From a virus (lineage: Duplodnaviria; Heunggongvirae; Uroviricota; Caudoviricetes): a DNA stretch of 13,075 nt. The stretch is from IMG/VR virus record IMGVR_UViG_2690316099_000003. One strand, written 5' to 3'. Positions 1 to 13,075 of the stretch are shown here, piece after piece. Below the pieces are notes generated by a model that made no database searches, was not told where the DNA came from, and was given only the letters and a program-made list of their open reading frames with translations. The position numbers and the translations under genes are program-made. Numbering within the stretch: position 1 is the stretch's first letter; each line of letters starts with the position of its first letter.

Positions 1-65
1 TAGCGGTGAATTATGGTGTTAAAAGTTAGCCCCTGACACAGGGTGGGTAGTTGGCTCTGTGTCAT

Positions 66-103
66 TGATGGGTATTAGTTCTGATATGAGCTAATACCCA
101 TCA
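66..103. repeat. 13-bp perfect inverted repeat (66-78 / 91-103, 12-nt loop) overlapping the excisionase stop codon; a second 8-bp inverted repeat at 34-41 / 57-64
   Basis: Read directly: tgatgggtattag ... ctaatacccatca. No T-run follows on either strand, so not a canonical intrinsic terminator. Confidence 0.5.
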
Positions 104-295
104 CTCAATAACTCCAGCAAACCTGTATATCTTGCGTGATGCCCATTTATTTGGGCAGGATTTAATATCAGGATCTGGAAAGTCAGGCCTGTATTTCTGG
201 CCAGTTCTCCTGTTTACGCTGTTCCAGCGAAGAACGGTCGATACTGAAACGCCACAGAAGTCGGCGACTTGTTTAGTTGTCATTAAGTTGTTCAT
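101..295 (-). CDS. AlpA/Xis-type helix-turn-helix excisionase-like protein (64 aa)
   Basis: Six-frame ORF; motif TTKQVADFCGVSVSTVLRW is typical of AlpA-family phage excisionase/regulator HTH; small size and position at the end of the leftward operon. Confidence 0.6.
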   Translation of the reverse strand: MNNLMTTKQVADFCGVSVSTVLRWNSVNRRTGQKYRPDFPDPDIKSCPNKWASRKIYRFAGVIE

Positions 296-915
296 TACTT
301 CACCTCCTGCGGTGGCTCCGGTAGCGGCATCCAGTGGGTTACTTTCGATGCCGGTTCTTCCCCATCGTCAGTAACTGCCCACCATTTGTTTCTCGACCAA
401 TCGTAATACCCTTCGAAGGTATCGCACTCAGTCCAGCCGTAAGACTTACCCCAACACCAAACATACTGTTTATCGTTCGGCATTCGCTCACTACAGCTTA
501 TCCAACCATCCTGAGTTACCGGAGAGTTGCCCGACAGCTTGTTCAACTTGTAAGTCTGACTTACAGGTTTGGCACCATGAAGCATGGTGGCGCGGCAGGC
601 GTTCCAGCCTTCATCAAAACCGACTATGCCATTATTTAAAGACGGACGAGCATCTGGCACCACCAGTACTGGCTTGGCTATATATAGCGGCTGAACATAC
701 CAGCCCATTGATAACCAACTGTCAGCAATGTTTTTGCTCCTGGTTATTGCCGGAATACCTAAGCCATTGTCTGAATGCAGCCATGCCACCGGCTCCTCTT
801 CCAGCGATGCCAGAGCAATTTCATAAGCACGGCGCTCAATATCGTCTCGAACCTCTAGGCTGCTGATTCGTTCTTTGATTTCTTTAATCAGTTCTTTATT
901 GGTAAATGTGGTCAT
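295..915 (-). CDS. DUF551-like phage protein (206 aa)
   Basis: C-terminal Trp-rich segment ending THWMPLPEPP matches recalled DUF551 signature; start ATG 915-913 forms TAATG overlap with the upstream gene's stop (coupling); GGAGG-like RBS upstream. Confidence 0.55.
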   Translation of the reverse strand: MTTFTNKELIKEIKERISSLEVRDDIERRAYEIALASLEEEPVAWLHSDNGLGIPAITRSKNIADSWLSMGWYVQPLYIAKPVLVVPDARPSLNNGIVGFDEGWNACRATMLHGAKPVSQTYKLNKLSGNSPVTQDGWISCSERMPNDKQYVWCWGKSYGWTECDTFEGYYDWSRNKWWAVTDDGEEPASKVTHWMPLPEPPQEVK

Positions 916-1277
916 TATGCTCCAGCCTCCGGCGCTTTGGGCATTACTGCCCAGTGAGTGATATTGAAGTTTTCAAGGTCCCCGACCTGAAATGTCCACT
1001 GCCATTCTCCGGTTTCTTTTTGTCCCCAGGTGTACCAGAGAGAACGCCAGCCAATCAGCCAGCCTTCTCCGTTAGCATCAAATAACAGAACACTTTCATT
1101 TGCTGGTGGCAGTTCAGCTGACACTGGTATTATTTTGTTTTCCAGTGCCGCACATTTAGCTTCAAGCGCGTCGAATTTACGTACCAGGTACTCAGCATTT
1201 GTTTCGTTCACTTTCAGATCTCGCGGTACACATTTCCCGCGAAGAAACCCTTCCATTTCGAAAACATTCATGCGCAT
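915..1277 (-). CDS. DUF551-like phage protein, YfdS-like (120 aa)
   Basis: C-terminal ITHWAVMPKAPE motif (DUF551-like); 120 aa matches the recalled size of CPS-53 YfdS; GGAG RBS about 9 nt upstream of ATG at 1277; overlaps the stop of the upstream HD-domain gene. Confidence 0.55.
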   Translation of the reverse strand: MRMNVFEMEGFLRGKCVPRDLKVNETNAEYLVRKFDALEAKCAALENKIIPVSAELPPANESVLLFDANGEGWLIGWRSLWYTWGQKETGEWQWTFQVGDLENFNITHWAVMPKAPEAGA

Positions 1278-1804
1278 TTGCGTAACTCCGATAACTCGTT
1301 AAAACGTTCCATAAACATCCCGTAGGCATGGCCAGGTGCCAGTGGAATCACGTTGAACATCTCTGTTGCCGGGATGCCTTCCAGTACAGGCCAGAAAGAG
1401 CCATCATCAAGCCCGAGATCGCGGCGTTCGGTTGCCAGCATGATAAGATCGGCATATTTCACGGGCGTACTCATAACTGGGGGTAACCCGTATTTCTCAC
1501 GGATTACGGCATCTATTTTTTCTTCCATCCGTTTATAGTCAGGAAGAAGGCGTTTCAGTGGTGCGGGGATGTCCTGGCAATACGCTTCTGTTGCATCATG
1601 CATTAACGCTTCAAAAGCAAACTCCTCCGGTACCAGCTGGCTGCAAAGCACCGCATGTTGGGCAACGCTGTAGAAGTGTGAAAGATGACCAGCAAAGCGA
1701 CAGATATTTGAAAGGGAAACCGCGATATCGTTAATATCGATGTTGTCTTTATTTATCCTGTCATAATAAAAATGCTTCCCGGAAAAAGTTTTAATAAATG
1801 ACAT
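1268..1804 (-). CDS. yfdR: HD-domain phosphohydrolase, 5'-deoxynucleotidase YfdR-like (178 aa)
   Basis: Track ORF 1268-1867 trimmed to the internal ATG at 1804-1802 (MSFIKTF...), which has a GGAGAA RBS and gives 178 aa, the recalled size of YfdR. HD motif context (LMHDATEAY, RFAGH) visible in translation. Confidence 0.7.
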   Translation of the reverse strand: MSFIKTFSGKHFYYDRINKDNIDINDIAVSLSNICRFAGHLSHFYSVAQHAVLCSQLVPEEFAFEALMHDATEAYCQDIPAPLKRLLPDYKRMEEKIDAVIREKYGLPPVMSTPVKYADLIMLATERRDLGLDDGSFWPVLEGIPATEMFNVIPLAPGHAYGMFMERFNELSELRKCA

Positions 1805-1889
1805 TTTGTTCTCCACGTTATATGCGCTGCACCGCGCTGAATTCGGGTAAAAGGAAACCCTCACCATCCGGCGATTATTGAGTTAATTA

Positions 1890-1912
1890 CGTTTCCATAA
1901 ATGCCCCCGCAG
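1890..1912. terminator. Stem-loop aaatgcccc-cgca-ggggcattt between the yfdR-like start and yfdQ-like stop; possible weak terminator or processing site
   Basis: Perfect 8-9 bp GC-rich inverted repeat read directly; flanking T-run is weak, so terminator function is uncertain. Confidence 0.3.
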
Positions 1913-1932
1913 GGGCATTTGCAGTAATGAAA

Positions 1933-2757
1933 TCAGGCGGTGAAAGTACCAATAAAGGTTTCTACTTTGCTGTCTTTGAATTTCTCAACAAGCAGATCAC
2001 GAAATTCGTTAGCCATTTCTTCCTGCACTGCTTCCAGCTGAATAATGCGCAGAACCAGTACAGGACGATCGCCAGTGATAATGCTGAGGCGTAATTTAAA
2101 TGGACGTTCTTTCAGACCTTCAAACGGAACGCATTTAAATTCAAATGCCACTGGCATAATATCTTTGGTCTTCGCTTCGACAGACTCCATCAGGGAGCGT
2201 TTGCCGCTGAAGTCATTATCTTCAAAATCAGCGGTCTGGTTTGCTTCAATCGTGATTTTACGGACCGCCGCAGCCGCTTTTGTTGCCTGAATAGCGTCAC
2301 CATTAGCATCAAAGCCCACAAGGTAGTCGGCCCAGTCTTCAATCCATTCTGCCAGTGACTTCTGGGAGTTACGCTCGCCATTAACAGACAACAGAGCAGA
2401 GAACGGTGCTGTCTTTTTCAGTTTGAGTGTGGCGGTGTTATCTGCGTGACCTGGTTCACCAATAGTACCCAGGTTAAGCACACTGACGGCTCGCATATTA
2501 TCGGTATCGATAAAGCAGCGGGTGCCTTCATCTGCAAGATCTTTAGAATAACGGGTAAAGTCATCGATGCTGGCAGTGGAAAGCGCACCACGGAAACGGA
2601 AGCGATTTAAATTAAATTTTTCCAGATCATGAATGCGGAAATTCTCAGGCAATGCCACAGCATCGGCACCAATCTTACTGATAATTTCATTAACACCCTG
2701 AGCAGAAATAAGGGCATGGATTTGATTAATTGCGGTTGCGTCTAAGTTCTGAGACAT
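1933..2757 (-). CDS. yfdQ: DUF2303 / YfdQ-family phage protein (274 aa)
   Basis: 274 aa ORF with GAGGA RBS about 7 nt upstream of ATG 2757; size and neighbourhood (between YfdP-like and YfdR-like genes) match the recalled CPS-53 yfdP-yfdQ-yfdR arrangement. Confidence 0.65.
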
Positions 2758-2823
2758 AATAAGTCCTCACTATATTAAAGATATTCAGTGATAAGATGAA
2801 TAATTAGTTTATTAAAAACGATA

Positions 2824-3186
2824 TTAACGACCTGCTGCGCGGAGTTTTCCGTCAGGTTCACCGGCAAGAGTCAGTAATTGTCCCTGGTCTTCCTGCAGAA
2901 TAGTCAGGCGACCACCGCGATTGACATACATCGGCGTTTCGGTGGTGTCTTCTTCGGAAATTTTCCCGCGGTTAGTCGGGCGAACATATGAGAGTTTGTG
3001 TTTGATTTTCACACGGTTCTCATCAAACGGTTCGATTTCCAGGTTGAGCGAGACCTTACCTTTGGTTTTCGTGTTCATCACACCGGAAGCGACTTCACTG
3101 AGAACAGCGCCGATTTTGGTTTCAAATACGCCGCCGTCCAGCTCCCCGATAAATGCCTGCACATCAGTACTGCGTTCGCTAGCCAT
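2824..3186 (-). CDS. yfdP: YfdP-like phage protein (120 aa), first gene of the leftward early operon
   Basis: Track ORF 2824-3504 trimmed to ATG 3186-3184 (MASERSTDVQ...), preceded by GAGGAG about 9 nt upstream; gives 120 aa. The upstream 106 codons of the long ORF lie in the structured GC-rich island and are unlikely to be coding. Confidence 0.5.
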   Translation of the reverse strand: MASERSTDVQAFIGELDGGVFETKIGAVLSEVASGVMNTKTKGKVSLNLEIEPFDENRVKIKHKLSYVRPTNRGKISEEDTTETPMYVNRGGRLTILQEDQGQLLTLAGEPDGKLRAAGR

Positions 3187-3234
3187 TTTGCTGCTCCTCA
3201 TCATATCGACCCTGCAAGGTCGGTTGGTTTCTCC

Positions 3235-3368
3235 ACAAAACAGAGAAGAACACCTGCGGTGGCAGCCGCCCGGATGGATTGGGTTATGAGCCCGTCGTCC
3301 GATGATGCTCTTCTCTGTTTTGTAAAAAGTACGGTACCAGCCGGAAGCAAGGGTACAAGCTGGTACCG
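3235..3368. repeat. Structured element: 15-bp perfect inverted repeat (3235-3249 / 3309-3323, 59-nt loop) followed by a 10-bp perfect inverted repeat (3332-3341 / 3359-3368, 17-nt loop)
   Basis: Read directly: acaaaacagagaaga ... tcttctctgttttgt and cggtaccagc ... gctggtaccg. Sits in a GC-rich non-coding island between the YfdP-like start and the orphan ORF at 3656. Confidence 0.6.
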
Positions 3369-3655
3369 CCAAGACTACACACAGCATAAAGTTGTGGTGC
3401 CGGGTGCCTCCCGGTGCCTGGCGAAGGTTGTACACCAGACGGGTGGGTATCCACAGAAGGTCGACTGTCAGCCTCAACCTTAACCCGCGTGCGCTGAGCC
3501 GCATTCACCACAACGCTAAGGATTCTCTCTGGTTGAAAATACTTAGCTGTTATGTGCCTGCTTTTAGCCACATCAGGCGAGGTGGACCTGGTTATTCCCC
3601 AACAACAAGGATTTGGTTAATCTGGATACCCCCAACAACTAGCTGAGTATTCAAC

Positions 3656-4177
3656 GTGATAGCTGAACTGTCTGCGGCTATGGCTGCTATAAAGGAGACT
3701 GCCGGTCTTGCTAAGGTTATTAATGACGCGAAAACGGATGCAGAAGTTAAAGCTGCAACCATTGAACTCCAGAACAAACTAATCACGCTTCAGGCAGAAT
3801 GCTTCTCTCTTGGCGATGCGATCCGCCTTCGTGATGAAGAGGTGATGCATCTCAAAGCAAAAATTGCAGAGTTTGAAGATTTTTGTGCCAAGGTAGAAGG
3901 ATATGTCCTTGATCAGCTTGACTCTGGTGCTTTTGTTTACTCTAAAAATGAAATTGTGAGTGGAAAAGAAATAACTGTGCATCTGTGCCCACTTTGTTAT
4001 TCCAAAAATATAAAATCGATACTTCATCCGCTTCCAGTAGGTAAAACTTCTCATTTTCTTACAAGCCGTTGCCTTCACTGTGAAAATAAATTTCTTATGG
4101 AAAAAAATCCGATGTACGAACGACCAAGATCATTACGTGAGTCGGGGCGAGATCTGAATTCGCCTTGGATTCCTTAA
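3656..4177 (+). CDS. Orphan hypothetical protein, coiled-coil N-terminus plus C-terminal CxxC...CxxC zinc ribbon (173 aa from GTG 3656; alternative ATG at 3680)
   Basis: Longest ORF in an AT-rich segment; CPLC and CLHC pairs about 26 residues apart; convergent with cI; no convincing SD for either start, so start and coding status are uncertain. Confidence 0.45.
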   Translation: MIAELSAAMAAIKETAGLAKVINDAKTDAEVKAATIELQNKLITLQAECFSLGDAIRLRDEEVMHLKAKIAEFEDFCAKVEGYVLDQLDSGAFVYSKNEIVSGKEITVHLCPLCYSKNIKSILHPLPVGKTSHFLTSRCLHCENKFLMEKNPMYERPRSLRESGRDLNSPWIP

Positions 4178-4208
4178 ATCTTGCATTGGTTGGATGATAC
4201 CCAGATTG

Positions 4209-4281
4209 NNNNNNNNNNNNNNNNNNNNNNNNNNNNNNNNNNNNNNNNNNNNNNNNNNNNNNNNNNNNNNNNNNNNNNNNN
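4209..4281. other. Assembly gap (73 N) flanked on both sides by the same octamer ccagattg
   Basis: Run of n characters read directly; true length and content unknown. Confidence 0.95.
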
Positions 4282-4298
4282 CCAGATTGTTAAAGATC

Positions 4299-4323
4299 GA
4301 AGCGTCCTATAGGGCGCTTTTTT
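4299..4323 (+). terminator. Rho-independent terminator (plus strand): stem gaagcgtcc / gggcgcttt, loop tata, then T-run
   Basis: Hairpin with one G-U wobble followed by tttttt, read directly; lies just right of the gap and downstream of the orphan ORF. Confidence 0.5.
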
Positions 4324-4442
4324 GTTGCTAACGAATCATCCTGGACTTCATTTGCCCCAGGAGGCTACTTTGTGGGCGTCCTGCCTGTTCGTTATCTTTG
4401 ATATTAAATCTAACTTAACTTAGTTTTTAAGGCAAGAGGAAA

Positions 4443-4466
4443 CACCAAACTTTTCTTAGTTTGGTG
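4443..4466 (-). terminator. Stem-loop caccaaac / gtttggtg (8-nt loop) immediately downstream of the cI stop; candidate cI terminator and/or OL operator region
   Basis: Inverted repeat read directly; on the minus strand it is followed by tttcctctt (moderately T-rich). It also contains one copy of the recurring cttagttt motif. Confidence 0.35.
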
Positions 4467-4488
4467 CCTTGGTTAGAGAAGGGAGGTA

Positions 4489-5115
4489 CTAGAGTTCGTA
4501 TTGAACTCCTTTGACTACACCAATGATCAGGCAATTACCATTGATTGGGATGTTGGGATACCGTGGATTTAATGGCACTAAAAACTTTTGAGGACCATCG
4601 ATGACTAATTTTTTTACTGTAGCTTCGTTCGTTCCATCAAGTCGAGCAATGACTATTTTTCCATGACGAGGTTCTGCATCAGGATCTACAATCACTGTTG
4701 CACCTTCTGGTATTGTTGGGAGGCCATTAGGATTAGTCATGGAGTCGCCTTTAACTTCTAATGCAAATGAGTTATCACCAATCTTTAAAGATGTATCTAC
4801 CCACTTGTCCACTTCACTAAACACTTCTGCTGCCCTGCACTCAGTAAACTGCCCAGCCTGAACCCACGAAATTACAGGAACTCTGCGCATGTTTGTGACT
4901 AGTTTGCCTTCAAACTCAGCACCATAAAGAATGTAATCTATTGACGTATTAAAGAACTTCGCTAATTTCGAAAGTGCTTCCCCGCCAGGGACATTGATGT
5001 CTTTTTCCCAGTACCCCACAGCAACGTCACTTACCCCACAAAATTTACCCAATTCTTTCTGGGACGTTCTGGTAACCCTTCTCAGAGCTTTTATACGCTG
5101 ACCAACCGTTTCCAT
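4489..5115 (-). CDS. cI-like phage repressor: N-terminal HTH plus C-terminal S24 (LexA-type) autopeptidase domain (208 aa)
   Basis: N-terminal HTH (VGQRIKALRR...TSQKELGKFCGVSDVAVGYWE); C-terminal GDSM catalytic Ser motif and downstream KK (VKKLV) typical of S24 self-cleaving repressors; divergent from the Cro-like gene. Confidence 0.8.
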   Translation of the reverse strand: METVGQRIKALRRVTRTSQKELGKFCGVSDVAVGYWEKDINVPGGEALSKLAKFFNTSIDYILYGAEFEGKLVTNMRRVPVISWVQAGQFTECRAAEVFSEVDKWVDTSLKIGDNSFALEVKGDSMTNPNGLPTIPEGATVIVDPDAEPRHGKIVIARLDGTNEATVKKLVIDGPQKFLVPLNPRYPNIPINGNCLIIGVVKGVQYEL

Positions 5116-5213
5116 AGGAGCACCATTTCTTAAATTACTAAGTAATCTTAGTTTTTATTGACCTAAGATAGATTGATAATTAACATCTAATAAAACTTAG
5201 TTTTGGAGGGCGT
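5116..5213. promoter_or_regulatory. Divergent immunity-region control region (PRM/PR-like) with operator-like palindrome ACTAAG-TAAT-CTTAGT (5137-5152) and further CTTAG/CTAAG half-sites (5163-5167, 5196-5200); candidate PR -35 ttgacc (5158-5163), 17 bp, -10 taacat (5181-5186)
   Basis: 98 bp AT-rich gap between divergent cI-like and Cro-like starts; palindrome and half-sites read directly; promoter hexamers are by-eye matches to the sigma70 consensus. Confidence 0.55.
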
Positions 5214-5414
5214 ATGACAACTGACGATATCGAAAGCTACTTCGGCAGTATTGAGAAAGTTGCTGCTTTTTTCGGCATAACAACTGAGGCCGTTTATCAG
5301 TGGCGAAACCGTCCGGGCCAGTTAATTCCAAAAGGACGTGCAGCAGAAGCAGCATATAGAACTTGCGGACGGTTGCCATTTAAACCTGAGCTTTATGAAA
5401 AATCTAATGGATAA
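5214..5414 (+). CDS. Cro-like small HTH regulator (66 aa)
   Basis: Small ORF divergent from cI with GGAGGG RBS; HTH-like segment EKVAAFFGITTEAVYQWRN; stop overlaps the start of the next gene. Confidence 0.6.
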   Translation: MTTDDIESYFGSIEKVAAFFGITTEAVYQWRNRPGQLIPKGRAAEAAYRTCGRLPFKPELYEKSNG

Positions 5415-6009
5415 ATCGATTAACAGAAACCACAGAACGATGAGGCTAACCGTGGGTAAGTATCACTGGAAAGTAGAAAAACAGCCTGAGTGGTACGTGA
5501 AAGCTGTCAGAAAAACTATCGCAGCGTTGCCGGGTGGTTACGCTGAAGCAGCTGACTGGCTGGATGTAACAGAGAACGCATTATTTAACCGCCTTCGTGC
5601 CGATGGCGATCAGATTTTCCCGCTGGGATGGGCAATGATTTTACAACGTGCTGGTGGCACTCACTTCATTGCTGACGCTGTGGCGCAGTCTGCAAATGGC
5701 GTCTTTGTGTCTCTTCCTGACGTCGAGGATGTGGACAATGCCGATATTAACCAGCGTTTACTGGAAGTCATTGAACAGATCGGCAGTTATTCAAAACAGA
5801 TTCGTTCGGCAATCGAAGACGGTGTAGTGGAACCGCATGAGAAGACAGCAATTAACGACGAGCTGTACCTCTCAATTTCGAAGCTGCAGGAGCATGCAGC
5901 ACTTGTCTACAAAATTTTTTGCGTTTCAGAAAGTAATGACGCCCGCGAGTGTGCAGCTCCGGGCGTCGTGGCGTCGATTGCTTCTGGTTGTGGAGAAACT
6001 AACGCATGA
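5395..6009 (+). CDS. Phage CII-like regulatory protein (CP76-family-like), start ambiguous (5395 or 5407; track ORF begins 5338)
   Basis: Position right after cro; ATG at 5407 overlaps the cro stop (ATGGATAA), suggesting coupling. Family assignment is from recalled similarity to prophage CII (CP76) proteins, not a search. Confidence 0.45.
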
Positions 6010-6344
6010 ACAGTTTAACAACACACTACCGTCGCTCGCAACTGATTGCGCTTCCTGTACCGGGTGGAAAAGCGAAGGTGGAGTATTGCTATGCAGTAAA
6101 TGTACCAGGTGACAGGGAAATTGTAACCCACAGCTTTGCTGAGTGGGCTGTGGGTGATTTCAACCGGCAGAAGGAGACAGTCCTTTGCGACAAGTTAACC
6201 GCTGGTTCAAAGATCACTACGGAGTACCCGTCAGAGTCATTCGTTGGGAACCGGAAACACAACGGGTTATCTACCTCCGCGAAGGCTATGAGCATGAGTG
6301 CTTCAGCCCGCTCGAACAGTTTCGTCGTAAATTCAGGGAAATAG
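6006..6344 (+). CDS. Hypothetical protein (112 aa)
   Basis: ATG overlaps the previous stop (ATGA at 6006-6009) and ends 9 bp before the next RBS/start, consistent with an operon; no recognisable domain. Confidence 0.4.
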
Positions 6345-6353
6345 AGGTCGGTC

Positions 6354-7295
6354 ATGAGCACTAAATTAACCGGCTATGTATGGGATGGTTGCGCAGCGTC
6401 AGGCATGAAATTATCCAGTGTGGCAATTATGGCCCGCCTGGCTGATTTCAGTAATGACGAAGGTGTGTGCTGGCCATCGATTGAAACCATTGCCCGCCAG
6501 ATTGGCGCGGGGATGAGTACCGTCAGAACGGCTATTGCACGGCTGGAAGCAGAAGGCTGGTTAACGCGTAAGGCGCGTCGCCAGGGTAACCGTAATGCGT
6601 CGAATGTTTATCAGCTTAACGTTGCGAAGCTTCAGGCCGCGGCATTTTCTCAACTGTCAGATTCTGACCCGTCAAAATCTGACGCATCAAAATCTGACCC
6701 GTCAAAATTTGATGCGTCGAAATCTGGCAAAAAAGCGGGTTTTCACCCGTCAGAATCTGGCGGGGATCCGTCAGTAAAATCAAAATATGATCCGTCAGAT
6801 AAAAAACCTTCTCGTCCGGACGTTTCGCAACCGGACACGCAGACGGCTGAACAGGATTTTTTAACTCGCCATCCTGATGCGGTTGTATTCAGCCCTAAAA
6901 AGTGCCAGTGGGGAACGCAGGATGATTTGACCTGCGCACAGTGGCTCTGGAAAAAAATCATCGCCCTGTACGAGCAGGCCGCCGAATGTGACGGCGAGGT
7001 GGTTCGTCCCAAAGAACCGAACTGGACAGCCTGGGCAAACGAAATTCGCCTGATGTGTGTGCAGGATGGTCGTACTCACAAACAAATCTGCGAGATGTAC
7101 AGCCGCATCAGCCGCGATCCGTTCTGGTGCCGTAACGTGCTCAGCCCGTCGAAGCTGCGGGAAAAATGGGATGAGCTTTCCCTGCGCTTATCGCCGTCCA
7201 TCAGCACGTACACAGAAAAACGCGAAGACCCGTACTTCAAAGCCAGTTACGACAATGTGGACTACAGCCAGATCCCGGCAGGATTCAGGGGGTGA
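6354..7295 (+). CDS. Phage replication initiator-like protein (O-like / YfdO-like): N-terminal winged-helix region, repeat-rich linker, C-terminal domain (313 aa)
   Basis: N-terminal HTH-like segment (SVAIMARLADFSNDEGVCWPSIETIARQIGAGMSTVRTAIARLEAEGWL); low-complexity DPSKSDASKSDPSKFDASKSG linker encoded by tandem DNA repeats; position after cro/cII as for lambda O. Confidence 0.55.
   Translation: MSTKLTGYVWDGCAASGMKLSSVAIMARLADFSNDEGVCWPSIETIARQIGAGMSTVRTAIARLEAEGWLTRKARRQGNRNASNVYQLNVAKLQAAAFSQLSDSDPSKSDASKSDPSKFDASKSGKKAGFHPSESGGDPSVKSKYDPSDKKPSRPDVSQPDTQTAEQDFLTRHPDAVVFSPKKCQWGTQDDLTCAQWLWKKIIALYEQAAECDGEVVRPKEPNWTAWANEIRLMCVQDGRTHKQICEMYSRISRDPFWCRNVLSPSKLREKWDELSLRLSPSISTYTEKREDPYFKASYDNVDYSQIPAGFRG
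6654..6810. repeat. Iteron-like tandem array inside the replication gene: four 15-bp units (ccgtcaaaatctgac and variants at 6669, 6684, 6699, 6714) plus further ccgtcag-containing copies at 6747, 6768, 6792, ending in an A-rich stretch
   Basis: Repeat units read directly; the arrangement (iterons within the initiator gene followed by A/T-rich DNA) matches the lambda ori layout. Confidence 0.5.
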
Positions 7296-7297
7296 GC

Positions 7298-7783
7298 ATG
7301 AGTCTTTTGAATGACGTTCAGAAATTCATTGAAGCCCATCCGGGGTGTACTTCCGGAGACATTGCGGATGCTTTTGCAGGTTACTCACGGCAGCGCGTTC
7401 TACAGTCAGCAAGCAAGTTACGTCAGAGCGGGCGTGTGGCTCACCGTTGTGAAGTAGATACACGCAGACATTTCCCGCGCCTGACTGAGAGAGCGCAGGA
7501 GCCGGAACCACAACCAGTTCGTGAAACCAGACCTGTGCGCAATTTCTATGTCGGCACTAACGATCCCCGGGTGATTTTGTTGACCCGCCAGGCGGAAGAA
7601 CTGGAGTCCAGGGGCTTATACCGTCGTGCTGCAACGGTGTGGATGGCGGCATTCCGTGAAAGCCACTCCCAGCCAGAACGAAACAATTTTCTGGCGCATC
7701 GTGAGCGGTGCTTACGGAAAAGCAGCAAGCGCGCTGCATCGGGTGAAGAGTGGTATCTGTCAGGGAATTACGTGGGGGCTTAA
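7298..7783 (+). CDS. PerC-family transcriptional regulator-like protein (161 aa from ATG 7298)
   Basis: Motif AEELESRGLYRRAATVWMAAF resembles the PerC-family core; ATG 7298 has a GGGGG RBS; the track's GTG 7292 start is less likely. Confidence 0.55.
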   Translation: MSLLNDVQKFIEAHPGCTSGDIADAFAGYSRQRVLQSASKLRQSGRVAHRCEVDTRRHFPRLTERAQEPEPQPVRETRPVRNFYVGTNDPRVILLTRQAEELESRGLYRRAATVWMAAFRESHSQPERNNFLAHRERCLRKSSKRAASGEEWYLSGNYVGA

Positions 7784-8436
7784 TGAGTAATAAATATTGC
7801 CAGGCGCTGGTGGAGCTGCGGAACAAACCAGCCCATGAACTGAAGGAAGTGGGCGATCAGTGGCGCACGCCGGACAACATTTTCTGGGGAATTAACACCC
7901 TGTTTGGCCCGTTTGTTCTGGATCTGTTTACTGATGGTGATAACGCCAAATGTGCCGCTTATTACACTGCGGAAGACAACGCGCTGGCGCATGACTGGTC
8001 AGAACGTCTTGCGGAGCTTAAAGGTGCTGCCTTTGGTAATCCCCCGTACAGTCGCGCCAGTCAGCATGAGGGGCAATACATCACCGGCATGCGTTACATC
8101 ATGAAACATGCCAGTGCTATGCGTGATAAAGGCGGGCGCTATGTTTTCCTGATCAAAGCTGCCACCAGCGAAGTGTGGTGGCCGGAAGATGCAGACCATA
8201 TTGCTTTTATTCGCGGGCGTATTGGTTTTGAACTGCCAGCCTGGTTTATCCCGAAGGACGAGAAGCAGGTGCCGACAGGCGCTTTCTTCGCTGGTGCTAT
8301 TGCTGTTTTCGACAAGACCTGGAAGGGACCGGCAATCAGCTACATCGGGCGCGATGAACTTGAGGCATGTGGTGAGGCCTTTCTGGTGCAGGTTCGCCAG
8401 CAGGCGGAAAAACTGGTCAGGGAGATGGCGGCATGA
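7783..8436 (+). CDS. Phage Dam-type DNA N6-adenine methyltransferase (217 aa from ATG 7783)
   Basis: Catalytic NPPY motif (AFGNPPYSRA); ATG 7783 overlaps the upstream stop as TAATG and has a GGGGG RBS; the track's 7750 start lies inside the upstream gene. Confidence 0.75.
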   Translation: MSNKYCQALVELRNKPAHELKEVGDQWRTPDNIFWGINTLFGPFVLDLFTDGDNAKCAAYYTAEDNALAHDWSERLAELKGAAFGNPPYSRASQHEGQYITGMRYIMKHASAMRDKGGRYVFLIKAATSEVWWPEDADHIAFIRGRIGFELPAWFIPKDEKQVPTGAFFAGAIAVFDKTWKGPAISYIGRDELEACGEAFLVQVRQQAEKLVREMAA

Positions 8437-8759
8437 CGACATTAACTCAATGCCAGCAGCAGGTGCTGGATATGCTGATTTCTTACCAGAAAGAACGTGG
8501 CTTCCCGCCAACCAATCAGGAGGTGGCAACCATGCTGGGATACCGTTCAGTGAATGCAGCAGTGGAGCATCTTCGCGCACTGGAGAAAAAAGGCGTCATC
8601 ACGATAAAGCGTGGCGTGGCCCGGGGGATAACGCTTCATACCGCGGTGAAGGACGACGACAGCGAGGCGGTCGGGATTATCCGCTCACTGCTTGCCGGTG
8701 AGGAAAACGCAAGGCTGCGTGCAACCCACTGGTTACATGAGAGAGGCCTGAAAGCATGA
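8433..8759 (+). CDS. LexA N-terminal DNA-binding-domain-like protein lacking the S24 peptidase domain (108 aa)
   Basis: Near-colinear match to the recalled LexA N-terminus (ours RGFPPTNQEVATMLGYRSVNAAVEHLRALEKKGVITIKRGVARGITL versus LexA [36 protein letters not shown]...RGIRL); no Ser/Lys peptidase domain follows; ATGA overlap with the upstream gene. Confidence 0.65.
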   Translation: MTTLTQCQQQVLDMLISYQKERGFPPTNQEVATMLGYRSVNAAVEHLRALEKKGVITIKRGVARGITLHTAVKDDDSEAVGIIRSLLAGEENARLRATHWLHERGLKA

Positions 8760-9145
8760 AGCTGATCCTGCCTTTTCCGCCCAGCGTGAACACGTACTGG
8801 CGACACCCCAACAAAGGGGCGTTTGCAGGTAAGAGCCTGATAAGCGCGGCGGGGCGAAAATTCCAGAGCGCGGCGTGTGCAGCAATAGTTGAGCAGTTAC
8901 GTCGTCTGCCAAAACCAACGTCGGCACCTGCTTCAGTGGAGATCGTGTTGTTTCCTCCGGATAACCGGATCCGCGATCTGGACAACTATAACAAGGCGCT
9001 GTTTGACGCCCTGACCCACGCGGGTGTGTGGGAGGACGACAGTCAGGTGAAAAGAATGCTGGTGGAGTGGGGACCGGTTATCCCGGAAGGGAAGGTCGAG
9101 ATCACTATCAGTAAGTACGAGAAAACGGCGGGTGCAGCCGCCTGA
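8756..9145 (+). CDS. rusA: RusA-family Holliday junction resolvase (129 aa)
   Basis: N-terminal LILPFPPSVNTYW signature and size typical of RusA; ATGA overlap with the upstream gene. Confidence 0.75.
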   Translation: MKLILPFPPSVNTYWRHPNKGAFAGKSLISAAGRKFQSAACAAIVEQLRRLPKPTSAPASVEIVLFPPDNRIRDLDNYNKALFDALTHAGVWEDDSQVKRMLVEWGPVIPEGKVEITISKYEKTAGAAA

Positions 9146-9164
9146 TTAAGAGGAGAAACGAAGT

Positions 9165-9974
9165 ATGAATAATCTGATGGTCATTGATGGTATTGAAGTT
9201 CGTCGTGATGCTTATGGGCGTTACAGCCTGAACGATCTGCATCGCGCAGCAGTAGCATCTGGTGCAAATGCCAGAACCAAGGAGCCGGGAAAGTTTCTTT
9301 CCAGCCAACAAACTGTTGAGCTTGTTCATGAATTGACCAACACCCAGAATTTGGGTGTTGACCCGGTGAGTGTGATTCATGGGGGAAATGAACGGGGAAC
9401 GTATGTCTGCAAGGAACTGGTGTATGCCTATGCAATGTGGATCAGCCCGTCATTCCATCTGAAGGTGATCCGTACTTTCGATATGGTAACCAGCGCACCG
9501 GAAAAATTATCCGGACAGGCTGCTGACAAGATGCAGGCTGGCGTGATCCTGCTGGACTTTATGCGCCGGGAGTTAAACCTGTCTAACTCTTCAGTGCTTG
9601 GTGCCTGTCAGAAACTCCAGGAGGCTGTTGGCTTACCGAATCTGGCACCGCGCTATGCCATTGATGCTCCTGCTGATGCACACGATGGCTCAAGTCGCCC
9701 GACACTGTCACTGAGCGCACTGCTGAAACAGTATGGTATACGCCTGACGGCTAATCAGGCATATCACCAGATGGTGAAACTGGGGATCGTCGAGCAGCGC
9801 GAACGATACAGCCGTACCGCGATTAACAACATCAAAAAATTCTGGTCGCTGACAGCGAAAGGTTGCATGTTCGGCAAGAACATCACCAGTCCCGCAAATC
9901 CGCGCGAGACGCAGCCGCATTTCTTCGAATCCCGATTCCCTGAGCTGTTAAAGCTGCTCGATACCGTTCATTGA
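9165..9974 (+). CDS. KilA-N domain protein, possible antirepressor-like (269 aa)
   Basis: N-terminal KilA-N-like pattern (DGIEVRR...YSLNDLHRAA...GTYVCKELVYAYAMWISPSFHLKVIRTF); strong AGGAG RBS 12 nt upstream. Confidence 0.65.
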   Translation: MNNLMVIDGIEVRRDAYGRYSLNDLHRAAVASGANARTKEPGKFLSSQQTVELVHELTNTQNLGVDPVSVIHGGNERGTYVCKELVYAYAMWISPSFHLKVIRTFDMVTSAPEKLSGQAADKMQAGVILLDFMRRELNLSNSSVLGACQKLQEAVGLPNLAPRYAIDAPADAHDGSSRPTLSLSALLKQYGIRLTANQAYHQMVKLGIVEQRERYSRTAINNIKKFWSLTAKGCMFGKNITSPANPRETQPHFFESRFPELLKLLDTVH

Positions 9975-9975
9975 G

Positions 9976-10971
9976 GTGACCGTGAGAGCGCTACTGACCC
10001 CTGAAATTGCCCCGCGTATGGGGATCGTATTGTTCAGGCCAGGTTCAGAGCTGATGCCCCTGTTTATGCAGGGGCGTGTCCTGCTGGAGCCTGAGCCGGA
10101 GCGTTATTCATCTTTCGCGAGTGGTGCCGTTCCGGCGGCATCACAACCGCTGGCGGATGATCCTGCCGTTCGGGCCGTGTTCCGCAATGAGGCAGTGATC
10201 CGTCGTGCTGGTGGCGTGGAATGTCTTGAAAGCTGGTTACTTCGTGAAAAAGGCTGCCAGAGGCCTCATTCCGACTGGCACAGCGAGAACATGACCACAA
10301 TGCGACACGCTCCGGGTGCAATCCGTCTGTGCTGGCACTGCGATAACCAGCTGCGCGATCAGTTCACGGAACGGCTGGAATCAATGGCAACGGATAACTG
10401 TGCCCGCTGGGTGTTGTCTGTTGTGCGTCGGGATCTCGGTTTTGATGACAGTCACGTTGTGACAATGCCGGAACTGTGCTGGTGGCTGATTCGTAATGAC
10501 CTGGCGGATGCCTTACCGGAAAGTGCAGCCCGTAAGGCACTGAGATTACCGAAGCCTGTTGTGCCGTCTGTCACCCGGGAAAGTGACCTTGTGCCTTCGG
10601 TTCCTGCCACCAGCATCATCCAGGATAAGGCGAAAAAGGTGCTGGCGCTGAAAGTGGATCCGGAGTCGCCGGAGTCTTTTATGTTACGCCCAAAACGTCG
10701 CCGCTGGGTTAATGAAAAGTACACGCGCTGGGTTAAGACACAGCCGTGTGCATGTTGTGGAAAGCCCGCTGATGATCCCCACCACCTGATAGGTCACGGT
10801 CAGGGTGGAATGGGAACAAAAGCGCATGACCTTTTTGTGTTGCCTTTGTGCAGAAAGCATCACGACGAGCTGCATGCGGATACCGTGGCATTTGAAGAGA
10901 AGTATGGCTCCCAGCTGGAGCTGATATTTCGTTTTATCGATCGTGCGCTGGCAATAGGCGTACTGGCGTAA
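9976..10971 (+). CDS. DUF968-family phage protein (YdfU-like) with C-terminal Cys/His-rich HNH-like motif (331 aa from GTG 9976; alternative ATG 10018)
   Basis: C-terminal CACCGK...DDPHHL...CRKHHDELH cluster; size and position before Q match the recalled Qin ydfU context; GTG start directly abuts the upstream stop. Confidence 0.55.
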   Translation: MTVRALLTPEIAPRMGIVLFRPGSELMPLFMQGRVLLEPEPERYSSFASGAVPAASQPLADDPAVRAVFRNEAVIRRAGGVECLESWLLREKGCQRPHSDWHSENMTTMRHAPGAIRLCWHCDNQLRDQFTERLESMATDNCARWVLSVVRRDLGFDDSHVVTMPELCWWLIRNDLADALPESAARKALRLPKPVVPSVTRESDLVPSVPATSIIQDKAKKVLALKVDPESPESFMLRPKRRRWVNEKYTRWVKTQPCACCGKPADDPHHLIGHGQGGMGTKAHDLFVLPLCRKHHDELHADTVAFEEKYGSQLELIFRFIDRALAIGVLA

Positions 10972-10984
10972 GTGGAGAACGAGC

Positions 10985-11737
10985 ATGAACCTTGAAGCCT
11001 TACCAAAATATTACTCCCCAAAATCTCCAAAATTGAGTGATGACGCACCGGCGACAGGCTCTGGTGGTTTAACGATTACGGATGTGATGGCTGCGCAGGG
11101 GATGGTGCAGTCGAAAGCACCGCTTGGGTTTGCCTTATTCCTGGCAAAAGTTGGTGTTCAGGATCCTCAGTTTGCGATTGAAGGTCTGCTCAATTACGCG
11201 ATGGCACTGGATAACCCGACATTGAATAAATTGAGTGAAGAAACCCGGCTACAGATTATTCCTTACCTTGTGAATTTTGCCTTTGCTGATTATTCCAGGT
11301 CTGCGGCAAGTAAGGCTCGTTGTGAGCATTGTGCTGGTACTGGATTTCATAATGTATTGCTCGAAGTGGTGAAACACTCCAGAAGCGGGGAATCTGTTAT
11401 CAAAGAAGAGTGGGTGAAGGAACTATGTCAGCATTGCCATGGTAAGGGAGAAGTCAGCACAGCGTGCAGAGGGTGTAAGGGTAAAGGTATTGTCCTGGAT
11501 GAAAAAAGGACCCGGCTTCATGGCACACCTGTTTATAAGATTTGTGGGCGTTGCAATGGAAAACGGTTTAGTCGTTTACCAACCACACTGGCGCGGCATC
11601 ATGTCCAGAAGCTGGTACCAGACCTGAGTGATTATCAGTGGTATAAAGGATATGCAAATGTCATTGATAAACTGGTTACAAAGTGCTGGCAGGAGGAATC
11701 TTACGCTGAAGCACAATTGAGAAAGGTGACGAGATAA
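10985..11737 (+). CDS. Late-gene antiterminator Q-like protein (250 aa) with four CxxCxGxG zinc-finger motifs
   Basis: CEHCAGTG, CQHCHGKG, CRGCKGKG, CGRCNGKR read in translation; 250 aa equals the recalled size of Qin QuuQ; followed by a promoter plus terminator as expected for PR'-tR'. Confidence 0.6.
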   Translation: MNLEALPKYYSPKSPKLSDDAPATGSGGLTITDVMAAQGMVQSKAPLGFALFLAKVGVQDPQFAIEGLLNYAMALDNPTLNKLSEETRLQIIPYLVNFAFADYSRSAASKARCEHCAGTGFHNVLLEVVKHSRSGESVIKEEWVKELCQHCHGKGEVSTACRGCKGKGIVLDEKRTRLHGTPVYKICGRCNGKRFSRLPTTLARHHVQKLVPDLSDYQWYKGYANVIDKLVTKCWQEESYAEAQLRKVTR

Positions 11738-11768
11738 GTGATTTTCGCCGAAGATGACGACGTGATTC

Positions 11769-11797
11769 TTGCATTTTTCAAAAAATATGGATAAAAT
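11769..11797 (+). promoter_or_regulatory. Candidate late promoter PR': -35 ttgcat (11769-11774), 17-bp spacer, -10 taaaat (11792-11797)
   Basis: Hexamers and spacing read directly; located 32 bp downstream of the Q stop and about 45 bp upstream of an intrinsic terminator. Confidence 0.45.
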
Positions 11798-11842
11798 TTT
11801 TTCAACGATGGGCTTTGTATACCCGAAGTTAAGAAAAAGTAG

Positions 11843-11870
11843 AAAACCCGCTGATGAGCGGGTTTTTGTG
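11843..11870 (+). terminator. Rho-independent terminator (candidate tR'): stem aaaacccgct / agcgggtttt, loop gatg, then tttttgtgcttt
   Basis: GC-rich perfect stem plus T-run read directly; on the complement it is also followed by a T-rich tract, so it may act bidirectionally. Confidence 0.7.
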
Positions 11871-12159
11871 CTTTAAATAGGGTAATAGAGATGCTGAATC
11901 TCATTACGGGATTCATGTTAGTTTACTTATTATTTATCGGGTGACTTTGTTTTTTGCCTGATGTTTAAAATGTTTTCTTCCAGTACAATGTCCATAGATA
12001 CAATGAGTCTGCTTATTACATTATTAGCAGAGCTATTAAGGTCAAAGTACAGCATAAGCTTTTAAAGCCAATCAACCAGTCATCAAGACAGACGGGTTTA
12101 TTCATGAAAACTCTCCATGTTTGATTCGATGGGGCTTGAAGTTAAAGCTTTAATATAGC

Positions 12160-12372
12160 TCATGAAAGGTAAACATTGGCAGCTGATGGTCCACGCAGAC
12201 CATTTATCCGGCAAAATTCCACGCGTAATCCGGTGGTAATTTCTTCTGCATCACGGAGATTGAGCGCTGAAACATGAAGCTGGACATCGATACGACCATC
12301 GGATGGGGTTATAAGACCTTTGCCGCTTTTGCCGTCAAAGGTTTTGAGAATTCCTGTCATTTTACGGGACAA
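12160..12372 (-). CDS. cspF: Cold-shock-domain protein, CspF/CspH-like (70 aa)
   Basis: CspA-family fold signature ([23 protein letters not shown]...) with degenerate RNP motifs as in the CspF/CspH subgroup; divergent from the CspB-like gene as in Qin. Confidence 0.75.
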
Positions 12373-12672
12373 AAAAATTCCTTAATACTGATAACTTGGC
12401 GCACTATACACACGTTCCTGAAGAAAGCTATAGTTTTTTGATGGGGTTGAAGATGGCTGGATGTCTAAAATAAACATTGCTTCATATGTTCAACTATGCG
12501 TTAATGATTGCGTCGGTTTGAAGAACAGACGATATACGAAGTAGTTTACTAAAGCAGTTCTCATTTCAGGTGTTATTCACTTATTCCTTCTTTGAGTCTC
12601 TCCAATTAAGTACGAAGTCGTTTCTGTTATACAAGCCATTTATGCCGAAAGGCTCAAGTTAAGGAATGTAGA

Positions 12673-12888
12673 ATGTCAAATAAAATGACTGGTTTAGTAA
12701 AATGGTTTAACGCTGATAAAGGTTTTGGCTTTATTTCTCCTGTTGATGGTAGTAAAGATGTGTTTGTGCATTTTTCTGCGATTCAGAATGATAATTATCG
12801 AACCTTATTTGAAGGACAAAAGGTTACCTTCTCTGTAGAGAGTGGTGCTAAAGGTCCAGCAGCAGCAAATGTCATCATTACTGATTAA
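12673..12888 (+). CDS. cspB: Cold-shock protein CspB-like, CspA family (71 aa)
   Basis: [38 protein letters not shown] with RNP1 (KGFGFI) and RNP2 (VFVHF) motifs; about 300 bp AT-rich upstream region consistent with the long 5'UTR of cold-shock genes. Confidence 0.85.
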
Positions 12889-12999
12889 AATTCATAGTTT
12901 GTCTGTATACGATAACGAAGAAGGCTGATGCCTGAGTGGAGATACAGACAGAGTGGTGAATATTGGATCTCTTTAATAAATAGTAAGGAGGTCCAATAC

Positions 13000-13035
13000 A
13001 TGAAACAATGGCCAGCATATTTGGCAATAACTTAA
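13000..13035 (+). CDS. Mini-ORF (11 codons, MKQWPAYLAIT) with a near-perfect Shine-Dalgarno sequence
   Basis: taaggaggt (12984-12992) placed 7 nt before ATG 13000; stop TAA at 13033-13035. Could be a leader peptide or small protein; coding status unproven. Confidence 0.3.
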   Translation: MKQWPAYLAIT

Positions 13036-13075
13036 TCAGGAAAAGTATGCTAACCATTGTGGTGAAGTGCAGGTT

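Follow-up and report, generated by a model that had tools for sequence, protein, structure and literature searches.

Positions 3187 to 3655 of the window (the whole 13,075-nucleotide stretch of viral DNA that we analyzed, IMG/VR record IMGVR_UViG_2690316099_000003) are a non-coding gap in the early-left operon of a lambdoid prophage of the SfV/e14/ST64B type. The gap lies between yfdP, on its left, and an orphan moron gene on the plus strand, on its right. A sequence-only reading had described the gap as a GC-rich island with two inverted and two direct repeats and no convincing open reading frame, and had suggested that it holds an antitermination RNA like put of phage HK022, a small noncoding RNA, or an RNA partner of the orphan gene. 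We found that the repeats and stems it had noticed are parts of one minus-strand RNA element (Table 1), but the two stems belong to different modules: the 10-bp repeat forms the terminator of a complete unit, and the 15-bp repeat forms the leader stem in a second unit that is truncated. As for composition, the computed GC content of the gap (0.525, versus 0.48 for the whole window) is well above that of the orphan gene (0.41), as claimed, but barely above that of yfdP (0.51).

All four repeats are present. The perfect inverted repeat of 15 bp (3235-3249 / 3309-3323) can be followed outward to 25 nt with 84% complementarity and is beyond chance: when the region was shuffled 300 times with its dinucleotides preserved, the longest repeat averaged 7.5 bp and never exceeded 12 bp. 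The 10-bp inverted repeat (3332-3341 / 3359-3368) is only weakly unusual by its length (10 of the 300 shuffles had 10 bp or more), but it is a real stem because homologues keep the pairing by compensatory changes and also keep the downstream U-run. The two copies of ggtgcct (3403-3409 and 3413-3419) arise because a CACC motif recurs in CCAGGCACCGGGAGGCACCCGG of the minus strand, in the 3' arm of P4 and the P5 hairpin. The two copies of CCCCAACAAC are where they were said to be, but such a repeat is no more than chance would give (26 of the 300 shuffles also contained one of 10 nt or longer), and both copies lie outside the conserved RNA. We also considered whether they might be OL operators and rejected this, as the repeat is not significant and the operator repeats of this immunity type (AACTTAnCTTAGTTT) are elsewhere, at 4412, 4448, 5140, and 5189.

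Table 1. Features of the gap and its borders, in the direction of minus-strand transcription.
Feature	Position	Strand	Remarks
Spacer of orphan-gene module	3586..3655	.	Both CCCCAACAAC copies; presumed promoter region of the plus-strand gene 3656-4177
Complete unit	~3585->3324	-	Leader hairpin, ~125-nt five-helix pseudoknotted core, single-stranded linker, intrinsic terminator
Small upstream hairpin	3568..3585	-	CCAC-CUCGCCUGAU-GUGG, then CUAAAAGCAGG; 5' limit of conserved unit
Leader motif	3547..3556	-	CACAUAACAG (family consensus CACAACAG); conserved
P0 leader hairpin of unit 1	3516..3546	-	CUAAGUAUUUUC...GAGAAUCCUUAG
Structured core	3389..3515	-	STnc100-type variant "type B"; ~125 nt, five helices and pseudoknot
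Helix P1	3514-3506 with 3399-3391	-	Core
J1/2	3505-3503	-	AAU; core
P2 hairpin	3502-3487	-	Core
P3	3486-3484 with 3443-3441	-	GGG/CCC; core
Pseudoknot	3481-3475 with 3430-3424	-	AAGGUUG with P4 loop CAACCUU; core
P4	3440-3433 with 3423-3416	-	Core
P5	3414-3400	-	Invariant CCGGG-AGGCA-CCCGG; core
Linker	3371..3390	-	UUUAUGCUGUGUGUAGUCUU; single-stranded, 16-20 nt, conserved
Intrinsic terminator	3324..3370	-	Stem 3368-3359 with 3341-3332 (the 10-bp inverted repeat); U-run 3328-3324
Truncated second unit	3228..3323	-	Part of yfdP 5'-UTR; aligns to sequence just upstream of type-B cores
Segment of second unit	3323-3315	-	ACAAAACAG
Long P0-type stem	3323-3299 with 3259-3235	-	The 15-bp inverted repeat
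Insert hairpin	3295-3277	-	ACGGGCUCAUAACCCAAUC; second unit
Second small hairpin	3269-3256	-	Second unit
Vestigial P1/J	3238-3228	-	UUGUGGAGAAA; second unit
Rest of yfdP 5'-UTR	3187..3227	-	Hairpin CGACCUUGCAGGGUCG 3224-3205; Shine-Dalgarno GAGGAG 3199-3194
yfdP start codon	3186-3184	-	phrog_204 match, E 1e-49

The strand of the element is established by U-G wobbles in P4 and the terminator, which are compatible only with the minus strand. The structure of the core is established by covariation. Across 95 distinct sequences, helices P1 and P2 covary (with changes on both sides at 7 of 9 pairs and 3 of 5 pairs, respectively) and P5 is invariant. Overall, 93.7% of alignment cells are paired, versus 38-54% with slid partners. 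The variable middle of the core is not aligned by MAFFT in a structure-consistent way, so we tested P3, P4, and the pseudoknot with an alignment-free script. Compared with shuffled loops, 76% of 101 members support the pseudoknot (p ≤ 0.05), and it occurs at a fixed position with over 15 different complementary sequence pairs; P4 was checked in the same way. The segments GGUGAAU and CACCGGGAGGCACCCGGCACC of the core are near-invariant.

Conservation extends to both sides of the core. The P0 hairpin forms in the minimum-free-energy fold and covaries across type-B members (AAGAGCAUU/AAUGCUCUU, GAAGCGCAUU/AAUGCGCUUC, AAGGACAUU/AAGUGUCCUU, and AAUAUCACUG/CAGUGAUAUU). Just 5' of the P0 stem, motifs of the CACAUAACAG type are found in phage P1, ST64B, and the homologous loci L017, L031, L054, L085, and L096; this motif may be where the RNA is processed, or the 5' end may be close by. 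Farther upstream, CCACCTCGCCTGATGTGGCTAAAAGCAGGCACA is also found in Cronobacter phage phiES15, and other type-B members have a hairpin at the same place as the small upstream hairpin of the window. On the 3' side, the minimum-free-energy fold leaves most of the linker unpaired. A motif, UGCUGUGU(G)UAGUCUU, abuts the 5' side of the terminator in seven diverged members (including ST64B, phiES15, L025, L073, L085, and L096), and it stays beside the terminator even when a hairpin of about 75 nt is inserted between it and the core. The linker, which holds UGCUGUGUGUAGUCUU, is a candidate for a seed or for an Hfq-contact region.

The terminator was missed by a simple terminator scan because its loop is 17 nt long. 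Its stem has compensatory changes in ST64B (GUCGGCGUC/GACGCCGAC) and in e14, and CUUUUUAC is kept. More broadly, a terminator is found 34-85 nt past the core in 80% of 125 family members, versus 21% on the reverse-complement control. The copy in phage P1 has no terminator and lies 30 nt ahead of the start codon of tciA. SfV has two terminators in series at this position; the first, which is annotated as putative, is upstream of the element.

The truncated second unit aligns with the sequence immediately 5' of the type-B cores of phage P1, L031, L085, and L096. Its long stem is also kept in relatives: in ST64B and e14, AGAGAAG/CUUCUCU becomes AGAAAAG/CUUUUCU, and G-U/C-G becomes G-C/U-G. This module accompanies yfdP in mEp460, cdtI, and Stx2c phages. 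Between it and yfdP, the hairpin CGACCUUGCAGGGUCG covaries in ST64B and SfII. At the other end of the gap, similarity to SfV, SfII, and e14 stops at about 3585, and similarity to SfIV and Kati stops at about 3639; mosaic break points coincide with the module edges (about 3372, 3585, and 3639). The spacer between 3586 and 3655 contains no promoter consensus on either strand. The window does not contain a second copy of the element, either on the PR side or after Q.

The RNA is a divergent and un-annotated branch, which we term type B, of the STnc100/PasD family of small RNAs. Few bacterial small RNAs are annotated as often as STnc100, which has no known function. The Rfam model of STnc100 (RF02076) matches the window at 3544->3322 on the minus strand over model positions 1-206 (38.5 bits, E = 2e-6). 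This score is below the Rfam gathering score of 47 bits, so the window does not belong to the Rfam family in the strict sense. The same match is present in five homologous loci, L001-L005 (35-41 bits), and none of the other type-B copies tested (phage P1, phiES15, e14, L017, L025, and L031:10174) reaches the gathering score. A covariance model built only from 13 type-B sequences (R1) gives 113.5 bits on the window and finds about 100 further copies (33-65 bits, E = 1e-4 to 1e-12). When the R1-found copies in 14 loci were scanned again with Rfam, all of them were STnc100, at 52-165 bits, which is above gathering. The full-length similarity in sequence and structure is thus significant in both directions. 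Also, the window's RNA shares with STnc100/PasD the covariation of helices P1, P2, and P4, the CCGGG-AGGCA-CCCGG hairpin P5, and a terminator a few tens of nucleotides past the core. The sequence-only reading was right that the gap is non-coding and that its inverted repeats are RNA stems, and it was essentially right about a small noncoding RNA; the check that it had proposed, a covariance scan together with compensatory changes in homologous prophages, settled the matter.

PasD is a small RNA that has been validated by northern blots and whose stability depends on Hfq (PMC8550237). STnc100 and PasD have been reported to be related but to have different seeds (bioRxiv 10.64898/2026.05.13.724894). 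Copies of the core that lie downstream of Q in late operons correspond to abundant discrete small RNAs in uninduced lysogens, and some loci have tandem arrays of 3-5 units. Two other prophage RNAs are distinct from the element: svsR, a small RNA of the related NC-SV prophage, is at a different locus, the 3' end of cI (PMC12803456), and C0293 of e14 sits elsewhere.

Where the element lies in the operon bears on the other suggestions. The gap had been equated with the lambda PL/nutL position, but PL is at about 4400-4435, as indicated by operator repeats and a -35/-10 pair, and the element is about 850 nt downstream of it on the minus strand. An RNA partner of the orphan gene does not fit either, as SfV, e14, ST64B, phiES15, and phage P1 carry the RNA without the orphan gene. 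The remark that no N-like protein is evident stands: the minus-strand open reading frames between PL and the element are antisense to a real phage gene. We found no match to the sigma-70 consensus upstream of the element. By eye, a GG-N10-GC spacing that resembles sigma-54 promoters is present upstream, and it is not kept in SfV or e14.

We propose that the type-B RNA is probably a base-pairing small RNA of the Hfq type, which would be released from the early-left transcript and end at the terminator. Its architecture is that of Hfq-dependent base-pairing small RNAs, and PasD, a member of the same family, depends on Hfq for its stability. The promoter that is used, the dependence on Hfq, the action in trans, and the role of the core are what we infer. 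Upon loss of the repressor, transcription from PL (about 4400) would proceed to the left, crossing the orphan moron in antisense before it reaches the element. Where polymerases stop at the terminator, they would leave an RNA that ends in a stem and a U-tail; its length would be about 200-260 nt if its 5' end is processed or if it starts at a weak promoter of its own. The linker would be the seed, and the pseudoknotted core would be a scaffold for stability or for binding a partner. Polymerases that read through would transcribe the remnant of the second unit as a structured 5'-UTR, followed by yfdP-yfdT, xis, and int. Besides the sub-threshold Rfam score, the lack of a sigma-70 match, and the K-12 data given below, three observations speak against this reading. 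First, a near-invariant pseudoknotted domain of about 125 nt exceeds what base pairing needs, so the main function may lie elsewhere. Second, the phage P1 copy, with tciA following it at once, looks cis-acting. Third, there is no complement to the linker elsewhere in the window, even with up to 3 mismatches.

An unlikely alternative is that the element mainly punctuates the operon and has no function in trans: a tL-type barrier with structures for RNA stability or processing would keep the immunity and moron region apart from the recombination and excision genes until polymerase becomes termination-resistant. There is a conserved terminator between PL and the yfdP...xis/int genes, and SfV has its two terminators here. 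The conserved leader right after PL could confer read-through, and the e14 genes beyond the terminator are co-induced with those upstream of it. Also, the second unit has a long stem that looks like a substrate of RNase III, as does the one in the lambda N leader. However, a terminator does not need an invariant 125-nt pseudoknotted domain or a conserved linker, and the same domain yields the discrete small RNAs of late operons described above.

It is also unlikely that the core is a cis-acting sensor or attenuator, which would set passage through the terminator (or, in phage P1, the translation of tciA) by binding a ligand or a factor from the phage or its host, with the released small RNA as a by-product. 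In its favor, a structured domain precedes a terminator in most members, the domain of phage P1 lies directly before a ribosome-binding site, and the element is always sense-oriented inside long phage operons; and a pseudoknot with near-invariant unpaired and loop nucleotides is what is seen in ligand-binding RNAs. But the complementarity between the 5' arm of the terminator and the core is at the level of chance in 85 members (mean 5.5 versus 5.2 in shuffles, median p = 0.43, with p ≤ 0.05 in 4.7%), the minimum-free-energy structure contains both the core and the terminator, next to each other, and we found no mutually exclusive pairing. We rejected a riboswitch-like switch because there is no antiterminator complementarity. 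Moreover, the genes that follow the element (yfdP, kil, xisE, tciA, and the nanS-p esterase) are functionally unrelated, and tandem arrays of 3-5 units do not resemble known arrangements of riboswitches.

A processive antiterminator like put of HK022, in which the RNA would bind the polymerase that is making it and carry it past later terminators, is very improbable. Its appeal is that terminators must be passed to express xis and int and no N-like gene is evident. But the HK022 immunity region, including putL and putR, has no STnc100 match (Rfam, E ≤ 10) and no R1 hit, and put is described as having two stems (PMC9378689), whereas the element has five helices and a pseudoknot. By eye, there are short motifs in common with put (CGAAC and GGAUGA-type), but these are in the PL leader and not between 3187 and 3655. 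It is a conserved leader at 4324-4395 that occupies the putL position, and our model of it (R2) has no hit to HK022 put. Also, the element is far from PL, in SfV it is past a first putative terminator, and directly behind it is a terminator at which relatives evidently end their small RNAs.

We give hardly any credence to the idea that the gap is a real or degraded coding sequence, either for a YmfH-type protein or for an N-terminal extension of YfdP. Taken mechanically, the statement that there is no convincing open reading frame is untrue, as a 226-aa frame is open over 2824-3504 on the minus strand and frames of 95 and 84 aa exist as well, and related sequences are annotated as genes (ymfH in K-12, SfII_35, and a "frameshifted hypothetical protein" by PGAP in L001). 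Nevertheless, none of these frames behaves as coding. Relative to ST64B, substitutions are spread over the codon positions (27/22/23) and the indels are of 2, 1, 1, and 20 nt, versus 25/35/78 and indels of 12 and 3 nt for yfdP as a control. Homologues do not keep the frame, and what they do conserve follows the RNA helices with their G-U wobbles on the minus strand. Arg, Cys, His, and Trp abound in the translation. A Pfam search of the translations gave no match, and the sole PHROG hit, over 37 aa of K-12 YmfH, is to a family of 37-aa fragments (phrog_33599). K-12 YmfH is itself a three-frame chimera relative to other phages, and PhiR49 shifts frame once more. As for an operator or a recombination or replication site made of inverted repeats in the DNA, which is just as hard to credit, the mosaic break points at module edges might suggest one, but the operators of this immunity type are outside the gap, the G-U wobbles would be A-C mismatches on the other strand, and the pseudoknot and U-run make sense only in RNA.

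The ymfH stretch (b1142) of e14 is 90% identical, and R1 scores 95.7 bits inside the ymfH coding sequence. The ymfH frame exists only because of a 1-nt deletion in the loop of P5 and further shifts. As P5 of the K-12 copy is damaged, data from K-12 may not reflect an active element. In K-12, ymfH, ymfJ, xisE, and intE are co-induced by DNA damage in a manner that depends on LexA cleavage (PMC11228462), and they share one iModulon (PMC12133099). Reg-Seq found an active start site upstream of ymfH in one condition, in one replicate only. Given this single sighting and the lack of a sigma-70 consensus, a free-standing small-RNA gene remains putative. Overexpressed "ymfH" from K-12 reportedly triggers the toxin of retron-Sen2.

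Matches are found in 2857 of 5426 complete E. coli genomes (about half), as well as in phages of Shigella, Salmonella, and Cronobacter and in phage P1. Type B falls below the Rfam threshold. Its annotations vary: hypothetical proteins, a frameshifted pseudogene, and, in K-12, the gene ymfH. Reading it as RNA removes a phantom protein from the uncharacterized set of K-12, and experiments with "ymfH" clones need to be read again. The covariation-supported pseudoknot and the near-invariant loops point to a specific molecular partner. There is a small chance that the core, rather than being only a scaffold for a seed, is a new class of phage riboregulator whose near-invariant GGUGAAU, U-NN-GCG, and CACCGGGAGGCACCCGGCACC segments bind a conserved host machine or metabolite (for instance RNA polymerase, the ribosome, or an RNA chaperone). 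If so, lambdoid phages and P1 would use one to five copies of it in their long operons to adjust transcription, the fate of RNAs, or the physiology of the host, and the triggering of retron-Sen2 would be an effect of the RNA.

The order of PL, conserved leader, moron, RNA unit with terminator, and remnant unit gives a sketch of early-left transcription in a group of lambdoid phages that lack N. Lambda also has structured RNA and a terminator between PL and its recombination and excision genes (nutL, the RNase III hairpin before N, and tL1). In contrast to the lambda leader, there is no boxA/boxB pair and no N gene here, but a pseudoknotted domain and a duplicated leader. Like HK022 put, the element is a structured RNA in a lambdoid early operon without an evident N gene; it differs from put in that it has its own terminator, is at another distance from the promoter, and is not at the 5' end of the early transcript. 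In e14 of K-12, the same DNA is annotated as a 103-aa protein, whereas we read it as RNA; e14 has lost yfdP-yfdT, so that its element adjoins xisE, whereas yfdP is downstream here.

The closest relatives are STnc100, PasD1, and PasD2 of Salmonella, EHEC, and EPEC. Both branches have the closing helix P1 (UGGUG/CACCA), GAAU, P2 with a U-NN-GCG loop, the P4 hairpin, the pseudoknot, and the invariant CACCGGGAGGCACCCGGCACC, followed by a linker and a terminator, and both are carried by prophages in the sense orientation within phage operons. The branches differ in P2, which is GCGGCUNAGCGCACGC in type B and CCCCCUGUGCGGAGGGG in STnc100/PasD, and type B has the extra helix P3 (GGG/CCC) and a different linker. 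They also differ in location: type B is found in the early-left operon or in the ban operon of phage P1, whereas STnc100/PasD occurs in the late region, on the downstream side of Q, tRNAs, and stx.

The minus-strand RNA unit at about 3585 to 3324, within the non-coding stretch at 3187-3655, represents a new and so far un-annotated variant within a known family whose function is unexplained. An Rfam scan by E-value gave a single meaningful match, STnc100 (RF02076), which covers the full model at 3544 to 3322 (minus) with a score of 38.5 bits (E 2e-6), below the gathering score of 47. This sub-threshold match recurs in an E. coli chromosome, PhiR49_1, SfV, SfII, and ST64B, and distant BLAST hits to the core (3515 to 3389) add phiES15 and, at ~70% identity, phage P1. 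The invariant ACCGGGARGCACCCGGCACC was found in over 120 IMG/VR contigs, and the 125 distinct extracts split into two branches. In type A, helix P2 is CCCCCUGUGCGGAGGGG; in type B, which includes the window, e14, SfV, ST64B, phage P1, and phiES15, P2 is GCGGCUNAGCGCACGC and there is an extra GGG/CCC helix. R1, a covariance model that we built from 13 sequences of type B only, matches the window once (113.5 bits) and finds ~100 further copies; it does not match HK022 or K-12 CPS-53. When 14 loci were re-scanned with Rfam, the type-A copies were identified as STnc100 (52-165 bits) and none of the type-B copies was listed. Given these results, the element is genuinely related to STnc100/PasD and represents a branch overlooked by current annotation. 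The "small ncRNA" among the candidates proposed from sequence alone was correct.

A third variant fills the same slot in mEp460, cdtI, and Stx2c phages, with P5 replaced by CCGG-AGAUCAGCA-CCGG. In mEp460, it lies upstream of the yfdP module, with helix P1 and GGUGAAUGCG unchanged. The annotated plus-strand ORF gp37 may be spurious, since this scaffold overlaps it.

We aligned 95 distinct sequences to R1 and scored the covariation of helices P1, P2, and P5. Two-sided changes were found at 7 of 9 pairs in P1 and 3 of 5 in P2, P5 was invariant in all 95 sequences, and paired cells amounted to 93.7%, versus 38-54% with the 3' partners slid. The middle of the core is too variable to be aligned by MAFFT, so each sequence was parsed directly: we located the hairpin ending just 5' of P5 and tested its loop for pairing with the segment directly after P2. 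The position of the best loop helix is fixed, at 31-36 nt from the start, and over 15 distinct complementary pairs form it; examples are AAGGUUG/CAACCUU in the window, UGGUUAU/AUAACCA in phage P1, AAGGCUG/CAGCCUU in phiES15, and also AGACUGACA/UGUCAGUCU, CCAGUC/GACUGG, and AUCAGCA/UGCUGAU. In 76% of 101 members, this helix outperforms loop shuffles (p ≤ 0.05). The core is thus a five-helix domain with a pseudoknot, whose conservation suggests a specific partner for the element. We assign the element to the minus strand because of U-G pairs in P4 and the terminator and because, at the inner P1 pairs, G-U counts exceed other mismatches.

The sequence-only reading had described two inverted and two direct repeats in a GC-rich island without a convincing ORF; this observation is largely real, and its interpretation is partly right. 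All four repeats are found at the coordinates that it gave. At 84% complementarity, the 15-bp inverted repeat can be extended to 25 nt, and 0 of 300 dinucleotide shuffles reach 15 bp. By itself, the 10-bp inverted repeat stands out only slightly from shuffled sequence (10 of 300 shuffles), and the 10-nt direct repeat does not stand out (26 of 300). The GC content of the stretch (0.525) exceeds that of the orphan gene (0.41) with no step relative to yfdP (0.51), so the "island" is a step on one side only. Also, the stretch does have open frames, one of which spans 226 aa and shares the frame of yfdP.

The 10-bp inverted repeat is the terminator of the element. In ST64B, its stem changes from GGCGGUACCAG/CUGGUACCGCC to GUCGGCGUC/GACGCCGAC, with CUUUUUAC kept, and a stem plus U-run is found 34-85 nt past the core in 100 of 125 members, versus 26 of 125 on the reverse complement. 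Between core and terminator is a linker, UGCUGUGU(G)UAGUCUU, which is mostly unpaired in the minimum-free-energy fold and whose place next to the terminator is kept in seven diverged members of type B, also where a ~75-nt hairpin is inserted upstream of it.

The 15-bp inverted repeat is the leader stem of a second unit whose core is lost. The sequence after the U-run (ACAAAACAG-AGAAGAGCAUCA...ACGGGCUCAUAACCCAAUC...GGUGUUCUUCUCUGUUUUGUGGAGAAA) aligns with the DNA directly upstream of type-B cores in phage P1 and three other loci (L031, L085, L096), where CACAACAG is followed by the leader hairpin P0 (AAGAGCAUU/AAUGCUCUU, with an insert) and then UUGUGGUGAAU; the second unit is read from this alignment. 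Its stem keeps its pairing despite changes in ST64B and e14, and this leader moves together with yfdP, as its 5'-UTR. Tandem units are normal for the STnc100 family: Rfam finds 3-5 copies in series in L023, L033, L042, and L081, usually flanked by tRNA genes on one side and the nanS-p esterase gene on the other. In the arrays checked, a DNA methylase gene accompanies the tRNA genes on their side. In L023, a terminator scan covering 3 of 4 units found a terminator after the last unit only.

The window covers the early region of an SfV/e14/ST64B/CPS-53-type lambdoid prophage. Of 5426 complete E. coli genomes, 2857 have a match to 3150-3700, with further matches to the stretch in Shigella, Salmonella, and Cronobacter phages and in P1. 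The PL transcript runs antisense to the orphan gene, which has a separate terminator (4299-4328); the N-terminal half of its product is coiled-coil-like, and CPLC...CLHC motifs in the product suggest a zinc ribbon. Elsewhere, this moron slot is filled by SfV orf33, e14 ymfJ/ymfI, or mEp460 gp37. Nearby, 4210-4281 is 72 N with the direct repeat CCAGATTG on both sides; the near-identical homologue L001 (98.5% identity) has one CCAGATTG and nothing in between, so the window is 80 bp longer here, possibly because of a masked insert that made an 8-bp duplication, or possibly through an error of scaffolding. Downstream of the Q region, a cold-shock-protein gene with a long structured 5'-UTR lies at 12512-12955 (+), where Rfam places the cspA thermoregulator (161 bits, well over the gathering score). 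In ST64B, an isrK-family RNA (64 bits, over the gathering score) lies unannotated in the early-right region at 5232-5308 (+).

Positions of features in the window and of related units at other loci
Feature	Locus	Position	Strand	Remark
yfdT...yfdR	window	left of yfdQ		annotation of homologues
yfdQ	window	1933-2757	minus	annotation of homologues
yfdP	window	2824-3186	minus	annotation of homologues
15-bp inverted repeat	window	3235-3249, 3309-3323
10-bp inverted repeat	window	3332-3341, 3359-3368
7-nt direct repeat	window	3403-3409, 3413-3419
10-nt direct repeat	window	3597-3606, 3630-3639
Orphan gene	window	3656-4177	plus	phrog_1244 (E 3e-52), family of unknown function
PL leader RNA	window	4324-4395	minus	72 nt; starts ~5 nt past inferred PL start
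Inferred PL	window	4435-4407	minus	TTGCCT-N17-TAGATT; past repressor's terminator
Operator-like repeats AACTTAnCTTAGTTT	window	4412-4426, 4448-4462		left of repressor gene
Operator-like repeats AACTTAnCTTAGTTT	window	5140-5154, 5189-5203		cro side
LexA-family repressor gene	window	4489-5115	minus
cro	window	5214-5414		then replication genes and Q region
K-12 copy	MG1655 (L137)	5260-5385	minus	inside ymfH (b1142)
P1 type-B core	P1 (L007, NC_005856)	3501-3627 (record 70077-70203)	plus	long P0 leader
Third variant	mEp460 (L136)	2732-2869	minus
Tandem STnc100 arrays	L023	2265-3380		all five loci: late operons; arrays of 2-5 units, ~255-490 nt apart
	L081	4349-5513, 8357-8555
	L033	342-1038
	L042	1702-2340
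	L071	6983-7660

The most likely role of the element is as a small RNA derived from the early operon, whose terminator also serves as operon punctuation. We found no convincing promoter of its own. The repressor's terminator (CACCAAACU...AGUUUGGUG) overlaps one operator-like repeat, and at the place of PL, SfV and e14 have a consensus promoter (TTGACA-N17-CATAAT). From the position of PL, the element is ~850 nt into the PL transcript, beyond the antisense moron. In K-12, ymfH, ymfJ, xisE, and intE are co-induced by DNA damage, dependent on LexA cleavage (PMC11228462), and belong to one iModulon (PMC12133099), which supports transcription from the repressed early promoter with terminator read-through. 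The phage P1 copy, which is unannotated and has no terminator, lies within the leader of the C1-controlled ban operon, between tRNA-Thr/upl and tciA; it is downstream of tRNA-Asn and tRNA-Thr, and tciA starts 30 nt further on. There, CCUUA just 3' of helix P1 could pair with the tciA Shine-Dalgarno sequence UGAGG.

An alternative reading is that the stretch encodes a protein. The homologous DNA in K-12 e14 is ymfH, inside which R1 scores 95.7 bits, and PGAP calls a "frameshifted hypothetical protein" over the same stretch, presumably by similarity to the ymfH entry. Against ST64B, however, substitutions by codon position number 27/22/23 with frame-breaking indels (2, 1, 1, and 20 nt), versus 25/35/78 and indels of 12 and 3 nt for yfdP in the same pair, and translations of the stretch have no Pfam match; we reject the coding reading. 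A 1-nt deletion in the P5 loop, together with further shifts, makes the 103-aa ymfH frame cross three frames of the other phages, and the P5 of this copy is damaged (CCGGG-GGCACCCGA). Over-expressed ymfH is a reported trigger of the retron-Sen2 RcaT toxin (preprint, bioRxiv 10.1101/2020.06.22.160242), for which the RNA and a peptide are both candidate agents. Finally, a riboswitch-like switch is rejected, as the terminator's 5' arm is no more complementary to the core than expected by chance.

Among known systems, the core-linker-terminator layout is that of an Hfq-type small RNA, and it fits the report that STnc100 and PasD have a common scaffold and different seeds (bioRxiv 10.64898/2026.05.13.724894). 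The stretch had also been placed at the PL/nutL position and likened to HK022 put. The first does not hold, as PL is far upstream of the element. As for the second, neither Rfam's STnc100 nor R1 matches putL or putR (read from the HK022 genome), and fold and position both differ from the element's. The conserved PL leader RNA (ACGAACAGGCAGGACGCCCAC..AGUAGCC..stem-loop..GGAUGAUUCG) is the better candidate for an antitermination site, although only a lead. It occurs in ~20 variants at loci with different immunity types (the window, SfV/e14, SfII, ST64B, and IMG/VR contigs), with covariation in its inner stem (CCUGG/CCAGG, CCCGG/CCGGG, CCGGU/ACCGG, and CCCGA/UCGGG). R2, our model of this leader, does not detect HK022 put or a second copy in the window. 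Still, the leader has the same position as HK022 putL and has CGAAC and GGAUGA in common with put, and it may serve as an antitermination or nut-like site in this N-less phage group.

Follow-up and report, generated by a model that had tools for sequence, protein, structure and literature searches.

A Probable Rip1-Type Abortive-Infection Gene in an Exchangeable Cargo Slot beside the Repressor of an Escherichia coli Prophage

What is the role of a lone gene that lies between the leftward early operon and the repressor gene of a prophage and is oriented against both, and does it act by itself or together with the DNA beside it? This question is raised by an open reading frame (ORF) of 173 amino acids in a 13,075-nt stretch of Caudoviricetes DNA (IMG/VR record IMGVR_UViG_2690316099_000003), referred to below as the window. 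The element is a prophage with an integrase, cI/cro, Q and lysis genes. The initial annotation, made from the sequence alone, considered the ORF to be an orphan AT-rich zinc-ribbon gene of no recognized family, acquired as lysogen-expressed exclusion or defence cargo in the position of rexAB or sieB, and possibly forming an undescribed RNA-plus-protein module with a structured island located upstream.

The ORF is a genuine, conserved prophage gene. An identical coding sequence is present in RefSeq (WP_000559914.1, labelled 'hypothetical protein'), and megablast retrieves the locus at 99-100% identity from complete E. coli chromosomes, in which the ORF itself is 100% identical. It was found in 54 of the 5426 complete E. 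coli genomes, and a public assembly collection lists this very sequence in 372 of its indexed blocks. A word-indexed search returned 167 homologues at E<=1e-3, while an exhaustive HMM search gathered 2484 clusters at 50% identity, nearly all of them 145-180 aa long and matched end to end. Comparison with 15 orthologues gives dN/dS values of 0.10-0.41, indicative of purifying selection. Across 20 loci, the start codon is GTG in 18 and TTG in one, and the first eight codons display synonymous variation only. The orientation against both neighbours is borne out, as the gene is convergent with the S24/HTH cI-like repressor gene (4489-5115, minus strand), beyond which are found a P22-Cro-like and then a CII-like gene, and divergent from the leftward genes yfdP (2824-3192) and yfdQ (DUF2303). 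The contrast in base composition holds on one side only: with 41.4% GC (GC3 31.6%), the ORF is more AT-rich than yfdP (50.7%) and the island (52.7%), but cI (42.6%) and cro (43.8%) are equally AT-rich. The features of the locus are compiled in Table 1.

Table 1. Position, strand and supporting evidence of the features at the rip1-like locus (window coordinates; L001 is a complete genome).
Feature	Position	Strand	Evidence
Structured island, STnc100-like	3193-3556	-	Rfam match 3544-3322
Conserved leader/expression platform, ~84 nt, common to all cargo types of the slot	3557..3640	+	82% identity, 20 loci
Candidate sigma-70 -35 element TTCCCC	3595-3600	+	proposed assignment
Candidate -10 element TAATCT, invariant	3618-3623	+	proposed assignment; 17 nt after TTCCCC
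Direct repeats CCCCAACAAC, 33 nt apart	3597-3609 and 3630-3642	+	confirmed by search
Exchangeable cargo cassette (rip1-like gene with short specific 5' and 3' flanks)	3641..4200	+	similarity breakpoints
rip1-like CDS, 173 aa, GTG start, stop included	3656..4177	+	ORF list, RefSeq, phrog_1244, PDB 9oox_L, dN/dS
N-terminal helical half (aa 1-80), presumed pore-forming/oligomerising	3656..3895	+	AF2 structure, conservation
C-terminal beta/zinc-ribbon half (aa 81-151), presumed sensor of a phage protein ring	3896..4108	+	strands 84-150, invariant Cys, entropy
Cys codons (C111, C114, C139, C142)	3986-3988, 3995-3997, 4070-4072, 4079-4081	+	C111, C114, C139, C142
73-N run, spurious scaffold gap	4209..4281	.	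alignment with complete genome L001
Intrinsic terminator after the cargo, GAAGCGTCCTATAGGGCGCTTT + TTTGTTG, conserved backbone	4299..4326	+	scan on L001 5119-5140 = window 4299-4320
Two operator-like sites, like the OR palindrome ACTAAG-N4-CTTAGT	4409-4424 and 4445-4460	.	pattern search

By homology, fold, conserved residues and prophage cargo context, the ORF belongs to the Rip1 ('ring interacting pore 1') family, and it is likely that it encodes a single-protein, prophage-borne abortive-infection defence. The profile-HMM and structure-prediction searches suggested in the initial annotation as a check led straight to Rip1, so that the gene is neither an orphan nor a representative of an undescribed family (PDB 9oox; phrog_1244; Patel et al., 2026). 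A profile built from 44 homologues matched chain 9oox_L, Rip1, with E = 3.3e-20 (profile positions 5-152 aligned to residues 15-161), no other match in the PDB falling below E = 0.8, and the single ORF sequence sufficed to recover the same chain with E = 1.7e-9. This entry is entitled 'Escherichia phage HK446 Rip1 in complex with the Enterobacteria phage T6 small terminase', and its Rip1 chain is identical to HK446_037, with which the ORF product shares 25% identity by BLASTP (E = 2e-13) and which was also recovered by tblastn. DMS3-25, of a Pseudomonas phage, is 30% identical (E = 3e-20). Foldseek searches using the AlphaFold (AF2) model returned 9oox_L and 9oox_M only, with a probability of 1.00 and E-values of 6e-7 and 1e-6, the next match having E = 0.45; the TM scores of 0.53/0.68 (range 0.38-0.68) are moderate, which is no surprise for a monomer model set against an assembled state.

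Membership is further documented by phrog_1244, a group annotated in PHROGs as 'unknown function', which matches the window protein (E = 2.7e-52), HK446 Rip1 (2.2e-53) and DMS3-25 (3.5e-61) over their full length, as well as the homologues from PhiR49_1 and vB_EcoM-689R2 end to end (E = 1e-40 to 1e-61 over the five proteins). The CPLC (C111, C114) and CLHC (C139, C142) motifs on which the zinc-ribbon assignment was founded were kept without change by 44 close members and by 10 distant ones, HK446 Rip1 among them; among members with 24-31% identity, these four cysteines are accompanied by invariant L38, L66, Y83, V94, Y95 and L123. Pfam at E<=1 yielded nothing for the ORF beyond three sub-threshold matches of coiled-coil type (DUF641, Macoilin, Cob_adeno_trans), and scans of NCBIfam and PADLOC 2023 revealed nothing relevant, since all three resources predate the Rip1 family. 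In the five phage contexts compared, the homologue is always carried by a temperate phage or prophage and is oriented against its neighbours: it adjoins cI here, in PhiR49_1 and in vB_EcoM-689R2, and N in HK446, while DMS3-25 sits between a DUF1804/HTH (small-terminase-like) protein gene and a gene of 550 aa. The guess that the slot harbours lysogen-expressed defence cargo is thus very probably right, given the homology to Rip1.

The properties that define Rip1 are taken here from a review (PMC13434031) and a citing paper (PMC13601566), and from the title of PDB entry 9oox; the primary description is that of Patel et al., Nature 651:1060 (2026; doi 10.1038/s41586-025-10075-1). According to these sources, Rip1 is a single protein encoded by prophages and harmless on its own (PMC13434031, PMC13601566), and homologues are common in proteobacterial prophages (PMC13434031, PMC13601566). 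[quoted passage not shown] The resulting complex is reported to be a pore, through which dye leaks from liposomes and by which cells lyse prematurely (PMC13434031, PMC13601566). The same review places rip1 of a P. aeruginosa prophage between the small and large terminase genes (PMC13434031), a position that the surroundings of DMS3-25 match; from this position alone, DMS3-25 is inferred to be the published Pseudomonas Rip1.

In its two-part build, the ORF product is consistent with this description. The AF2 model (pLDDT 90.4) predicts two long helices, at residues 2-24 and 28-79, in agreement with the coiled-coil N-terminus noted at the outset, followed by a beta-rich zinc-ribbon domain in which the four cysteines form a putative zinc site. 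Mean pairwise identity amounts to 0.72 and 0.65 in the two N-terminal helices against 0.42 in the zinc ribbon, helix 2-24 being the most conserved segment of the protein, whereas the C-terminal half has the highest column entropy and occurs in several very different sequence subtypes. The first 18 residues are rich in Ala and Gly, with a mean hydrophobicity of 0.40 and a moment of at most 0.34. Only moderate amphipathicity is computed for the N-terminal helix (Eisenberg moment 0.15-0.34, hydrophobicity 0.24-0.40), a point against the Rip1 reading; HK446 Rip1 and DMS3-25 give similar values. The division into a conserved N-terminal and a variable C-terminal half would suit a protein that couples a constant pore effector with a sensor under diversification, the arrangement reported for Rip1.

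Downstream of the gene, the 3' context had been regarded as interrupted by an assembly gap, yet nothing is missing from it. In the 99-100% identical complete genome L001, the two flanks of the run of Ns join directly, with the sequence GATGATACCCAGATTGTTAAAG, and overlap by the 8-nt CCAGATTG that is duplicated on both flanks of the gap in the window; in four further assemblies (L030-L033), too, the stop codons of the ORF and of cI are 230 nt apart. The break occurred exactly at the right-hand junction between variable cargo and conserved backbone (4201-4289), likely because these flanks recur in several prophages of one genome. The terminator beyond this junction goes with the cI allele and is conserved irrespective of the cargo, and the two operator-like sites that lie between it and cI likewise follow the cI allele in loci L007 and L013. 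On the other side of cI, a perfect palindrome ACTAAGTAATCTTAGT (5137-5152) and a copy with two mismatches (5186-5201) flank a TTGACC-17-TAACAT promoter, an arrangement likely to correspond to OR/PR. The sites at 4409-4460 could possibly be OL/PL, reading leftward and antisense through the rip1-like gene; the pattern search detected five sites in the whole window for a chance mean of 3.8, which is not above chance, so this location of PL stays inferential. HK446 rip1 is antisense to its PL operon, and early leftward transcription of lambda and P22 runs antisense through sieB.

The gene is one of several occupants of a slot, and its reading as acquired cargo in a variable site beside the repressor is upheld by a leader and terminator that are shared while the cargo is exchanged. 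Across the 20 loci, which represent at least 12 genera, mean leader identity reaches 82%, also among loci whose proteins share no more than 50% of their residues, the leader being more strongly conserved than the rip1-like protein itself, and the same leader precedes, unchanged, unrelated cargo genes. Similarity between cargo types stops after the second CCCCAACAAC on the left and resumes at CCAGATTGTTAAAG, before the terminator, on the right. At least five unrelated cargo types were found behind this leader. Besides Rip1, the occupants of the slot are the ECs1072 family (phrog_5286), phrog_6315, ymfI/ymfJ, a 176-aa secreted-type protein, a 320-aa protein and Pro-rich peptides of 25-28 aa. These other occupants were considered as hidden relatives of Rip1 and rejected as such, hhalign giving a probability of 0.3% for both the 159-aa protein of locus L009 and the ECs1072-family protein. 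Among 110 evaluable IMG/VR contigs with the leader, 67 carry ECs1072-family cargo, 36 a Rip1-family gene and 7 other genes, proportions that are biased because the window itself supplied the search pattern.

As to the function of the leader, a scan for consensus promoters found no sigma-70 promoter upstream of the ORF, and TTCCCC-17-TAATCT is put forward as a candidate. The pair of direct repeats co-varies by phage group, with two copies of CCCCAACAAC here replaced by two of CCCCTACAG in L005 and two of CCCCAACAG in L024-L027. The leader looks like a shared promoter region with paired recognition sites for a factor. A structured RNA was also considered and discarded: RNAalifold gives -3.9 kcal/mol with essentially no covariation, and, measured against shuffled sequences, the plus strand is less stably folded (z = +2.1) and nothing stands out on the minus strand (z = +0.6). 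In Trabulsiella odontotermitis (L012), the leader is largely replaced, with TAATCT retained, and the full-length homologue is closely preceded by a second, partial rip-like fragment (4698-4922; 75 aa, 35% identity). We tentatively suggest that the region from the STnc100-like element to the repressor in e14/CPS-53-type prophages is a standardised plug-in expression slot made of a leader, interchangeable cargo and a shared terminator, that its non-Rip1 cargoes could be defence or exclusion genes, and that the repeat pair might be a regulator site for lysogen-specific expression; taken as a whole, this proposal is more doubtful than probable.

Could the gene instead depend on the island at 3193-3556, as a module of RNA and protein? 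They are neighbours both in the window and in PhiR49_1, and the strong structure of the island shows in folding z-scores of -5.8 (minus strand) and -3.8 (plus strand). Its better fold, however, is on the strand opposite to the gene, and so is its match to STnc100 (RF02076), which spans the full model length with 38.5 bits (E = 1.6e-5; gathering threshold 47). The corresponding matches in L001 (41.2 bits) and L004 (40.3 bits), with E again about 1e-5, are also below 47, and the island is probably a distant relative of STnc100, not a curated member. A terminator-like hairpin, GGTACCAGC...GCTGGTACC followed by TTTTT, closes the minus-strand fold upstream of yfdP; RefSeq annotates the island as a frameshifted pseudogene or, in e14, as 'YmfH'. 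The neighbourhood comparison advised in the initial annotation shows that island and ORF occur independently. The former is present in 2778 of the 5426 complete E. coli genomes, about half, against 54 for the latter, and it adjoins ymfI/ymfJ (e14), an ECs1072-family gene with a small ORF, or a phrog_6315 gene, none of them related to Rip1; conversely, rip1 homologues of HK446, DMS3, vB_EcoM-689R2 and many enterobacterial loci lack the island. The two are therefore independent neighbours. With the review describing Rip1 as a protein that acts alone (PMC13434031), the module reading is largely refuted, and joint action of island and ORF appears extremely improbable. As an aside, the prophage has no N gene, and the island might act in a put-like manner on leftward early transcription; a preprint on Pas sRNAs provided no link between the island and PasD, which lies near Q and not at this locus.

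Three further readings concern the protein itself. A Rip1-fold protein responding to some other oligomeric phage or plasmid protein, or serving the timing of the prophage's own lysis or superinfection exclusion, would agree with the very different subtypes of the C-terminal half, with the 25-30% identity to the characterised proteins, and with published triggers that, in the review, already differ by host (portal in Pseudomonas, small terminase in E. coli; PMC13434031). We nevertheless regard such a departure as unlikely, in view of full-length homology, invariant cysteines and core residues and an identical prophage-cargo setting, and because nothing points to a different effector. A role in regulating the immunity region by binding nucleic acid, for instance as an antirepressor or a transcription factor, is suggested by the Cys4 ribbon and by the vicinity of cI and cro; since Pfam and NCBIfam scans gave no match to a DNA-binding family, the sole structural relative is Rip1, and homologues are also encoded at a distance from immunity regions, as in DMS3, where packaging genes flank the homologue, this role is highly improbable. 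Finally, the non-ATG start, the lack of an obvious Shine-Dalgarno sequence and the broken copies of some symbionts (L024, L028, L029) might evoke a spurious or decaying ORF, an idea to which purifying selection, thousands of full-length homologues and invariant key residues leave next to no chance.

For the preferred reading, a Rip1-type abortive-infection gene, a mode of action can be transferred from the characterised Rip1 proteins of HK446 and Pseudomonas, to which the ORF product is 25-30% identical. Small amounts of the protein would be made in the lysogen from the promoter and leader of the slot; the weak GTG start, with no clear Shine-Dalgarno sequence upstream, would keep levels low. 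Alone, the protein would be harmless. Late in infection, as the superinfecting phage builds up a ring-shaped assembly protein, presumably its small terminase or portal, the variable C-terminal zinc-ribbon domain would bind around this ring, which would serve as a template for a complex of about 12 subunits, whose conserved N-terminal helices may then form a pore in the inner membrane. The permeabilised cell would die before progeny are complete. Upon induction of the prophage itself, leftward transcription from PL, antisense to the rip1-like gene, may lower its expression and, more speculatively, could thereby reduce self-killing.

SieB and RexAB stand for the classical exclusion functions encoded in the immunity region. 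In lambda, P22 and Rac, sieB is a lysogen-expressed abortive exclusion gene located antisense within the PL operon, and it encodes a membrane protein with a mechanism different from that of Rip1. RexAB is a prophage-encoded abortive defence located beside cI that acts through loss of membrane integrity. The analogy drawn with both systems stands for position, HK446 rip1 also taking a sieB-like place beside N, and for the general logic of prophage abortive defence, but it does not extend to homology: a Pfam scan at E<=1 found no match of the ORF to any SieB family, and RexAB, unrelated in sequence, has two components co-transcribed with cI on the same strand, whereas the gene studied here is single and convergent with cI.

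Within the family, the likeness to HK446 Rip1 comprises a common PHROG, a full-length alignment, the fold of two helices and a zinc ribbon with a CxxC...CxxC arrangement, a lambdoid temperate phage as carrier and a gene oriented against the PL operon. HK446 Rip1 differs by its 25% identity, an N-terminal extension of about 10 aa with an ATG start, another C-terminal subtype and the adjacency of its gene to N, whereas the window gene adjoins the putative OL and cI region with a shared leader and terminator. The Rip1 proteins of P. aeruginosa Mu-like prophages (D3112/DMS3/JBD-type; Patel et al., 2026) are similar in identity (30% for DMS3-25), PHROG and organization as a single opposite-strand gene; theirs is found between DUF1804 and the next packaging gene instead of in the immunity region, and the trigger reported in the review is the portal (PMC13434031). 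Farther afield, TerI and Avs1-3 also exploit conserved phage terminase components as a signal of infection, according to the citing paper (PMC13601566). Avs proteins are large STAND NTPases sensing the large terminase, while TerI and Rip1 sense the small subunit (PMC13434031, PMC13601566), and Rip1 is distinguished from Avs and TerI by combining sensor and pore effector in about 170 aa (PMC13434031).

Several other features of this prophage and its relatives deserve mention. About four copies of a 15-nt repeat, TCTGACCCGTCAAAA, are located at 6663-6726 (plus strand) inside a 313-aa HTH_36 replication-type gene (6354-7295); they look like origin iterons and explain a spurious Rfam match to mir-5880. 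A full-length match to the cspA thermoregulator (161 bits; 12512-12955, plus strand) covers a cold-shock protein gene (12673-12888), and a second CSD gene (12160-12372, minus strand) lies downstream of the Q antiterminator gene (10985-11737). The prophages of L030-L033, which adjoin a HAD-hydrolase gene near holD/rimI, have an identical rip1-like gene and carry other defence-like cargo beside the integrase, about 4-8 kb to the left of the point equivalent to the left end of the window: a 1275-aa protein with a SIR2_2 domain (split in two in L031) or, in L032, a 531-aa protein with a deaminase domain. In insect symbionts (Symbiopectobacterium, Serratia symbiotica and Arsenophonus; L024, L028 and L029), the Rip1 copies are truncated or frameshifted, that of L024 meeting a stop after 13 codons, which is consistent with decay under low phage pressure.

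While the Rip1 family itself has already been described and the ORF adds a further member to it, the plug-in slot with its shared leader of about 84 nt and shared terminator is new in this analysis. A function class can now be given to the 'hypothetical' WP_000559914.1 of RefSeq and to phrog_1244, of unknown function in PHROGs. Searching for the leader and terminator is an easy way to pick up further candidate defence genes across thousands of enterobacterial prophages, and the split in conservation between the N- and C-terminal halves suggests that the sensor specificities of the family could be mined. A prophage family common in E. coli would carry Rip1-type defence in its immunity region, and in practice such prophages may stop therapeutic or laboratory phages late in infection.

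Follow-up and report, generated by a model that had tools for sequence, protein, structure and literature searches.

Phage lambda has its replication origin inside the gene for its own initiator, O, between the DNA-binding and recruitment domains, and gene 18 of phages P22 and L holds a lambda-related origin at the same mid-gene position (PMC8022706). The lambda origin contains several direct repeats, annotated as four iterons in gene O, each of which is an imperfect inverted repeat bound by O (PMC7466680), and an A/T-richer stretch lies on their right. The lambda-O type of protein has also been domesticated, as DopC of Cellvibrionales and Oceanospirillales (Brezellec et al. 2017, PMC5509034). 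The gene for DopC is chromosomal, is always accompanied by that for the P-like DopE and has no iterons. E. coli DnaT joins PriA/PriB at forks and is built from an N-terminal oligomerisation domain, the domain PF17948 and an extreme C-terminal peptide. In iteron plasmids, a single winged-helix initiator (pSC101 RepA, R6K pi, RK2 TrfA) acts on direct repeats and must recruit host DnaB/DnaC, and the origin is separate from the rep gene and as a rule contains DnaA boxes. Weigel and Seitz, in a 2006 review of phage replication modules, reportedly define 'initiator-solo' modules.

The locus described here lies in a stretch of 13,075 nucleotides of Caudoviricetes DNA (IMG/VR record IMGVR_UViG_2690316099_000003), referred to below as the window. 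Like lambda, it has several direct repeats, themselves imperfect inverted repeats, at the matching place in the initiator gene and with an A/T-richer stretch on the right, and as in lambda the N-domain and iterons are exchanged together while the C-domain is homologous. It differs from lambda in its N-domain, which is of the HTH_36 type with no Phage_rep_O match, and in its iterons, which have another sequence and are 11-13 bp long in a strict 15-bp register, whereas the annotated lambda sites are 18 bp long and 20-24 bp apart from start to start. Its AT-rich element is weak compared with that of lambda, its initiator is accompanied neither by a P gene, which lambda has, nor by a DnaB-type helicase gene, which P22 has, and it ends in a DnaT-type C-terminal peptide that lambda O does not possess. 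The extreme C-terminal peptide is all that it has in common with the DnaT architecture: PF17948 goes undetected, the oligomerisation domain is missing and, rather than joining PriA/PriB at forks, the protein is a putative binder of a specific duplex origin. An HTH_36 N-terminus combined with a DnaT C-terminal motif is also the design of DopC (PMC5509034), but the window gene belongs to a prophage, contains iterons and has no P partner. With the iteron plasmids it shares a winged-helix initiator and direct repeats without a loader of its own; here, however, the repeats are inside the gene and no DnaA box is near them. We consider it about 85% probable that, within the replication origin of the prophage, this array is the part to which the initiator binds, the origin being located inside the initiator gene as in lambda.

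The initiator gene and its repeats

The features of the locus are as follows (positions are those of the window).

6354-7295, plus strand: replication initiator gene, 313 aa (open reading frame and translation, PHROGs, homologues)
6420-6563, plus strand: HTH_36 winged-helix DNA-binding domain, aa 23-70, presumed reader of the iterons (Pfam PF13730)
6657-6727, no strand assigned: five tandem iterons in a 15-bp register, starting at 6657, 6672, 6687, 6702 and, degenerate, 6717
6739-6806, no strand assigned: conserved non-tandem block TTTTCACCCGTCAGAATCTGGCGGGGATCCGTCAGTAAAATCAAAATATGATCCGTCAGATAAAAAA (per-codon table, 67 genes)
6765-6768 and 6789-6792, no strand assigned: two GATC (Dam) sites, 24 bp apart, in the conserved block
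6773-6806, no strand assigned: A-rich stretch, weak candidate for a DNA-unwinding element (30-mer stability, GC)
6796-6832, no strand assigned: mosaic junction, with the N-domain and iterons on its left and the C-domain on its right
6849-7184, plus strand: lambda-O-type C-terminal domain, aa 166-277, helical (BLASTP, AF2 model)
7266-7292, plus strand: C-terminal peptide SQIPAGFRG, 8 of 9 residues as in the DnaT C-terminus SQIPPGFRG

The protein matches phrog_391, 'replication initiation O-like' (E 5e-134), and is 98% identical to SfIV gp41 and to the SfII O-family protein; the element that hosts the gene is an SfIV/SfII-like lambdoid prophage. Its layout comprises an N-terminal winged-helix domain, a linker encoded by the repeats, a lambda-O-type C-terminal domain and the DnaT-like C-terminal peptide. 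The HTH_36 domain scores 42.9 bits against a gathering cut-off of 25, and Phage_rep_O, the N-terminal domain of lambda O, is absent among the Pfam matches at E <= 0.01. In BLASTP with lambda O only the C-domain aligns (aa 166-277 with lambda O 171-270, 39% identity, E 6e-25), and the AF2 model of this domain has an all-helical core (pLDDT 74). The C-terminal half matched no Pfam or NCBIfam family, and its homology to lambda O emerged on direct comparison alone. A search of solved structures with the whole protein sequence returned just weak MarR/PaaX winged-helix matches, and one with the 35-aa tail returned none. From its sequence relationships we classify the gene as an O-type initiator. Database labels for it go no further than 'helix-turn-helix domain-containing protein', 'primosomal protein' or 'replication protein O'. 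A conserved ORF (6006-6344, phrog_1170) is found directly upstream of the initiator gene here, in SfIV and in mEp460_4F5.

Tandem Repeats Finder (TRF) reports a single array at 6663-6726, with a period of 15, 4.3 copies, 81% matches and the consensus TCTGACCCGTCAAAA; a period-30 version of it scores slightly higher (88%), the TRF scores being 86-100. This is, but for a shift of a few bases, the array that the original prediction had described as four 15-bp units at 6669-6728, and the three further CCGTCAG copies that it had placed at 6747, 6768 and 6792 are all found at those positions. CCGTCAG occurs 8 times in the window, including copies at 6228 and 6520, against an expectation of 1.2, and none of 200 shuffles reaches 8. 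The repeat units have internal dyad symmetry, as in GTCAGATTCTGAC, and each can be written as an 11-13-bp dyad, (G)TCA(A/G)A(A/T)TCTGA(C), with the 11-bp core TCA(A/G)A(A/T)TCTGA and a variable spacer of 3-4 bp. A scan for TCARAWTCTGA with at most one mismatch gave 11 strand-hits, corresponding to six sites (6657, 6672, 6687, 6702, 6750 and 6780), and a degenerate seventh unit with two mismatches is found at 6717. All 11 strand-hits fall within 134 bp (6657-6790), where 1.16 would be expected in 13 kb, and 0 of 200 shuffles match this. The iterons were defined by TRF, by a repeat search, by the pattern scan against shuffles and by a position matrix built from 320 units at 67 loci. The array is in frame within ORF 6354-7295, where it encodes SDSDPSKSDASKSDPSKFDASKSGKK...DPSVKSKYDPSDKK, in agreement with the earlier view that the repeats sit inside an O-like gene as an encoded linker.

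Downstream of the tandem units, the conserved block 6739-6806 contains the best palindrome (6750-6760), another site (6780-6790) and the CCGTCAG half-sites at 6747, 6768 and 6792. Individual codons in the block are conserved in up to all of the 67 genes (GAT 67/67, GTA 66/67, TTT 65/67, CCG 63/67). At the first GATC site an Asp codon GAT followed by CC is present in 67/67 genes and at the second in at least 56/67; GATC is not enriched overall. Part of the block resembles the lambda sequence to the right of the AT-rich region (TTCGTCAGAGAATTCTGGCGAATCC) and, since the N-domain of lambda O is unrelated, the block palindrome may have a reader that is not the N-domain.

Conservation of the repeat DNA

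We compared 67 related prophage initiator genes, not phylogenetically independent of one another, from many enterobacterial genera. Identical residues are encoded by different codons in 56.8% of pairs in the N-domain versus 11.6% in the conserved block, while amino-acid divergence is similar in the two (20.5% and 23.7%, respectively). Relative to Citrobacter phage phiNP, codons 1-100 show 38 synonymous and 13 non-synonymous differences and codons 101-150 show 2 and 8. Codon usage was counted in 58 of the 67 genes, those with the anchor motif used in the count. Lys is encoded by AAA in 99% of repeat-region codons versus 60% and 62% in the flanking domains, and Ser by TCA or TCT in 86% versus 21% and 32%; for Asp, GAC and GAT are used about equally in the repeat region. 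Each Ser position of the repeat keeps its own preferred codon across genera, TCA at one and TCT at the other. In the unit, 12 bases are conserved and one triplet varies, changing the amino acid, so its conservation is out of step with codon periodicity. The 67 prophages hold 320 sites in the 330-nt linker, whereas their flanks, 386 kb in all, hold 30; each genome has 2-9 sites. A Providencia-type variant of the unit has TCTGTC. In the presumed iteron reader the helix STVRTAI is nearly invariant among the 67 relatives, and across the family the recognition helix is conserved in step with the iteron core.

Selection acts on the repeat DNA. Conservation at the protein level alone, which the original prediction had named as the finding that would speak against it, is rejected, as synonymous sites are frozen and amino acids vary as elsewhere across the 67 homologues. 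The array might nevertheless be a mere low-complexity Ser/Asp/Lys/Pro linker whose DNA repeat stems from recent tandem duplication, with the origin elsewhere. In keeping with this, it encodes a plausible flexible linker in frame, its copy number of 2-9 among relatives is as seen in slippage-prone linkers, and tandem repeats can homogenise within a genome. Homogenisation within a genome cannot, however, yield identical codons in prophages of Providencia, Yersinia, Pantoea and Escherichia. Synonymous sites are moreover much more tightly conserved than those of the flanking domains and the amino acids of the spacer triplet are free, and the non-tandem block 6739-6806 is equally frozen. We regard a linker without any role as DNA as highly improbable.

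Constraint on the message rather than on the DNA was also considered. Palindromic repeats could fold and control translation or stability of the initiator mRNA, and the segment 6640-6815 is indeed predicted to fold at -54.1 kcal/mol (z = -4.66 versus shuffles). A similar z-score would be expected from any array of palindromic units, and the predicted long-range stems pair different units. Since relatives have anywhere from 2 to 9 units, no fixed RNA fold can have been maintained; conservation falls on the sequence of each unit, in both half-sites. We therefore attach very little probability to an RNA-level explanation. As a separate matter, an overlapping gene was ruled out, the conserved part being 12 contiguous bases plus a variable triplet with no 3-base period.

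The proposed origin and its exchange among relatives

Two relatives match complementary parts of the gene. phiNP matches only query positions 2-479, having the N-domain and repeats in common and a different C-domain, and mEp460_4F5 matches only query positions 443-942, having the C-domain in common and a different N-domain. The mid-gene repeat of mEp460_4F5 is also different, with four copies of the 23-nt dyad CATCGGGTCAAAGTGACCTGATG, and SfV has yet another mid-gene repeat. These alignments show that the DNA-binding N-domain is exchanged together with the repeats as one module, a modularity described likewise for phages L and P22 (PMC8022706).

The lambda-type phage origin first proposed for this array is supported by the position of the repeats between two initiator domains and by the selection at the DNA level. 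The array could instead consist of functional protein-binding sites that are not an origin, serving autoregulation or copy control by the initiator or another phage or host regulator. Initiators of iteron plasmids commonly use their own sites for control too, the palindrome block is lambda-like although the N-domain of lambda O is unrelated, and no strong AT-rich unwinding element lies beside the array. But the position between the N- and C-domains is the site of the origin in lambda, P22 and phage L, and every N-domain class has its own repeat at that position. There is no second cluster of the motif in the 13 kb, and an origin is indispensable to a phage that has a single replication gene, yet the early region offers no other candidate for it. 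A purely regulatory array is accordingly judged unlikely.

For the array as an origin, two further observations count against the reading: with a spacing of 15 bp, adjacent dimers would face roughly opposite sides of the helix, and all sites share a reading frame and a single ancestor. The A-rich tract that had been noted after the repeats is present but weak. Within the gene no 30-mer is less stable than 6775-6804, whose z is a modest 2.27 (top 1.9% of the window), and at the 100-bp scale the instability z is 0.63; the minimum GC is 0.40 (6780-6819). The stretch is much less AT-rich than the intergenic regions, and the AT-rich region of lambda is pronounced by contrast.

We infer that the initiator binds the repeats, that DNA is unwound close to them, that the origin fires at the initiator-gene locus and that the C-terminal half provides the route to a helicase. 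Under this scheme, dimers of the N-terminal winged-helix domain would bind the 11-13-bp dyads TCA(A/G)A(A/T)TCTGA, of which five form the 15-bp tandem register (6657-6727) and two lie further on, at 6750 and 6780. The nucleoprotein complex so formed, together with transcription through the gene from the early rightward promoter, would destabilise the adjoining DNA, most likely in the A-rich, GATC-containing segment 6765-6806. The C-terminal half, composed of the lambda-O-type helical domain and the ...IPxGFRG-COOH peptide, would then bring in the host helicase, and our best guess is that the DnaT-like tail would touch the same partner as does DnaT's own tail in the restart primosome.

An origin inside its own initiator gene is an ordinary, lambda-like arrangement, and its loader-less version is very common: the segment of N-domain plus iterons is present in 2006 of 5426 complete E. 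coli genomes (37%). In the literature searched we found no description of this origin or of an SfII, SfIV or SfV origin. With this analysis, one of the commonest replication modules among E. coli and Shigella prophages gains a putative origin of replication and a consensus for its iterons. These are of use in annotating prophages, in predicting how specific their replication is and whether co-resident prophages are incompatible, and in constructing minimal replicons from serotype-converting and Stx phages.

Helicase recruitment and the DnaT-like tail

That no helicase loader or DnaB-like gene follows the initiator, as stated at the outset for the window, is borne out by Pfam annotation of the window ORFs, which revealed neither, and by tblastn with lambda P, E. 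coli DnaC and P22 gp12, which gave no match in the window. The same is true of homologous prophages: the complete SfIV genome has no homologue of P, DnaC or DnaB, and a loader or helicase gene adjoins the initiator gene in just 2 of 65 close relatives and is missing from the other 63. With no P, DnaC or DnaB gene in the phage, the helicase would have to be host DnaB, supplied via host DnaC.

The C-terminal tail points to a possible way of recruiting the host helicase. The window protein ends in ...VDYSQIPAGFRG, DnaT in ...SEPDSQIPPGFRG and relatives in ...RDVNAISEPDNTIPEGFRG. The similarity extends to 63% identity (E 2e-8) between one relative (P0073) and DnaT 150-179, and some relatives with a Phg_2220_C domain align to DnaT 101-179. 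In an hhalign profile comparison with DnaT (probability 88%) the tail is the sole aligned part, and PF17948, the three-helix, ssDNA-binding domain of DnaT, was undetected in the window protein. Residues I173, P174, G176, F177, R178 and G179 show no variation across 18 DnaT orthologues. The DnaT-type tail is joined to at least two, and probably three, kinds of phage-initiator C-domain; BLAST clustering put all C-domains in one cluster and so did not discriminate among them. Its invariance in DnaT and its presence on several kinds of C-domain argue that the tail is functional. A downstream loader is found in 0 of 42 tail-bearing versus 5 of 28 tail-less relatives (Fisher p = 0.008), a test confined to 70 genome loci, as an IMG/VR scan with the C-domain alignment gave just near-identical copies. 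The partner of the DnaT tail is unknown (PMC13377028, PMC5778457), and a 2026 structural study still calls the mechanism by which DnaT recruits the helicase unknown.

We tentatively propose, as a possibility that we hold to be well short of probable, that ...(S/T)xIPxGFRG-COOH is a portable handle with which solo phage initiators would mimic DnaT and bring host DnaB-DnaC, or else the PriA primosome, to a duplex origin. There is a substantial chance, if less than an even one, that the origin is as proposed and the helicase is recruited without the tail, by direct binding of DnaB or DnaC to the lambda-O-type domain, with help from a small unannotated phage protein or through DnaA as at iteron plasmids. 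A loader is lacking in 23 tail-less relatives too, and the tail is therefore not the sole route; the phrog_1170 ORF directly preceding the initiator gene is of unknown function. The plasmid initiators pSC101 RepA, R6K pi and RK2 TrfA also recruit DnaB/DnaC without a loader of their own. Against a dispensable tail stand its invariance in DnaT, its attachment to at least two kinds of C-domain and the absence of a loader from all 42 tail-bearing relatives. The DnaA route is disfavoured by the lack of a DnaA box within about 190 bp of the array; DnaA-box-like matches occur at chance level (33 versus 26.8 expected).

A lambda-O-type initiator that has no P and ends in the invariant tail of DnaT yields a testable idea on how loader-less phages are supplied with helicase, and another on the role of DnaT's own tail. 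Should the tail prove to be such a handle, a common prophage origin would become a simple genetic system for the helicase-recruiting element of DnaT. The window has a phage Dam gene at 7750-8436, an adenine methylase gene lies just downstream of the initiator gene in most relatives, and it is possible that the invariant pair of GATC sites in the origin works together with it.

The repeat array and its setting

The window (13 kb) corresponds to the early region of an SfIV/SfII/SfV-type lambdoid prophage, and SfIV has the same gene order.

Genes of the window (coordinates, strand, product)
4489-5115, minus, S24/HTH repressor
5214-5414, plus, Cro
about 5338-6009, plus, CII-like activator
6006-6344, plus, conserved ORF, phrog_1170, 112 aa
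6354-7295, plus, initiator, 313 aa
7292-7783, plus, PerC-like protein
7750-8436, plus, Dam-family adenine methylase
8433-8759, plus, LexA-DBD protein
8756-9145, plus, RusA
9165-9974, plus, KilA-N protein
9976-10971, plus, DUF968/HNH protein
10985-11737, plus, Q antiterminator

A CspA-like cold-shock-domain gene (12673-12888, plus strand) lies 3' of the Q antiterminator gene, a position at which cargo genes are frequent in lambdoid prophages. Between the left-arm genes and the repressor gene, positions 4209-4281 are all N (masked or unknown).

The repeat array that the original prediction placed inside the initiator gene is real. TRF finds a single array at 6663-6726 (period 15, 4.3 copies, consensus TCTGACCCGTCAAAA), the units contain internal palindromes such as GTCAGATTCTGAC, and a scan of the 13 kb for the dyad TCARAWTCTGA with at most one mismatch returned sites only at 6657, 6672, 6687, 6702, 6750 and 6780; a seventh unit, at 6717, is degenerate. 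The dyad gives 11 strand-hits in the 13 kb against 1.16 expected, a number reached by none of 200 shuffles. The CCGTCAG half-sites are present at 6747, 6768 and 6792 as claimed, and the reading frame of the initiator runs through the array (product SDSDPSKSDASKSDPSKFDASKS...); together with the TRF array, palindromic units and dyad sites, these confirm the observation. The A-rich tract said to follow the repeats is weaker than the prediction suggested: 6775-6804 is the least stable 30-mer of the gene (z = 2.27), but the region is unremarkable over 100 bp.

Conservation of the repeats as DNA

A scan with the N-terminal 98 residues of the initiator, run against a single genome for each species, gave 80 loci. 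Of these, 67 could be used as close relatives (identity 69-100%); they are from Escherichia, Citrobacter, Kosakonia, Yersinia, Pantoea, Providencia, Proteus, Rahnella and other genera. All 67 have the repeat linker, with 2-9 sites each. L055 and L075, on E. coli chromosomes, retain initiator residues 1-79 (99% identical) followed by unrelated sequence; they are rearranged prophages in which the iteron array is gone. L012, L036 and L041, labelled Vagococcus, Chryseobacterium and Martelella, carry the enterobacterial prophage module at 82-89% amino-acid identity and are probably contaminated or mislabelled assemblies.

Relative to Citrobacter phage phiNP, there are 38 synonymous and 13 non-synonymous differences in codons 1-100, and 2 and 8, respectively, in codons 101-150. 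In the 58 of 67 genes with the anchor motif on which this count relied, Lys is encoded by AAA at 99% of repeat-region codons, compared with 60% and 62% in the domains on either side, and Ser by TCA or TCT at 86%, compared with 21% and 32%, while Asp is free to use GAC or GAT (~50/50); the 67 genes are related by descent and such counts are not independent, but this is a large effect that holds from genus to genus. Residue-identical codon pairs differ synonymously in 56.8% of cases in the N-domain versus 11.6% in the alignable block FxPSESGGDPSVxS, at equal amino-acid divergence (20.5% and 23.7%), and the codons of this block are nearly fixed (GAT in 67/67 genes, GTA in 66, TTT in 65, CCG in 63). 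Of the 15 bp in each unit, 12 are conserved and the remaining triplet varies, with a change of amino acid (A, P, G, T, V or R), so the conserved pattern is not tied to codon position. Sites number 320 in 67 x 330 nt of linker versus 30 in 386 kb of flanks. That the repeats might be conserved only as protein, the reading that would have told against an origin, is rejected. Constraint on mRNA structure instead of DNA is likewise rejected: the array region folds with z = -4.66, but such a score is expected of any palindromic array, and a fixed RNA structure cannot be conserved because copy number varies.

A probable lambda-like origin with exchangeable modules

The initiator gene shares 98% identity with SfIV gp41 and with the corresponding SfII gene. 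Its product matches HTH_36 at residues 23-70, and residues 166-277 align with lambda O 171-270 (39% identity, E 6e-25), the lambda P-binding part of O; no curated family was found for the C-terminal half. Domain homology places the gene among the O-type initiators. The sites occupy nt 304-437 of the 942-nt gene, compared with four annotated iterons at nt 349-433 of the 900-nt lambda gene. The element differs from the lambda O-type family in its N-domain, iteron length and phasing, and tail, and lacks an adjacent loader gene. The element is very probably a phage origin that works like the lambda origin.

The palindromic block CCGTCAGAATCTGGCGGGGATCC (6745-6770) resembles lambda TTCGTCAGAGAATTCTGGCGAATCC (L087, the lambda record, ~860-885; NC_001416 ~39160-39185), which lies just right of the AT-rich region and contains an EcoRI site; the N-terminal domains of the two initiators are unrelated. 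The likeness may come from an ancient origin or linker element common to both, or may be coincidental.

Phage phiNP has the N-domain and repeats in common with the window (query 2-479, 83.5% identity) and a Phg_2220_C C-domain, whereas mEp460_4F5 matches over query 443-942 alone and its N-domain is unrelated. The module junction falls at 6796-6832, directly after the array. At the equivalent place mEp460_4F5 (L003:2855-2970) has four copies of a 23-nt dyad, CATCGGGTCAAAGTGACCTGATG, and SfV (L004:3023-3127) has yet another mid-gene repeat, of GTGCAGGAGATTCAC type; both initiators have N-terminal domains of other kinds, and these repeats are presumably their iterons. The same pattern has been described for lambda, P22 and phage L, each of whose origin-binding proteins has its own iterons within its gene (PMC8022706). 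The position of the array in the gene, the class-specific repeats and the absence of another origin candidate all make a regulatory array less likely than an origin.

Within the family, almost no variation is seen in the recognition helix STVRTAI or in the iteron core. In a Providencia/Proteus branch (L057, L059-L061, L064, L068, L069 and L076), the iteron variant TCAAAATCTGT(C/T), with TCTGTY units replacing ...TCTGAC, co-occurs with a wing of SREKRR or SSEKRR instead of TRKARR, changes that may represent co-variation of specificity. The N-domain and iteron segment occur in 2006 of 5426 complete E. coli genomes, and the C-domain in at least 593 IMG/VR contigs. An in-gene origin of an O-type initiator is of a well-known, ordinary kind; the iteron family of the window appears undescribed in the literature searched.

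The missing loader, the DnaT-like tail and GATC sites

The part worth following up is the loader-less, DnaT-tailed design. As originally reported, no helicase or loader follows the initiator: Pfam identified none in the window, and tblastn with lambda P, E. coli DnaC and P22 gp12 found no match in the window or in SfIV, in whose complete genome (54 genes) gp41 is the sole replication gene. A check of homologous prophages gave a similar picture. The first ORF 3' of the initiator encodes a Dam-family methylase in 19 of 65 relatives, a PerC-like protein in 16, MT-A70 in 5 and a D12 methylase in 2, and is of loader type in two (lambda P in L043, IstB/DnaC-like in L049); the second ORF adds 17 further adenine methylases and no helicase. 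DnaA-assisted helicase loading would be an alternative route, but no DnaA box lies close to the array.

The initiator C-terminus, ...VDYSQIPAGFRG, recalls that of E. coli DnaT, ...SEPDSQIPPGFRG: its end, SQIPAGFRG (aa 305-313; 7266-7292), is almost identical to DnaT SQIPPGFRG (L085, the DnaT locus, 3979-4518, minus strand). The C-terminus of relatives, ...RDVNAISEPDNTIPEGFRG, is 63% identical to DnaT 150-179 (E 2e-8), and hhalign matches DnaT with 88% probability over the tail only. DnaT I173, P174, G176, F177, R178 and G179 are invariant in 18 orthologues, and some orthologues, like some phage variants, end in GFRGAK. The tail follows a lambda-O-type domain in the window, Phg_2220_C in phiNP and, in SfV, a C-terminal half unlinked by BLASTP to either. 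It is present in 42 of 70 related initiators, and a downstream loader accompanies none of these 42 versus 5 of the 28 tail-less relatives (p = 0.008, uncorrected for phylogeny). The absence of a loader from 23 tail-less relatives as well means that other solutions must exist. We found no stated function for the last residues of DnaT in the literature searched, and PMC13377028 still describes the mechanism of DnaB/DnaC recruitment by DnaT as unknown. The domesticated DopC shares HTH_36 and the DnaT C-terminal motif with the initiator but, unlike it, has a P-like partner and no iterons (PMC5509034).

Two GATC sites in the origin block are conserved, at 6765-6768 (67/67 relatives) and 6789-6792 (at least 56/67), with no GATC enrichment across the whole window. 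In about 43 of 65 relatives (loci within L005-L076), one of the two genes that follow the initiator encodes an adenine methylase (Dam, MT-A70 or D12), and the window's own Dam gene lies at 7750-8436. The conserved pair and nearby methylase suggest that methylation or SeqA is linked to origin use.

The phrog_1170 ORF lies immediately 5' of the initiator in the window, SfIV (gp40) and mEp460_4F5, and the neighbour at this position is labelled DUF4222 in RefSeq genomes; it could be an accessory replication factor in loader-less modules.

Follow-up and report, generated by a model that had tools for sequence, protein, structure and literature searches.

A stand-alone LexA-type winged helix in the nin region of lambdoid prophages, a possible RecA-insensitive binder of LexA-type operators

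In a full-text literature search, the only characterised truncated phage LexA that we found was gp6 of GIL01, a tectivirus of Bacillus thuringiensis. This protein shares 44% identity with the host LexA's DNA-binding domain and has no extra tail. It binds a palindrome of its own, GaCACAnnTGTGaC, which overlaps the -35 of the late promoter P3, and it activates that promoter, such that late expression is gp6-dependent (PMC6182141). A second GIL01 protein, gp7, binds host LexA and not DNA; it is reported to enhance LexA binding and inhibit LexA cleavage (PMC4551915; PMC6182141), the result being a LexA activity that RecA* cannot remove. Lambda offers a precedent of another kind in NinH, a Fis mimic of the ninR region. 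This small nin-region protein reproduces only that part of a host global DNA-binding protein which binds DNA, and its gene lies beside one for a Holliday-junction resolvase (PMC7166090).

The protein considered here, for which we coin the name LexD, is already on record. It is 100% identical to gp46 of phage mEp460, a "LexA DNA binding domain protein" in GenBank/RefSeq, and 97-98% identical to the proteins of SfV, SfII, SfIV and cdtI. Nothing of substance distinguishes it from the mEp460 gp46/SfV Orf42/PHROG 362 family, which RefSeq names 'LexA family transcriptional regulator'. The family appears in the literature as catalogue mentions (pham 237; PMC8136144), and our full-text search found neither a functional study of LexD or any other PHROG 362 member nor binding, dimerisation or expression data for them. 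Our copy lies in a prophage represented by 13,075 nucleotides of DNA (IMG/VR record IMGVR_UViG_2690316099_000003), referred to below as the window. Its gene order, dam-X-rusA-KilA-N-DUF968-Q, is that of the mEp460 gp46/SfV Orf42 family, whereas the immunity region and the content after Q differ from those of mEp460.

An earlier note, made from the letters of the window alone, had proposed a 108-aa LexA DNA-binding-domain homologue without the self-cleavage domain. The open reading frame proved to be exactly as described, on the plus strand with an ATG start and an intact frame, and can be divided as follows.

8433-8759, plus strand: LexD gene, 108 aa, stop codon included (ORF list, PF01726, PHROG 362, mEp460 gp46)
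8433-8636, plus strand: LexA-type winged helix-turn-helix, residues 1-68 (AlphaFold2 model, Foldseek)
8547-8588, plus strand: recognition helix SVNAAVEHLRALEK, residues 39-52 (1LEA alignment, family statistics)
8637-8660, plus strand: acidic linker HTAVKDDD, residues 69-76, low confidence (pLDDT, polymorphism)
8661-8756, plus strand: two-helix amphipathic tail of about 32 aa, residues 77-108 (alignment, AlphaFold2, profile-profile comparison)

The N-terminal part is LexA-like by profile, sequence and fold. LexD matches LexA_DNA_bind (PF01726) over the whole domain, its residues 1-65 aligning with all 65 model positions (E=2.9e-19, 69 bits against a cut-off of 23.7), and it aligns with E. coli LexA at 43% identity over 90 residues (BLASTP, E=1e-21), in agreement with the near-colinear alignment that had been suggested. 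A phmmer search of the PDB returned 1LEA, the N-terminal domain of E. coli LexA (E=7e-16). PHROG 362 was matched over residues 1-107 (profile positions 1-105 of 106; E=1.5e-59); the label of this family, 'transcriptional repressor', is annotation only. A role in a defence system was discarded, the PADLOC match being merely a weak, generic winged-helix one.

Since single-sequence prediction was poor (pLDDT 70), we used an AlphaFold2 model built on a 14-sequence alignment (pLDDT 83 overall, 79-89 over residues 1-68). It contains helices at residues 6-22, 28-35 and 40-52 and strands at 56-58 and 66-68. The best Foldseek matches came from 3JSO, a complex of LexA with DNA, whose chains superposed with an rmsd of 0.9-1.0 A over 67-68 residues at 50-51% identity, and across 3JSO, 3JSP and 1LEA the rmsd was 0.9-1.2 A over 67-69 residues, with probability 1.00. 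LexD thus has the winged helix-turn-helix that forms the N-terminal domain in E. coli LexA (1LEA; 3JSO), with about 50% identity over 68 residues and an rmsd of 1.0 A.

LexA contacts DNA through S39, N41, A42, E44 and E45 (PMC3091678). Four of these five residues are present in LexD (Ser39, Asn41, Ala42 and Glu45), as is Arg64-Gly65-Ile66 of the wing, which is invariant in the LexD family. The exception is position 44, where the 1LEA alignment places Val opposite the Glu of LexA, confirming the substitution given in the earlier note (NAAVEHL against NAAEEHL). This is a property of the family: whereas Glu45 occurs in 40 of 44 members and Ser39, Asn41 and Ala42 are mostly kept, Glu44 occurs in none (V in 36, A in three, F in two, and T, L and Y). 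In contrast, 24 of the 25 full-length LexA proteins that we sampled have Glu44, and true LexA hardly varies at this position (alignment A3); Val44 does occur in one LexA, P0191, from a Halothiobacillaceae MAG, an origin that sheds no light on operator specificity. Since Glu44 has been lost across the family, the sequence preference of LexD may differ from that of LexA. In some members three of the five contact residues have changed, as in a Citrobacter freundii protein (SVNTIAGHL). The recognition helix of LexD is much closer to that of host LexA than is that of GIL01 gp6, as far as the published description of gp6 allows the comparison.

Beyond the winged helix the two proteins part company. 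LexD ends at residue 108 and has no match to the S24 peptidase model PF00717, whereas the cI of the same prophage (4489-5115) does have an S24 domain. The TIGR00498 lexA model gave 70.8 bits against a cut-off of 110.95, with only positions 1-91 of 203 matched; LexD thus falls below the equivalog threshold for a bona fide LexA repressor, and it lacks the S24 Ser/Lys dyad. The absence of a self-cleavage domain noted earlier is therefore clear, and with it that of the dimerisation domain. In their place, LexD has the acidic linker, with pLDDT below 50 at residues 71-75 and most of the nonsynonymous polymorphism of the gene (A71T/V, V72A/M), followed by the tail, which is modelled as helices at 74-88 and 93-103 (pLDDT 87-89). 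Conservation of the tail extends across 14 sequences, with identities as low as 38%, and Ala97 and Leu101 are invariant; Foldseek gave no structural match for it in the PDB. Pairwise HMMER and BLASTP alignments extend to LexA residue 86, and we considered whether the tail is a remnant of the LexA hinge and cleavage site; at the family level this is ruled out, profile-profile homology between the LexD family and LexA stopping at residue 76. Indeed, 'LLAGE' is limited to close relatives, Ala-Gly is not conserved below about 65% identity, and a G89D allele exists. On these comparisons the tail is specific to the family and not derived from LexA, and we propose that it is a dimerisation or partner-binding element.

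The neighbourhood of the gene contains the following features.

5158-5186, plus strand: probable early-right promoter pR, TTGACC-17-TAACAT, upstream of cro (consensus scan, pattern match only)
7750-8436, plus strand: dam, phage Dam N6-adenine methyltransferase, upstream neighbour, translationally coupled (PF05869, E=1.1e-45)
8420-8436, plus strand: ribosome-binding site GGGAG (8420-8424), 8 nt 5' of the start, and ATGA (8433-8436) overlapping the dam stop (sequence)
8431-8436, plus strand: upstream copy of the junction repeat, GCATGA (junction analysis)
8754-8759, plus strand: downstream GCATGA, where the LexD stop overlaps the rusA start, second copy of the 6-bp junction repeat (blastn)
8756-9145, plus strand: rusA, RusA Holliday-junction resolvase, downstream neighbour, translationally coupled (PF05866, E=6.1e-15)

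A consensus scan over 5100-12100 gave no promoter-like site belonging to the LexD gene itself. Since pR is the only upstream promoter-like site on the plus strand, the gene is read in a cro-cII-O-PerC-dam-LexD-rusA-KilA-N-DUF968-Q operon. This placement in the lambdoid nin region is fixed, usually as dam-X-rusA and before Q: dam lies directly upstream in 60 of 90 loci and rusA directly downstream in 87 of 91, the latter also in relatives at 38-51% identity, and in an Edwardsiella and a Klebsiella phage the gene adjoins DUF968.

The LexD gene is also a dispensable presence/absence cassette. Of 78 DUF968-anchored loci, six join dam directly to an intact rusA. When the window from 7750 to 9145 was compared by blastn with these six, the dam and rusA matches overlapped by exactly 6 nt, so that a single GCATGA joins the two genes where LexD is absent. 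The cassette is nevertheless common: of 5426 complete E. coli genomes, 2233 (about 41%) have it, and Stx2a, Stx2c and Stx2k phages carry it. It is under purifying selection, since the distinct codon changes that separate 42 alleles comprise 41 synonymous and 13 nonsynonymous ones, for which pN/pS can be put crudely at about 0.10, and the full-length architecture, tail included, is kept down to 38% identity across Enterobacterales phages. LexD is a known, annotated and widespread accessory gene and no new kind of element. The earlier note had not touched on the non-LexA tail, the nin placement with its ATGA overlaps, the dispensable cassette, the family-wide loss of Glu44 or the existing GenBank/RefSeq annotation.

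What such a protein might do can be approached from its architecture, which predicts a sequence-specific DNA binder made of a winged helix (1-68) and a two-helix tail (77-108). Lacking an S24 domain and a conserved cleavage site, LexD cannot be inactivated by RecA*. Lying in the early-right operon, coupled between dam and rusA, it should appear only after removal of the prophage repressor, and its production would then coincide with the destruction of host LexA. We tentatively favour the reading that, during lytic growth, LexD binds LexA-type operators in trans and is insensitive to RecA. Its targets would most likely be host SOS boxes and, in co-resident or related prophages and plasmids, promoters under LexA control, and as a surrogate LexA it would re-impose repression on them. 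Dimerisation, for which LexA relies on its C-terminal domain, would here be provided by the tail. Since the N-terminal domains of operator-bound LexA are reported to touch one another (Butala et al., PMC3159453), a domain lacking the C-terminal part can plausibly still pair on DNA. This reading is supported by the LexA fold and sequence, the four retained contacts, the invariant wing and the lack of any candidate operator in cis. Moreover, because the cassette is dispensable, an accessory, host-directed function fits better than a core phage regulator. The full-length, non-cleavable LexA of lexA3 (Ind-) strains likewise has an activity that RecA* cannot remove, and both it and GIL01 gp7 can be seen as putative functional analogues of LexD in blunting SOS.

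If SOS boxes are indeed what LexD binds, the host SOS response would be ended or remodelled during prophage induction by a gene that is very common among prophages, with possible consequences for mutagenesis, persistence, the biology of Shiga-toxin phages and the competition that co-resident prophages face from one another. A fuller version, which we regard as possible but on the unlikely side, is that in the roughly 40% of E. coli strains concerned an induced prophage uses this RecA-proof surrogate to re-close the SOS regulon once host LexA is lost. It would also silence LexA-controlled rivals in the same cell, for instance antirepressor-driven prophages, SOS-induced toxins, and colicin and lysis operons, and so leave the cell to the inducing phage; the loss of Glu44 would tune affinity or half-site preference in a protein without the LexA dimerisation domain.

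The distribution of SOS boxes gives this reading a mixed reception. The window contains no perfect CTGT-N8-ACAG, as had been judged by eye and is now confirmed by pattern scan, and its eight one-mismatch matches (4.5 expected) are equalled or exceeded in 16 of 200 shuffles. A weight matrix based on 26 E. coli sites, the scores of which are approximate, found no 20-mer of at least 12 bits anywhere in the window; thus, unlike E. coli lexA, the LexD gene has no upstream SOS box through which it might regulate itself. Elsewhere, the strong matches are perfect (T/C)ACTGT-N8-ACAGT(A/G) sites and so are independent of the matrix. Related phages carry several SOS boxes, for example TACTGTATTTATGAACAGTG upstream of KilA-N. 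Among CTGT-Nx-ACAG arrangements in related loci only the spacing of 8 was enriched (11 observed against 1.1 expected), and the canonical SOS box was the only palindrome common to 11 diverse LexD-carrying loci. On the other hand, 36 of 80 loci with an identical LexD protein had no SOS box within 10 kb. Among DUF968-anchored loci, used as the control for box density, there was no association with the gene (0.47 boxes per 10 kb with it, 0.42 without), although with eight loci in the latter class this comparison has low power. The equal density, the empty window, the loss of Glu44 and the precedent of gp6 all count against the surrogate reading; furthermore, the host SOS box being conserved, three changed contact residues in some members are not what would be expected of a protein that targets it.

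In two distant relatives (L007 and L011) a small ORF stands before the LexD-family gene, and SOS boxes lie about 150 bp upstream of this ORF, an arrangement that hinted at autoregulation. Neither ORF matched a Pfam family, DinI included. Since the recognition helix of the L011 protein, P0242, has diverged (SQNTVFIHL), host LexA is the likelier binder of the L011 boxes.

Of the functions imagined in the earlier note, then, the stand-alone winged helix without S24 on which they were based is borne out by profile, sequence and fold, and the evidence on the functions themselves is mixed. It remains plausible from the sequence that LexD binds LexA-like operators while escaping RecA-dependent cleavage, or that it regulates phage genes through SOS-like sites.

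The main rival reading, which we consider rather doubtful, is that LexD is a transcription factor of the phage and has an operator of its own, the captured winged helix having drifted to another palindrome through which a single phage (or host) promoter outside the SOS regulon, or a few of them, would be activated or repressed. GIL01 gp6, likewise a truncated LexA homologue from an early phage gene, does just this at P3 (PMC6182141). The family-wide loss of Glu44, the drifted recognition helix of some members and, as annotation, the PHROG 362 label also point this way; if correct, LexD would be a second, independent phage re-use of LexA's DNA-binding domain. However, no palindrome besides the SOS box was common to the 11 diverse loci, so that a novel conserved operator was rejected, and close to the conserved block the window has no inverted repeat that convinces. 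The inverted repeats that the window does contain are cI operators, ori iterons or terminators, and GCCACCA-N8-TGGTGGC in dam is accounted for by the stretch that codes for AATSEVWWP. The gp6 site GaCACAnnTGTGaC had one match with two mismatches in the window, at 10737 inside the DUF968 gene, which is chance level (0.53 expected; at least one in 81 of 200 shuffles). The situation also differs from that in GIL01, in that late genes here depend on the Q antiterminator, and no essential promoter can depend on LexD, because otherwise identical phages without the gene exist.

A third reading, which we think improbable, is that LexD serves not transcription but its neighbours in the nin region, as a DNA-binding accessory of RusA and DUF968/HNH that shapes or targets DNA for junction resolution. 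The near-constant rusA junction (in 87 of 91 loci, and still seen in relatives as distant as 38% identity) and the adjoining DUF968 of the Edwardsiella and Klebsiella phages would be consistent with this, as would the precedent of NinH, which mimics a host DNA-binding protein in truncated form and comes from the same genome region (PMC7166090). The likeness to NinH is an analogy of position and strategy only: NinH has a Fis-like helix-turn-helix, and its gene lies downstream of rap, whereas that of LexD lies upstream of rusA. Moreover, RusA does not need LexD, since the six loci from which LexD is cleanly absent join dam directly to intact rusA. The RusA of prophage DLP12 also works alone. LexD also diverges faster than its neighbours (40-49% identity, against 66-77% for RusA in the same loci), which does not point to a complex whose parts co-evolve tightly; the synteny may mean no more than that a single module was inherited.

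It is very improbable that LexD acts as a decoy or competitor through protein contacts, with residues 79-90 (AVGIIRSLLAGE) occupying RecA* or an S24 active site and so slowing cleavage of LexA or of the phage repressor. This segment is indeed similar to LexA at the hinge and the Ala84-Gly85 cleavage site (LVGRVAAGE), and the HMMER and BLASTP alignments to LexA residue 86, like that of TIGR00498 to position 91, run into it. However, the profile-profile alignment ends before it, at residue 76, its Ala-Gly is lost below about 65% identity and in the G89D allele, and it is predicted to be helical rather than an extended cleavage loop.

Finally, that the gene is a functionless, decaying remnant of a captured lexA is scarcely credible: its dispensability would agree with this, but it has a pN/pS of about 0.10 across 42 alleles, an intact and translationally coupled frame, an architecture kept, tail and all, to 38% identity in Enterobacterales phages, and a place in 2233 of the 5426 complete E. 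coli genomes.

LexD is encoded on the plus strand by an open reading frame at 8433-8759, and its limits and length (108 aa) are exactly those proposed in an earlier note, made by a model from the sequence alone. The window covers the early region of an E. coli lambdoid prophage, with the following genes.

Genes of the prophage early region
4489-5115, minus strand (opposite to the operon): cI-like repressor
5214-5414, plus strand: cro, first in the order that follows
plus strand, after cro: CP76-type cII
plus strand, after cII: O-like initiator, with probable ori iterons
plus strand, after the O-like initiator: PerC/YfdN
7750-8436, plus strand: Dam, directly before LexD
8756-9145, plus strand: RusA, directly after LexD
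plus strand, after RusA: KilA-N
plus strand, after KilA-N: DUF968/HNH
10985-11737, plus strand, after DUF968/HNH: antiterminator Q
12160-12372, minus strand, after Q: cspF-like gene
12673-12888, plus strand, after Q: cspB-like gene

The LexD gene has an early-operon position with translational coupling: its ATG overlaps the dam stop codon and its stop codon overlaps the rusA ATG (ATGA in both cases), and a GGGAG ribosome-binding site lies 8 nt 5' of the start. Because the only promoter-like site 5' of LexD on this strand is a putative pR at 5158-5186, a consensus match only, LexD would be a delayed-early lytic gene, silent in the repressed prophage.

The note had described a stand-alone LexA DNA-binding domain without the S24 self-cleavage domain, and both parts of this description hold. 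In the profile check of domain boundaries that it proposed, residues 1-65 covered the entire Pfam LexA_DNA_bind model (PF01726, E=2.9e-19), and the match to the NCBIfam lexA equivalog was confined to the first 91 of its 203 model positions, scoring 70.8 bits against a cut-off of 110.95. The Pfam search gave no S24 peptidase match in LexD; it did find S24 in the prophage's own cI-like repressor (4489-5115). The nearest solved structure is E. coli LexA (1LEA, E=7e-16), to which LexD is 43% identical over 90 residues by BLASTP. When modelled with AlphaFold2 from an alignment of 14 family sequences (pLDDT 83), LexD superimposed on the N-terminal domain of LexA in its DNA complex (3JSO) with an rmsd of 0.9-1.0 A over 67-68 residues, at 50-51% identity.

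LexD is thus a LexA-type winged helix with no protease or cleavage site, and it carries a conserved extra tail. Among 1.84 billion representative proteins searched, full-length relatives were found at identities as low as 38%, and those aligned share the winged helix and a C-terminal tail of consensus EAVxxIRxLLAxExxARxRAxxWLxxxG, in which Ala97 and Leu101 are invariant. The modelled tail forms two helices (74-88 and 93-103, pLDDT 87-89), with a low-confidence acidic linker (residues 71-75) between it and the winged helix. Pairwise alignments hinted that the tail is a continuation of the LexA hinge (AVGIIRSLLAGE versus LVGRVAAGE). However, profile-profile comparison of the two families ends their homology at residue 76, the Ala-Gly is not kept in distant family members, and a G89D allele of LexD exists; we therefore treat the tail as a family-specific addition. 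We infer that it serves dimerisation or partner binding.

The note had also pointed to a difference in the recognition helix, and this proved to extend far beyond a single protein. Aligned to 1LEA, the helix reads SVNAAVEHL in LexD and SPNAAEEHL in LexA, whose DNA-contact residues are Ser39, Asn41, Ala42, Glu44 and Glu45 (PMC3091678).

Residues at the LexA contact positions in 44 family members with the tail motif and 25 full-length LexA proteins
Position 39: family Ser 44/44; LexA Ser 25/25
Position 41: family Asn 43/44; LexA Asn 25/25
Position 42: family Ala 39/44; LexA Ala 25/25
Position 44: family Glu 0/44 (V36, A3, F2, T, L, Y); LexA Glu 24/25
Position 45: family Glu 40/44; LexA variable

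Since Glu44 is absent from the family and nearly invariant in LexA, as it also is in an independent 13-sequence LexA alignment, its loss is a signature of the whole family, at the contact position that true LexA conserves most. In a few members three of the five contacts are altered, as in a Citrobacter freundii protein (SVNTIAGHL).

LexD itself is already known, as one of many stand-alone LexA-domain phage proteins. Phage mEp460 encodes the same protein (100% identity) as gp46, annotated in the same words ("LexA DNA binding domain protein"). The counterparts in SfV (orf42), SfII, SfIV and cdtI are 97-98% identical to LexD, and those in Stx2a, Stx2c and Stx2k phages 99-100%. LexD matches PHROG 362 along its entire length (E=1.5e-59), bears the RefSeq name "LexA family transcriptional regulator" and is listed without further study as pham 237 in a survey of Stx phages (PMC8136144); predicted viral structures also include many stand-alone LexA-domain proteins. 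Of 5426 complete E. coli genomes, 2233 carry the gene, in up to four copies each. Some other proteins (P0131, P0132, P0149, P0152, P0156, P0159, P0163 and P0155; 140-350 aa) carry two tandem LexA_DNA_bind domains without S24 and may act as single-chain pseudo-dimers; P0155 is additionally fused to a PTPS domain.

The position of the gene is strongly conserved: rusA follows immediately at 87 of 91 loci, and Dam immediately precedes it at 60 of 90. Seven distant relatives (38-51% identity) also lie upstream of rusA, directly except where a 67-aa ORF (P0138, loci L007/L008) or a reverse-strand ORF (P0124, locus L003) intervenes; they are often directly 3' of a DNA methyltransferase and always ahead of DUF968 and Q. 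In an Edwardsiella phage, a 71-aa version without the tail sits immediately 5' of DUF968. The order in a Klebsiella phage is dinI-hyp-X-67aa-DUF968-Q; in Klebsiella phage ST846-OXA48phi9.1 (L095, 1-969) a DinI homologue (PF06183, E=1.3e-25) lies two genes 5' of a 40%-identical LexD relative, so that one nin-region block encodes two small proteins related to SOS. LexD diverges faster than its neighbour, with 40-49% identity against 66-77% for RusA at the same loci. Within E. coli it is under purifying selection: 42 alleles contain 13 distinct nonsynonymous codon changes (245 sites) against 41 synonymous ones (79 sites). Among DUF968-anchored loci, 70 have the gene and 8 lack it; in six of the latter (L117, L136, L152, L169, L173 and L174) dam is fused directly to rusA through a single GCATGA, a sequence of which the window has one copy at either end of the gene (8431-8436 and 8754-8759). 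LexD is therefore a precisely bounded, dispensable cassette, and these natural variants offer a ready-made isogenic comparison for its function.

No perfect SOS box (CTGT-N8-ACAG) occurs in the window, as the note had judged by eye. Sites with one mismatch are at chance level (8 versus 4.5 expected; at least 8 in 16 of 200 shuffles), and no 20-mer in the window reaches 12 bits on an approximate SOS-box weight matrix whose training sites score 12.7-26.7 bits. Every element of the note's observation is thus confirmed, and its structural interpretation is sound. Excellent boxes do occur in related phages, where they recur in three places.

Recurrent SOS boxes in related phages
CACTGTTTATTTTTACAGTA: 5' of the late-region DNA methylase gene, after Q; 27/80 loci
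TACTGTATGTAAAAACAGTA and variants: within the coding sequence of the mEp460-type cI gene; 25/80 IMG/VR loci
TACTGTATTTATGAACAGTG: rusA/KilA-N spacer; 5/80 IMG/VR loci, among them L013, the E. coli genome most similar to the window

The late methyltransferase box, (T/C)ACTGTAAAAATAAACAGTG, lies at the gene start between Q and the lysis genes (L001, which is mEp460, 13597-13616; L011 8739-8758; L012 24819-24838); in the window the two cold-shock-protein (csp) genes occupy the place of this boxed gene, and in E. coli K-12 the Qin prophage likewise has two such genes behind Q. The near-consensus cI box (L001 4546-4565; L002 836-855) falls where the gene encodes the HTH-S24 linker, in codons NTVCKNSI. 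The L013 box (27118-27137) is upstream of a variant KilA-N gene in a 162-bp spacer, whereas the corresponding gap in the window is 19 bp and has no box; the place of the L013 box suggests that the variant is a LexA-controlled antirepressor-like gene.

Across eleven diverse loci, only a spacing of 8 among CTGT-Nx-ACAG spacings of 0-16 was enriched (11 observed, 1.1 expected). However, loci with and without LexD do not differ in box density (0.47 versus 0.42 per 10 kb, a comparison of low power with only 8 loci lacking it), and at 36 of 80 loci encoding the identical protein there is no box within 10 kb. The best reading is therefore that these boxes are ordinary host LexA targets, although they are possible LexD targets too. 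No other palindrome common to diverse LexD loci was found, nor was a candidate operator seen in the window's conserved block.

LexD presumably binds DNA sequence-specifically as a dimer that RecA* cannot inactivate; pairing without a C-terminal domain is plausible, since Butala et al. (PMC3159453) report that the N-terminal domains of LexA touch each other on the operator. Our best explanation, held tentatively, is that LexD acts in trans on LexA-type operators during lytic growth; once host LexA has been cleaved, it would occupy SOS boxes of the host and promoters of other elements that LexA controls. We favour this because LexD keeps the wing and four of the five contact residues, no cis site was found, and the gene looks like an accessory cassette rather than a core regulator. 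If real, such a RecA-proof stand-in for LexA in about 40% of E. coli strains would be of moderate interest. The main rival, which we think rather doubtful, is a regulator with its own operator by analogy with GIL01 gp6, a truncated LexA homologue that has acquired a palindrome of its own and activates the late promoter (PMC6182141), and the only characterised precedent we found. The lost Glu44 and a recognition helix that has drifted in some lineages would fit such a role, but the lack of any cis site found and the gene's dispensability argue against it. Synteny, and analogy with lambda NinH, a Fis mimic whose gene adjoins rap (PMC7166090), could point to an accessory of RusA or DUF968; this is improbable, and is weakened by the natural variants with dam joined directly to rusA. 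A cleavage-site decoy is contradicted by the end of LexA homology at residue 76, and a functionless remnant, least probable of all, by the purifying selection; both are essentially rejected.

Elsewhere in the prophage, a run of 72 Ns (4210-4281), between the 3656-4177 ORF and cI, is bounded by an 8-bp direct repeat, CCAGATTG, of which L013 has one uninterrupted copy; the run looks like a masked or unassembled insertion, for example an IS element with its target-site duplication. Within the O-like replication gene, a 15-bp tandem repeat (4.3 copies of TCTGACCCGTCAAAA, 6663-6726, encoding a repetitive DPSKSDASKS stretch) and an inverted repeat (6656-6683) are probably the origin iterons. Outside the window, at 14071-17898 of L013, the anti-phage defence gene dsr1 adjoins the prophage integrase on the yjjG side of the insertion.
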